Shown: positions 1 through 64,000 of the stretch, in pieces | Position numbering within the stretch: position 1 is the stretch's first letter | Layout of the letters: each line of letters opens with the position of its first letter | From: an uncultured delta proteobacterium | GTDB taxonomy: Bacteria; Myxococcota_A; Polyangia; Haliangiales; Haliangiaceae | Assembly (NCBI GenBank): GCA_963848295.1 | Contig: CAWKDB010000011.1 | Coordinates: forward strand, 96,001-160,000 | Length of the DNA: 64,000 bases | Reading direction: 5' to 3' | Made by a program: the position numbers and the translations under genes | Notes under the pieces: generated by a model | Told to the model about the DNA's origin: nothing | What the model saw: the letters and a program-made list of their open reading frames with translations, nothing else | Databases searched by the model: none

Positions 1-1203
1 CTGATCAAGCATCTGTCGCGCAACTGGCGGCTGTCCGCGTTCGGCGAGTTCATCGAGGTCGTGCCGGCGCAGATGCGGCTCGGCGAGTTCTGGTATCGCG
101 GCACGGCCGACGCGGTCTATCAGAACCTCAACCTCGTGCGCGATTCGCGCTCGGCGCATGTCGCGGTGTTCGGCGGCGATCACGTCTACAAGTTCGCCAT
201 CGATCAGATGGACGAGCAGCATCGCGATCGGCTCGCCGATCTCACCGTCGCGGGGTTTCCGGTACCCACCGCCGAGGCGAGCGGGTTCGGCATCATCGAC
301 GTCGATGACAGCGGGCGGATCATCGGGTTCGTCGAGAAGCCGGCGCACCCACCGGAGATGCCGGGGCGGCCCGGATGGTCGCTGGTGTCGATGGGCAACT
401 ACATCTTCAAGCGCGATGTGCTCGAGCGCGTGCTGACCGGCGACGGCGTTGATCGTCAGTCGCATCACGATTTCGGCCGGGACATCATCCCGCGGCTCGT
501 CGCCGAGGGCGCGCGGGTGTTCGTCTACGACTTTGCACAGAACCGAATTCCCGGCGAGCCCGAGGGCTCGTCGCCGTACTGGCGCGACGTCGGCACGATC
601 GATTCGTACTTCACCGCGAACATGGAGCTGCGGGCGCGCGTGCCGGCGCTCGATCTCTACAATCGCAGCTGGCGGATCCGCAGCGCACAACGCGAGTACC
701 CGCCCGCGCGGTTCGTGCGCGCCGGTGAAGGCTTCCCTCCCGCCGAGGTCGACGACAGCCTCGTGTGCGAGGGATCGATCGTCGCATCGGCCGCGGTGCG
801 GGAGACCGTGCTCGGCTACGATTGCTTCGTGCACGCCGGCGCGGTGGTCGAAGATTCGATCGTGCTGTCCGGTTGTGATATCGGCCGCGGTGCCCGCTTG
901 CGGCGGGTGTTGCTCGACAAGAACTGCAAGATCGAGCCGGGCTGCGTCATCGGCGAGGATCCGGTCGCGGATAGCGAGCGGTTTCCGTTCGTGACCGAAT
1001 CGGGAATCGTCGTCGTGCCGAAGGGTACGCTCGTGCCGGCCACCGGGCCGTGCGTGCTCGCGAACGACGTCGCGGATCTACTCGAGAACGAGCCGGAGCT
1101 CGCCGAAAAGCTCAAGTCCGGCTCGTTCGTGGTGTCGAAGCTGACCCGTCACAGCTACGAGTCCGCCGGTCCGCGGTTCAAGCGCTATGGCGAAGTGACC
1201 TGA
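1..1203 (+). CDS. glgC: Glucose-1-phosphate adenylyltransferase (5' end outside window)
   Basis: Frame is open from base 1. Motifs WYRGTADAVYQN, GGDHVY, FVEKP, SMGNYIF, HDFGRDIIP, YWRDVGTIDSY and a C-terminal beta-helix. Adjacent to glgA. Confidence 0.96.
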   Translation: MIKHLSRNWRLSAFGEFIEVVPAQMRLGEFWYRGTADAVYQNLNLVRDSRSAHVAVFGGDHVYKFAIDQMDEQHRDRLADLTVAGFPVPTAEASGFGIIDVDDSGRIIGFVEKPAHPPEMPGRPGWSLVSMGNYIFKRDVLERVLTGDGVDRQSHHDFGRDIIPRLVAEGARVFVYDFAQNRIPGEPEGSSPYWRDVGTIDSYFTANMELRARVPALDLYNRSWRIRSAQREYPPARFVRAGEGFPPAEVDDSLVCEGSIVASAAVRETVLGYDCFVHAGAVVEDSIVLSGCDIGRGARLRRVLLDKNCKIEPGCVIGEDPVADSERFPFVTESGIVVVPKGTLVPATGPCVLANDVADLLENEPELAEKLKSGSFVVSKLTRHSYESAGPRFKRYGEVT

Positions 1204-1205
1204 CG

Positions 1206-2681
1206 TTGCGAGTCGTCCACGTCGCAAGCGAGCTCGCACCGTTCGCCCAATCGGGCGGGCTCGCCGACGTGCTCGCCGGGCTGCCGGCGGCGCTCGCCGA
1301 AAGCCACGGGCTCGACGTCGCGGTGGTCGTCCCGCTGTACCGGGGAGCCGCCGACAAGATCGCCAGCGCCGGGCTCGCGCTCGGGCCGGCGCAGCCGATC
1401 GCGCTGGAGCTCGGGCCGCATTCGCTGACCGCCGCGATTCGCAAGGTCACGGTCGGCCGCGTCGCGATCGGCTTCCTCGAATGCGCGGCACTCTACGATC
1501 GCGGCGGGACGCTCTACGGCCCCGGTGGCACGGGCGAGTTTGGCGACAACCACGTGCGGTTCGGCGCGCTCGGCAAGGCGGCGCTTATTGCGGGCCCGTT
1601 GCTGCTGGGCGGTGCGACCGACGTGCTCCACGTCCACGACTGGCAGGCGGCACCCGCCGCGATCTTCGCGCAGGTCGCCGGGCGCTCGGCGGCGCGCGCG
1701 ATCGTGACGACGATCCACAACCTCGCCTTCCGCGGCATCTTCCCGAAATCCGCGATGGACGAGCTCGGACTGCCGTGGTCGCTGTTCGATCAGCACCACC
1801 TCGAGTTCTACGACCAGGTGTGCTTGCTCAAAGGCGGGCTCGCGGTCGCCGATGCGGTCACGACCGTGAGCCCGAGCTACGCGCGAGAGATCCTCACGCC
1901 CGAGCGCGGTGAAGCGCTCGACGGTTTCTTGCGCTGGAACGTCAAACGCCTGGTCGGCATCGTCAACGGGATCGATGCGCGCGCGTGGAATCCCGCGACC
2001 GACACCGCGATCGCCGCGCCGTTTTCCCGCGGCGATCTGAGCGGCAAGGCGGCGTGTCGCCGCGCGCTCGAGGTCGAGCTCGGCTTCGCACCGAGCGATC
2101 CGCGCCCGATCATCGGCGTGATCTCGCGACTCGCCGAACAGAAGGGCGTCGATCTCGTCGCCGACATCGCCCCGGAGCTGTCCCGGATCGGTGCGCGCCT
2201 CGTCGTACTTGGCGCAGGTGATCCCGCACTCGAAGCACGATTCCGGTGGCTCGCCGAAACTTTCACCGACCACGTCGCCGTCCGCATCGGTTTCGATCCC
2301 GCGCTCGCCCGCCGGATCTACGCCGGCAGTGATCTGTTCGCGATGCCTTCACGGTTCGAGCCATGCGGGCTGGGCCAGCTCTATGCGATGCGTTATGGCT
2401 CGATCCCGATCGTGCACGCGGTCGGGGGCCTGCGCGATACGGTGGTCGATCCACCTCCGACCGGCGATCAGCGCGATCACGAGCTCGCGCTCGGCAGGCG
2501 CACCGGGATTCGATTCGACTCGATCACATCCGCGGGACTGATCGCCGCGATCGAGCGCGGCGTCGCGATTGTCCGGGATCCGGACAACCATCGCGCGGTC
2601 GTGGGCGCTGCGATGGCGCGTGACTCGTCGTGGACAGCGTCGGCGCAGCAGTACGTCCAGCTCTATCGTTCGCTGACCTAG
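1206..2681 (+). CDS. glgA: Glycogen synthase
   Basis: HVASELAPFAQSGGLADV, HVHDWQ, TIHNLAFRG, GIVNGID, MPSRFEPCGLGQLYAMRYG. TTG start at 1206 chosen just after the glgC stop. Confidence 0.95.
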   Translation: MRVVHVASELAPFAQSGGLADVLAGLPAALAESHGLDVAVVVPLYRGAADKIASAGLALGPAQPIALELGPHSLTAAIRKVTVGRVAIGFLECAALYDRGGTLYGPGGTGEFGDNHVRFGALGKAALIAGPLLLGGATDVLHVHDWQAAPAAIFAQVAGRSAARAIVTTIHNLAFRGIFPKSAMDELGLPWSLFDQHHLEFYDQVCLLKGGLAVADAVTTVSPSYAREILTPERGEALDGFLRWNVKRLVGIVNGIDARAWNPATDTAIAAPFSRGDLSGKAACRRALEVELGFAPSDPRPIIGVISRLAEQKGVDLVADIAPELSRIGARLVVLGAGDPALEARFRWLAETFTDHVAVRIGFDPALARRIYAGSDLFAMPSRFEPCGLGQLYAMRYGSIPIVHAVGGLRDTVVDPPPTGDQRDHELALGRRTGIRFDSITSAGLIAAIERGVAIVRDPDNHRAVVGAAMARDSSWTASAQQYVQLYRSLT

Positions 2682-2682
2682 C

Positions 2683-2794
2683 CGTCCGGTGGCCGGACGA
2701 ACACGCATGAGAGGTGTCCGGTGAGCGGACAAGGCTGTCCGGTTGGCGGCCCGACCTGTCCGGTCGGCGGACACTTCAGTCCGGTCCTCGGACC
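2683..2794. repeat. Array of five 17-bp palindromic sites TGTCCG-GTNNN-CGGACA
   Basis: Copies start at 2683, 2715, 2736, 2757 and 2778 (spacings 32, 21, 21, 21 bp). Copies at 2715 and 2757 have perfect TGTCCG/CGGACA arms. Confidence 0.9.
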
Positions 2795-2878
2795 TCGAAA
2801 GTGTGCGCTGCCGCTCAGTCGGATGGTGACGCGCTGCGCTGTGATGGACCCTGTCGACAAGTCCTGTTTTAGGGCCGG

Positions 2879-2887
2879 TTATTCACA
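2879..2887 (+). promoter_or_regulatory. DnaA box (TTATTCACA)
   Basis: Exact match to TTATNCACA in a high-GC background, in a non-coding region. Confidence 0.65.
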
Positions 2888-2901
2888 AGCCGTTTCGACC
2901 C

Positions 2902-2914
2902 TAAGAGCTTGATT
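2902..2914 (-). promoter_or_regulatory. IHF-binding site consensus (AATCAAGCTCTTA)
   Basis: Exact match to WATCAANNNNTTR on the minus strand, between two DnaA boxes. A near match (TTCAATAACTTA) lies at 2998-3009. Confidence 0.6.
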
Positions 2915-2945
2915 TGTCAGGAACCGTTACCGGCCCGGGATCGCG

Positions 2946-2954
2946 TGTGAATAA
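2946..2954 (-). promoter_or_regulatory. DnaA box (TGTGAATAA, i.e. TTATTCACA on minus strand)
   Basis: Identical to the box at 2879, in inverted orientation. Confidence 0.65.
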
Positions 2955-3106
2955 GTTGTGATCCCGGTGTGCCGCCATGCCTCGGGAGCGACGGAGCTTC
3001 AATAACTTAGCACATATGTCGCGGGATGTAGGTGATAGCCGCAGATCACCCCGCAGGTGGCCTATTTCGGGCCCATTTCGGGCGGCCCCGCCCGCCCGTC
3101 CGGAGG

Positions 3107-4078
3107 TCACCGCGCTGCGCTGCCGGAGCCGTCTGCTGCGCTGCCTGGGGCGGGCGGAGATAGCCCGCCATCGATCGCGGCAGCACCGGCGTCGCCGCCA
3201 GCGGGCTCGTTGGCGAGTCTGGCGAGGTTGCACGCGTCCTGATCTTTCGCGTCGCACGCGCGAGCGAGCAACCGCTTGCCACGCTCCACGTCTTTCGGGA
3301 CGCCGACGCCCTGTAGCACCATCCCGCCGAGGACTCGACAACCGATCGGATCGGCGGGGACACAGGCGCGCTCTAGCCACATCGCGGCTGCGCTCGTGCT
3401 CTTCGGTAGGCCGATGCCCTCGAGGTACAAGAGGCCGATCTGGCGACACGCCGTCGGATCGCCGGCATCGCAGCCTTGCTTGTAGTGACCGACCGCCAGT
3501 TTCCATCGCGCCGGCGCTCCTTGGGTCGCGAGCATCGCATCGAGATCGCCAGCGTTCGTGCATGCGAGCGGCACCGCACCCTTGCACGCTTTGTCGAGCA
3601 GCGCGTCCGCCCGATTGAGATCCGCCGGCGTGCCGCGACCATCGCGCAGCAGCAAGCCGAGGTTGCGACACGCGAGCTTGTAGCCGCCGTCGCAGGCCTT
3701 TTGATAGACCTCGACCGCGCGCGGAATATTGCGCTCGATTCCCATGCCTTCGGCGAGTGCGAACGCGAGGTTGTTGCACGCCGACATGTTGCCGCCTGTA
3801 CACGCCTGGGCGAACAGCGCTGCCGCGCGCCGTTGATCGTGCGACACGCCGATGCCTTCGGCGTACATCACGCCGAGGTTGCGACACGCTTCGAGATCGC
3901 CCGCTACACACTTGCGATCGAACCGCGACGCTAGCTCGGCCGGATCGCTCGGGCCGGCATCCGCCGGGTTCCGCGCATCGTCCGACACCTTGTGCGAACC
4001 GCCTTTGCACGCCGCCGCCGCCAGGAACACCGCGACGAGCGCGAGCGCGAGCGGCGATCGGCGCGGCGCTTCGCTCAT
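3107..4078 (-). CDS. Sel1-like repeat lipoprotein
   Basis: Signal peptide ending LAAAAC. Repeats such as ACRNLGVMYAEGIGV and ACRQIGLLYLEGIGL. Confidence 0.88.
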   Translation of the reverse strand: MSEAPRRSPLALALVAVFLAAAACKGGSHKVSDDARNPADAGPSDPAELASRFDRKCVAGDLEACRNLGVMYAEGIGVSHDQRRAAALFAQACTGGNMSACNNLAFALAEGMGIERNIPRAVEVYQKACDGGYKLACRNLGLLLRDGRGTPADLNRADALLDKACKGAVPLACTNAGDLDAMLATQGAPARWKLAVGHYKQGCDAGDPTACRQIGLLYLEGIGLPKSTSAAAMWLERACVPADPIGCRVLGGMVLQGVGVPKDVERGKRLLARACDAKDQDACNLARLANEPAGGDAGAAAIDGGLSPPAPGSAADGSGSAAR

Positions 4079-4098
4079 CGCTGCTGTCCTAGCACGAT

Positions 4099-5622
4099 TC
4101 ACCGCTCGACCGCGTGAACGACGCGGGCATACGCGGCGTCGACCGACGGACCGCCGTGCGGCACGAGCGACAGCGCGGCGAACGCGGCGACCGCGACTCC
4201 GATCGCGATCGCGAGCCCGCGCAAGCCACACACCCGCTGGATGCCGCGGCCGAGCAACCAACCGACGATCGCGAGAAACGGCGCGATGGCGAGCCACGCC
4301 GGGAGGCCGCACGCCGAGCCGAGGTTCGGAGCGAACAGGCCGGCGGCGACGAGCCGGAACGTGATCTCGAACAGCGGGTGCTTGAATGCCTCGGGCCAGT
4401 ACGGGAACGTCGCCGAGCTCAGGCTATAGACGACGACACCGATCACCATCAGCCCGGCCGCCGCGCCGAACGCGAGCGGGCGATCGGCGAGCGCGGCGAG
4501 CATCGCGGCGACGAGCGGCAGCAGGAACGGCAGCATCGCGGTGAGGTAGCGCGGCCCGACCTCCCAGCCGGCGCGCCAGAACCCGATCGATGTCACGAAC
4601 CACAAGAACGCGGTGAACACGACGAGCGCCATCACCGCGACGCTGCGGTCGCCGCGACGCCACATGATGACCGCGCCCGGAAATGCGAGCGCCAACCACG
4701 GCGCCAGCGTGAACAGGCCGTTGTCGGGCGCGATCATCGTGCCGTACAGCGCGTCGAGATGCGGTCGGGTCATACCGAGGAAGCCGTGGTCGTGATCTTT
4801 CGCGTACGTCAGCGCGTGCCCGTAGCCGGTGCTGAACGGGCCGCCGAAGCATCGGCTGTGATACTCGAGCAACAGCGCGAGCGGGATCGCCGCCGCGACC
4901 GCTGCGATGGCTATCGCGCGCACCAACTCGGCCCGCGGCCACCGCCAGATCCGGACGAGCGCCCACACCGCGACCGGCGGGATCGCGAACGCCGCCTCGT
5001 AGTCGACCAGCACCGCGGCGCCGGCGAGAAACCCGGCCGCCGCGAGCGCGACCAGCCCGCGGCGACGATCGGCGACGTCGGCCGCGAGGATCCACGCGCC
5101 GCCGACGCACACCGCGCTCAACTGGTGCGAGTAGAACAGCAGCGCATACGTCATCGCGAGCGAGCCGAGCGCGTACGTGATCACGACGAGTCGACGGATG
5201 TCGGGATCGGGCGCGAACCGCTCGAGGAACCCGAACAGCAACCATAGAAACAGGAGCGACGGCACCACGCTGGTGACGATCCGGCACAACGCCATCGACG
5301 CTTCGAGCCCGGGCTCGCCCGCGATCCAGCGCACCGCCGCGTAGACGGGAACGGCGAGCAGCGACGAGCCCGGCGCCTTGTTCTGGTACATGTGGCCGTT
5401 GTGCCCCGCGAGGTCCGGCGACCAGTCGTAGCGCTGGACTTCGCGGTCGACCGAGAACGTGTGGTCCTCGACGATCGCCTTAACGAGATAAACACGCGGC
5501 AGCTCGTTCGCGCTGTGGATCCGCGGGAAGTACGGGAACACATACAGATACGCGCAGGCGATCGCGATCAGCCAGCCGTGGCGAGCTAGCAGCGAACGGA
5601 GCCGGACGGCCGAGACGGGCAC
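4099..5622 (-). CDS. Polytopic membrane protein, possibly GT-C-type glycosyltransferase
   Basis: About 12 hydrophobic segments. Loop motifs SANE..R and YQNKAPGSS, and late GPRYL resemble GT-C-like proteins. Start position uncertain. Confidence 0.6.
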   Translation of the reverse strand: MPVSAVRLRSLLARHGWLIAIACAYLYVFPYFPRIHSANELPRVYLVKAIVEDHTFSVDREVQRYDWSPDLAGHNGHMYQNKAPGSSLLAVPVYAAVRWIAGEPGLEASMALCRIVTSVVPSLLFLWLLFGFLERFAPDPDIRRLVVITYALGSLAMTYALLFYSHQLSAVCVGGAWILAADVADRRRGLVALAAAGFLAGAAVLVDYEAAFAIPPVAVWALVRIWRWPRAELVRAIAIAAVAAAIPLALLLEYHSRCFGGPFSTGYGHALTYAKDHDHGFLGMTRPHLDALYGTMIAPDNGLFTLAPWLALAFPGAVIMWRRGDRSVAVMALVVFTAFLWFVTSIGFWRAGWEVGPRYLTAMLPFLLPLVAAMLAALADRPLAFGAAAGLMVIGVVVYSLSSATFPYWPEAFKHPLFEITFRLVAAGLFAPNLGSACGLPAWLAIAPFLAIVGWLLGRGIQRVCGLRGLAIAIGVAVAAFAALSLVPHGGPSVDAAYARVVHAVER

Positions 5623-5687
5623 GCTAACCTCGATCGTGATACCACCAACTCGACCTGTGATGCCGTTGTTCCCGCAGGAGTCGCCGC

Positions 5688-8507
5688 GTGGCTGAGCGCG
5701 CGTATCGCTCGCTGCGCCAGGCAGCGAGCGCCGACGTCGATCGCGCGATCGCGATGACCGCGGTCGGCGCCGCGCTGTTCGCCGGCGTCGAGCTCGTGCT
5801 GACCTGGTGGACGTACTGGGGCTCGATCGAGCTCGGCAGCGACATCCGGCTGGTCGCGCTCGTCGCGACGCTGTCGCTCGGACTCTGGCTCGGGCTGGCC
5901 GTGATCACCGCCGGTGCGATGATCGCGACGCGGCTCGCGCTCGCGCTGTTCGATCCGATCGCGGCGCGCGGTCCGGGTTGGTTCGTGGCGACGCCGATGC
6001 GCGACGGTGTCCGCCGGGGCGTACCGCGGCTGTGGGCGATGTGCGGCACCGCCGGTGTCATCGCCGTGGTGATGCAGCGCGAAGCGACCGCGGCGATCGT
6101 CAATCACAAGGACGCGCCGCTCATCGCGGTCTATGTCGCCGGCTACACGCTCGTCGCGATCGCGATCGCGGTGCCGATCGGCTACGTGTTTCGCGTCGCC
6201 GCCGACGCTGCAGCCAAAGCGCTCGCGCCGATGCTCGGCGCGTTCAACCCACTCGGCCGCTGGCGCGCCGGCGGCGTCGCGCTCGCCGCGGTGTTCGCCG
6301 GCGGCCTCGCGGCGGTGTGGTTCGTACTTCCCGACAGCCGGTCGTATCTTTCGATCCGCCTCGCGATCTCCGGCGTGACGATCGCGCTCGGGATGGGGAT
6401 CGGCGCGCGCCTGCACGCGCGACATCGGCCGCGACGGCGCACGAAGCGGCGTGCCCTCGCGATCGCCGGCGCCGCGCTCGTGCTGTCGGTCGGTACGCTG
6501 TGGCAGTGGGGCGGCGATCAGGCGACCAAGGGCATCGCGATCACGGCGTCGCCCGCGCTCGAGAAGCTGATCAACTACGTCCGGATCGCGAACGATCTCG
6601 ATGGCGACGGTTTCGGTTCGTTGCTCGGCGAGAACGACTGCGCGCCGTTCGACGCGTCGATCCACCCGGGCGCGAAGGACATCCCCGACGACGGCATCGA
6701 TCAGAACTGCGACGGCCACGACTTCTCGCTGCGCTCCGCGATCGAGCCCACGGACCCGAGCCTGCCGGTGCCGGCTCAGTTCAAGCGGAAGGATTGGAAC
6801 TTCCTGTTCATCACCGTCGACACGCTGCGCTACGATCACACGACGTTCGGCGGCTACAAAGACGCGCCGAAGCACCGCGACACGACGCCGCGGCTCGCCG
6901 AGTTCGTCAAGCAGTCGACCTCGTTCACGTTCTGCAACGCGCCGTCGGCCGGCACGATGGCCTCGATCCCCGCGATCATCACGTCAAAGTATTTTCACTC
7001 CGGGATCGCGCTCGACGAGAACGTGCCGCGCGGTGCGCCGCCGCGGCTCAAGCCCGAGAACACCCTGCTGATGGAGATCATGAAGCGCGGCGGCTATCAC
7101 ACCGGCGTGATCGCGTCGCACGAATACTGGAACGACTGGGGCATGGACCAAGGGGTCGACGATTACGACAACTCGATCGGCAAGACGCCGGATCCGTATC
7201 GCGTCGCCGCCGACAAGGTCACCGACCACGCGCTCGCCTGGATCACGCGCCAGCAAGGCCGCAAGTGGTTCCTGTGGGCGCACTACATCGATCCGCACGG
7301 CCGTTACGTCGCGCACCCCGATGTCGTCGACTACGGCTCGAGCGAGCCCGATCTCTACGACGCCGAGATCCGCTGGACCGATCAGGAGATCGGCCGTCTG
7401 TTCGACAACCTCGCGCGCATGCCGAGCAACGAGATCTCGCATACGATCATCGTGCTCACGAGCGATCACGGCGACAGCATGGCCGAGCACAACGTGCCGC
7501 TCGGCACTCACGGCACCGCGCTGTACTTCGAGCTGCAGCACGTCCCGATGATCTTCTACGTCCCGGACAACGCGCCGCACCTGATCAATGGTGCGGTGTC
7601 CAACCTCGACATCGTGCCGACGATCGCGGAGCTCGCGGGCATCGACGTCCACGACCTGTCGTTCGAGGGCAAGAGCGAGGTGCCCGCGATCTTCTACGGC
7701 AAGTCCAACCCCGACCGCATCGTGTTCGCCGAGACCAACTTGCCGAGTCCTCAGCGCGCGGCGATCTCGCAGTACTACAAGTTGATCTATCACATGCACT
7801 CGAACCTGTACGAGCTGTTCGATCTCAAGGCCGATCCGACGGAGCACAACAACCTCGCGCCGAAGCATCCGCCGGCGTTCTACACGATGAAGGCCGCGCT
7901 CGATCAATGGCTCGAGCGCGTCGTCTACTCGCGCGATCCGTTGTTCAACCAACAGACCGAGCGGATCCGCGACGTGCTGCTCGCCGGCCCGCCCGCGCCG
8001 CCGGTCGCGACCACCGGCCAGACGATCGCCGACGGCAAGCTCGTGGTCGCCGGCATCGGCATCGCCGAAAACCAGCAGCTCATGCCCGGCGGCAAGGCCG
8101 ACATCCAGGTGTACTTCTCGACGCGCGAGCACACCGACGCGATCTACAAGCTACAACTCGTGGTCTGGCCGATCGACGCCGGCCGTGTCGCGACCGATCC
8201 GGTGCCAGCGAACGCGGTGCGCACCCCATCGCGCCTGACCGCGGACGGCTTCTTCCCGACCGATCGGTGGCGGACCGGCGAGACGATCCGCGAACGGTTC
8301 CCGGTGACGATCCCAGCGACGTGGACCGGCGCGCTCGTGGTCGGACTGGTCGCCACCGAGACCACCGGCGTCAGGGCAGTCGCGACGGGCGCGGCGCCGG
8401 TCAACGACCCCACGCTCGAGATCCTCGGCACCCTGCCCTTGCCGGCCAGGCCAGGCCTGTTACCGGCGGAGCCAGGATCGGGAAGCTCGGGGACCGCCGG
8501 CCCGTAG
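5688..8507 (+). CDS. Membrane-anchored sulfatase-like (alkaline phosphatase superfamily) protein with MopE-type metal-binding repeat
   Basis: N-terminal TM helices; DLDGDG...DCAPFDASIHPGAKDIPDDGIDQNCDG; FITVDTLRYDH, HYIDPH, TSDHGD, HVPMIF, ELFDLKADPTE. Confidence 0.85.
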   Translation: MAERAYRSLRQAASADVDRAIAMTAVGAALFAGVELVLTWWTYWGSIELGSDIRLVALVATLSLGLWLGLAVITAGAMIATRLALALFDPIAARGPGWFVATPMRDGVRRGVPRLWAMCGTAGVIAVVMQREATAAIVNHKDAPLIAVYVAGYTLVAIAIAVPIGYVFRVAADAAAKALAPMLGAFNPLGRWRAGGVALAAVFAGGLAAVWFVLPDSRSYLSIRLAISGVTIALGMGIGARLHARHRPRRRTKRRALAIAGAALVLSVGTLWQWGGDQATKGIAITASPALEKLINYVRIANDLDGDGFGSLLGENDCAPFDASIHPGAKDIPDDGIDQNCDGHDFSLRSAIEPTDPSLPVPAQFKRKDWNFLFITVDTLRYDHTTFGGYKDAPKHRDTTPRLAEFVKQSTSFTFCNAPSAGTMASIPAIITSKYFHSGIALDENVPRGAPPRLKPENTLLMEIMKRGGYHTGVIASHEYWNDWGMDQGVDDYDNSIGKTPDPYRVAADKVTDHALAWITRQQGRKWFLWAHYIDPHGRYVAHPDVVDYGSSEPDLYDAEIRWTDQEIGRLFDNLARMPSNEISHTIIVLTSDHGDSMAEHNVPLGTHGTALYFELQHVPMIFYVPDNAPHLINGAVSNLDIVPTIAELAGIDVHDLSFEGKSEVPAIFYGKSNPDRIVFAETNLPSPQRAAISQYYKLIYHMHSNLYELFDLKADPTEHNNLAPKHPPAFYTMKAALDQWLERVVYSRDPLFNQQTERIRDVLLAGPPAPPVATTGQTIADGKLVVAGIGIAENQQLMPGGKADIQVYFSTREHTDAIYKLQLVVWPIDAGRVATDPVPANAVRTPSRLTADGFFPTDRWRTGETIRERFPVTIPATWTGALVVGLVATETTGVRAVATGAAPVNDPTLEILGTLPLPARPGLLPAEPGSGSSGTAGP

Positions 8508-8519
8508 TAAGCTCACGCC

Positions 8520-9275
8520 ATGCCCGGGTACTACGACCTCGCGAACGTGTTCGCCGAGCACATCCGGATGTCGGAGGCCGAGGGGACACGGGTCTACGAG
8601 CCGGTCATCGCGGTCGTCACGGACAACAAAGATCCGCAGAAGATCGGCCGCGTCAAAGTGAAGGTCCCGGTGCTGTCGATGGACGACACCACGTTCTGGG
8701 CTCCGATCATCATGTTGGGCGCCGGCAAGAATCGCGGCTGGTTCTTCATCCCCGAGATCGACGACGAAGTGCTCGTGATCTTCGAGCACGGCGAGATGAA
8801 TCGCCCGCTGGTCGTGGGTGCGCTGTGGAACGGCAAGGACAAGCCGAGCGACAAGAACGGGCAAGGCGACAAGAACCCGCATCGCGTCATCAAGTCGCGC
8901 AGCGGCTCGCGAGTCATGCTCGACGACAGCGATTCGCCACAGGTGATGATCGAAGACGGCGATGGCAAGGGCCGGATCACGCTCGACGCGAAGAACAACA
9001 AGATCATCATCGAGGCGCTCGTCGGCGACGTGTGCTTTCAGTCGCCAGCCGATGATATGACGATCGTCGCGAAGTCAGCCGAGCTCACCGCGAAGCAGAA
9101 CCTCGAGATCAACGCCGGCTCGGCGATGGCGTGGGGCACCGACGCCACCGCGAAGATCAACGGCCAGTCCGTGACCCTGTCGGGCGCGACCGTGAATCTC
9201 AACTGCGGCAACTCGAAGGCACCGGCCGCGCCGCAAGCAACTCCAGCCGACGTCGCCGACCCCTACGGCTCGTAG
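8520..9275 (+). CDS. Phage baseplate assembly protein V / Gp5-like spike (VgrG C-terminal half; eCIS Afp8-like)
   Basis: IAVVTDNKDPQKIGRVKVKVP...WA...GAGKNRGWFFIPEIDDEVLVIFEHGEMNRPLVVGALWNG is the Gp5 OB-fold signature, followed by beta-strand repeats. Confidence 0.9.
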   Translation: MPGYYDLANVFAEHIRMSEAEGTRVYEPVIAVVTDNKDPQKIGRVKVKVPVLSMDDTTFWAPIIMLGAGKNRGWFFIPEIDDEVLVIFEHGEMNRPLVVGALWNGKDKPSDKNGQGDKNPHRVIKSRSGSRVMLDDSDSPQVMIEDGDGKGRITLDAKNNKIIIEALVGDVCFQSPADDMTIVAKSAELTAKQNLEINAGSAMAWGTDATAKINGQSVTLSGATVNLNCGNSKAPAAPQATPADVADPYGS

Positions 9276-9281
9276 CCGCGG

Positions 9282-10666
9282 TCACTGCGCCATCGAGTAT
9301 TCGTCGCTGCTCGGCGCCCGGAGCGAGTGCACCTCTTTGACCGGCGGCATCTTCGCGTCGGGATCTTTGTTCGTGCCGCGGCGGACGTACTCGGTGACCG
9401 GCTTGTAGCTCACGGTCCACTTGTCCTCGCGCACCATCTTCTTGCCTTGGTAGAACCGGCGGAACCGGGTCAGCTTGTAGCCATCGAACCCGGCTTGATC
9501 GAGCGTGGTCTGGCCATCGGGCATGTCGTCGTCGAGTCGCTCGTCGGTCGTCGAACGGCGTCTCCTCGATGACTTTGCGCGCGAACACGATCTTGTCGTA
9601 CGGCCGCGGCTTGCCGAGCACCTCGACGACCGCCTCGCCGTTCGCGACGCGATAGTGGATCGCGACCGGGAAGTCGTACGGGTTCTTGAGCTTGAGGTCG
9701 GTGTCCGGCCACACGACCGTCGCGTCGAAGCCGAGCGGCGTGTAGGCGCTCGGCCGCGAGTGGTTCGTCGTCTTGACGATGTCGAGGCCGGCGAAGAACG
9801 CGGCGCCGAACAGCGTCGTCGAGATCTGGCAGGTGCCGCCGGCGAGGCCGTCGACCATCTCGCCCGCGGTGATGACGTGCGCGATCTTGTAGCCTTCTTT
9901 TTCAGAGCGCTCGCCGACCTGGCCGTTGAACGACCACTCCTCGTGCGGCTTGAGCACGGCGCCGTCGATCTTGCTCGCGGCGAGCTTGAGGTTGAAGTTG
10001 CGCTCGCGGTCGAGCGCCGGGAACCGCGTCATGTAGTGCCCGAGCACGTGCGAGATGTCGTCGATGCCGAGCGCCTGCTTCGTGACGCCGGCGGCGATCG
10101 GCACCGAGACGAGCTCGACCTTCGCGGCACCTTGGCGCGCCGCGACCTCGATCTTCGGCAGCGAGGCCCAGACGTCGATGCCCAGGCCGGGCGTGTCGGG
10201 GTGGATCTTCCGCTCCTCGAGATCGAGGTAGGCGTCGGTCGGCGAGCGATCGAGTCTTCGCCTTGAGCGCGAGCAGCCGCTTCGTCGCCTTGTCGCGATC
10301 GATGCGGACCGGCAGCGCCGCCTTCGCACCGAGCGCGGACAGCTGGCCCGCGGTCTCGGCGGTCACGCGCGCGAGCTCGTCGGGATCGACTTCGACGCCG
10401 AGGTCGGCCCACGTCAGCTTCTCGGTCGTGCCGTTCGCGGTGACGTCGACCGGCTGTGCGAGCAACGCGGTGAGCGCCGCGCTGGCCGTGGCGCCCGGAT
10501 GAAGCCGGTCGGTGGCAGGCGGTTGCGTGACCGTCGCGGCGCGCGCCTCGCTGCGGGTCGCGACGACGTAATAGGCACCGGTCAAGCCGCCTGCGGCGAC
10601 CAGCATTCCACCCGCGATGCCGAGCAAGATCGCGCCGCGTTGCCGAGCTCGAGTACCTGACGACAT
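9282..10666 (-). CDS. VanW family protein (two +1 frameshifts, near 10255 and 9550)
   Basis: N-terminal TM; RNFNLKLAASKIDG, FNGQVGER, GGTCQISTTLF, NHSRPSAYTPLGFDATV; G5-like tail. Three ORF pieces join by removing single bases. Confidence 0.82.
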
Positions 10667-10904
10667 GACTAGGTCCTTTCTATCACGGGTCGCGCACGCC
10701 CCCACAGAGACTGCACCGTCGAGGCCAGCCCCGAGCCCCGAGGCCGATCGATCGATCGGCTGTCCGGCGCAGCAAGGACGGCCGAATCCTTGGATCGAGG
10801 GTCCACGACGCTGTCGCGAGCCCCGGATCGTGTCCTCAGGTACGCGCCGAGCGTGTCTAGCCGGCCACGTTCTACCCCGGTCGGTCATGCTAGGCTTTGC
10901 GCCA

Positions 10905-11096
10905 GTGAGCTCGTTGGTCCAGCGCAACAAAGTGGTGGCCAAACGCAAAGGTGGCCTCGCCGCTGCCACCGCGGTCGGCGGCGCGGTCGTCATCGTAGCT
11001 GGCGCGCCGGTGATCGGCGCGATCGGACTTGCCGGAGCGGCGTACCTCGCCTGGGACTGGTTCTCGTTCCGGGTCAAGCACGGCATGCGCTTCTAG
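10905..11096 (+). CDS. Small membrane protein (about 63 aa)
   Basis: Hydrophobic Gly/Ala hairpin; TAGGCT 8 nt before the GTG; stop 10 nt before the kinase gene. Confidence 0.6.
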   Translation: MSSLVQRNKVVAKRKGGLAAATAVGGAVVIVAGAPVIGAIGLAGAAYLAWDWFSFRVKHGMRF

Positions 11097-11106
11097 CTGG
11101 GCGGGC

Positions 11107-12690
11107 GTGGCGGAAGACAGCTTCGCCGCGGGCCTCGTCGGGATCACGCTCGAAGGGCGCTATCGCCTCGACGCGGTGCTCGGCGAGGGCGGCATGGGCG
11201 CGGTGTTTCGCGCGCAGCACTTACAGATGGACCGCAAGGTGGCGGTCAAGTTGTTGAAGCCGCACCTGGTGAACGACGAAGCGGCAACGCAGCGCTTTCT
11301 GCGCGAGGCCCGGAGCACGCTGAAGGTCGACTCGCCGCATGCGGTCAAGGTGCTCGACTTCGGCATCACGCCGCAGCGCGACTACTACATCGTGCTCGAG
11401 TACCTCGACGGGCGCACCGTGCAGCGCGAGCTCGACGTCGACGGCCCGTTCGCGCCGTTGCGCGTGTTGCACATCGCGCAGCACGCTCTTGAAGGGCTCG
11501 CGGTGGCCCACGAGCGCGGGCTGATTCATCGCGACATCAAGCCCGACAATATTCTGTTGATGCGCGTCGGCGACGATCACGACTTCACGAAGGTGCTCGA
11601 TTTCGGGGTCGCCAAGCTGATGGAAGGCGGCGCGCGCACCGATCGATCTGCACTCGCGCTGACCGCCGCGGGCACGGTGTTCGGTACCCCCGAGTTCATG
11701 TCGCCCGAGCAGGCGTGCGGTCACGCGCTCGATGCGCGCAGCGATCTGTACTCGCTCGCCGCGACGATCTTCGCGATGCTGACCGGCTGCGGCATGTTCA
11801 CCGCGAGCTCGCCGATCGAATGGTTGACCCATCATGCGCGGACTCCGCCACCTCACCTCGCCGATGCGCTGCCCGCACTCGAGCCCTACCGCGAGGTCGA
11901 CGCGGTGCTCCAGCGCTGCCTCGCGAAGCAACGCGATCAACGACCGACGACCGCGCGAGAGATGGCGCGACTCCTCGCGGATCTCGAGTGCCACCTGCGC
12001 GGCGAGCCCGCGCGGCCAGCGTCGATCGAACCGCGCCGCGATCCGGGCGGCGGCGCCCGGTCGCCGCACGAGCAGCCCATGCTGCAGGTCGCGACCCCTC
12101 GGTTCTCACCGTCGAGCTTCATCGCGGCATTGCCGGTCGAGACCCTGCCCGCTTCGCCGACGACCGGCTCGCTCGCGCCCCGGTCGCGCCGCGGCCTGTG
12201 GCTCGCGCTCGGTGCGCTGGCCGTGCTCGGCGTCGTCGCGACCGCGATCGCGATCGTCGCGACTCATGATCCCGACGGCCCGAGGCCGGCACCGGAGGTC
12301 GTCGCGACGACTCGAGGCGTCCCGAGCGATGCGCGCGTCCTGGCGGCCGGCGACACCGCGCGACCGGTCGACGCCGCGGTTGCCGTCGTGGCGGCCGACG
12401 CCGCGGCGGCGCGCCCGGCCGCGCCGCCACACCACCCGGGCGGCGGCGAGGTCGCCCGTTTGCTCGCCGATGCCGAGCATGCCGCCCGCACCGGCAACCG
12501 TCTGCACCAGATAACCCAGGCCGACGCAGCGCTCCGGCTCGACCCGCACAGCGTGAGGGCGAAGCTCCTACTCGCAGACGGGGAGATCGCGTATGGCGAT
12601 CTCGACCTAGGTTGCAAGTACTTACGCGAGCTCAAACACAGCGCCGAGGCCGCCGCGCGGGCGAAGTCGGCGGGCTGCCCCACCGATTGA
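11107..12690 (+). CDS. Transmembrane Ser/Thr protein kinase (Hanks type)
   Basis: LGEGGMGAVF, VAVKLL, HRDIKPDN, DFG, GTPEFMSPEQ, DLYSL; TM helix; TPR-like C-terminus. Confidence 0.95.
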   Translation: MAEDSFAAGLVGITLEGRYRLDAVLGEGGMGAVFRAQHLQMDRKVAVKLLKPHLVNDEAATQRFLREARSTLKVDSPHAVKVLDFGITPQRDYYIVLEYLDGRTVQRELDVDGPFAPLRVLHIAQHALEGLAVAHERGLIHRDIKPDNILLMRVGDDHDFTKVLDFGVAKLMEGGARTDRSALALTAAGTVFGTPEFMSPEQACGHALDARSDLYSLAATIFAMLTGCGMFTASSPIEWLTHHARTPPPHLADALPALEPYREVDAVLQRCLAKQRDQRPTTAREMARLLADLECHLRGEPARPASIEPRRDPGGGARSPHEQPMLQVATPRFSPSSFIAALPVETLPASPTTGSLAPRSRRGLWLALGALAVLGVVATAIAIVATHDPDGPRPAPEVVATTRGVPSDARVLAAGDTARPVDAAVAVVAADAAAARPAAPPHHPGGGEVARLLADAEHAARTGNRLHQITQADAALRLDPHSVRAKLLLADGEIAYGDLDLGCKYLRELKHSAEAAARAKSAGCPTD

Positions 12691-12718
12691 CCCCGATCAC
12701 GGCCCGCCCGTATCCTCA

Positions 12719-14527
12719 GTGCCGGTGACCGCAACTGTCGACGGACCCAGTGTCAGCGGACGACTCTCGTCGTCGCGACTACAGGCCGGCGTCCAGCTCG
12801 GCGATTTCGTGTTGGGCCAGCCACTGTGGCCGATGCGGATCGCCGAGGCCTATCGCGCCAATGGGCCGAAAGGCGCCGCGACGATCTACGTCATCCACAG
12901 CTCGCTCGCCGCTCACCCACAGCTGCGCGACGCGATCGTCGGCGGCACGCGCGCAGCCGCCGCGCTGCCCGACCATCGCCACCTCGTGCGTACGCTCGCG
13001 GCGGGGCTGACCGGCGACGTCCTGTGGATCGCGACCGAAGAGGTCGAAGGATCGATCGTCCGCGATCTGCTGCTCAAGAAACGTCAATCGGGCGGCTCGG
13101 GCTTCGGCGCACGCGGCACGGGGAACCTCATCACCGGCGTCGCCGCTGCACTCGGTGATCACCACCACGGCGCGCTGACGACCGAGTCCGTCGCGGTCAG
13201 CCGCACGGGTCGCGTTCGCGTCATCGACCTCGCGCTCGCCGCCGGCACCGCCGCCGCGATCGCCGCGAAGTTGATCCCGGCGTCGAGCGCGATCGCGCCC
13301 GAGGTCGCAGCCGGCGCGGCCCCGAACGGACCGGCCGATGTCTACTCGATCGGCGCCTTGCTCTACGAGGCGCTCGTCGGCAAGCCGCTCGAGCGCGGTG
13401 GGCCGCGGCCGAGCGACGTCGTGCCCGACGCGAACTCGCAGATCGACGAGGTCGTCGCGCGCGCTTGCCACCAAGATCCGGCCAAGCGCTTCGGCCGGGT
13501 CGATGTCGTCGGCGAGGTCGTCGGCGAAGCGCTGACCAAGGGCGGCGCGATCTACACCCAGGCCGTGCCCTTGCTCGATGCCGCGCCGACGCTCGCGGCG
13601 CAAGTGCCGCAGCAGTCACTCGCCGCCGACATCTCGGCCGCCGCATCGGGCAGCACCCGCGCCGGCAAAGACGTCGCCGCGACCTCGGGCAACGCCGTCA
13701 TCGATCGCGCACTCGCCGCGGCGTTGTCGGACACCGCCGAGAAGTGGCTCGTCACGAAAGGCCGGCTCGACTACGGGCCGTTCTCGCTCGCCGACATCGT
13801 CGCCCAGATCGATCAGGGCGAGGTCGTCGGTGACAACGCGATCGTGGACAAGGACACCGGCGCGCGCACCTCGATCGGCGAGCACCCGTTGCTCGGTCCA
13901 GTCGTCGACGTGGCGAAGCAACGCCTCGACGACAAGCGGCGTGCGCAGGCCGAGGTCGTCGAGCAGAAGCGCGAGAAGAGTCGCGGCGCCTTGCTCTACG
14001 CCGTGATCGGCCTCGGCATCGCCGGCGTCGCGGTCGGCGGCTACTTCATCGTGCAATCGGTGCGCGGCGAGTCCGGCAAGAAGGTCGCGGCGGTCAGCCA
14101 GATCGAAGGTGCGAGTCTCCAAGTGAAGGTGTCCGAGCCGAAGGTCCCGCCCGCGAAGCACCACGGCGGAGGCGCCGGGCGTCACACCGGCGGCGGCAAC
14201 ACCGGCAGCCTCGCGAACAGCAGCGAGAACATGGCGCTCGATCTCAGCGACGACAGCGACGAGACCGAGACGCTCGGCATGGACAAGGTCTACGCCGTGT
14301 ACTCGCACTACGGCGCGCAGCTCGGCGGCTGCCTCCAGAGCAACGGCGCGAGCCAAGCGAACATCGCGATCATCATCAACGGCCCGAGCGGGCGCGTGAA
14401 CTTCGTCAAGGTCAACGGCGCGGCCGCCGGCGGCTTGTGGAACTGTCTGAACCGGGTCATGCGCACGATGCAGTTCCCCACGATCCACGGCCCGCGCACC
14501 CGCGCGGAATTCGACATCGGGATCTGA
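12719..14527 (+). CDS. Pseudokinase + GYF_2-like domain + TM + AgmX/TonB-C-like domain
   Basis: Kinase fold keeps APE, DVYSIG and PAKRF but has HGALTTES for HRDxKPxN and DLA for DFG. WLVTKGRLDYGPFS is GYF_2-like. Ends CLNRVMRTMQFP. Start may be 12725. Confidence 0.72.
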   Translation: MPVTATVDGPSVSGRLSSSRLQAGVQLGDFVLGQPLWPMRIAEAYRANGPKGAATIYVIHSSLAAHPQLRDAIVGGTRAAAALPDHRHLVRTLAAGLTGDVLWIATEEVEGSIVRDLLLKKRQSGGSGFGARGTGNLITGVAAALGDHHHGALTTESVAVSRTGRVRVIDLALAAGTAAAIAAKLIPASSAIAPEVAAGAAPNGPADVYSIGALLYEALVGKPLERGGPRPSDVVPDANSQIDEVVARACHQDPAKRFGRVDVVGEVVGEALTKGGAIYTQAVPLLDAAPTLAAQVPQQSLAADISAAASGSTRAGKDVAATSGNAVIDRALAAALSDTAEKWLVTKGRLDYGPFSLADIVAQIDQGEVVGDNAIVDKDTGARTSIGEHPLLGPVVDVAKQRLDDKRRAQAEVVEQKREKSRGALLYAVIGLGIAGVAVGGYFIVQSVRGESGKKVAAVSQIEGASLQVKVSEPKVPPAKHHGGGAGRHTGGGNTGSLANSSENMALDLSDDSDETETLGMDKVYAVYSHYGAQLGGCLQSNGASQANIAIIINGPSGRVNFVKVNGAAAGGLWNCLNRVMRTMQFPTIHGPRTRAEFDIGI

Positions 14528-14528
14528 C

Positions 14529-17590
<3,062 letters not shown>

Positions 17591-17594
<4 letters not shown>

Positions 17595-18187
17595 ACCGCC
17601 TCGCGTGCGCAGCGCTGCTCGCGATCGCCGCGTGCGGTCCGCCGCCCGCGCCGCGAGCACCGACCGGCTCGCGCGCGACGGTGCGCGCCGAGATCGACCG
17701 CGCCGAGGACGCGGAGCGCGCGCGCCAACACGAGGTCGCGCGTGCGCACTACGAAGCGGCGGTGGCGGCCGCTCGCGACCCCGCCGACGTGCACCTCGCG
17801 CATCGCGAGTTCGCCGACACGCTCGCATCGTGGGGCGAGGCCGCCACCGCCGCGAAGCAGCTCGAAGCCGCGGTCGCGGCCGTACCCGATCAGGCGGCCG
17901 ACTGGCATGATCTCGGGTTCTTGCGGTTCAACGCCGGCGACGTGCCGGGCGCGCTGACCGCGCTCGAACGGGCGAAGCAGCTCGCACCGGACGACCCTCG
18001 GCCGCGGCTCACGCTCGCGGTCATCAAGTGGAAGCGCGGCGATCGCGCCGGCGCCGCCGCGGAGTATCGCGGCCTGCTCGGGCTCCAGCTCGACGCGACG
18101 CTGCGCGCCAAGGTGCAATGGGCGCTCGACCAGCTCGCGAAGCCGCCGCGCGACTCGACACCGGCGGCGCCGCAGCCACCCACGTGA
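17591..18187 (+). CDS. TPR lipoprotein
   Basis: Lipobox IAAC; TPR-like helices (WHDLGFLRFNAGDVPGALTALERAKQLAPDD); GTGA overlap with the upstream gene. Confidence 0.8.
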
Positions 18188-18201
18188 CATACTCCAGCCG
18201 C

Positions 18202-20754
18202 ATGTTGCGTCGCTTCGCGTTCGGGTTCGCGCTGGTCTCCGCGGCCGCGGGATCGGCGTCGGCGCAGGCCCCGTTCTTCACGTGGGAGGGCAAGGTCGAG
18301 CTCGACGCCAACGGGATCACCGACAAGGACGGGACACTGCGGCTCGCCGCGGTCGACCGGCTGTCGGGCGACGACATCCACCTGACCCAGCCGTACTTGA
18401 TGAAGTTGCTGACCGACGAAGAGCCGCGGGTCCGGTTCGCGGCGGCGAAGGCGCTCGGCAACGGCGCTGCGACCGCGGCGGTGCCGATCATGATCGAGTG
18501 GCTGTCCGACACCGATCCGAAGACCCGCGCGCTCGCCGCGGAAGTGCTCGGCAACATCGGCGGCCCGGCGGCGACGCAAGCCCTGACCCGCTCGCTAGGC
18601 GACATCGATGCGACGGTCCGGCAACGTGCGGTGCACTCGCTCGGTCAGATCGGCCAGCGCGGCACGCCGAGCGTCGTGATCGCGTTGATCCCCCGCCTCG
18701 AAGATGACAAGCCCGAGGTCCGGCGCGAGACGATCGATCAGCTCGACCAGCTCGGCGACAAGCGCGCGGTGATCCCGCTGATCGCGAAGTTCGACGAGCG
18801 CTCGCCCGAGACCAAGCGCCGCGCGATCGAGGCGGTCGGCCGGCTCGGCGACAAGTCCGCCGTCCCCGCGCTCGAACGCCAGATCCGCGACTCCGATGAC
18901 AAGGTGCGCACCGCCGCGGTCGTCGCGCTCGGTCAGCTCGGCGCGGTCGACGCGATCGATCTGCTCGTCGATCAGCTGTCGGTCACCGGCGACGCCTATC
19001 GCGCGACGGTCGCGACCGCGCTCGGCCAGATCGGCGCGCAACCGAACGCCGGCAAGGCCGGCGCAGAGGCGTTGCGCCGGCTGGTCCAGGAGCTCGGTCC
19101 GCACACCGCGTTGAAGGTCGCGGCGCAGAGTGCGTTGCGCGCCGCAGGTGCCGCCGCGGTGCCGGCGCTGGTCGCTCACCTCGAAGGCAAGATCGCAGGC
19201 GATCCGACGAGCGCGGTCCAGTTACTCGCCGATGTCGGCGATGCGCGCGCGACCGCGGCGTTGACCGCCGAGCTCGAGCGCGGCCGAGTCGCGCTGCCGT
19301 TGGTGTTGAAGGCGCTCGGTGCGACGCATGATCCGAACGCGCTCGTGCCGGTGCTCGGCCAGCTGTCGAGCAAGGACCCGGCGATCCGACTCGCCGCGAT
19401 GGAGGCGCTGCGCCCGCTGCTCGGCCGCGACGCTCGCGCCGGTGACGTCCTGGTCGAGCACATCGACGACGAGGATCTCGAGGTCCGGATCCTCGCGGTC
19501 GAGTATCTCGGCATGCTCGAGGTGGCCAGCGCGACGCCGCGCCTGATCGCGCTCGCCGGTCGCGGCAACCCGGCGCGCCTGCGCCACGCCGCGATCGATG
19601 CACTCGGCGAGATCGCCGCGCCGACCGCGACCGCCGCGCTCGTCGACGTGTTGCGCGATGGCTCGCCCGAGCTGCAACGCGCCGCCGCGACCGCGCTGTC
19701 GTACATCGGCGATCGCGCCGCGATCGCGGCGCTGACCTCGCTCGCGAGCACCGAGCACGGCCCGAATCGCCACGAGATCGTGCGCGCGCTCGGTGCGACG
19801 CTGCGCGATCACCCCGATGACGCCGGGCGCAAGCAGTTGCGCGAGCTCGTCGCCGATCGAGATCCCAAGGTCGCGGTCGCCGCGATCCAAGGCCTGGCCG
19901 CCGCCGGCGATCCGCGCGATGCCGCGGTGCTGCGGCCGATCGCGATCGACGCTGCGCCCGAACGCCGCCGGGCGGCGCTCACCGCGCTCGCCGATCTGCG
20001 CGACAGCGGCGCCTGGGACATCCTCGCCGAGGCGTTGGCGATGAAAGACGATCGCATCGCCGGCGATGCCGCGTGGGCGCTCGGCGAGCTCGCCGCGCTG
20101 GCGCCGCGCGACGCCCACGTCGCCGCGTTGCCCGATCGCTGGCTCGCGCTGACCCGCCGCGCGGGTTGGGCCGCCGCGATCGACGCGACCGGAGCCCTCG
20201 CGCGCGCGCTGTGGGCCCTCCCCGCCGCCGACCGCGCCGCGCTCGTCGCCGGAGGGAAGCGCACCGCGCTCGGTCAGCTCGCGTTCCACCGGTCGCGGCT
20301 CGTCCGGATCAACACCTGCTCCGCGCTCGCCGCGCTCGGCGACGACGCCGCGATCAAGCAGCTGTCGCAGTTGCTGAAGGACGACCCGAGCCCGGCGGTC
20401 CGGCTCGCGGCCGCGACCGCGCTCGGCCGCACCGGCAAGGCCACAGCCGCGCTCGTGGCCGCCGCGACGAGCGACCGCGATCCGGCCGTGCGCAAAGCGG
20501 CGACCGACGCACAGCCGGGATTGCCCCCGCCGCCCGCGGCGACGCCGAAAGATCCATGGGCGCTGTTCTACGTCGTCGATCCGGCGACCGACGACGCGAT
20601 CTCGCGGCAAGGACCGTTCTTCGTCCACCGCCCCGACGGCATCGTGTGGGCGACCTACACCGACGCGCGCGGCATGCTCGCCGCCGAGCATCGCCCGGCC
20701 GGCGACGCCGACAAGTGGCCGGTGTGGCCCGCGAGTCGCGAAGCCGAGTACTAG
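18202..20754 (+). CDS. Secreted HEAT-repeat protein
   Basis: Signal peptide (ASA-Q); many HEAT repeats (D..VR..AA.ALG.IG). Confidence 0.88.
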   Translation: MLRRFAFGFALVSAAAGSASAQAPFFTWEGKVELDANGITDKDGTLRLAAVDRLSGDDIHLTQPYLMKLLTDEEPRVRFAAAKALGNGAATAAVPIMIEWLSDTDPKTRALAAEVLGNIGGPAATQALTRSLGDIDATVRQRAVHSLGQIGQRGTPSVVIALIPRLEDDKPEVRRETIDQLDQLGDKRAVIPLIAKFDERSPETKRRAIEAVGRLGDKSAVPALERQIRDSDDKVRTAAVVALGQLGAVDAIDLLVDQLSVTGDAYRATVATALGQIGAQPNAGKAGAEALRRLVQELGPHTALKVAAQSALRAAGAAAVPALVAHLEGKIAGDPTSAVQLLADVGDARATAALTAELERGRVALPLVLKALGATHDPNALVPVLGQLSSKDPAIRLAAMEALRPLLGRDARAGDVLVEHIDDEDLEVRILAVEYLGMLEVASATPRLIALAGRGNPARLRHAAIDALGEIAAPTATAALVDVLRDGSPELQRAAATALSYIGDRAAIAALTSLASTEHGPNRHEIVRALGATLRDHPDDAGRKQLRELVADRDPKVAVAAIQGLAAAGDPRDAAVLRPIAIDAAPERRRAALTALADLRDSGAWDILAEALAMKDDRIAGDAAWALGELAALAPRDAHVAALPDRWLALTRRAGWAAAIDATGALARALWALPAADRAALVAGGKRTALGQLAFHRSRLVRINTCSALAALGDDAAIKQLSQLLKDDPSPAVRLAAATALGRTGKATAALVAAATSDRDPAVRKAATDAQPGLPPPPAATPKDPWALFYVVDPATDDAISRQGPFFVHRPDGIVWATYTDARGMLAAEHRPAGDADKWPVWPASREAEY

Positions 20755-20758
20755 ACCG

Positions 20759-20843
20759 GGGGACGGTGTTCACGATGACAACCGCGTCATAACGATTCCC
20801 ATACGTTGCAGCGGATCTGGTTGTCAAAGTGAACACCGTCCCC
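20759..20843. repeat. 85-bp inverted-repeat element (REP/MITE-like or bidirectional terminator)
   Basis: GGGGACGGTGTTCAC-ga-TGACAACC ... GGTTGTCA-aa-GTGAACACCGTCCCC (15 + 8 bp arms) between convergent genes. Confidence 0.75.
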
Positions 20844-20859
20844 GCTCGCAGCTCGCAGC

Positions 20860-21501
20860 TCACGCCGCGCGCTTGAAGCCGTAGTCGCGGGCGGCGACGT
20901 CGGCGAGCTCTTTCTCGAGCACGCGGCGCGCGCGGAACAGGCGCGACATCACGGTGCCGATCGGGACGCCGGTCGCGTCGGCGATGTCCTTGTACTTCTC
21001 GCCGCGCAGGTCGGCGCGCTCGACGACGTCGCGATAGTCCTCGCCGAGCGTGCGGAGCGCCGCCTGGACTTCGTCGCACAGCTCGGCGTCGCGGATCGGC
21101 TCGTCGAGCACGTCGGTGCGGTCCTGGTCGCGACCGTACAGCGCGGTCAGCGCGTCGCCCGGGCGCTCGGTCGCGAACCGCTGGTGCCGGCGGCGCTTGC
21201 GATAGCCGTTGATGAACGCGTTGGTCAGGATGCGGAACAGCCACGCGCGGACGTTCGAGCCGGGCTCGAAGCTGTGCCACGCGACCATCGCGCGGAGCAG
21301 CGCCTCTTGCACGAGATCCTTCGCGGTGTCGGGGTCGCGGCAGATCCGCATCGCGACGCCGTACAGCTCTTGCTGATGCGGCAAGCAGGTCGCGGCGAAC
21401 TCGCCGTGGGGACCCGCGACGCGCGTCGCGTGACGCGGAGCCTCGGCGGGACGGCGAACGATGCGAGAGGCGGTGGGGATGCTGGGAGACTTGCGCGCCA
21501 T
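20860..21501 (-). CDS. ECF RNA polymerase sigma factor
   Basis: AKDLVQEALLRA, FEPGSNVRAWLFRILTNAFINGYR, YKDIADATGVPIGTVMSRLFRAR. Confidence 0.93.
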   Translation of the reverse strand: MARKSPSIPTASRIVRRPAEAPRHATRVAGPHGEFAATCLPHQQELYGVAMRICRDPDTAKDLVQEALLRAMVAWHSFEPGSNVRAWLFRILTNAFINGYRKRRRHQRFATERPGDALTALYGRDQDRTDVLDEPIRDAELCDEVQAALRTLGEDYRDVVERADLRGEKYKDIADATGVPIGTVMSRLFRARRVLEKELADVAARDYGFKRAA

Positions 21502-21514
21502 GGTGAGGTCCAAG

Positions 21515-21530
21515 AGCACCCGACGTGCCA
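21515..21530 (-). promoter_or_regulatory. Sigma54 -24/-12 promoter (TGGCACGtcggGTGCT)
   Basis: Matches TGGCACG-N4-TTGCW with one mismatch and correct GG-N10-GC spacing, 13 nt upstream of the ECF ATG. Confidence 0.65.
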
Positions 21531-21594
21531 CGCGCAAGATCCTGGATCTCTAGGCACTCTTGACCGACGAGGCCGACGAGACACGCGACGCGTC

Positions 21595-23097
21595 TCAAGC
21601 CGGACGCGGGATCTCGCGCAGCACGGCCGCGAGCTCGAGTGGGAGATCGGCCGACATCACGCCGCGCGTGCCCGATCGTTCCGCGGCGCGCGCGCCGGCC
21701 GCGCCGTGGACGTAGACCGCGACGCGCGCTGCGTCTCCCGGCGACAAGCCCTGCGCGAGCAACGCCGCGATCGCGCCGGTCAGCACGTCGCCGCTGCCGC
21801 CGGTCGCGAGCTCCGGCCCGCCGGTCGGATTGATCGTGCAATAGCCGTCGTCGAGGGCACCGTCGCACACCACGGTGCGCGCGCCCTTGAGCACGATCAC
21901 CGCGCGGGTCTGGCTCGCGAGCGCGCGCGCCGCCGCGAGCCGATCGGCTTCGATCGCCGCGACCGTCGTGCCGAGGAGGCGCGCGGCCTCGCCGGGATGC
22001 GGCGTGAGGATCAGCGGGCCGCTCGCCTGGCGCAGCGCCTCGGCGATGCCGGCGCACAGGTTGAGCGCGTCGGCATCGAGCACGGCCGGAAGCCCCGACG
22101 CGAGCACCTCGCCGAGCCACGCCGCCGCGATGTCGCTTTGCCCGAGCCCGGGGCCGATCGCGATCGCGGCCTTGCCGGCGAGCAGCTCGCCGAGCGCGCC
22201 GTCCACGCTGCGAGTCATGATCGAGTCGGACGCGCTGACGTCACCGGATGCGGCGAGCGTGACCAGCCCCGCGCCCGCGCGCGCCGCGGCTTCGGCGCAC
22301 AGTCGACCGGCGCCGCGAAAGCCCGGCATACCGGCGACGATCAGCACGTGACCGCGCGTGCCCTTGTGATCGAGCGCGCTCGGTCTCGGCAGCGCGCGCG
22401 CGATATCGCCGAGCTCGACGAAGCCGGCACCGACCGCCGACGTCGCGATCAGACCGCGCGGGATCCCGATCTCCGCGACCTCGACGTCACCGCAGTGCGC
22501 GAAGCCGGGCGCGCCGACCAGCGCCACCTTCAGCGCGCCCATCGCGACCGTCCGCTCGGCGTGGACCGCGCGTCCGAGGATCTTGCCGGTGTCGGCGTCG
22601 AGCCCGGACGGGATGTCGACCGCGAGCACGCGCGTGGCCTTGCCGATCGCCGCGACGACGTCGCCGAGGTGACCTTCGATCGCGCGCGTCATGCCGATCC
22701 CGAACAGCGCGTCGACCACGAGCGCCGCACCGGCGATCGCGCCGGCGAGCTCGGCGAGCTCGGCCGGCGTGTCGATCATCCGCACGACCCCGCCGCCGCG
22801 CTCGAGGATGTCAAGGTGCGCCTTGGCATCGCCCGCGGTCTTGGTGCGAGCGACCGCGAGGTACGCGACCGCGTCGAGCCCGCGTTCGCGCAGCACGCGC
22901 GCGCAGACGAAGCCGTCGCCGCCGTTGTTGCCCGGGCCACACACGACCGCGACGTGACCGCCCGGCACCATGCGACGGGCCGCGTCGGCGACCGCGCGGC
23001 CCGCGGTCTCCATCAGCGCGAGCGCCGGAATCCCGACGTCATCGATCGTCGCGTGATCGAGGGCGCGCATCTCGGCGGCGGTCACGACGGGGCGCAT
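21595..23097 (-). CDS. nnr: Bifunctional NAD(P)H-hydrate epimerase/dehydratase
   Basis: LMETAG, CGPGNNGGDG, DALFGIG, AVDIPSG, HKGTRG, AIGPGLG, LDADAL, LTPHPGEAARL, LATGGSGDVL. Confidence 0.94.
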   Translation of the reverse strand: MRPVVTAAEMRALDHATIDDVGIPALALMETAGRAVADAARRMVPGGHVAVVCGPGNNGGDGFVCARVLRERGLDAVAYLAVARTKTAGDAKAHLDILERGGGVVRMIDTPAELAELAGAIAGAALVVDALFGIGMTRAIEGHLGDVVAAIGKATRVLAVDIPSGLDADTGKILGRAVHAERTVAMGALKVALVGAPGFAHCGDVEVAEIGIPRGLIATSAVGAGFVELGDIARALPRPSALDHKGTRGHVLIVAGMPGFRGAGRLCAEAAARAGAGLVTLAASGDVSASDSIMTRSVDGALGELLAGKAAIAIGPGLGQSDIAAAWLGEVLASGLPAVLDADALNLCAGIAEALRQASGPLILTPHPGEAARLLGTTVAAIEADRLAAARALASQTRAVIVLKGARTVVCDGALDDGYCTINPTGGPELATGGSGDVLTGAIAALLAQGLSPGDAARVAVYVHGAAGARAAERSGTRGVMSADLPLELAAVLREIPRPA

Positions 23098-23150
23098 AGT
23101 GCGGAGCCTACCGCATGCGACTGCTGGCGCGTCACCCCGTCCGGATCGGT

Positions 23151-23786
23151 ATGCGCGCCCTCGTTTGCCTTGCGCTCGTCGCGTGCTCCGGCGACCCGCC
23201 CCCACCGCCACCGGCGCCACCGCTGTGCCCGACGCCGGCGCTGCCGCAGGCCGCTTCCAAGGGCGAGCTCGATCTGTTCGTGTGGCGACACACGAGCCCG
23301 ACGCTCGACGCCAACGAACGACAGTGGGAGATCGAGCGCCAGGAGGCCGACGACGTCGCCGCTGCAGCGCGCCGCGCCCGGCAGGCGCGGACCGGCCTCG
23401 GCCGCGAGACGACGCACCTCACGGTCACCGTCCTCGACGACTACCTGGTGCTCCCGGCTCCCGGGAGTACGCAGCTGGGGCGGTGCGCGCCCGGCGCACG
23501 CCACCGGCTCGACATCGTGCTCGACGGCGTTCCGGTCGGCGCGATCGACGTGCCGTGCACCGAGTCGATGCAGGCGCCGCCGCGCGCGTTCGAACCGCCA
23601 GCGTTCGACGTCCCGCCCGGCGTGCATCGCATCCGGATCCGCGAGGCCGAAACCGGGGTCTCGGCGGTGCGCGACTACGTGTTCCCGGAGATCGGCGACG
23701 ACTTCATGCTCGACCACATCCAGATCTGGGCCGACGAGCACAGCTTTCGCATGGACGACCTCGCGCGGCCCGGCATGATGCTCTAG
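23151..23786 (+). CDS. Hypothetical lipoprotein
   Basis: MRALVCLALVAC lipobox and Pro-rich linker; fills the gap between nnr and glmM. Confidence 0.65.
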   Translation: MRALVCLALVACSGDPPPPPPAPPLCPTPALPQAASKGELDLFVWRHTSPTLDANERQWEIERQEADDVAAAARRARQARTGLGRETTHLTVTVLDDYLVLPAPGSTQLGRCAPGARHRLDIVLDGVPVGAIDVPCTESMQAPPRAFEPPAFDVPPGVHRIRIREAETGVSAVRDYVFPEIGDDFMLDHIQIWADEHSFRMDDLARPGMML

Positions 23787-23790
23787 GAGG

Positions 23791-25149
<1,359 letters not shown>

Positions 25150-25168
25150 CTGTCGACCGATGATACCG

Positions 25169-26260
25169 CTACTTGACCGGCGTGACCCTGACGTGCTCGG
25201 GCGAAAGCTGGACGCCGATGCCGGGCCCGACGCCCTCGATCGCGATCGGCGCGTCGTGAGCCTTGCCATCACCCGCGGTCAGGTTGACGACGAGCGTGAT
25301 GACCTTCGTACGCTCGATCGCTCGCAGGGCGCCGGTGAGGGTGACGTCGACCTTGCCGGGCTCGACCGTCCACTTCGCCGGGTCGACGTCGGTGCACGGA
25401 GGCGCGCCGGCTCCGCCGTGGCAATGGGTCACGCGAATCGTGATCGGCATGCCCGGCAGCTTGCGGGTCACGAGCTCCTCGCTGATCGTGACGTGGACCT
25501 CGACCAGCGGTGAGCCTTCGACCGTCACGGTGTTCGGCGCCACGACCTGAGTTTGCAGCACGACGTCGTCGGTCGCGTTGTCGACCGGGACCTCCCGCGT
25601 GCGCAACGTCGTGAGCGCCGCGACCAGGCCCTCGCCACCGCGAACCTTGACGGTGGGCGGCACGGAGTTGACGCCGGTCACGACGTAGCCGTGCTTCGGA
25701 TAGCCGGTGATGAGCGGCGTGATCTCGACGAGCTTCTCTTTGCTGCGCTCGAACGCGACTCGCACCGTGCGCGGGCTGATCGAGGCGACCGACAGCCCGA
25801 CGGGCAGCTTGCCCGATGCGGTCCGGATCATGTCCGGTGTGATCTCGATATCGCCGGTCGGCGCGCGCGACAGATCGATCGCGATCGGTTCGATCTTGTG
25901 CTCGTCGAACGCGCGCACCCGCCGCCACGAGCCGCGGATCGTGACCTCGACGTCTTCCAGCCGGTCGGACACCAACACCTTGTCGGCCGGCAAGCTCTGA
26001 TACGCGAGCGCGACCTTCGTCGAGATCTCGCTGTCGCGATCGGTGTTGACGAGCAGGAACACGGTCACGGCGAGCACGAGCGACAGGAACTTGAGTGCGA
26101 CGTTTTCGAACAGCGCGGCGTGCAACCAGCGCGCGACCGTGCCGCGCTCGGGCGGGACCTCAGGATCGGGCGACGGCAACGGCGGCGTGATCGACGCCTT
26201 GCTCTGGCGCGCCGGACTGCGACCGAGCGTACCGATCGTCTCGTTGCGCGCGCGGGTCAC
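25169..26260 (-). CDS. cdaR: CdaR/YbbR-like protein
   Basis: [19 protein letters not shown] anchor, YbbR-like beta domains, position between cdaA and glmM; GTGA overlap with cdaA. Confidence 0.85.
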
Positions 26261-27153
26261 GCCGCGCCACCGGTGTCGGCCACGGTGCCTTCTTGCGGTT
26301 CGCCCAGGCTCGCGATCGCCTTGCCGACCTCGGCTGCGGCGGTCGCTTCTTCGGCGACATCGTCGGCGCGACCGGCGGCGAACAAGCCGATCAGGGCGCG
26401 CCGCAGCATCAGCGGCTCGAGATCGCGCGCGATCGAGCCCTTGAAGCACAACGAGATCTCGCCGCGTTCTTCGGACACGACGACCGCGACCGCGTCGGTG
26501 TCCTCGGTGATGCCGAGCGCGGCGCGATGGCGCGTGCCGAACTCCGGGCCGAGGTCATCGGCGCGCGACAGCGGCAGCAACGCACGGGCGAGATCGATGC
26601 GGTGATTCTTGCCGATCACGACCGCGCCGTCGTGCAGCTCGTTGTCCTTCGCCGGCACGAATAACGTGACGAGCAGCTGGCGACTCAGCGCGGCATCGAG
26701 CCGCGTCGCATCGTCGACGAACTCCTCGAGCGCCGCATCGCGCTCGAACACGACGATCGCGCCGAGCTTGGCGCGGGCGAGCTGCGCACAGGCCGACACG
26801 ACCTCATCGACCGCGTGGGTCGCCTCTTGCCGGCGACCGAACGGCAGCACGTTCTGGCCGAGCCGACCGAGCGCGCGGCGAATGTCCTGCTGGAACACGA
26901 CGATGATGAGGATGACGAAGTAGCCGATGAAGTTGTCGAGCAGCCACGACACCGTCGTCAGCTCGAGCCGCTCGGCGACGAAGAACGCCGCGCCGATCAG
27001 CACGATGCCGACGACCATCTGCGCCGCACGGGTGCCGCGGATGGTCAGCAGCAGGCGATAGATCAGGTAGTAGACGAGCGCGATGTCGACGATCGTCGTC
27101 ACCACCGTGGCGACGGTCAGACTATCGAAAAAGCGCTGGATCGACTCGGTCAT
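26257..27153 (-). CDS. cdaA: Diadenylate cyclase
   Basis: Three TM helices, IRGTRA, VVFQQDIRRAL, catalytic LHDGAV and GTRHRAALG, VVSEERG. Confidence 0.95.
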   Translation of the reverse strand: MTESIQRFFDSLTVATVVTTIVDIALVYYLIYRLLLTIRGTRAAQMVVGIVLIGAAFFVAERLELTTVSWLLDNFIGYFVILIIVVFQQDIRRALGRLGQNVLPFGRRQEATHAVDEVVSACAQLARAKLGAIVVFERDAALEEFVDDATRLDAALSRQLLVTLFVPAKDNELHDGAVVIGKNHRIDLARALLPLSRADDLGPEFGTRHRAALGITEDTDAVAVVVSEERGEISLCFKGSIARDLEPLMLRRALIGLFAAGRADDVAEEATAAAEVGKAIASLGEPQEGTVADTGGAA

Positions 27154-27196
27154 CGTCGATAGTGGCGGCGCTCCGTGCGAGAAGAGCGGCTCGCCT

Positions 27197-27988
27197 CTAC
27201 AACTTGTTGTACGCGGTCAATGCGGTCATGAGCAAGGCAACGTTGTGCGTGCGGACCATGTTTACGCCGGCTCGGACCGCGACCATCGCGGCCTCGGTGC
27301 TCGCTCGATCGACCTCGGTGAGCGTCGCCGCCTCACCGAGCGGGAGCCGGACGAACCGCTTCCGGCTGGGTCCAACCATGATCGGCCGGCCGACCCGGCG
27401 CGCGATGTCACCGGCGTGGCGCAAGAGTAGCGAATTGCCGACACCATCGGCACCCTTGCCGAACCCGATGCCCGGATCGCCCCAGGCCCGCGCGCGCGCC
27501 GCAGGCGACAACGCGTCGAGCCGGGCGGCGAGCTCGTCCGCGACTTCTTGCCACGAGACCGAGCGCTCGGCGGCGAACACCTCGGCGAGCGAACGCCCGC
27601 GCAGGTGCCCCGCGATGTAGGTGACCCCGAGCTCGCTCGCGGTGGCAGCCATCGCCGGGTCGAACAGGCCGCCCGAGACGTCGTTGATGTACCGCGCCCC
27701 GGCCGCGACCGCGGCGCGAGCGACGGTGGCCTTCGTCGTATCGATCGACACGGTCGCCCCCGCCGCGGCCAGCCGCTCGACCACGGGGATGACCCGGCGC
27801 AGCTCGTCCTCGGCGCTCACCGGCTGCGCCCGTGGGCTGGTCGCTTCTCCGCCGATGTCGAGCACGTCGGCGCCGTCGCGCAGCAGCGCCAGGCCGTGAG
27901 CGACCGCCGCGTCGGGGTCGAGGAACTGCCCTCCGTCGGAGAACGAATCTGGCGTCACGTTGATGACGCCCATGACGAGCACGCTCAC
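27197..27988 (-). CDS. folP: Dihydropteroate synthase
   Basis: MGVINVTPDSFSDGG, DIGGE, SIDT, INDVSGG, DPGIGFGK, SRKRF. Confidence 0.95.
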   Translation of the reverse strand: MSVLVMGVINVTPDSFSDGGQFLDPDAAVAHGLALLRDGADVLDIGGEATSPRAQPVSAEDELRRVIPVVERLAAAGATVSIDTTKATVARAAVAAGARYINDVSGGLFDPAMAATASELGVTYIAGHLRGRSLAEVFAAERSVSWQEVADELAARLDALSPAARARAWGDPGIGFGKGADGVGNSLLLRHAGDIARRVGRPIMVGPSRKRFVRLPLGEAATLTEVDRASTEAAMVAVRAGVNMVRTHNVALLMTALTAYNKL

Positions 27989-28036
27989 GCAGCAAGCGTA
28001 GGCCTTAGCGTGAGCCCAAGCGACTGCTCGGGGCGC

Positions 28037-29996
<1,960 letters not shown>

Positions 29997-30088
29997 CGGA
30001 CGTTCCGGTCGAGCTCTCGACGCAGTCACAAGCATGCGGCCTTTCATCGCAGTTGCAAAGCCCAATTCGCCAAAACCTCCCAAGTAGA

Positions 30089-31309
30089 TCAGGTAGGTAG
30101 AAGCGAAAATGGATCGTCTTCGCCGAACGCGATTCCGAGGTGCTCGGCCCAGACGATCACGCCATCCGATGTGCGCACCAAGACGTGCGCCGAGGCTCGC
30201 AAGGCGCGGGGGATCTTCGCGTCGATGTAGAGGTCGGACAGCTTGCGCGACCGGCCCTTCAAGCGCGACGGTCGGAAGCGATCGCCGGGCTGCGACAACG
30301 CGAAGCTCGTGGCCCGGGGACGGAGGAGCTTCGGTCAACGTTGTCGCCGCGAGAGCGTTGACGAAGGTTGCTGCGTCCCCGGCTAAGATCGCGAGTTGAT
30401 TGTACGATGCGGATCGCGCGACCACCGCGGATATCGAGCGACCGCTCGCCCGCGCTCGGCGCCCGGATGACCTCGTCGAGGTCGTCGAGGTGAGACGCGT
30501 CGTAGCCCAAGCCCATCGCCCTCGAGCGCGAGCGCGAGCGCGCGCTTGCGGATCGCGGCGGGCTCGCGTGCGAGCGCCGGGCGCAATCGATCGGGAGCCG
30601 AGATAACGGGGCCGCGCGCTCGTCGATCGACCTCGAGCCACTCGCGCGGCGGACGCGGCGAGCCGAACGAGCGCTTGCATCGAGCGCGGGATTCTCGCGC
30701 CGGAGCGCGGGCAGGTAGTGCTGCGCTCATCCGCACGCGCGCGAATCCGATCGTCCTGGTTCATCGGGTCATCCCAGACGGGGAGCCCGCGCGCTGCGAC
30801 ATAGTCGGCGAGCGTCGCTGCGATCGAGCGCGAGCAGCGGCCGAATGTAGCGCGCCGCGCCGCGCCGGGATGCCGGCGAGCCCCGCCGGTCCGGTTCCGC
30901 GGATGATCCGCATCATGACGGTCTCCGCCTGATCGCGCGCGGTGTGGCCGAGCAGCGATCGCGCCAGGCCGACGTCGTCGAATGACCGCGTCGAACGCGG
31001 CGTAGCGAGCGATCCGCGCGGCGACCTCGATCGATTCGCCGGCGGCGACGTCGACCCGCGCGGATCTCGGCGGTCGCGCCCTGCGCGCGCGCCCATGCCG
31101 CGACCGCGGCCGCGACCTCCGCGCTGCCGGCGGCCAAGCCCGTGATCGACGGTCACGACCACGACGCGAGCGGCGCCGGCCACCGCGATCGCGGCGTCGG
31201 CGAGCGCGATCGAGTCGGTGCCGCCCGAGCACGCCACGCCGAATCGCCCGGGCCCGAGCCGGTCGAGCCAGCCGCGGACGGCGCCGCGAACCGAGGCGAT
31301 CGCGAACAC
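30089..31309 (-). CDS. tilS: tRNA(Ile)-lysidine synthase (multiple frameshifts)
   Basis: [47 protein letters not shown]-terminal PGDRF...[13 protein letters not shown] across several frames; upstream of ftsH. Confidence 0.88.
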
Positions 31310-31368
31310 GCGGCTAGCCTATCAGGCGATGGCGCGACTCGACGATCGGAGCTACGGTGCGCGACCGC

Positions 31369-33031
31369 ATGAGCGAACGCGAGCTCCCTCCGTCCGGTCC
31401 GCTCGGCCGGCTCCGCGCCCAGCTCGCGGGGCCGCGCGGCTATCGCCGGATCGACGCGCTGCTGTCGTCGGACGATGCCGCGGGGGCGGTCGCCGCGCTG
31501 TCGCCCAACGAGGTGTTCGAGCTCGTCCACGAGGTCGGCTTCAGGACGGCCAGCCGATCTGATCGAGCTCGCGACCGTCGAGCAGCTCCAGCGGCTGCTT
31601 CGATCTCGACGGCTGGAACAAGGATCAGCTCGAGGTCGCGTCGCTGATGCCGTGGCTGAACGCGCTCGCCGAGACCGGGTTCGAGAAGATCGGCGAGGTC
31701 TGGGCCGGGCTCGATACCGAGCTGCGCGCGCTGATCCTCCAGCGCAGCGTCAAGATCTACGACACGACCCTCGGAGAAGGCCCGAGCGACGACAACGACG
31801 AGCCGATGTACGACGACGCCCGATCGCTTCTTCATCCTCGAGCTGCAAGGCGACGATGAACACGCAGCGCGCGATCATGCGGTTCGTCGAGGACCTCTAC
31901 CGCGCCGATCCGGATCTCGCGCGCCACACGATCATGGCGGCGCGCAGCGAGCCGCCCGCCGAGCTCGAGGAGATGAGCTATCGCTGGCGCGCCGGTCGGC
32001 TCGCCGATCTCGGTTACGTCGACTTCTACGATGCGCTCGATCTGTTCCGCCCGCTGGCGGTCGACCAGGTCCACATCGGCGAAGGCTCGCAAGACCGCGC
32101 GATCGGCGACGATGTCGAGCCGACTGCCGCTCGCGATCGCCGAGGAGGTCGATCGGCCGCAGCTTCCTGGCGCGCGCGATCAGCCGGATCGAAGAGCCGA
32201 TCGAGGCCGAGCGGATCGAGCGCGCGCTCGACGATCCTCGTCAACAAGGTGCTCGCGGCCGGGCGCGCGAAGCCGGGCCAAGCCGAGGTCGTGCGCCGCG
32301 GCGCGCTGTACGCGACCTCGACGCTGTCGCTCGGCCTCGAGACGGTCGCGCGCGGCGATCTCGCTCGCGCCGAGCAAGCGCTGCGCACGATCGCGCTCGG
32401 CCGGCTGTTTCGGGTCGGCTACACGCTCGGCCACAAGCTCGCCAAGCTCGCACAGGCCCTCGCGCCGCGATCGCTGACCGCCGGCACGCCGGCGCGCGAG
32501 CTCGTCGCGGCGCTGTGCTCGCCCCGCCCGCTGTTCGCGAAGATCGCGGATCAACCGCCTTCGGCCGGCGTCCGCCCGTTCGAGTCCGCCGCGGATCTGC
32601 GCCGCGCCGGCGAGATCCTCAGCGGCCTGACGATCCGGATCGCGCTCGTCGAGGGACTAGGCGTCGACGTCGCCGCGATGGGGCGCTTGCCCGAGCCGCG
32701 GCCCGAGCTCGACGATCACATTCGCACCGCGCTCGCCCGCGCCGTGATCGCCGGCGAGCTGCGCGGCGAAGCGCTCACCCAACGCGAGCTCACCGCATTG
32801 CGCGAGCGCGGGTTCGCCGGCGTCAAGCTGACGTCCGAGGCGCGGGCCGCCGGTCGCGCCGCGATCCGCGCTCGGCTCGGCGGTTCGCAGCTCGCGGCCG
32901 TCGGTTCGCTGCTCGATCCGCTGCTCGAAGGCTGGCTCGATGATCTCGAGCGCATCCTCGGTGGCATCGTCGGCGACGTGGTCGACGCGCGGTTTGTCGA
33001 GGGCGTGATCGTCGAAGTCGCGCGCAGCTAG
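31369..33031 (+). CDS. Conserved hypothetical protein, DUF6178-like (multiple frameshifts)
   Basis: Fragments in three frames (ELVHEVG; DLDGW.KD; ELEEMSYRWRAGRLADLGYVDFYDAL; LFRVG) resemble DUF6178, recognised from memory. Confidence 0.65.
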
Positions 33032-34669
33032 CCCGGATCATTCGCGAAGGGAGCGCGCCGCGAGGAGCGCATCGCCGGAATTTCGGTGCCGGTACGCAGG
33101 TTTCGCTGTTTGTGAAGACAAACGAATTTGCCCACGCACCGACGACACCGTGTATTCCACCGATCGAGCTTCAGTTCCAGCGCCGCCGCGCGATTCTGAG
33201 TGCTGACGCCGAACAGGTGTCCTCCGATGGCGGCGTCGTGCTGCTGCGCAAGCTCGACGAGCGGTTGGAGCTGACGACGCGTCTGACAGCGTTACTCGGC
33301 GATCGGCGCGACTCAGCTCGAGTTCGGCATTCGCGCCTCGAGCAAGTCCGGCAGCGCGTCTATCAGATCTGCCTCGGCTACGAGGACTGCAACGATGCGG
33401 ACTGGTTGCGCCACGATCCGGCACTTCGCCTGGCGTGCGACGCCGAAGATCACGCGATGTCATCGCAGCCGACGCTGTCGCGGTTCGAAAACGCGATCAC
33501 CGGTCGCGAGCTCAATCGGCTGACTCGCGCCTACGAGCAGGTCTACGTCGACGAACTCGTATCGACGACCGACCTGATCGTTCTGGACATCGACTCCACC
33601 GATGACCAGACCCACGGCAACCAGGAGCTCATGTGTTTCCACGGCTTCTACGACCAGCACATGCTTCACCCGCTGCTCGTGTTCGACGCCCTGAGTGGGC
33701 AGCTGATCACCGCCTTGCTCCGGCCCGGGCGTGCGCACGCCGCCAAGGGTGCGATCACGATCCTCACGCGGCTGATTCGAGCCATTCGCCGACGGTGCCC
33801 CCCACGCAAGCATCCTGGTGCGCGGTGACTCCGCGTTTGCGATGCCCAAGCTCCTCGATCGCCTCGAGCAGCTTGACGCCGAGCTCGGCGACGTCGAGTA
33901 CGTGATCGGTGTCGCGAAGAATTCGCGGCTGCTGGAGTTTGCCAAGCCGCTGCGGTCCTCCGTCGAGGAGGAATTCCTCGACGGCAAGCGATTCGTTCGC
34001 CGCTTCACTTGGCTGTCGTACGCCTCGAAGTCCTGGCCCGCCGAGCGCCACGTGATCTGCAAGGTCGAGCACAGCGAGCGCGGCGAGAATCCGCGATTCG
34101 TGGTGACCACGCTCGACGAGTTCTCCCCAGGTCTCATCTATGACGTCGCCTACTGCGCACGCGGGCAGTCGGAGAACTTCATCAAGGACCTCAAGAACGC
34201 GCTCCACGCCGATCGTCTGTCGTGTCACCGCTTCGTCGCCAACGCCTTCCGTCTCTTGCTGCACGCCATCGCCTACCGCTTGATGCATGCGTTGCGTGCC
34301 ACCGTCGCGCGCGTCGCCCCTACCACCGAGTATGTCTCCACCGATCGCGTTCGGCTCGCAACCGCCCAGATGGACACTCTTCGCTTGCGGCTACTCAAGG
34401 TCGCGGCTCACGTCACGGCATCCGTCCGCCGCGTCCTCGTCCGCCTGCCGCGAGCCTTCCCGCTCGCCCGCATCTTCTTCGCCGTGGCGCGCGACCTCGG
34501 CGTCACGTAGTCGGCGATTCTTTGACAACCAGTGCGCCGCCTCCCGGATCGCCGACCGTTGCGGCGTGGCGCCGCGGCAACGATGCGAGCTCGCGACGTA
34601 CCCTGACCGTGCGCGAGGCGGCTCCGCCGCCAAGCGCCGGTCAGCTGGAGCCATCACGAATGATCCGGG
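33032..34669 (+). mobile_element. IS1380-family insertion sequence
   Basis: Perfect 13-bp terminal inverted repeats CCCGGATCATTCG (33032-33044 and 34657-34669); 4-bp target duplication CTAG (33028-33031 and 34670-34673); transposase inside. Confidence 0.95.
33112..34510 (+). pseudogene. IS1380-family DDE transposase, split by +1 C in a C6 run (33798-33803)
   Basis: SSDGG..LL, GYEDCND...LRHDP, SQPTLSRFEN, LDIDSTDD.THG.QE, VRGDSAF, YCARGQSENFIKDLK, RLSCHRF.AN.FRL. Confidence 0.9.
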
Positions 34670-35143
34670 CTAGGGCGCGACCGCTCGCTTCGCCTCGACG
34701 ATCTCCGCTTCGAGCTGTTTGCGGTGGGCGCGCAGCTGCTCGAGCTTGGCGCGGACGTCGGGGTCGGTGGCCAGTGCTGCCAGCGAGTCGATCTGCTTTT
34801 GGGCGTCGGCAACCTGCTCCCACAGCTGACCGACCGCGTCTATTGGCTCGGTGACCGCTTTGCGATCGGCGATCGCCTTGGCGCGCTGCGACTGCAACAC
34901 GCCGGCGACGCACGCCTTCGCTTCGTCGGTCGTGCTCGCGGCGAGGACGCATTGCGCCTGCGGATTTCGGCGGATCTCGTCGATGTGGGCGCGGCATTCG
35001 GCGAGATCCTTCGCCGGGTCGGCCCTCGGGCGCTCGGACATCGCCGCGCTCACCTCGGCGGCGCGATCCAGCAGACGCTCGCACTCGTCTTTGTGGCTGC
35101 CGCAGCCGGCGAGGAGCAAGAGGGCGATCAGGCTCCGGCGCAC
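34670..35143 (-). CDS. Hypothetical Cys-containing helical lipoprotein
   Basis: LAGC lipobox, coiled-coil C-terminus, TAGACT 7 nt upstream of GTG. Confidence 0.7.
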   Translation of the reverse strand: MRRSLIALLLLAGCGSHKDECERLLDRAAEVSAAMSERPRADPAKDLAECRAHIDEIRRNPQAQCVLAASTTDEAKACVAGVLQSQRAKAIADRKAVTEPIDAVGQLWEQVADAQKQIDSLAALATDPDVRAKLEQLRAHRKQLEAEIVEAKRAVAP

Positions 35144-35265
35144 CGCGGCGAGTCTAAATCAAGATCGTGGGCGTGCACGTGTCACGTGGCACGTACACGC
35201 CCACGATCTGTCTCTGCCGGTTCGAAGTCCTGCGTCGGCCGTGGTAACGAACCTACTGCAAGCCG

Positions 35266-37557
35266 ATGTCTGACGCGCCCCCGCCCTATCGCTCCGGCTT
35301 CGCGGCCGGGCTCGGCGTCAGCCTCACCGCCGGGCTCGTGATGTCGATCGTCGACATCGTGCACACCGGCTCCGGCGCCGCGGCACCGGCGTTGCTCGGC
35401 TTGTGGGCGATCCTCGCGCTGCCGCTCGGCGTCGCGGTCGGCATCGTGCTCGCCGCCGGCAACGCGACGTGGGGGGCGGGCTGGATTAGCGGGCTGTTCC
35501 GCCGCCTGCGCGACGACGCCGAGCTCGATCGCACGGTGTCGGCGATCCTGATCGCGGCGGCGTTGCTCGGTGGCGTGCTCGCGTTCGGCGTCGGCAAGCT
35601 CGCGATCCTGTTGGTCGGCGAAGTCCAGCGCAAAGGTCCGGGCGGCCTCCTGCTCGGCGTCGCGGTCGTGGTCGCGATCCCGCTGCTCGCGCTCGGCGCG
35701 CTGCCGATCTATCGGGTCACGCGCTGGATCACCGCGGTCGTGCCCGCTATCGGGCCGCTGTCGCGCGTCGTGCTGCTGCTGCTCGGCATCGCGGTGCTCG
35801 CGGTCGCGGCCGCCTTGTTCGTGATCTTCAAGCAACTCGACTACCAGAAGCTCAACCTCGGCGCGCTCGCCGCGCTCGCCGCGCTGCCGATCGTGGCGCT
35901 CGCGTTCGGCCTGGTGTTCTACGGACCCGCCGCGAAGCTGCGCGAGCGCATCCCCGCGCGCGGTGTGATCGTGGCGGTCGCGACGGTGATCGCGCTCGCG
36001 ATACCGGTCGCCTCGCTGCGCGGTACGCCTTCGCCGGCGGTCGTCGATGCGGTGATGGATCACTCCTACATCGCCGCGCCGATCGAGAAGTGGCCCGGCC
36101 TGGTCGGCCTGTTGCGCAAGCTCATCGATCACGACCACGACGGCTACTCGGCGTTCTTCGGCGGCCCCGACTGCGACGACCATAACCCGAACATCCACCC
36201 CGGCGCGGTCGACATCCCGGACAACGGGATCGACGAGAACTGCGCGGGCGGCGATGCCCACGTCGATCACACGACCCGGCTGCCGGATACCGCGCGGGAC
36301 AACGCACCGAAGATCGCCGCCGGCGACAACGTGCTCATCATCTTCATCGACACGCTGCGCTTCGACCGGCTCGGCATCGCCGGCTACAAGCGCGAAGGCA
36401 AGTCATTGACCCCGCGGCTCGATGCGTTCGCGAACCAAGCCGTCGTGTTTCGTCACGCCTACTCGCAAGCGCCGAACACGCCGCGCTCGGTGCCGTCGTT
36501 CCTCGCGTCGCGCTATCCGTCGCAGCTCGTCGTCGACAAGCAGTTCAAGGACTACGCGACGATCGCCGACGACAACGACCTGCTGTTCGAGGCTCTCCAC
36601 CCGGCCGGCCTCCGGACGATCGGGGAGACCTCTCACTTCTACTTCTGCGATCGCATCAAGCATCCCGAGACGTGCGCCGATGTGCTCAACACCGACGGCA
36701 CGCCGATGCACTCGAACATCGTGCAGGGCGCCGACGAGTGGGACAACACCGACGCGAAGTCGATCCCTGATTCGAACCACGACATCGCCGGCCCGCGGAT
36801 CGTCGCGAAGACGCTCGCGAAGCTCGACGCGCTCGCGCAGGACAAGACGAAGTTCGCGATGCTCGTCCACTTGTTCGAGCCGCACTCGACGTACATGGAG
36901 CATCCCGGCTACACGTACAAGGAGCACGGCACCGCGGCACTCGAGGAGAAGTACGACTACGAGATCGCGTTCGACGACGGCCTCGTCGGTCAGCTCCTCG
37001 ACGCGCTCGACAAGAACGGGCTCGCCGCGAATACCACGGTCGTGGTGATGGCCGATCACGGCGAGGCGTTCGGCGTTCATACGTTCGCCGGCCAGCAGAT
37101 GTTCTTTCACGGCCAGACGCTGTACCAGGAGCTCCTCCACGTGCCGTTGATGTTCCGCGTGCCGCACGGCGCGGCGTGCATGCGCGATGACGTCGTCCAG
37201 CTCGTCGACCTCGCTCCGACGCTCGCGGCGCTGTTCGGCGCGCAGCCGCCATCGACGTGGGCCGGCCGCAGCCTCGCGGCGGCGCTCGCGTGCAAAGATC
37301 CGCTGCCCCCCAAGCCCGCGTTCGCCGAGATGCTGCCGGCGCCGGAGTGGGATCACGCCGCGAAGTCGATGATCTCGTCCGACGGCAAGCGTCACGTGTT
37401 CTACCGGATCAGCGACAACCGCTGGGAGATCTACGATCTCGACGCGGATCCCGACGAGAAGCACAACATCGCCGACTCGGATCCCAACGCGAAGGCGCTC
37501 GAGGGTCAGCTCACGAGCTGGATGGAGGGCCCGCTCGCGGCGGGCGGGGGCAAGTGA
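35266..37557 (+). CDS. Membrane-anchored sulfatase-like protein with MopE-type repeat (paralog of 5688-8507)
   Basis: TM bundle; DHDHDG...[61 protein letters not shown]. Confidence 0.85.
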
Positions 37558-37994
37558 GCGGCGGGCCGTATCGCAATCCGGTCCCGACCGTCGACATCCT
37601 GATCGAGCTCGCCGGTCGCCCCGGGACGCTCGTGTTCGTCGAGCGCAAGAACGAGCCGCGCGGCCTCGCGTTGCCCGGCGGCTTCGTCGACGCGGGCGAG
37701 TGGCTCGCCGACGCCGCGGTGCGCGAGGCCAAAGAAGAGACCGGCCTCGACGTCGCGATCGAGCAGCTGTTCCACGTCTACTCCGACCCCGCGCGCGATC
37801 CGCGCCAGCACACGATGTCGACCGTGTTCATCGCGACCGCGTCCGGTGAGCCCCGCGGCGGTGACGACGCCGCGCGCTGCCTGGTGTGCGCGCCGGACCA
37901 GCTACCGCAACCGCTCGTGTTCGATCACGCGACGATCGTCGCGGACTACGTGGCGTTCCGCCGCACCGGCCAGCGGCCACCGCCGCGGAGGTGA
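37554..37994 (+). CDS. NUDIX hydrolase (ADP-ribose pyrophosphatase-like)
   Basis: [25 protein letters not shown]udix box; [16 protein letters not shown] overlap. Confidence 0.92.
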
Positions 37995-37995
37995 C

Positions 37996-40071
37996 TCAGC
38001 GCTCGAACGCGATGCGCAGCGCGGTGACCGCGGCGAATGCGCGCTCGAGGTCCTCGCGATCACCGGCGAGCTCGGTCAGCTCGGCGACGACGGTCGCCCG
38101 CCGCGCGTCATCGCTCGACACCGCCGCGGCCAACAGCCCGCGCGTCTCGACGTCGCGCGGTTGCCAGCGCGACGCGACCCACAGCCGCGCCAGCGCCCCG
38201 GCATCGGGCGCCCGCTTCGCCGCCGCGATCGCGGCCGCCGCGTCGCTCGGATCGTTCGCGCCGGCGAGCGGCGGTGGCGGCGACAGCTTCGCGCGTCGCT
38301 GTGCAAGCGCCGCCACTTGCGAATCGCGACCGAGATCGCGGCTCGCGGCGATCGCGGCATCGAGCGCAGCCGCGATCTGATCGAGCCCGGCCAGATCGAT
38401 CGCATCGCGCGCGGCGGCGAGGGCCTCGACCGGCTTGCCCGCGCTCTCGAGCGCTCGCGACAGCGCGATCCACACGCGCGCCGGATCGCCGTCCGCCGCC
38501 GCCGCACCGGTCGCGACGACGACCGCCGCCGGCGCATCGCCCGCGCGCGCGATCGTCTCGGCGAGCCCGCGCGCGAAGCTCGGCTCCCAGCTCGCATCGA
38601 CCGCGGCTTGCCATTCGTGGCGCGCACGCGCCGAATCGGCGAGCGCATCGAACAACGCCCCGAGCGCGGCGTGCGCCCCGGCGCCATCGACCGCGGTCGC
38701 GACGATGTCGCGCCCGAGCCGCTCGGCGATGTCGGGATCGCGATGGAATGCCCGCGCGGCCGCGACCAGCGCCCCGAGCGCAGCGCCACCGGGAACGCGC
38801 GCGAACGCGTAGCGCGCCGCCGCGGTCGCGACGGGGTCGTCATCGACGTGCGGAGCGATCGTCTGGGGCGCATCGACGCCCCGGCCGGCAGCACCGCCGA
38901 AGGGCGGTGCGGTTCCATCGACGAGCGCCAACAAGGCTCGCCCGTCGTCGCTCGTCGCCGCATCGCCGAGCGTCGCGCGAACCTCGGAGAAGCTCGCGCC
39001 GTCGAGCGCGCGCTCGGCCGCCGCGATCGTCGCGTATCTCGCGGCGACGTGAGCCGGCACCGCACTGTGCCCACCCGCCGCTCGCGCCGCGATCGGACGG
39101 AGCTCCGCTGGCAGCGTGGTCCGCGCCGCCGCGATGTCGACGTGCGCGGCGATCAACGCGGTCCACCCGCCATCGCCGCGCAGCCAGCCGCGCAGGGCCA
39201 CGGCGATCGCCGCGGCGGCCTCGTCGGCGTCGCGGGTCGGCGCACCGAGCGGAGCGGCGAGCCAGGCGGTCGCCGCCGTGCGATCGACTACCGCGTCGCT
39301 CGCCCGACACGCGCTCGCGAACAGACAGCGCTCGCCACCCACCAGATCGGTTTTCGGCGGCGGCGCCGCATCGAGCGGCGTCCACCACGCGACGGCTTGC
39401 AGATAAGCCGCCTGCAACGTCGGCTCGCGCGGCAGCGTCGAGCTCGCATGCCACGCCGCGAGCTGATCGTACGCTTCGCGCCGCGCACCGCGCGCCCACA
39501 GCCACTTCCCGAAGGCGCCGTGCTCGTCGGGCGAAGCCTGCTCGGCCGCGCCGCGCCACGCCGGATCGGTCGCGAGCTCGGCGAGCTTGCGCCGACCGAC
39601 CGCTCGCTCGCCCGCATCGACGTGGCGCAGCTTGCCGATCGCGAAGGCGGCCGCGGCATCCGTTCGCTCGCGATCGCCGATCGCCGCGCCCAGCGCGTGC
39701 GCTCGCTCGAGATCGGCGAGCGCGGTGGTCGAACCGCGCGCGAGCCGCGCGAGGCCACGCGCATGGAGCAACCGCGCGAGGCGCGCTCGATCGACGTCGT
39801 GCCAGCGGATCCCGAGCAACCCGCCGAGCCGCTCCACCTCTTCGAGTTGCTCGATCGCCTCGCTCGGCCTACCCGCGTCATCCGCGATCGCCGCGAGCGC
39901 GAGCCGCGCCTGGACATCACGCGGGTTCGCGATCACGCGGATCTCGAGATCGAGACGCGCCTCGGCCGCGCCCTTCGCGCGCACGATCGCCGCGACGTCG
40001 ATCGGCGTCGGCGGCCGCACGCCACAGCTCGCGAGCAGCGCGAGCACGGGCAACGCGAGACTTCGGTGCAC
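37996..40071 (-). CDS. Ala-rich TPR-like lipoprotein
   Basis: LLASC lipobox; helical TPR-like repeats; convergent with the NUDIX gene. Confidence 0.7.
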   Translation of the reverse strand: MHRSLALPVLALLASCGVRPPTPIDVAAIVRAKGAAEARLDLEIRVIANPRDVQARLALAAIADDAGRPSEAIEQLEEVERLGGLLGIRWHDVDRARLARLLHARGLARLARGSTTALADLERAHALGAAIGDRERTDAAAAFAIGKLRHVDAGERAVGRRKLAELATDPAWRGAAEQASPDEHGAFGKWLWARGARREAYDQLAAWHASSTLPREPTLQAAYLQAVAWWTPLDAAPPPKTDLVGGERCLFASACRASDAVVDRTAATAWLAAPLGAPTRDADEAAAAIAVALRGWLRGDGGWTALIAAHVDIAAARTTLPAELRPIAARAAGGHSAVPAHVAARYATIAAAERALDGASFSEVRATLGDAATSDDGRALLALVDGTAPPFGGAAGRGVDAPQTIAPHVDDDPVATAAARYAFARVPGGAALGALVAAARAFHRDPDIAERLGRDIVATAVDGAGAHAALGALFDALADSARARHEWQAAVDASWEPSFARGLAETIARAGDAPAAVVVATGAAAADGDPARVWIALSRALESAGKPVEALAAARDAIDLAGLDQIAAALDAAIAASRDLGRDSQVAALAQRRAKLSPPPPLAGANDPSDAAAAIAAAKRAPDAGALARLWVASRWQPRDVETRGLLAAAVSSDDARRATVVAELTELAGDREDLERAFAAVTALRIAFER

Positions 40072-40151
40072 GGCGCATCTTGGACGGCTCCGCGTCGCAG
40101 ATCAAACCATCGCGTGTTGACTCTGGCCCCGCCCGAGGCATGCTCGGCCGC

Positions 40152-41033
40152 GTGGCAACCAGCCTCGACACCCATCGCGTCCAACGCATCGCGCTCGGCC
40201 TCGCGCTCGCCGCGTTCGTCGCGGTCACGATCGCGCTGATCGTCGTCGCGACCCGCGGCGGCTCCGACGGCTCCGGCCGGCTGACGCTCGGCGAACACCA
40301 GGTCAGCGCGGACGACTTGGCGCAGATCCGCCAGCACGCGACGTTCAGCACGAGCGGGTTCGCCGTCACCGATCCCGCGCTGGCGACGCGCTTGGGGCTC
40401 GGCCCCGACGACCGCGTGATCGACGTATTCGGCGCACCGGTCCATACCGCGTTCGCATTCCACGAGGTGCTCAAGTTCGCTCGAGGCCGAGGTGCAACCG
40501 CGCTCTACGTCACGATCGAGAGTCACGACGCGCGCAAGACGATGCGCTGGACGTTCGACGAGCCGATCCCACTCGACAGCGCGATGAACGACCTCGGCCC
40601 GACCGCGTCGTCGCTGCCGAGCTACCCACCGCCCCCACCGCCACCGATACCGCCGTCGGTCGATCCCGCCGACCCGCTCGCCGCTCAGCTCAACCAGATC
40701 GAGCACAGCGACGACACCCACTACACGGTCCCGCGGTCGCTCGTCGACGCGGTGCTCGCGAACCCGATGGGCGTCGCGAAGGGCGCGCGGATCGTGCCGG
40801 CGGTGAAGAACGGCAAGCCGGACGGCTTCAAGCTGTACTCGATCCGGCGGACGTCGATTTATGCATTGCTCGGGTTCCGCAACGGCGACACGCTGGTCGC
40901 GATCAACGGCATGGAGCTGACGTCCCCCGACAAGGCGCTCGAGATCTACACGAAGCTCAAAGACACGACCGAGCTCAGCATCGACATCGAACGCCGATTC
41001 CAGCCGATGACGCTCACGATCAAGATCCGGTGA
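40152..41033 (+). CDS. GspC-like PDZ-domain membrane protein
   Basis: N-terminal TM; GARIVPAVKNGKPDGFKLYSIR...LGFRNGDTLVAING.EL.SPDKALEIYTKL is the GspC PDZ pattern; a second degenerate PDZ lies upstream. Confidence 0.8.
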   Translation: MATSLDTHRVQRIALGLALAAFVAVTIALIVVATRGGSDGSGRLTLGEHQVSADDLAQIRQHATFSTSGFAVTDPALATRLGLGPDDRVIDVFGAPVHTAFAFHEVLKFARGRGATALYVTIESHDARKTMRWTFDEPIPLDSAMNDLGPTASSLPSYPPPPPPPIPPSVDPADPLAAQLNQIEHSDDTHYTVPRSLVDAVLANPMGVAKGARIVPAVKNGKPDGFKLYSIRRTSIYALLGFRNGDTLVAINGMELTSPDKALEIYTKLKDTTELSIDIERRFQPMTLTIKIR

Positions 41034-42078
41034 CGTCGGCGCGCGGATCGATGCGCGCCCACTCCGCGGCGAGCGCGCGCGCGAACTGACCGCGCGGCGG
41101 ATTGCCGCCGAGCTCCGCCCGCATGCGATCGGCGATGTGCTCGGCCGCGACGTACGCGGCCTGCGCGCCGGGGTCGTGCCACAGCGCCCACGGCGGCGCC
41201 TCGCCGGTCGGCTCGCTCGCGGCGGGCAACACGCGCTCGATCGCGTCGAGCGTCATCGCGATCGCGGCGCGCCGGGCGCGCGCGGCCCCCGCGAGCGGGC
41301 TCGCCCACTTCGCCGGCAGCCAGCTCGACGATTCGGCGAGACGCGCGACGTAGGCGGCGGCGGCCTCGTCGACCGCGCGCGGGATTCCGCCCGGCAAGAC
41401 GAGCGCCGCTGCGGCGTGGCCGAGCTCGTGCAGGACCGCGAAGCGCGCCGCCTGGCTGTCGACGACCTCGGGCACCACGACGATGACCTCGACCCGAGGC
41501 TCGACGACGAAGCACCGCGGGCGCGCGTTGCGACTGCGATCGATCCGCAGGGCGCCGGATACGCCGAGCCGCGCCGCGATCGCCTGCCAGGCATCGGCGA
41601 CGCCCACGGCATCGATCGCCGGCTCGCGATCGCGCCAGCCCGCGACCGGGGCGAGCAGCTCGGCGGGCGGCCGCTCGCTCGAGATCGAACCGGTGCCGTG
41701 CAGGCGATGCAGCGCCGCGATCGCGCCAGCGCCGAGCTTCGCGCGCGCCGCAGCATGGTCGCGCGCGGTCGCGAGCAGCCCGAGCCCTGCCCAGGTCACC
41801 GCGGCCGCGCGGGCGAGCGTGACCTGCGGATCGCTCTCGATCGCGAGTGGGGCGAGTAACCGCAGCAACGCGAGGCCGCGCTCCGCGTACGCGTCGGTAT
41901 CTGCGGCGAGTCGCGCGGTCGCCAGCGACGACGCCAGCTGCGCGACGAGCGGCGCGCTCGGCGGCGACCGGCCCTCCGCGTGGGCGCGCGCGAACGCCCG
42001 CATGTGCGCCGGTAGCTCCGCCGCGAGCTCGGCTTCGAGCAGATCGAGTGCGAGCTCGATCTGGAGCGGGTCGGTCAT
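41020..42078 (-). CDS. Hypothetical protein with HEXXH motif (zincin-like)
   Basis: VLHELGHA followed by AVDEAAA (third-ligand Glu); ATGA overlap with the UDG gene. Confidence 0.6.
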
Positions 42079-42845
42079 GCCGGCGGGTTGGGCGGCTGGA
42101 TCCCGAGCCGCGCGAGCTCCCCGATCACCAACTTGAGGTCGCTCCAGGTCTCGCGTTTCTTCGCCGGTTCACGCAGCAGATACGCGGGGTGGTACGTCGG
42201 CATCACCATCGTGCCCTTGCGGTCGTGAAACCTGCCGCGCAGCGCGCCGATCGGCGCGTCGATCCCGAGCAACGTGTTCGCCGCCGGTCGGCCGAGCGCG
42301 ACGATGATCCGCGGCGCGATCGACGCGATCCGCGCGTCGAGGAATGGCGAGCACTGTGCGATCTCGTCGGGTTGCGGGTTGCGATTGCTCGGCGGCCGGC
42401 ACATCACGATGTTGTTGATGTAGACCGTGGCGCGGGTCCAACCCATCGCCTCGATCATCTTGTCGAGTAGCTCTCCCGCCGGCCCGACGAATGGCTCGCC
42501 GCGCTTGTCCTCTTGCTCGCCCGGCGCTTCGCCGACGAACATCAGCGGCGCATCGGGCGCTCCGACGCCGAACACGATCGAGCGCCGAGTCGCGTGGAGC
42601 TTGCACCGCGTGCAGTCACCGACTTCTTCGCGGACCTGCGGCAACGTCCGCCGGCCGGTCCGGATCGCTGCGCCGGCCTCGCCGGCGATCGCGCTCGGTG
42701 TCGCGCCTTCGATCGCGGGACGCGCCATCCGGCCACCCGGCGCCGCCCAGGTCCCGGCCGCGGCGTGATGCTGGAGGTGCGCGCGCAGCGATCGCGTCAC
42801 TGCGAGCAGCTCGTCTCTTGGATCGCCGTCGGCCATGCTATCCAT
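42075..42845 (-). CDS. Uracil-DNA glycosylase, family 4
   Basis: [46 protein letters not shown]. Confidence 0.93.
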
Positions 42846-42888
42846 CTCCAACGGTATGCCACTTTCAGCCGTGCGACCTCAACTACGG

Positions 42889-43350
42889 ATGGCGTTGGTG
42901 ATCGTTTGCGGAGTGATCGCCGGTGCGTGCCAACGCGGACCGACGCCGCCATCCGGCGATGTCGCCGCGACGCTCACCGGTCCGCTGCTCGACGGTACCG
43001 CGTTCACCCCGGCGAGCCTCGCCGGCAAACCCGCGCTCGTGATGTTCGTGACGCCGACCTGCCCGTACTGCCTCGCGACGTTGCCGCGCGCCCTGGAAGC
43101 GAGCCACGCCGCGCACGCTAACGCGGTCGCGATCTTCTCGGTCGGCATGGCGAAGAACGCACGCGGCGTGATCGATCACGTGCATTGGGATGGCGCCGCG
43201 ATCGTCGACGGCGGCGCACTCGCGAAGCACTACGGCATCCACAGCTTCCCGACGACGTTCGTGCTCACGGCCGACGGCCACGCGCGCGAGGTCCTGGTCG
43301 GCGAGCAGGACGAAGCCACGCTCGCCGACGCGCTCGCCGACGCTCAGTAG
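42889..43350 (+). CDS. TlpA/thioredoxin-like lipoprotein
   Basis: IAGAC lipobox, CPYC, YGIHSFPTTFVL (cis-Pro loop). Confidence 0.85.
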   Translation: MALVIVCGVIAGACQRGPTPPSGDVAATLTGPLLDGTAFTPASLAGKPALVMFVTPTCPYCLATLPRALEASHAAHANAVAIFSVGMAKNARGVIDHVHWDGAAIVDGGALAKHYGIHSFPTTFVLTADGHAREVLVGEQDEATLADALADAQ

Positions 43351-43352
43351 GA

Positions 43353-44027
43353 TCAGCGCTCGGGATCTTGCACGGTCGGCGCGGCCTGATCGGCACCCTC
43401 TCCGAACGACAGGTACGCGTAGTACATGCCGTCGGCCCCGGTCTCCGACTTCACGCTGCCCTCGTGCGTGTCTTTCGGGTTCTTGAACGAGATACGGATC
43501 TCGATTCCGGCGCCGTGCGCCGCCTTGGCCTTCGTCGCCCGCGCCGCTCCAACTCGCGCCGCCGTGATCTTCGCTAAGGGGTTATCGAAGAACCTGGTAT
43601 CGACGGGCCGCCAATCGTTCGGGCCGAGGCGGTTCAGCCCGACGAGCTCGACGACGAGCTGGCCGCCCTCCACGTGCTGCTCCAGCTCGAACGGCGCTAC
43701 CGATTGGAAGAACACTTCGGCGCCGCCGTTCTTCGCCTCGAACCCGATCCAGGTCAGCGTGCCCTTCGCAGCGTGGCGCTTGATCTTGCCGTGGTTGTCG
43801 TTGCGCTGCGGCTGGCCCGGGACGACACCGCCATAGTCGTCCTCGGCGTGTGCGACGCCGGGCGTGTCGGCTGGAGGTGGGTCGTCGCCCGAGGCGAAGT
43901 CGCGCGTACCGTTCGGTGCGGCGGGCGCAGCCTGGGACTTGGCCGGCGGCGTCTTGTGGTGCGGGCGCGCACTCGCCGACGCGGCGAACAGCGTGACGGC
44001 ACACAGAGCGAAGCGCGCTCGCAACAT
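43353..44027 (-). CDS. Secreted hypothetical protein (possibly AMIN-like domain)
   Basis: Signal peptide; LTWIGF...RPVDTRFFDNPL beta-rich domain; TACGAT 6 nt before ATG. Confidence 0.6.
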   Translation of the reverse strand: MLRARFALCAVTLFAASASARPHHKTPPAKSQAAPAAPNGTRDFASGDDPPPADTPGVAHAEDDYGGVVPGQPQRNDNHGKIKRHAAKGTLTWIGFEAKNGGAEVFFQSVAPFELEQHVEGGQLVVELVGLNRLGPNDWRPVDTRFFDNPLAKITAARVGAARATKAKAAHGAGIEIRISFKNPKDTHEGSVKSETGADGMYYAYLSFGEGADQAAPTVQDPER

Positions 44028-44093
44028 GGATCGATCGTACGGGCCCGGCGGCTACTTCGCAACTTCGACGACTACCAGCTATGCTGCGTGTAC

Positions 44094-44651
44094 GTGCGGC
44101 AAGTTCGCGGCATCCTGTTCCTCGACTACGTGCGCATGCTCAAGGCGCGCAAGGCGATGGCGCTACCGGAGCTCGAGCCGGAGGACTTCGCATTCCTGGC
44201 GACGCCGATCGTGCTCGACGGCTGGTACCCGATGGATTCCTTCGAGCGCATGGGCAACGCGATCCTGCGGGTCGTCGCGAACGGCCAGATCTCGCTGGTC
44301 GAGCTGTGGGGGCGGTACTCGGCCGGCCAGCAGTACGCCGCGAACGTCAAGCTGCTCGCGCCCGGAGATCCGGTCGAGACACTCAACCGGTTCCGCGTGC
44401 TGCGCGAGACCTTCTTCGACTTCAACGCGCTCGAGCTGATCATGCTCCACGACGAGGAAGCGCTGATCGAGATCCATTACTACATGGGTCAGCAGGCCGA
44501 GGAGGCGGCGTCTTATCAGGCGCTCGGCTTCTTTGCCGCCCTGCTCGAGCTCGCGGGCGCGCGCGATGTCACGGGCACGTTTCGGCAGCGGTCGTGGGCG
44601 GGTGACGCCAAGACCGTGCTCCAGCTGCGCTGGAGCCCACCCGGCTCGTAG
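44094..44651 (+). CDS. Hypothetical protein (myxobacterial DUF2378/V4R-like)
   Basis: QVRG..F...VR, GWYP, G.F..LLELAGA, W.GD...L.W pattern; start uncertain (44088 or 44094). Confidence 0.6.
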   Translation: MRQVRGILFLDYVRMLKARKAMALPELEPEDFAFLATPIVLDGWYPMDSFERMGNAILRVVANGQISLVELWGRYSAGQQYAANVKLLAPGDPVETLNRFRVLRETFFDFNALELIMLHDEEALIEIHYYMGQQAEEAASYQALGFFAALLELAGARDVTGTFRQRSWAGDAKTVLQLRWSPPGS

Positions 44652-44661
44652 CGCTTGCGCC

Positions 44662-45336
44662 TCAGCGCCGCCACAGCCGGCGCACGCTGTGCGTCCACTC
44701 GACGAGGCCCTCGGCCGCCGCGCGAAACAACGCGAACAAGCCGGCGCGTGGCGTCTCGGTCGCGAGCGGCGCATCAGGGGCGATCGCGGTGACCGCGAAG
44801 TCGATCGACATCACCCCGTCCGCGAGCGCGACCGAGCGATCGGGTGCGATCGAGGTGACGAGCGCCTGCATCGCGTGGTTCGTGACCAGGACCTCGCAGC
44901 GGAACTGTTCGATGCCGCGTTCGGCGGCGGCGGCGCACAGCCTGAGCAGCAGCAGCGTACCGAGTCCTTTGCCGTGCGCTTCGTCGGCGACCGCGATCGC
45001 GGCCTCGGCGGTGACCGGCTCGCCGAGCTCGGGAGGCAACCGGATGAACCGCGCGATACCCCAACCGACCGGCTCGCCGTGGCCATCGCCGATCTCGAGC
45101 ACCGCACCGAGCGCGAAGTGCGACTCCTGATCGACCTCGCACAGGTAGCGCAGCTCGGCGTCGGATAGCGCTTGCTTCGGGACGAGGAACCGCGTGTAGC
45201 GCGACTCCGGCGACCAGCGCTCGAACTCCGTGCGGAGCAGCGCTGCATCGTCGGGCGCGACGAGCCGCAGCCGCACGACCGAGCCGTCGTGGAGCGTCGC
45301 GCGCTCGACGTAGTCGGCGGTGAAGTAACGCGTCAC
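44662..45336 (-). CDS. GNAT-family N-acetyltransferase
   Basis: TLHDGSVVRLR, SPESRYTRF, AEAAIAVADEAHGKGLGTLLL, VLVTNHAM. Confidence 0.88.
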   Translation of the reverse strand: MTRYFTADYVERATLHDGSVVRLRLVAPDDAALLRTEFERWSPESRYTRFLVPKQALSDAELRYLCEVDQESHFALGAVLEIGDGHGEPVGWGIARFIRLPPELGEPVTAEAAIAVADEAHGKGLGTLLLLRLCAAAAERGIEQFRCEVLVTNHAMQALVTSIAPDRSVALADGVMSIDFAVTAIAPDAPLATETPRAGLFALFRAAAEGLVEWTHSVRRLWRR

Positions 45337-46588
45337 CCGCGGCTCGCCGGGGGATCGCTGAGCGCGATCGGATCCGTAGGGACGCCGAGCAGCTCGACGC
45401 GCGCTTCGCCGACGATGAACAACGAGCCCGCGATGACGAGCGGTGCGCCGCGCCCGAGCCTGCGCGCGGCGGCGATCGCGGCGCGGATGTCCGGCGCGAC
45501 GACGACCGGGAGGTCCGGTAGCTCGGCGCGCACGATCGCCGCGAGCGCCTCGGGATCGAGCGCGCGGTCTTGCTGGTAGCGAGTCGCCACGACGGCGCGC
45601 AGCTGCGGGCCGAGCGCGCGGACGATCTCGGCGGCGGCCTTGTCCGACGAGATCGCGAGGATCGCGACGGGCGCCAGCGCGGCCTCGTGCAAGGCCGCGG
45701 CGAGCGCGGCCGCGCCGGACGGATTGTGGGCGCCATCGAACACCACGTCGCCGACGCGCTCGAACCGGCCGGGGTGCGCGACGGTCGCGAGCGCGCGTGC
45801 GCGGACCGGCGCCGGCGCGGCGATGACGCCGAGGGATTCCAGGTGGTCGATCGCGGCGATCGCCGCGGCCGCGTTGCGGCGTTGATGCGCGCCTCCGAGC
45901 GCGACCCGTGGGACCGCGGCGATCGCGGGGTCGTCGACCACGGTCAGCTCGGCGACTCCGGCGGCGCGCGCGGCGGTGGTCAGGATGGCGGTCGCGTCGA
46001 ATTCGCCCGACGCGCCGATCACCGCGCGCTGGCCGCTCTTGAAGATGCCGGCCTTCTCCGCGGCGATCGCCGCGATCGTGTCGCCGAGGATCGCCTCGTG
46101 ATCGAGCGCGATGCCGGTGACGACCGCGATCTCGGCGGCGACGACATTCGTCGCGTCGAGCCGGCCTCCGAGCCCGACCTCGAGCACGGTGATGTCGACC
46201 TCCTCCGCCGCGATCGCGACACATGCGATCGCGGTGAGCTGCTCGAAGAACGTCAGCTCGTCGCCGCCTGCGGCCGACACCTGGCGTCCGGCGTCGACGA
46301 TGTCCGCCTCGCTGATCGGCGCGCCGGCGAACGCGATCCGCTCGCGCAACGACGACAAGTGCGGCGACGTGTACGCCGCGACCCGCGCGCCCGCCGCTGC
46401 CGCGATCGCCGCGACCATCGCGACGGTCGAGCCCTTGCCGTTCGTGCCCGCGACATGGACGACCCTGCCGAGCCTGCGATCCGGCGCGCCGAGCCGATCG
46501 AGCAGCTCGCGCATGCGCTCGAGGCCGAGCACGACGCCGAACCGCCGGGCCGGCAACAACCGGTCGAGCAGCTCGCGGTACGTCATCG

Positions 46589-46592
<4 letters not shown>
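45333..46592 (-). CDS. folC: Folylpolyglutamate synthase/dihydrofolate synthase
   Basis: HVAGTNGKGST, YTSPHL, LEVGLGGRLDATN, DH..ILG, EKAGI, PGRFE, DGAHNP, AGSLF. Confidence 0.95.
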
Positions 46593-47494
<902 letters not shown>

Positions 47495-47630
47495 CGCCGG
47501 TTCCAATACACCCCCGGTGCTGGTTTGGGAAGACTTTCTCTCGCGGTCCGCGCGCTAGTCTGCTAATCAGCATGGGGAAAGTGGCGGTTGGCTGGGTGTG
47601 GTGGAACGGCCCTCAGTACGCGAGGTCGCG

Positions 47631-47942
47631 ATGTCGTCTTCGATCTTGGTCGTCAATGAAATCAGCAGCGAGCGCGAAGAGATCGCGCGTGCTCTCGAGG
47701 CCGAAGGGTTCTCGGTCGTGCAGGCCGCGTCCGCCGGGGAAGCCGTCCGCGAGATCTGGGGCGGTTCGTTTATCGTCGCGGTCGTCTCGACGCTCCTGAC
47801 CGGCACGACGAGCACCGCGCTCGTCAAACAGCTGGGGCAGATGGCGCCCGAGATCGAGCCGCTCGTCCACGGCAAGAACGACGAGATCCCCGCGCTCGTC
47901 AAGAAAGCCGTCCGGATCCGCGACGGCGAAGCCGCGGCGTAG
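47631..47942 (+). CDS. Atypical stand-alone receiver-like protein
   Basis: ILVVNE...IARALEAEGFSVVQAASAGEA receiver fold; Ser at the phospho-Asp position (VAVVSTLL). Confidence 0.7.
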   Translation: MSSSILVVNEISSEREEIARALEAEGFSVVQAASAGEAVREIWGGSFIVAVVSTLLTGTTSTALVKQLGQMAPEIEPLVHGKNDEIPALVKKAVRIRDGEAAA

Positions 47943-48079
47943 TTGTCAGCTCCCGCAACTCGCGGCGCCACTGCGGAAACGTCGCTGTAACGCGAGCTCA
48001 ACGACCTGGCGTCGTCGTGTGACTCTGATCGATGGCACGACCGGTGCTTTTGGTCGGGCCATGCCGCCCACGACTCGGG

Positions 48080-48165
48080 CCGGCCGAGCTCGAGACGATC
48101 GTCCGCACCGCGCTCGCGAAAGCCCCCGACCGCCGTACGACTCGCCGGCTTTGTTCGTCGACCCA
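48080..48165 (+). pseudogene. Remnant of a Ser/Thr kinase C-lobe (subdomain XI)
   Basis: Reads PAELETIVRTALAKAPDR then, after a frameshift, YDSPALFVD; resembles the kinase motif L..I...AL.K.P..RY. No intact ORF. Confidence 0.45.
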
Positions 48166-48278
48166 CTCGTCGGCTTCTTGGTCGGTGAACTGATCGACGG
48201 TTGAATGAGGTTGCAGGTCGTCTTGGCGTCGTCCGTTCGCACCGCCGACGTTCCGCGGTCGCGCCACCGCGGGCGACC

Positions 48279-48385
48279 GCGCGAAGGCCTTGTTCCCGAG
48301 CGAGTCCGCAGCGCGCACCCACTCCCAAGCGCGCGCGGCTAAACCGCGCGAGGAGTTCGAGCGCGGGGAACAAGCGCCTTCGCGC
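48279..48385. repeat. 107-bp stem-loop element
   Basis: GCGCGAAGGCCTTGTTCCC ... GGGAACAAG(C)GCCTTCGCGC (19-bp stem, one bulge) enclosing CGCGCGG-CTAAA-CCGCGCG. Confidence 0.6.
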
Positions 48386-48468
48386 CAGCCCGCGGTCCCG
48401 CGACCACGCCACAGGAGTGCGAGGTGGGCGCCGGGCCAACTGCGAGCTCGCGAGATGGGGCCCGGTGG

Positions 48469-49152
48469 CTACGCGTTGAAGCGATCCTTCAGATTCAAGA
48501 ACTCGAGAAACTCGAGGAGCCGGCCGACCTCGGGGACGATGAAGCCGTCGACGTCGATGCCGGCGTCCTCGGCCATCAACACGAGTCGTGCGGTGCGCAG
48601 CCGATCGACGACCTCGATCACTTCATGGACCGGTAGCCCGACCCGGGTCGCGATGTCCTCGACGCGCTTGGGCACGAGGATCGCGGTGCTCGGGTTGTTG
48701 AGCGCCTGACCGGCGAGCGCGATCTGCTCGTCTGCCATGTGCCGCAGGCACTGGACGACCCGATGATTCGCGGTCGGCAGGAGCAGCAGCTCGATGTGCT
48801 GGTTCGCGCTCTCGAGCCGCGTCGCGAGCGCCTTGATGATGCGCAGCGCGATCTCCGGACGCGCGCGCAGCATCGCCTCGAACGTCTTGCCCTCGATCAC
48901 GAGCAGGCGCGAAGGTGAGCGCACGACCGCGGTCGCCGAGCGCGGTCGGCCGTTGAGGATCGCCATCTCGCCGAAGAACTCGCCGGCCGGGAGCACCGCG
49001 AGCACCCGATCGCTGTCTCCGACTCGGCGGCGAATCTCGACTTCGCCGGTCTGCACGACGTACATGTAATCGCCGGGCTGGCCCTCTTCGAACAACACGC
49101 TGCCCGCCGCGAAGTCGCGCGCGAAGCGATCGAGTCCGTCTGCCACCGTCAC
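48469..49152 (-). CDS. Cyclic nucleotide-binding (Crp/Fnr-like) protein
   Basis: LFEEGQPGDYMYVVQTGEV, GEFFGEMAILNGRPRSATA; HTH-like C-terminus. Confidence 0.9.
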   Translation of the reverse strand: MTVADGLDRFARDFAAGSVLFEEGQPGDYMYVVQTGEVEIRRRVGDSDRVLAVLPAGEFFGEMAILNGRPRSATAVVRSPSRLLVIEGKTFEAMLRARPEIALRIIKALATRLESANQHIELLLLPTANHRVVQCLRHMADEQIALAGQALNNPSTAILVPKRVEDIATRVGLPVHEVIEVVDRLRTARLVLMAEDAGIDVDGFIVPEVGRLLEFLEFLNLKDRFNA

Positions 49153-49172
49153 CGGATCATCATCCCACGATC

Positions 49173-49811
49173 TCAGCGCATCGTGGCGTGGCGCAGGATA
49201 TGGAACAGCGCGCGCGAGCCGAGCTTGTCACTGCGGTGGTCGTCGGCCGACACCGGAACCTCGTCGGTCGACAGCCCGAGCTTGAGGGCGCGGACCAACA
49301 TCTCGACGTCCCAGCCGGCCCCGCGATCGCTCATCCCGAGAGCGATCAGCGCGGGGAACTTGAGCGCGCGGACCGGGCCGACGCTCGACCAGCGATGGCG
49401 ATACACGGCATCGATGAGGCCGGTGACGAGCTTCACCGAAGCGCGCTGGCGGCCTGCGGAGACACCGAGCACGAGCTCGACGCCGCGTTCGAGGATCGGC
49501 GCGACGAGCGCATCGAGTGCGGCGGCCGCCGCGGGTCGATCGCCCGGGATGAACACGACGACATCGGGGACGCGAGGGAGCGACGAGAAATGGCTCTGCG
49601 CGCGCAGGCAGGCCGCGCCGTAGCCCCCGGAGGCTTCGCGCAGGACGAGCGCACCCGCATCGCGCGCCAGCTCGGCGCTGCGATCGCGCGAGTTACGATC
49701 GACGACGACCACGGAGCGGATCGAACGATGCGGCAACGCGCGCAACAGCGCCGTCAGGGTCGCCGCGTTGTCGCGCGCCGGCACGACGACGTCGATGACC
49801 ACTGACGACAT
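49173..49811 (-). CDS. Glycosyltransferase family 2-like protein
   Basis: VVVPARD, VVVVDRNSRD, GYGAAC, GWDVEM; DxD replaced by PGD. Confidence 0.8.
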   Translation of the reverse strand: MSSVVIDVVVPARDNAATLTALLRALPHRSIRSVVVVDRNSRDRSAELARDAGALVLREASGGYGAACLRAQSHFSSLPRVPDVVVFIPGDRPAAAAALDALVAPILERGVELVLGVSAGRQRASVKLVTGLIDAVYRHRWSSVGPVRALKFPALIALGMSDRGAGWDVEMLVRALKLGLSTDEVPVSADDHRSDKLGSRALFHILRHATMR

Positions 49812-49910
49812 CTCGGGCCATGATAGCAGGCCCGAGCCGAGCTTATCGAATCCCTATAGCGAGGGCCCCCCTTTAGGGGCACCGGGCGACCGTGGTACAC
49901 GCAACCTGCG

Positions 49911-50939
49911 ATGGCGCTCACCTACAAAGACGCCGGGGTCGACATCGATGCCGGCGAGGCGCTGGTCGATCGCATCGCCCCGCTCGCGAAGGCGACCACG
50001 CGGCCCGAGGTGCTCGGCGGCATCGGCGGGTTCGCCGCGCTGTGCCGGATCCCGACCGGCTATGTCGAGCCGATCCTGGTCAGCGGCACCGACGGGGTCG
50101 GCACGAAGCTCAAGACCGCGCTCGCGTCGGGCCGCCACGGCACGATCGGCATCGACCTCGTCGCGATGTGCGTCAACGACGTGCTCGTCACCGGCGCCGA
50201 GCCGCTGTTCTTTCTCGACTACTTCGCGACCGGTGCGCTCGACGTCGACGTCGCGGCCTCGGTGATCGCGGGGATCGCCGACGGCTGCAAGCAAGCGGGC
50301 TGCGCGCTCGTCGGCGGCGAGACCGCCGAGCTGCCGGGCCTGTATCACGGTCGCGACTACGACCTCGCCGGGTTCTGCGTCGGCGTGGTCGAGCGCGCCG
50401 AGATCCGCCCGCGCGCGCGCGACCTCGCGGCCGGAGATGTCGTGATCGGCTTGCCGTCGGCGGGCTTGCACTCGAATGGCCATTCGCTCGCGCGCAAGGT
50501 CGTGCTCGACGTGTTGCAGCTGCCGCTCGATGCGAAGCCGGAGTTGCTCGAAGGTGCGAGCGTCGCCGACGAGCTGCTGCGCCCGACGCTCATCTACGCC
50601 GATGCGTTTCGCGCGCTGCGCGGCCAGCCGTGGAAGGCCGCCGCGCACATCACCGGCGGCGGGCTGATCGAGAATCCGCCGCGGATCTTCGGCGACGATG
50701 CGCTCGCGGTCGAGCTCGATCACGCGACGTGGGATCGACCGGCGATCATGAAGCTGATCGCGACCGCCGGCGTTAGCGACGACGAGATGCTGCGCACGTT
50801 CAACTGCGGCTTGGGCATGATCGTCGTCGTGGCGCCGGAGTACGCCGAGCGCACCGTTTCGCTGCTCGCGCCAGCGCGCGCCCGGGTCGTCGGCAGGCTC
50901 GTCGCACGCGGCAGCGGGTCGGCGTCGCGGCTGGTGTGA
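49911..50939 (+). CDS. purM: Phosphoribosylformylglycinamidine cyclo-ligase
   Basis: [50 protein letters not shown]. Confidence 0.97.
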
Positions 50940-51547
50940 TGCGGATCGGCGTCTTGGTCTCTGGCAACGGGACGAACTTGCAGGCCCTGCTCGATGCCGA
51001 GGCCCGCGGCGCGCTCGCCCCCGCGACGATCGCGATCGTGATCTCGAATCGGCCGAACGCGCCCGCGCTCGACCGAGCGACGCTCGCCGGCGTGCCGACC
51101 GAGACGGTCGATCACGCGGGGTTCGCGGATCGCAGCGGGTTCGAGACGAAGCTGCTCGAGGTGCTCGCCGGCCACCGCGTCGAGGCGGTCGTGCTCGCCG
51201 GGTTCATGCGCAAGCTGACCGCGACGTTCGTCGCTGCGTTTCCGCTCCGGATCGTCAACACACATCCGTCGTTACTGCCCGCGTTCCCCGGCCTCGACGC
51301 GCCGGGCCAGGCGATCGCGCACGGCGCGAAGGTCAGCGGCGTGACCGTGCACTTCGTCGACGCGACCCTCGACGGCGGCCCGATCATCGCGCAGGCCGCG
51401 GTGCCGATCCTCGAAAGCGATGACGCCGCGGCGTTGCACGCGCGGATCCAGCGCGAAGAGCATCGCCTCCTGCCCGAGGTCGTGCGTGCACTCGCGTCGC
51501 ACGCACTCACCGTCCGCGGCCGAACCGTGGTTAATTCGGGTTCCTAG
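50939..51547 (+). CDS. purN: Phosphoribosylglycinamide formyltransferase
   Basis: SGNGTNLQA, LAGFMR, NTHPSLLPAFPG, GVTVHFVD..LDGGPII, EH. Confidence 0.96.
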   Translation: MRIGVLVSGNGTNLQALLDAEARGALAPATIAIVISNRPNAPALDRATLAGVPTETVDHAGFADRSGFETKLLEVLAGHRVEAVVLAGFMRKLTATFVAAFPLRIVNTHPSLLPAFPGLDAPGQAIAHGAKVSGVTVHFVDATLDGGPIIAQAAVPILESDDAAALHARIQREEHRLLPEVVRALASHALTVRGRTVVNSGS

Positions 51548-53055
51548 TGCCGACGAACTCGTATGACCTGGTCGTGATCGGCGACGACCTGGCCGCGCTG
51601 GTGTGCGCGACCCTGTGCGTGCGCCGCGGCATGCGGACGCTCGTCCTCGGTGACGATCGGCCGGCGCGCTACACGCTCGGCCCGCACAAGCTGCCGATCG
51701 AGCCATCGCTGTGGCCGGTGTTGCCCGGATCGCCGGGCGAGCGCGTGCTCAAGGAGCTCCACGCCGAGCTCGCGTTGCGCCGCAAGCTGCGCGAGCCGCG
51801 GATCGCGGCACAGCTCGTCACGCCGGATCTGCGCATCGACCTCGGCGGCGATCGCCTCGCGCCCGAGCTCATGCGCGAGCTCGGCGACGCGGCTGGCGAA
51901 GCGATGCTCGCGCAGTGGACGAAGGCCGGCGACGTCGCGCGGCTCGTCGATCCGCTGTTGTCGAGCGAGCACGCGTTTCCTGGCGTCGGGTTCTTCGAGC
52001 GGCGAGAAGTCGCGCGGCTGTCCGAGCTCGCGGCCGACGCTGCGAACGCGTGGTGGACCGAGCTCCAGGCCGATCCGCGCGGTCCGATCTGGCGGCATCT
52101 CGCCGCGATCGCGCTGCGCCATCCTTCGGCCCCACCGGCGGCGGCCGCCCGTGCGATCGATGCGTGGCGGTCCGGGCCACCTGCCCTGCGCGGCGACGGC
52201 GATGCGGTGCGCGAGCTGTTCGTCGAGAAGCTGACGACCGCGGGGGGCGAGCTGCGCGCCGGCAAGGTCACCGAGATCGCGATGTCGTGGGGCAAGGTCT
52301 CGGGCCTGACGCTCGCGAGCGGCGACGACATCGGCGCGAACCAGATCGTCTCGAGCCGACCGCCGGCCGAGCTCGCCGAGCTGCTCGGCAAGAAGGCGCC
52401 GAAGCGGCTAGCGGAGCTCGCGGACAGCATCGCGCTCGTCGGCTATCGCTACACGCTCAACGTCGTGCTCGATGAAGCCGGGATCCCGGAGCACATGGCG
52501 CCGACCGTCGCGGTGATCGCGCAGCCGGACAAGGATGCGATCGGCGACGCGTCGTTCTCGATCCACTTGTCGGAGACCGACGACGCCGGCCGCGTGGTCG
52601 CGACGATCGCGGCGGTACTCGCGGTCGACGGACCGGTCGAGCCCGATCGGCTCGCGCCGAAGTGCATGGCGTTGCGCGCCGGCCTGTGGAAGAGGTTCGG
52701 CGAGGTGATGCCGTTCTTCGAGCGTCATCTCGTGCTCGCGCACTCGCCGTTCGAGGCGACGCCGCCGCAAGTCCCAGGCGGCCGCGGTAGCTACGATGTT
52801 CCGCGCAACTTGCCGCTGGCGATGGCGCCGGTGTGGAAAGGCCAGCTCACGACGCCGGCCGATCAGATCGCCGGCGCCGCGATGGCGTACCAGGCCGGGC
52901 TCAAGAACTTGACGCTCACCGGGGACCAAATTCTGCCGGCGCTCGGCATCGAGGGCGCCCTCGCCTCGGGCTGGAGCGCGGCGAAGGTCGCGTGCGCGAT
53001 CGCGGGCAAGAAGAAGGATTACCTGCGCGACGAGCTGGTCGGGGCGGCGGGCTGA
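51547..53055 (+). CDS. Phytoene-desaturase-like FAD/NAD(P)-binding fold protein (degenerate Rossmann motif)
   Basis: YDLVVIGDDLAAL at the N-terminus; NLTLTGDQILPALGIEGALASG at the C-terminus. Confidence 0.7.
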   Translation: MPTNSYDLVVIGDDLAALVCATLCVRRGMRTLVLGDDRPARYTLGPHKLPIEPSLWPVLPGSPGERVLKELHAELALRRKLREPRIAAQLVTPDLRIDLGGDRLAPELMRELGDAAGEAMLAQWTKAGDVARLVDPLLSSEHAFPGVGFFERREVARLSELAADAANAWWTELQADPRGPIWRHLAAIALRHPSAPPAAAARAIDAWRSGPPALRGDGDAVRELFVEKLTTAGGELRAGKVTEIAMSWGKVSGLTLASGDDIGANQIVSSRPPAELAELLGKKAPKRLAELADSIALVGYRYTLNVVLDEAGIPEHMAPTVAVIAQPDKDAIGDASFSIHLSETDDAGRVVATIAAVLAVDGPVEPDRLAPKCMALRAGLWKRFGEVMPFFERHLVLAHSPFEATPPQVPGGRGSYDVPRNLPLAMAPVWKGQLTTPADQIAGAAMAYQAGLKNLTLTGDQILPALGIEGALASGWSAAKVACAIAGKKKDYLRDELVGAAG

Positions 53056-53058
53056 TCG

Positions 53059-53730
53059 ATGGGGTACGCTCGTTCGCGCTTCTCGACCCAGATGACCGCC
53101 GTCATTGCGGTGGCCGCTGCGGTTGTCGCCGTGGTGCTCGTGATCTTCGGCGCGTTGTTCTCCGGCTGCGACGTCCGGTATCGCTCGCAGAAGGCCGCGT
53201 GTCGCGGTGGTGATGTCGAGCAGTGCCTCGCCGTCGCCAAGATCTACGACGACAAGGGCGATGCGCTGCTCGCCGATGTCCTTCACTACGGCGACGCCAC
53301 GCGGGAGTACTACAAGCGTGCCTGCGATCTCGGCTCACCCGTCGGTTGCGCGGGTTTCGCCAAGCACTCGTACGACGACTCCGAAGCCGGCGCGCGGATC
53401 CACGCCCACACGACGGCGTGCGCCGGCGGGATCGCCGCGTCGTGCGTCGAGCTCGGGGACGCGTACGCGACCGGGCAGGACGTTCCGCGCGACGACGCGC
53501 GCGCGCTGACGCTCTACCTGTCGGGCTGCACCGCAAAGGACGGCAAAGCGTGCGAGGACGCGGCGATCATGCGCGCGATGGGGCGAGGCGCCGCGCACGA
53601 CGACGGGGTGGCACTCGACCTCGACAAGCAAGGCTGCGCGGCCGGCGACAAGAACGCGTGCGTCGAAGTCGAATGGTACGCCGCCCATCACGAGTTTCGC
53701 TGGCAGTCGGAGCGCAAGCAGCCGCACTGA
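53059..53730 (+). CDS. Sel1-like repeat protein
   Basis: N-terminal TM; SCVELGDAYATGQDVPRDDARAL..Y..GC repeats. Confidence 0.85.
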   Translation: MGYARSRFSTQMTAVIAVAAAVVAVVLVIFGALFSGCDVRYRSQKAACRGGDVEQCLAVAKIYDDKGDALLADVLHYGDATREYYKRACDLGSPVGCAGFAKHSYDDSEAGARIHAHTTACAGGIAASCVELGDAYATGQDVPRDDARALTLYLSGCTAKDGKACEDAAIMRAMGRGAAHDDGVALDLDKQGCAAGDKNACVEVEWYAAHHEFRWQSERKQPH

Positions 53731-53851
53731 CCTCGCCGTTCAGCCCGACGAGCGAACGCGCGCGGCCGATCGAACAACAGGCCCACCGATCCTGAGCGAC
53801 CTACGAAGCGCGATCGCAGGCGGGAAGTACGACTAACTGATCAGCCGCGGG

Positions 53852-54763
53852 TTACGACGACGGTCGCGTACCCTTGGTGATGCCGTTGAGCTCGCAGAAC
53901 GCCTTGTAGTAACCGTACGAGGCGAACCGCAGCGTGGTGTTATCGTACGCGAGCGCGTCGCCGAGAACGTCTGTCTGCCTGTGGTTTGCGCAGACCGGCG
54001 TCTCGAGGCCGCGCAGCCCGTCGCGGAGCTTCTCGGACGCCGACTTCTCGAGCGGGCTCGGGTTGCGGGACGATCTCCACATAAGCGCGTTTAGGACGGC
54101 GCCATCGCCGGCGTTACCTCGGTCGCAGTTGCCGATCTTTCGGCGCAGCGGCGCGTCGGTTGCGCAGCAGACCGCGCACATTGCGGGGAACTGACACTCC
54201 AGCGTGTGGTCGGCATCGTCACCGCGCTTGACGAGGGGCAAGTACTGGTCCGACGTCACGTGGTAGTGCGTGAAGCAGGTGTCGCTTGCGTCGAGCGATT
54301 GCTCCCTGACCTCGAGTGTATCGATGTGGATCCGGAGGTACGCGATGCAAGCGCCGCATTCCGTCGGGTCCCCCTCGTCCTCGGCCTTCTGCAGCGCCCG
54401 CCGTCTCGCCTTCTTCGAGAGCTTCGCCAGCTCCTTCGTCGGCGCCGGTTGCTCCGAGAAGCTGCGCGCGCGCTCGATCCCGCACACGGGGCAGGCGCTC
54501 GCGATCACCGGGGTGCGCCGTGCCGTGGCGAACAGCCAGACGCCGAACGCGGCGATCGCCAGCCCGGCGATCGAGAGCAGACCGCCGCAGAGCGTACCGC
54601 CGAAGTTGTCGCCGAACGGATCCTCGACGTGACATAGCCCGATGAACCAGTGGATCGCGAGCACCGCACAGAGCGGTGACACGACGAAGATGATGATCAT
54701 CTCCTTCTGCGGAATGCCCTTCCAGTAACTGAGCCGCTTGCCGACGACGACATTCTGCGTCAT
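53852..54763 (-). CDS. Hypothetical two-TM protein with several CxxC motifs
   Basis: Two hydrophobic helices; CPVC, CGAC, CAVC, CANH. The ATG is formed at the intron 3' end. Confidence 0.75.
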   Translation of the reverse strand: MTQNVVVGKRLSYWKGIPQKEMIIIFVVSPLCAVLAIHWFIGLCHVEDPFGDNFGGTLCGGLLSIAGLAIAAFGVWLFATARRTPVIASACPVCGIERARSFSEQPAPTKELAKLSKKARRRALQKAEDEGDPTECGACIAYLRIHIDTLEVREQSLDASDTCFTHYHVTSDQYLPLVKRGDDADHTLECQFPAMCAVCCATDAPLRRKIGNCDRGNAGDGAVLNALMWRSSRNPSPLEKSASEKLRDGLRGLETPVCANHRQTDVLGDALAYDNTTLRFASYGYYKAFCELNGITKGTRPSS

Positions 54764-55739
54764 TGGTAGATCTACTTTCCCTCGTTATGAGTTTCCGTAC
54801 GACCCCCGTAGAAACCGTGCTTGCGGATTTCCCGTACACGGCTTGCGGGGGGGCTTTCGAGCCAGCGGTCCTGGACAGTCTCCGGATATTCGACGGTGCC
54901 GCGCAGGCGATGGAGTCCGAGTCCGACGAAGTAGTCGCGATCCCATCTCTCGACGGCTGCGGGAGCGAGCTGCCGACTCACACGTTTGATGCGGAGTCCG
55001 CGCAGTCGCTCGTACACGTAGCTGTCGATCTGGTTGAAGCTGCGCGCGGCGTTGCCCGTGGCGAAGTAGGCTCCCCAGCCTCGCAGGATGGGGTTGAGGT
55101 CCTTGATGACCACACGGACATCCGCGTGACATCGTCCTCTTGGTGTCCGATCCTTCACCTTCTGTCGGATCCGCTTCATCGCGCGCTGCGACGGCTGGCG
55201 ATGCAGTGCCCTCTCTCGTGGCCCTTCCCTCCCGCGGCGTTGTTCGTCGCCGCGATCATCGGTACTACGACCCCGTCGGACTTCCGCTGCGCGATGTCGC
55301 CCTTGGCCTTCAGCCTGTTGACGTCACCTCGCCCTGACTCGGGCTGCGCAGACGGATCTCTCGTGTTCCGCGATGATCCTTGCACGCGTGCTGCTCCCCA
55401 TACCCCGCCGAGATCGTCATCGCCTTCCGGTGCTTGCGACGCCAATATTGCCTTCGCTGCGACATGACCAGCTCGGCTCTCGGACTGTTTCTCTGTCGAG
55501 GCTGCAGGCTTCACTTCACGTTGCGGCCCGCGTGCTTGCTTCGAGGTGATCAGCTCTTGCTGCCTCCCTCGCTTTCGATGCCCGGCTTCAGCCGTCGGGA
55601 TCTCTCCCTCTGCTGCGGGCCTGCTACTCGGCGCTCCAGCGCTTACCGAGACGGGACTTGCACCCGCTGGATCATCACAGCCTGACCCCGGGTTCGTCAG
55701 CCCTTCGGGCCGACGGTCTCCGTCGTCGTCACGACGTAC
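54762..55739 (-). mobile_element. Group II intron with RT domain deleted (non-autonomous)
   Basis: 5' GTACGTCGTGA (GUGYG-like); DI motif GGGTGCAAGTCCC; DIII-like GAAGTCCGACGGGGTCGTAGTACC...GGAGGGAAGGGCC; DV AAGCCGTGTACGGGAAATCCGCAAGCACGGTTT (54812-54844); 3' end CTACCAAT. Boundaries are +/-1 nt. Confidence 0.88.
54772..55206 (-). pseudogene. Group II intron maturase domain X remnant
   Basis: PSQRAMKRIRQKVK...LNPILRGWGAYF.TGNA...F..ID.YV; no YADD or RT motifs remain upstream. Confidence 0.88.
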
Positions 55740-55763
55740 CACGCAGGAGAGGTTACACCGAGG

Positions 55764-58700
55764 CTAGCTCCAGGGCAGGTTTCGCGTCTGCGCGACCTTG
55801 TCGTAGGTCATCTTGAATGCCCAGTTCAGCTGCTCGTTGGCGCTGTGCGCCAGCTCGTCGAGCTCCCTCGCGTCCGACTTGACCTTACCGGCCGAGCTCA
55901 TCAACACCTGCGTGTTCGCAGGGCTCATGCTGTTGACGCCACTCATGTCGCTCGTCACCTTGGCCGCGTGCTCGCGGACTGCCGCGACGACCTCGTCGCC
56001 TGTCCTGAGTTGCGCGAGGACTTTCTTCGCAGAGCGCTTGTTCTCGAACGTCGAGTTGAGCTTGTTGGTCTGCGCGGTCTGCGACGCGACGAGCCTCTGG
56101 ACGACCGTGCTCGCTTGCGATGACACGTAGGACGCCGCGTTGTGCACCTTGCCCACAGCGGCGGCGGATATCTTGGGCTCCTTCGGTTTGTCTTTGGCCT
56201 TGGCCTTGGCCTTACCCTTCTTCGGGCCGGCCGATAGCGCCGGGGTCGCAGCGGCAATCGGCGCCGGCGGCGGCGCTACCGCGGCCACTGGCCCCTTCTG
56301 GGTAGCTGCGTCGGCTTGAGCCTTCATCTTGTTCGCCTTCTCCGCGGCGACTGCCACCGCGAGACCCGCGAGGAACGTCCGCGCCATGTCTTGCTGCTTC
56401 GCTATGTCCTTCTCGGTGTCCTCGACATCCTTCACGAACGTGGCCGCGTCGTGGACGTTTTGGTCGCACTGCCTTGCGTCGTCGAGGGCCTGATCGGCGT
56501 AGCTCTTCGACTGGGCCTTGACGGACATCGCCGTGTCCATCGTCTGCTTGGCCTTGTCCTGGCCCTGGGTGCCGACCAGCTTCGAGAACTGCATGCGATT
56601 GTGCAGCGCCGTCGTGTACGCGCGCATGTCGCCCATGCTCACGCCGCACAGCCCCTCGAGCACTAGGCTGGCGATCTTGTCCTGGATCCACCCGAAGACC
56701 TTCGCGGCCTTCTCGGCGGCCCACGTCTTCACGTACCACCAGATCCGTTTGATGGGATGCCAGTGGCTTGGCTTCTCGCCGACGTCGACCTTCGGCTGGT
56801 TCTTGCTGGCGCTGTTGGCCTTGCCATCGTCCTGTTTCTTCTCGCCCGCACCGGCCTGCTGATCGCCCTTCTGGGCCGAGGCGCCGGCCGCGGTGGCCTC
56901 GGCGATGGTCCCGTTGATTCCGATCGAATGATCCATCGCCTGCGCCTGTTTCAGCGAAGCGTCATCACCCGCCTGTGCCATTGTCGCGACGGTCAGGAGC
57001 GCCTTGTGCTTGGCCTCCTGCTGCGACTTCTGGAAAGCGTAGGCGACGAGCTTCATCCGCTGCAGATCCTTCGCAGCTTTCGCGAACTCGCCGTCAGCTC
57101 CGGACAGCTTGGGCCAGTACACGAGCTCGGGGACCTCGGCGAGCTTGTCTTCCGGAGCACTACCCGCGGCGGGCGCAGGTTTGGGTGCGGGTGACGGTGC
57201 GGGTGACGGTGCGGGTGCGGGTGACGCGTTCGCGCTGGGGGGGGCGCCCGAGTCGTTCGAGCTCGTCGACGCCGGATCGACCGACATGGTCGGCTCGTCG
57301 TTGCCGTGGCTGTGCTGCGCGTCATGACCCTGGTCCCCGCCGTCCTGTGCGTCGTGACCCTGGTCCCCGCCGTCCTGTGCGTCGTGACCCTCGTCGCCAT
57401 GTTCGTCGGCGCCCTCGTCGAGGCCGTCGAGCATGCTCTCGACGTGCTCGTAGACCGCGATCTCCGGAACCTCACCCCAGGACCACGCATAGATGGCCTC
57501 GCGCTGCTCCGACTTCTCGAGCGTCTCGGCCTCGGCATGACCGCCCTGCTGAGCCTCGATCTGCTTGTTCGCGGCTTCAGCTCTCTCGCCGCTCTCGCTC
57601 TGGAACTGCGCCGCCGCGATGACCTCCATCGTCTTGCCCTTGATGTGCCACATGGTCTCCGGTAGCTCACCACCGTTGGCCTTGATCGCGATCAGGTGAC
57701 GCTGGTCCGCCTCGTGGCGGAGCTTCTTGGCCTCGTCCTCCGCGACCTTGCGCTGGTCCTGCGTAATGTTCTTGTCCTTGAGCCGATTCGCAACGATCTC
57801 CCGCTCGCCCTCGATGACGTCGGTCTCCTCCTGGAACTTCTTCGGGTCTTTCCGGAAGTCCTCGATGTTCTTCTTTGTGGTCGCTTCTTCCGCTTCCGTC
57901 TCGACTTTTTTCTCCCCTCGCTCCTTCGTGAAGTCCTTCCCGCCCTCCTCCTGGGCGCCAGCGACGGCCTTCTCTTCGCCCTTCTCGAGCTTGTCCGCGT
58001 GCTTACCGGCGGCGCGCGCGTTGCGTACGTTCTCTTTCGGCACGTGCCCGTCTTCGTCCCGGTGGTCGGCGATCTGGTTGTTCTGGTACTCGCGCGAGGA
58101 CGAGATGTCTCGGTCGATCCTCGCGCGCTCCTGGTTGCCCGCGTTCTTCCCGGCGTTGCTCTCGAGGGCTGCGTCGAGCTCTTTCTTGGAGTTGTCGGCG
58201 AACTTGTCGATCTGCTCCGTATGCTTTGCGGAAAAGCTGACCTTCTCGACGCGCCCGGCCGCGTTCTCGCCCATCTTCTCGCCGAAGCCGTCGACGCCCT
58301 TGACGAAGCTATTTTGCGATACCTTGGTCGCCCGAGCCTCGACCCCCTTCATGAAGTCCGAGTTGTTGATCTTCGTGATCAGCTTGGTACCGCGGATCTT
58401 CTCGCCAAGCGTGGCCGGTGCGCTCCACAGCTTGCTCATCATGCCCGGGCCCTCGGCCTTCTCGAGCCCGATGCCGAGCTTGTAGCCGATGTTCTTCGCC
58501 CAGTTCGCGACCGGGCCGAGTGCCTTCGCGGCGAACGTTCCGATCTTGTTCTTGACCCCTGTGAACAGCTTCCCGATCACGCCTTTCGAGGCGCCCTGGA
58601 ACCCCTTCATGAAGCCGGGCCCATAGGTCATCGCGAGGCTGAGCACGTGCCCGCCAGCCGACGTCGCCTCGTTCATCATCATGTCGGCGGTCGCGGCCTT

Positions 58701-59699
58701 TTCTTCGTTGGACGCACCCTTGCCGATCTGCTTCGCGAGCACGACGCCATTGAGCCCGGTCAAGATTCCCGACAACACGAAGCCGATCGCGTCGCAGATG
58801 ATGCCGATGACGTTGAGCACGCGCGCGACCGCCTCCACGGCGGCGCCGAGTGGCGGCAGGATCATGGCGAGCAGACCCACGATCGTGAGGACCATGCCGA
58901 TCTTGCCGCACACGTTCCCGACGATCGAGACGACGCTCTGAAACTTCGACAGGCCGCGCATGATCGAGCCGAGGCCGCCCTGGACTTTGTCGTACGGGTT
59001 CGCGCCAAAGATCGCGCCGACGTCCTTCTTGCCCAGGAAGTTGATCAGGCCGCCCTTGGCAGCCTCCATGCCACTCGCGCCGTTCTGGACGTACTTCTCG
59101 ATCTGGCCGTCGTAGCCTTGCGCGATCGCGGCCATCTCCTTGATCTTCGATAGCCGCTCGTTGGTCTCGGTTGACTTGTGCGGGTAGGCGTTGAGCCACC
59201 CGTCGAGGTTGCCATCGCCGGACATCGCCGCGGCGAGGACGAGCTCCCTCGGCGGCTTGAGTGCCGCGTCGGGGCCGGGCATCGCGGGTTTGGCGGCCTT
59301 ACCGGGAGCTTTGGGCGCTGCCGCGCCGCCCCCGGCCTTTTGTGGCGCCTTGGGGCCAGAAGTCGGAGGCTTGGGAGTGACGACCGATGGCGTGTGCGCG
59401 GCGCCAGCATCGACTCGGCCCGGCGGGCTGTCCTTGGCTTCCTTCGCGACGTCCTTGGGGTTGTTCTTCGCTTCTTCGGCCGCCTTCTCGCGCGCTTCCT
59501 TGGTCTGCTCTTCGTACTCCTCTTTATTGATCGGCGCGTCGGAGGCTTTGTCCGCAAGGCCCGACACGTAGGCCGCGGGGAAATGGGCGGCGATCGCCGT
59601 CTCGACCTTCTGGATCGCGGCGTCGTCCTTGGCCGCGTCCTTGTAGGTGTACTTGACCTCTAATGCCTTGGGGTCGAGAGGTTTGTCGGCGGTTGCCAT
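55764..59699 (-). CDS. 1311-aa hypothetical protein, candidate injected effector or membrane-active cargo
   Basis: Long clean ORF; Pro/Lys-rich N-terminus, central hydrophobic helical hairpin, coiled coils, Trp-rich amphipathic segment; no signal peptide. Function inferred from context. Confidence 0.8.
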   Translation of the reverse strand: MATADKPLDPKALEVKYTYKDAAKDDAAIQKVETAIAAHFPAAYVSGLADKASDAPINKEEYEEQTKEAREKAAEEAKNNPKDVAKEAKDSPPGRVDAGAAHTPSVVTPKPPTSGPKAPQKAGGGAAAPKAPGKAAKPAMPGPDAALKPPRELVLAAAMSGDGNLDGWLNAYPHKSTETNERLSKIKEMAAIAQGYDGQIEKYVQNGASGMEAAKGGLINFLGKKDVGAIFGANPYDKVQGGLGSIMRGLSKFQSVVSIVGNVCGKIGMVLTIVGLLAMILPPLGAAVEAVARVLNVIGIICDAIGFVLSGILTGLNGVVLAKQIGKGASNEEKAATADMMMNEATSAGGHVLSLAMTYGPGFMKGFQGASKGVIGKLFTGVKNKIGTFAAKALGPVANWAKNIGYKLGIGLEKAEGPGMMSKLWSAPATLGEKIRGTKLITKINNSDFMKGVEARATKVSQNSFVKGVDGFGEKMGENAAGRVEKVSFSAKHTEQIDKFADNSKKELDAALESNAGKNAGNQERARIDRDISSSREYQNNQIADHRDEDGHVPKENVRNARAAGKHADKLEKGEEKAVAGAQEEGGKDFTKERGEKKVETEAEEATTKKNIEDFRKDPKKFQEETDVIEGEREIVANRLKDKNITQDQRKVAEDEAKKLRHEADQRHLIAIKANGGELPETMWHIKGKTMEVIAAAQFQSESGERAEAANKQIEAQQGGHAEAETLEKSEQREAIYAWSWGEVPEIAVYEHVESMLDGLDEGADEHGDEGHDAQDGGDQGHDAQDGGDQGHDAQHSHGNDEPTMSVDPASTSSNDSGAPPSANASPAPAPSPAPSPAPKPAPAAGSAPEDKLAEVPELVYWPKLSGADGEFAKAAKDLQRMKLVAYAFQKSQQEAKHKALLTVATMAQAGDDASLKQAQAMDHSIGINGTIAEATAAGASAQKGDQQAGAGEKKQDDGKANSASKNQPKVDVGEKPSHWHPIKRIWWYVKTWAAEKAAKVFGWIQDKIASLVLEGLCGVSMGDMRAYTTALHNRMQFSKLVGTQGQDKAKQTMDTAMSVKAQSKSYADQALDDARQCDQNVHDAATFVKDVEDTEKDIAKQQDMARTFLAGLAVAVAAEKANKMKAQADAATQKGPVAAVAPPPAPIAAATPALSAGPKKGKAKAKAKDKPKEPKISAAAVGKVHNAASYVSSQASTVVQRLVASQTAQTNKLNSTFENKRSAKKVLAQLRTGDEVVAAVREHAAKVTSDMSGVNSMSPANTQVLMSSAGKVKSDARELDELAHSANEQLNWAFKMTYDKVAQTRNLPWS
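57184..57225. repeat. 12-bp/6-bp coding tandem repeat (GGTGCGGGTGAC; Pro-Ala-Pro-Ser)
   Basis: About 3.5 copies visible inside the 1311-aa gene. Confidence 0.85.
57325..57391. repeat. 30-bp coding tandem repeat (GHDAQDGGDQ)
   Basis: TGACCCTGGTCCCCGCCGTCCTGTGCGTCG x2 identical, plus partial flanking copies. Confidence 0.9.
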
Positions 59700-59711
59700 A
59701 GGGTTGTCTCG

Positions 59712-60881
59712 TCAGCGCGAACGGAACGTCTGGCGGGCACGGGCGGCCTGGTTCACTTTTTCTGCAATGTCGGCAAACGTCTCCGGGCCGATCCGGTCAG
59801 CAAGGGCAGCTATGTACGGGCGAAACAGGTCGGTTGCAGCCGAACCCAGCTTGTCCTTGAGCGAACCATGAGCCTCTGCAAATGTACGGTACGCCGAGGC
59901 CAAATCTCCCTTCATCTCGTAGATCTGCGACATCAAGGCGACAGCGGACGCATAGCGGGGAAGATCGCCCTGGGAAACGGCGCTCTGGGCGATCTCGAGA
60001 CACCGGTCCAGCGCGGCCTGGGTCTGGCCTTTCTGAGTCAGCAAGCCGACTTGGCCGACCAGGGCGGCCATGCGTAGCGAATCGAGCCCGTGCTCTAGCG
60101 CGGAGTCGCGTGCGACTTGAAGGTGTTTCTCCGCCTCGTCCCGACCGACCTGATCATCCCGCTGCACGAGCGCGCCGGCGAGTGCGATACGCATCTCGAG
60201 CTCGTCCTCGACCGCGTCGACCCGTTTGGCGATCGCAACCGCCTCGCGCAACGCCACGCACGCGCGCTGGTGATCACCGAGCGCGAGCGCCATGGCGGCG
60301 CGCAATTGTCGGGATGCGAAATCGGTCTCGAGTAGCTCGTCTTGATCCTCGTCGGGCGTCATCGAGGGAAATACGTCGAGCCGCTCCCTGGCGCGTACGT
60401 GCTCGCCCTGCTCTACCGCGAGCTCCACCCAGCCGAGCGCGAGCCGCATGACGGCGCGCCGGCCGGCGAGCGTCGTCGGCTCCTCGGCGGTCGCGTCGCT
60501 CACTTCTACCAGCCGGGTTTCGGCCGCGGCGAAGTCCTTGCGCCGGATCAGGGTGCGGGCGAGGAGTGTACCTGCGTCGAGCATGCAATTCAGATCGCCC
60601 GCAACCCGGTCGCGGGCGCGGCCGACAAGCTGCTCGACGCCCTCGAAGTCCCCATCCGCCAACTTGACGTGCGCTAGCCGGAGGAGGATCCGGCCCTCGA
60701 GCGCAGGCTCGGCGAGTCGATCGACGAGTGCAGCCGCCTCTTCGAGCGGCGCACGTACGACGGGCTGGCGATGGCCGAGAATCGGCTCGGCCTCCGCGAG
60801 ATCGAGCAGCGCGATCGCGAGCGCTTCTCCGCCGGTCGCGCGGGCAAGGTCGACACGTGCCCTCACCTGTGCGAGCGTCAC
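59712..60881 (-). CDS. TPR-like all-helical protein
   Basis: Helical repeats; GTG start at 60881 with TACAGT 6 nt upstream; stop 12 nt before the 1311-aa gene. Confidence 0.75.
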   Translation of the reverse strand: MTLAQVRARVDLARATGGEALAIALLDLAEAEPILGHRQPVVRAPLEEAAALVDRLAEPALEGRILLRLAHVKLADGDFEGVEQLVGRARDRVAGDLNCMLDAGTLLARTLIRRKDFAAAETRLVEVSDATAEEPTTLAGRRAVMRLALGWVELAVEQGEHVRARERLDVFPSMTPDEDQDELLETDFASRQLRAAMALALGDHQRACVALREAVAIAKRVDAVEDELEMRIALAGALVQRDDQVGRDEAEKHLQVARDSALEHGLDSLRMAALVGQVGLLTQKGQTQAALDRCLEIAQSAVSQGDLPRYASAVALMSQIYEMKGDLASAYRTFAEAHGSLKDKLGSAATDLFRPYIAALADRIGPETFADIAEKVNQAARARQTFRSR

Positions 60882-60905
60882 CGCTAGACTGTACCACGAG
60901 GCACC

Positions 60906-62045
60906 ATGCTCCTCGGCAGCGCCGCTCGTGCGATGCTGTTCGTGCGAATGACGCGGGATGCGGCGCAGCTGATCCGGATCGCGAGGTTGCGCCGGTTCGT
61001 TGGGGTGTTCGCGCGCGGCGGCGATCGCGAGGCGACCGCGGCTGCGCTCGCCTCGCTCTCGGCGGCGTCGCAGGCGAACGGCTTCGCGGGCGACGCGCTG
61101 CTGCGCGCACGCCAGGCCGCGGAGCTGTTGTGCAGCGACGACGATCCGGAACCGCGCGCTCGGTCGCTGCTCCACCTGGGCGCGGTGTGTCTCGACACCG
61201 GCGATGGCGAAGCATCGATCGCGGCGGCCGAGCTCGCCGCCGAGCTCGCGGCAACGCTCGAAGAGCCGATCAGGTCGCAGTTGATCGGCTGTGCGTCACT
61301 GCTCGGCGGCATCGCGCACTCGCTCGACGGCGATGACGCTCGGGCACGCGCGGCGTTCGACGACGCACGTGAACGGATGGTCGCCGCCGAGCAGCCGGAA
61401 GGCGCCGCGCTCGCGCTCACCCAACAAGGCCTGCTCGACGTCGCCGCCGGCCGGCCCGACGCGGCCGAGCTGTGCTTCCGGTTCGCTCAGGAGTTCTATC
61501 GCCGCGCCGATCGCGCAGGTGCGGTCGCGGAGGTCTCGGCGCTCGCCGCGCGAGCGCTTGCCGAGGCCGGCCTCGCGAACGTCGATCGCTGGTACGTCGA
61601 GGCGATCGCCGACGCCGACGCGACCGGGTCGGCGCGGCTCGCGGCGGAGCTCGTGGTCGAACGTGCGCTCCGGCTCGAGCGCGACGGCCTGCGCGACGAA
61701 GCGCTCGCGATGGCGGCGGATGCCGCACGCCGCTGCAAGCGGCTCGCGGATTCGCGCGAGCTCGTGATGCGCGCGCGCCTCGTGTCGGCACGGCTGACCG
61801 CCGACCCCGGCGACGTGCTTCGTCACCTCGAAGCCGCGTTCGAGATCGCGCTCGACGTCCGCGATCCCGAAGCGCTCGGCGGCGTCATGGAAGTCGTCGT
61901 CACCGCGCTCGTGAACGGCGGGTTCGCGAGCTCGACCGGCGCGGGCTGGCGGCTCGTCGACCGGTTTCGCGAACGGCTCGGCGCCGCCGGGTTCGCGCAC
62001 CTCGCGGATGCCGCGACGGTCGCGCTCGTCGATCTTCGCGAATAG
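60906..62045 (+). CDS. TPR-like all-helical protein
   Basis: Helical repeats (ARSLLHLGAVCLDTGD; ALALTQQGLLDVAAG); start may be 60948. Confidence 0.7.
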   Translation: MLLGSAARAMLFVRMTRDAAQLIRIARLRRFVGVFARGGDREATAAALASLSAASQANGFAGDALLRARQAAELLCSDDDPEPRARSLLHLGAVCLDTGDGEASIAAAELAAELAATLEEPIRSQLIGCASLLGGIAHSLDGDDARARAAFDDARERMVAAEQPEGAALALTQQGLLDVAAGRPDAAELCFRFAQEFYRRADRAGAVAEVSALAARALAEAGLANVDRWYVEAIADADATGSARLAAELVVERALRLERDGLRDEALAMAADAARRCKRLADSRELVMRARLVSARLTADPGDVLRHLEAAFEIALDVRDPEALGGVMEVVVTALVNGGFASSTGAGWRLVDRFRERLGAAGFAHLADAATVALVDLRE

Positions 62046-62080
62046 CCGGCGCGCGGTGTACGCTCGAAGCCAGGCACACG

Positions 62081-64000
62081 ATGGCCGGCGACGACGAGGT
62101 TTTCGGATACCAGGACGGAGGCGAGCAACTCTCCGACTACGCGGAGCGCTTCGGGTTGCTGTTCGACCGCTTGCACGCGATCCGCGACGTCATGCCCGAG
62201 GCGGCGGCGGTCGTGCCGCCGCGGGTCAAGCGCGAGCTGCTCGAGGGCGCGAGCGAGAGTCTGTTCGCGATCAACCGTCGCATCATCGATCTCGACGCCG
62301 CGATCGAGCGCCGCACCGAGGTCTCCGAGGAGCTCGGCATCGCACTTCCGCTCGAGCTGCTGCGCGGCCGGTTCGCCCTCGTGGAGCTCGACATCCAGGT
62401 GTTGTCGATGATGTTCGCGCTCGAATCGGGCGGCGCGTTCAACCCCTACGACACGCGCAGCACGCGGACCGACCGGGTCGATCCCGAGGTCGCGTTCTTC
62501 ATGGCGTTGCTCGGTGGCGGCGAGCGCGATGACGCCGAGCGCGCGCGCGCACGATTTCTTCCCGACGCGCCGCTGATCGAGTCCGGCATGGTGCTGCTCG
62601 TCGGCGATGCCGACTCGCCGATCATCTACAAGCGGATCCGGCTGTCGGAGCGCACGCTCGAGTTTCTCTCGGGCAGCTTCGCGCCGCCGCCGTCGTTGCT
62701 CGGCACGGTCGCGACGTTCGCCGCGACACCGCCTGGTGCCGACGCGTTCCTGTTCGAGGATCCCGCGCTCGTCGGCCAGATCGCACGCACGCTGTCGAGC
62801 CCCGAGCAGATCGTGATCTTGCGTGGCGCGCCCGGCGTCGGGCGCAAGTCGCTGGCCGGCGCCGCCGCGCACGAGCTCGATCGCGCGATGCTCGTCGTCG
62901 ACCTGTCGCGCGTGCTGCTTTCGGCCGACGAGCTCGACCGAACGCTGCGCACGCTGTTTCGCGAGGCCCGCATGCAGGGCGCGGTGCTCGTCCTCGATCG
63001 CGCCGACGAGTTTGCGGACCGCGAAGGTCAAGCCGCGCTATGGCCGTCGCTCACGAACCGGATCGCGCGTTCGTCGCTGCCGATCGCGCTCGTCTGCGAG
63101 AATCTCCCGAAGTGGCTCGACCGCCTGCAACGCGTCCGGGTCGAGCTCGCGGTGCCGTTTCCGTCCGAGGAGATCCAGCACCGGCTGTGGGTCCGGCACT
63201 TGCCGCCGAGCTTGCACCTCGAGCCCGGGCTGTCGATCGATTCGATCGTGCACATGTACTCGTTGTCGTGCGCATCGATCATCGCGACCGCGGACGAGCT
63301 GTCCCGCACCGACCACATCTACGCGCGCGGCGGTGTGGTCGATCAGCAAGGGCTCGTCGACATCGTGCGCACCCGGCTCGCTCACGAGCTCGGGGCGCTC
63401 GCCGAGGTCGTGCACACCACGCTCGAGTGGAAAGACGTCGTGTTGTCGGACGACGTCTACGAGCGCGTCATCGAGTTCCTCAACTTCGCGCGCCACCGCG
63501 GCGTCGTGATGCGCGAGATGGGCTTCGGCCGCAAGCTCGCGTACGGGCGCGGGCTGTCGGCGATGTTCTCGGGCCCGCCCGGTACGGGCAAGACGATGAT
63601 CTGTACGCTGCTCGCCAAAGAGCTCGGGATGGAGCTCTATCGCATCGATCTGTCGCAGGTCGTCAACAAGTACATCGGCGAGACCGAGAAGAACCTCGGC
63701 AAGGTGTTCGACGAGGCGGCGCGCGGCCAGGTGATGCTGCTGTTCGACGAGGCCGACTCGATCTTCGCGAAGCGCACCGAGGTCAAGTCATCGCATGATC
63801 GTTACGCGAACCTCGAGGTCAACTACCTGTTGCAACGCATGGAGGGCCACGAAGGCATCGTCGTGTTGACGACGAACTCCGAGAGCGCGATCGATAAGGC
63901 GTTCCTGCGGCGCATTCGGTTCCGCGTGCGTTTCCCGTCCCCGAGCGATGCCGATCGCGCGCGGCTGTGGCGCGGCATGGTGCCGAAAGAGGTCAAGCTT
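62081..64000 (+). CDS. AAA+ ATPase, eCIS Afp15/Pvc15-like (runs off window end)
   Basis: Open from ATG 62081. Degenerate first AAA domain (GAPGVGRKS); second domain [73 protein letters not shown]. Confidence 0.9.
   Translation, partial: MAGDDEVFGYQDGGEQLSDYAERFGLLFDRLHAIRDVMPEAAAVVPPRVKRELLEGASESLFAINRRIIDLDAAIERRTEVSEELGIALPLELLRGRFALVELDIQVLSMMFALESGGAFNPYDTRSTRTDRVDPEVAFFMALLGGGERDDAERARARFLPDAPLIESGMVLLVGDADSPIIYKRIRLSERTLEFLSGSFAPPPSLLGTVATFAATPPGADAFLFEDPALVGQIARTLSSPEQIVILRGAPGVGRKSLAGAAAHELDRAMLVVDLSRVLLSADELDRTLRTLFREARMQGAVLVLDRADEFADREGQAALWPSLTNRIARSSLPIALVCENLPKWLDRLQRVRVELAVPFPSEEIQHRLWVRHLPPSLHLEPGLSIDSIVHMYSLSCASIIATADELSRTDHIYARGGVVDQQGLVDIVRTRLAHELGALAEVVHTTLEWKDVVLSDDVYERVIEFLNFARHRGVVMREMGFGRKLAYGRGLSAMFSGPPGTGKTMICTLLAKELGMELYRIDLSQVVNKYIGETEKNLGKVFDEAARGQVMLLFDEADSIFAKRTEVKSSHDRYANLEVNYLLQRMEGHEGIVVLTTNSESAIDKAFLRRIRFRVRFPSPSDADRARLWRGMVPKEVKL

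Follow-up and report, generated by a model that had tools for sequence, protein, structure and literature searches.

A group II intron behind a start codon, and its clade that probably finds start codons preceded by a -10-like box

A specialised clade of IIB1 introns is known whose members insert at initiation or termination codons (Avi.groEL, EcKTE56.groEL; Michel et al. 2007 as cited in PMC12584367), and the available text of that source describes these IIB1/CL1 introns as having 300-700 nt inserted at the base of domain I, a length of about 3.2 kb for EcKTE56.groEL and the exchange of the host stop codon for another. Introns of class IIC insert after intrinsic terminators (PMC8919778, PMC7306698, PMC4028801), and those of class E/F (Ge.ur.I1, Pe.th.I2) are described as carrying RT and maturase only and as having an EBS2 that is dispensable for splicing in vitro (PMC3753933, PMC3552965). 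A literature search covering few subscription papers returned no description of introns at leaderless starts, and the available texts of PMC8919778, PMC4424553, PMC4028801 and PMC7306698 make no mention of such targeting.

The window analysed here is the whole stretch of 64,000 nucleotides from an uncultured delta proteobacterium. On its minus strand a 979-nt element (55739-54761) separates the GTG of a 303-aa gene from its codon 2. Its RF02003 match, its domains V and VI and its maturase remnant identify it as a group II intron; with the layout, these bear out the original prediction of a group II intron placed exactly at a start codon and supplying a replacement ATG. Along the minus strand, the stop codon of a 1311-aa ORF at 55764 is followed by TAACCT, 7 nt and GTG (55755-55740, as had been predicted), then by the intron and ACG CAG. 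The intron 3' end reads CTACCAATG (54769-54761), and its last ATG opens the 303-aa ORF. The features of the locus are as follows.

55764..59699, minus: 1311-aa ORF upstream of the intron, stop 21 nt before the host GTG
55750..55755, minus: -10-like box TAACCT; EBS2 can pair with its final two bases plus the one after it
55740..55742, minus: original host start codon GTG, predicted 5' exon end; IBS1 together with the preceding C
54761..55739, minus: group II intron, 979 nt, RT-deleted, with GUACG start and AUG end
55735..55739, minus: 5' end GUACG, whose A breaks the epsilon pairing
55516..55669, minus: match to Rfam RF02003 (group-II-D1D4-4), 80 bits
55490..55493, minus: short EBS2 (GAGA), predicted 3-bp pairing to the 3' end of the -10 box, with covariation in the clade
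55463..55467, minus: predicted delta at 55467 (partner 55503) and EBS1 CAUG at 55466-55463
55276..55278, minus: J2/3 CGA, with C as gamma, which fits the terminal G
55206..55207, minus: junction of a 1036-bp deletion (RT domain and start of domain IV gone)
55176..55742, minus: 188-aa frame from the host GTG through domains I-III, its stop overlapping the next ATG (ATGA)
54772..55179, minus: 135-aa maturase (X domain) remnant running through domains V and VI; Pfam GIIM, E 1e-16
54812..54844, minus: domain V with AGC triad and 5-nt loop; G-to-A change at 54835
54765..54807, minus: domain VI with bulged A at 54767, the seventh base from the intron end
54761..54763, minus: replacement start codon ATG, the last three bases of the intron
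53852..54763, minus: host gene, whose 303-aa product is predicted to be a membrane protein and has Cys pairs

The 1311-aa ORF gave no Pfam or NCBIfam family; the 303-aa protein gave none either, an Atlas search returning unnamed clusters only. The C-terminus of the 1311-aa protein was also found upstream of the 303-aa homolog in five of the nine relatives' loci tested, the giant gene and the 303-aa gene remaining neighbours in relatives, and read-through from the giant ORF could supply the intron with a long 5' exon. Beside the 1311-aa gene lies a 487-aa ORF (59712-61175, minus), no family being found for either, and on the opposite strand (61472-64000, plus) an AAA ATPase that carries the winged-helix domain PF22977, a kind of ATPase known from loci of contractile injection systems.

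Relatives of the intron were collected with the protein of a full-length sister from the same genome (2015 nt, C11:621014-619000), which matches TIGR04416 with 417 bits (cut-off 300), as query. To the 80 genome loci and 80 metagenome loci fetched were added relatives in the order, 18 regions from multi-copy genomes and plasmid references; 214 loci were scanned, 5 duplicate loci and 7 mis-called rows were removed and 185 records were kept. Against a profile of the 5' RNA, 153 records scored at least 230 bits. This profile included three upstream bases and the boundary picker favoured a GUGCG-like motif after T plus one base, so that the start-codon count given below could be inflated, the -10 count not. 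A tree of 175 RT sequences returned the same set as one clade of 138 with support 0.999; the references in it for class F and groups g1-g5, namely g1 (L229), g3 (L228) and Rh.sp.I1 (L227), fell outside. Host titles in the clade name Myxococcota, Planctomycetota, Acidobacteriota, Actinomycetota, Pseudomonadota and others; some Firmicute outgroup introns sit behind terminator-like hairpins instead. Clade introns are about 1.9-2.1 kb long and, in the two members scanned, their protein holds RVT_1 and GIIM only, with no endonuclease domain. The 5' end is GTGCG in 109 of 135 members, TTGCG in 16 and TCGCG in 6; UUGCG or UCGCG, not GUGCG, opens 22 members (L027, L029, L031, L038 and other actinobacterial ones). 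Multi-copy genomes and an empty allele imply that the clade is mobile.

Compared with the sister, to which it is 82% identical (803/977), the window copy lacks the 1036 bp after 55207, that is the entire RT, a loss absent from the original prediction; all six ribozyme domains are still present despite the deletion. One contig of run X1, which may be the source sample, reads across the junction, and another X1 contig covers the GTACG start without differences, the coverage of this run excluding the domain V change. Two mismatches fall at conserved ribozyme positions: the epsilon pairing, GC:GC in 129 of 135 clade members, is broken by the A of GUACG, and the G-to-A change at 54835 in domain V is in no other clade member listed. 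The joined, RT-deleted form was absent from 137 other family genomes, many of them incomplete and two of them (the unpublished G037 and G038) counted as misses, and on this tally the idea of a mobile non-autonomous family was rejected. The window copy is thus likely a decaying and immobile member of the clade.

Other remnants were also noted. A 5'-truncated third copy is present as a 3' fragment (L002, G000:C2:436390-436800, minus), and its terminal ATG begins an ORF that looks like the N-terminus of a ketopantoate reductase. Two further near-identical RT genes (G000:C11:721481-722023 and C2:795884-796417) belong to another intron type and are about 36% identical to the clade RTs.

Where clade members insert proved highly uniform. 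The codon preceding the 134 5' junctions is ATG in 108, GTG in 22, TTG in 2, ATT in 1 (L051) and AAT in 1 (L117), hence a start codon in 132, and the homologous introns therefore do not lie at random positions. At the 3' side (n=130) the intron ends in ATG in 123 cases and GTG in 7, preceded by A in 125; the remaining five are ATG after T or C. Upstream of the start, TANNNT was found at 6-7 nt in 108 of 125 sites and at 6-8 nt in 115, leaving 10 without it, compared with 1.7% in shuffled flanks and 0.45% (87/19489) at other ATG/GTG in the flanks, all 125 flanks being distinct from one another. TANNNT about 12 bp before the start is described as a mark of leaderless genes (PMC3160421). The "typical leaderless start" of the original prediction was checked genome-wide, not for the window: the motif precedes at most 853 of 5387 genes predicted by a crude gene finder (16%), compared with 0.13% for in-frame starts inside genes. 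In G103 (6/7), G136 (3/3) and G009 (2/2), near-identical copies lie behind boxed starts that are unrelated to one another, the seventh G103 copy following another copy's ATG. Two introns (L215:1345-5397 and L106:68, RT-forward orientation) stand in tandem, directly behind the terminal ATG of another intron.

The genes behind the introns appear to be left whole. An ORF of at least 80 codons follows at 99 of 107 sites; among the first 48 (of 98) such ORFs scanned, 38 have Pfam matches, nearly all to different families and including dnaX-, mnmE-, smpB- and trpS-like ORFs, and in 23 a Pfam domain starts within 25 residues. An exact empty allele of the sister's site (L231) reads box, 7 nt, ATG, codon 2, as predicted for an intron-less allele, and intron-free orthologs at that site have the box in 18 of 24 cases. 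For the window site no exact empty allele was found, the 303-aa homologs being 29-71% identical, and contigs of four runs held no joint skipping the intron; nevertheless five distant, syntenic, intron-free homologs show the same layout of giant gene, box, 6-7 nt and start. These junctions, downstream ORFs and the empty allele strongly support insertion at start codons with the host ORF left intact, as had been proposed. As a separate observation, the closest 303-aa homolog (67%; L084, G043:C194) is broken into pieces and has no giant gene alongside.

Other signals considered at the insertion site were set aside. The predicted quasi-palindrome CTGCGT-G-ACGCAG is present with 6-bp arms but has no part in targeting, arms longer than 3 bp occurring at one of 101 reconstituted sites, that of the window. 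A built-in -10 box in the intron 3' end was found in only 23 of 130 members, the window copy not among them, and a built-in Shine-Dalgarno before the terminal AUG in 40 of 130 by a loose pattern.

The boundaries were placed by covariation. The predicted EBS1 loop is delta-CAUG, with CAC in ten GTG-targeting members and CAA in one TTG-targeting member, and its fourth base tracks the base preceding the start codon. Watson-Crick pairs with EBS1 are formed by the first start-codon base in 114 of 128 introns (shuffled 96, z 7.5) and by the base before the start codon in 102 of 128 (shuffled 71, z 10.7); L117 has A as its first EBS1 base and T just before GUGCG. An EBS1 longer than 4 bp was rejected, there being no covariation at positions 7 and 8. 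Delta pairs are U-A in 140 cases and G-C in 8, and gamma is C opposite a terminal G in 129 of 129 members scored, whereas outgroups pair G with C and A with U. From EBS1, delta and gamma together, the intron would start after the codon and end in AUG: the cuts are predicted at start codon|GUGCG and AUG|codon 2, AUG being the intron's last three bases. Of the options originally offered for the window copy, the GUACG start with AAUG end is backed by this covariation and the GGUACG start is not. The boundary consensus GUGYG...AY is departed from by the clade, with a 3' end UG and gamma changed to C; this UG end is a boundary variant and does not exclude the clade from group II introns. In the Firmicute outgroups L057, L074 and L138, which end in UAG, gamma is likewise C opposite the terminal G, and judged by them the terminal G may be older than AUG mimicry.

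Pairing further upstream was searched in the 84 introns with a 19-nt linker. Among 266 position pairs the highest-scoring was position 6 (in EBS2) with hexamer position 5, complementary in 67 of 84 versus 29 shuffled (z 9.6); position 7 with hexamer position 4 gave z 4.3, and a nearly invariant A faces the invariant T. Alignment to the ATG instead of the box lowers the signal (z 6.3). Shared host composition could raise these scores, though the peak is position-specific. The pairing is loose, the key pair at the six boxed G103 sites being Watson-Crick in two, G-U in two and mismatched in two, and the TA of the box has no RNA partner. Thus a 4-bp EBS1 tracks the start codon and a short EBS2 (2-4 bp) the 3' half of the -10 box. 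A third pairing, of EBS3 to the base that opens codon 2, was rejected, the composition there (G43 C39 A36 T10) being no different from that in the genome's leaderless-like genes (p 0.36).

The frame of the host start runs open through about 190 ribozyme codons and on into the RT in 59 of the 113 members that were scorable (21 of 134 were not), the other frames being open to the RT in 9 and 0 members; the remaining 54 are out of frame, among them G103, the most amplified intron, and the larger part of the actinobacterial branch. Twenty distinct offsets preserve the frame and the first variable hairpin keeps it in 132 of 135, so many frame-keeping length changes pointing to selection, with kin in these counts not independent. 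The RT stop lies within 10 nt of the terminal ATG in only 26 scored members, most being about 100-124 nt away. In the window copy, the 303-aa protein would most likely come from unspliced RNA, by a chain of translation from the GTG frame through the ATGA overlap into the maturase remnant, whose stop lies 8 nt before the terminal ATG, likewise in the sister, and on to that ATG; this chain could be chance (one in five by rough estimate).

The best explanation, at a probability of roughly 0.72, is that the window copy is an RT-deleted, likely immobile member of a clade whose introns sit after boxed start codons, end in their own AUG and likely find their sites in DNA through short pairings with the start codon and with the box's 3' half. 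It is drawn from sequence, namely insertion position, boundaries, EBS1 and EBS2 covariation, the terminal AUG/GUG and the frame open in about half of the clade; transcription starts, splicing and the extended RT are as predicted from it. The target would be DNA because the paired bases include some upstream of the likely transcription start, and probably single-stranded because pairing is only about 7 bp and the protein has no endonuclease domain; a melted promoter region would be the most likely source, the melted span matching the paired span. The first TA of the box would be read by RNA polymerase or by the intron protein. Once inserted, the intron would rely for RT production on a borrowed host promoter and, in many members, on a borrowed host start codon as well. 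Splicing, with a 5' exon of perhaps only 3 nt, would give back the exact leaderless mRNA, and read-through from the giant gene would help it in the window copy. Unspliced RNA would still allow the gene to be expressed from the terminal AUG, coupled in some members to the RT stop.

The strongest competing account, which is appreciably less probable, has the motif read as plain sequence on single-stranded DNA at the replication fork, with selection removing misplaced copies. In GC-rich DNA such a motif is uncommon and for the most part marks gene starts already: taken by itself, it falls on coding-like starts of this GC-rich genome in 1240 of 1873 cases (66%), compared with 94 of 107 intron sites (88%), so that sequence reading and selection could explain the pattern without RNA polymerase. 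Group II introns without an endonuclease domain, as here, are known to use replication-fork DNA, and EBS2 must pair with a T normally held by sigma. On the other hand, real starts remain commoner at intron sites than at motif sites, the spacer varies over 6-8 nt while pairing stays anchored to the box, and the TA is without an RNA partner.

The switch originally suggested, in which the window copy is retained so that its splicing governs the 303-aa gene downstream of the giant one, is unsupported and unlikely. The six ribozyme domains have outlasted the deletion, a full-length sister could provide the protein, and a link between intron splicing and host expression has been reported for other cases (PMC12584367); however, the family sits in unrelated genes, homologous genes lack the intron, the deletion is unique among 138 genomes, epsilon and domain V carry mismatches, the start of domain IV, the usual protein-binding site, is lost, and the 303-aa gene has an in-frame start whether spliced or not. 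Recognition of the start codon alone, the box reflecting survival of copies that happened to be transcribed, would suit an intron described as having no promoter of its own (PMC12584367) and the sites without a box, but is improbable, since intron bases covary with the box itself, recent identical copies are nearly all boxed and the box is present at just 1557 of 334117 EBS1-compatible sites of the genome. A cut inside the codon (AU|G), with a GGUGCG start, would give the canonical AU end and agrees with the ATT before L051, yet is just as hard to uphold against the gamma C matched to the terminal G in all scored members, delta being the base before CAU, the first EBS1 base of L117 covarying with the base directly before GUGCG, and a branch A that is seventh from the end only if the G is included.

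A further-reaching form of the preferred reading, start-codon and box pairing in DNA, is advanced tentatively, at less than even odds: a lineage of RNA-guided retroelements that would target active promoters, invading the melted non-template strand of leaderless promoters through -10 box and start-codon pairing, splicing with a 3-nt 5' exon and keeping domains I-III coding so that the host start makes RT, a promoter counterpart of the terminator-targeting IIC introns. Promoter targeting might then be older than AUG mimicry. At L117:895 a clade member stands behind AAT, with a -10 box and 6-nt spacer in front; its EBS1 matches this target and its 3' end is AAG. It may represent promoter targeting without start-codon mimicry, its contig stopping at the intron 3' end.

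The interest lies in the family, the window copy mattering little as a decaying member. The clade would represent a third insertion strategy for bacterial group II introns, at the point of highest expression with genes left unbroken, the targets being the fronts of ordinary and housekeeping genes. It makes testable the use of a transcription initiation bubble as target by a retroelement, the splicing of a group II ribozyme with a three-base exon, and how a ribozyme of more than 500 nt also remains an open reading frame; its insertion sites could serve as markers of candidate leaderless starts in uncultured bacteria.

Among organellar introns, some proteins are in frame with an upstream exon and so made from the host start, as proposed here, but these introns lie within conserved genes and have long 5' exons. 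The C.te.I1 intron of Clostridium tetani likewise has shifted, unusual splice sites that serve host translation, but is described as a single domesticated locus (PMC3919590, PMC4024640). Like the IIB1 groEL clade, the present one is a monophyletic group tied to translation signals and inserted next to an initiation codon, with added sequence in the basal domain I loop, targeting of start and stop codons being known already from that IIB1 clade; the long insertion that defines the IIB1 clade is absent here, the first conserved motif lying 26-75 nt from the 5' end in 135 of 135 members and the hairpin adding 0-48 nt. The present introns are also shorter than the IIB1 example, have no endonuclease domain, and on domains (two members) do not carry a CL1-type protein, the RT tree being without CL1 sequence; the available description of the IIB1 clade makes no mention of a promoter box, leaderless genes, a terminal AUG or an in-frame RT (PMC12584367). 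With class E/F (PMC3753933, PMC3552965) the clade shares the protein content, a similar length, the 5-nt domain V loop and an extra internal loop in Id3, although Ge.ur.I1 ends in AC. By description, So.us.I2 (1943 nt) and My.va.I1 (1987 nt), listed there in "putative non-coding sequence", may be catalogued members of the clade. With IIC introns, as far as these are described, it shares a short EBS1, the lack of an endonuclease and the targeting of transcription signals across unrelated genes. Unlike IIC introns, whose consensus end is CCUACYCGAU and which have no EBS2, clade members do not follow intrinsic terminators: they have an AGC triad and a short, covarying EBS2, end in CUACCAAUG with the terminal AUG, and would target the start of the transcription unit, thereby gaining expression.
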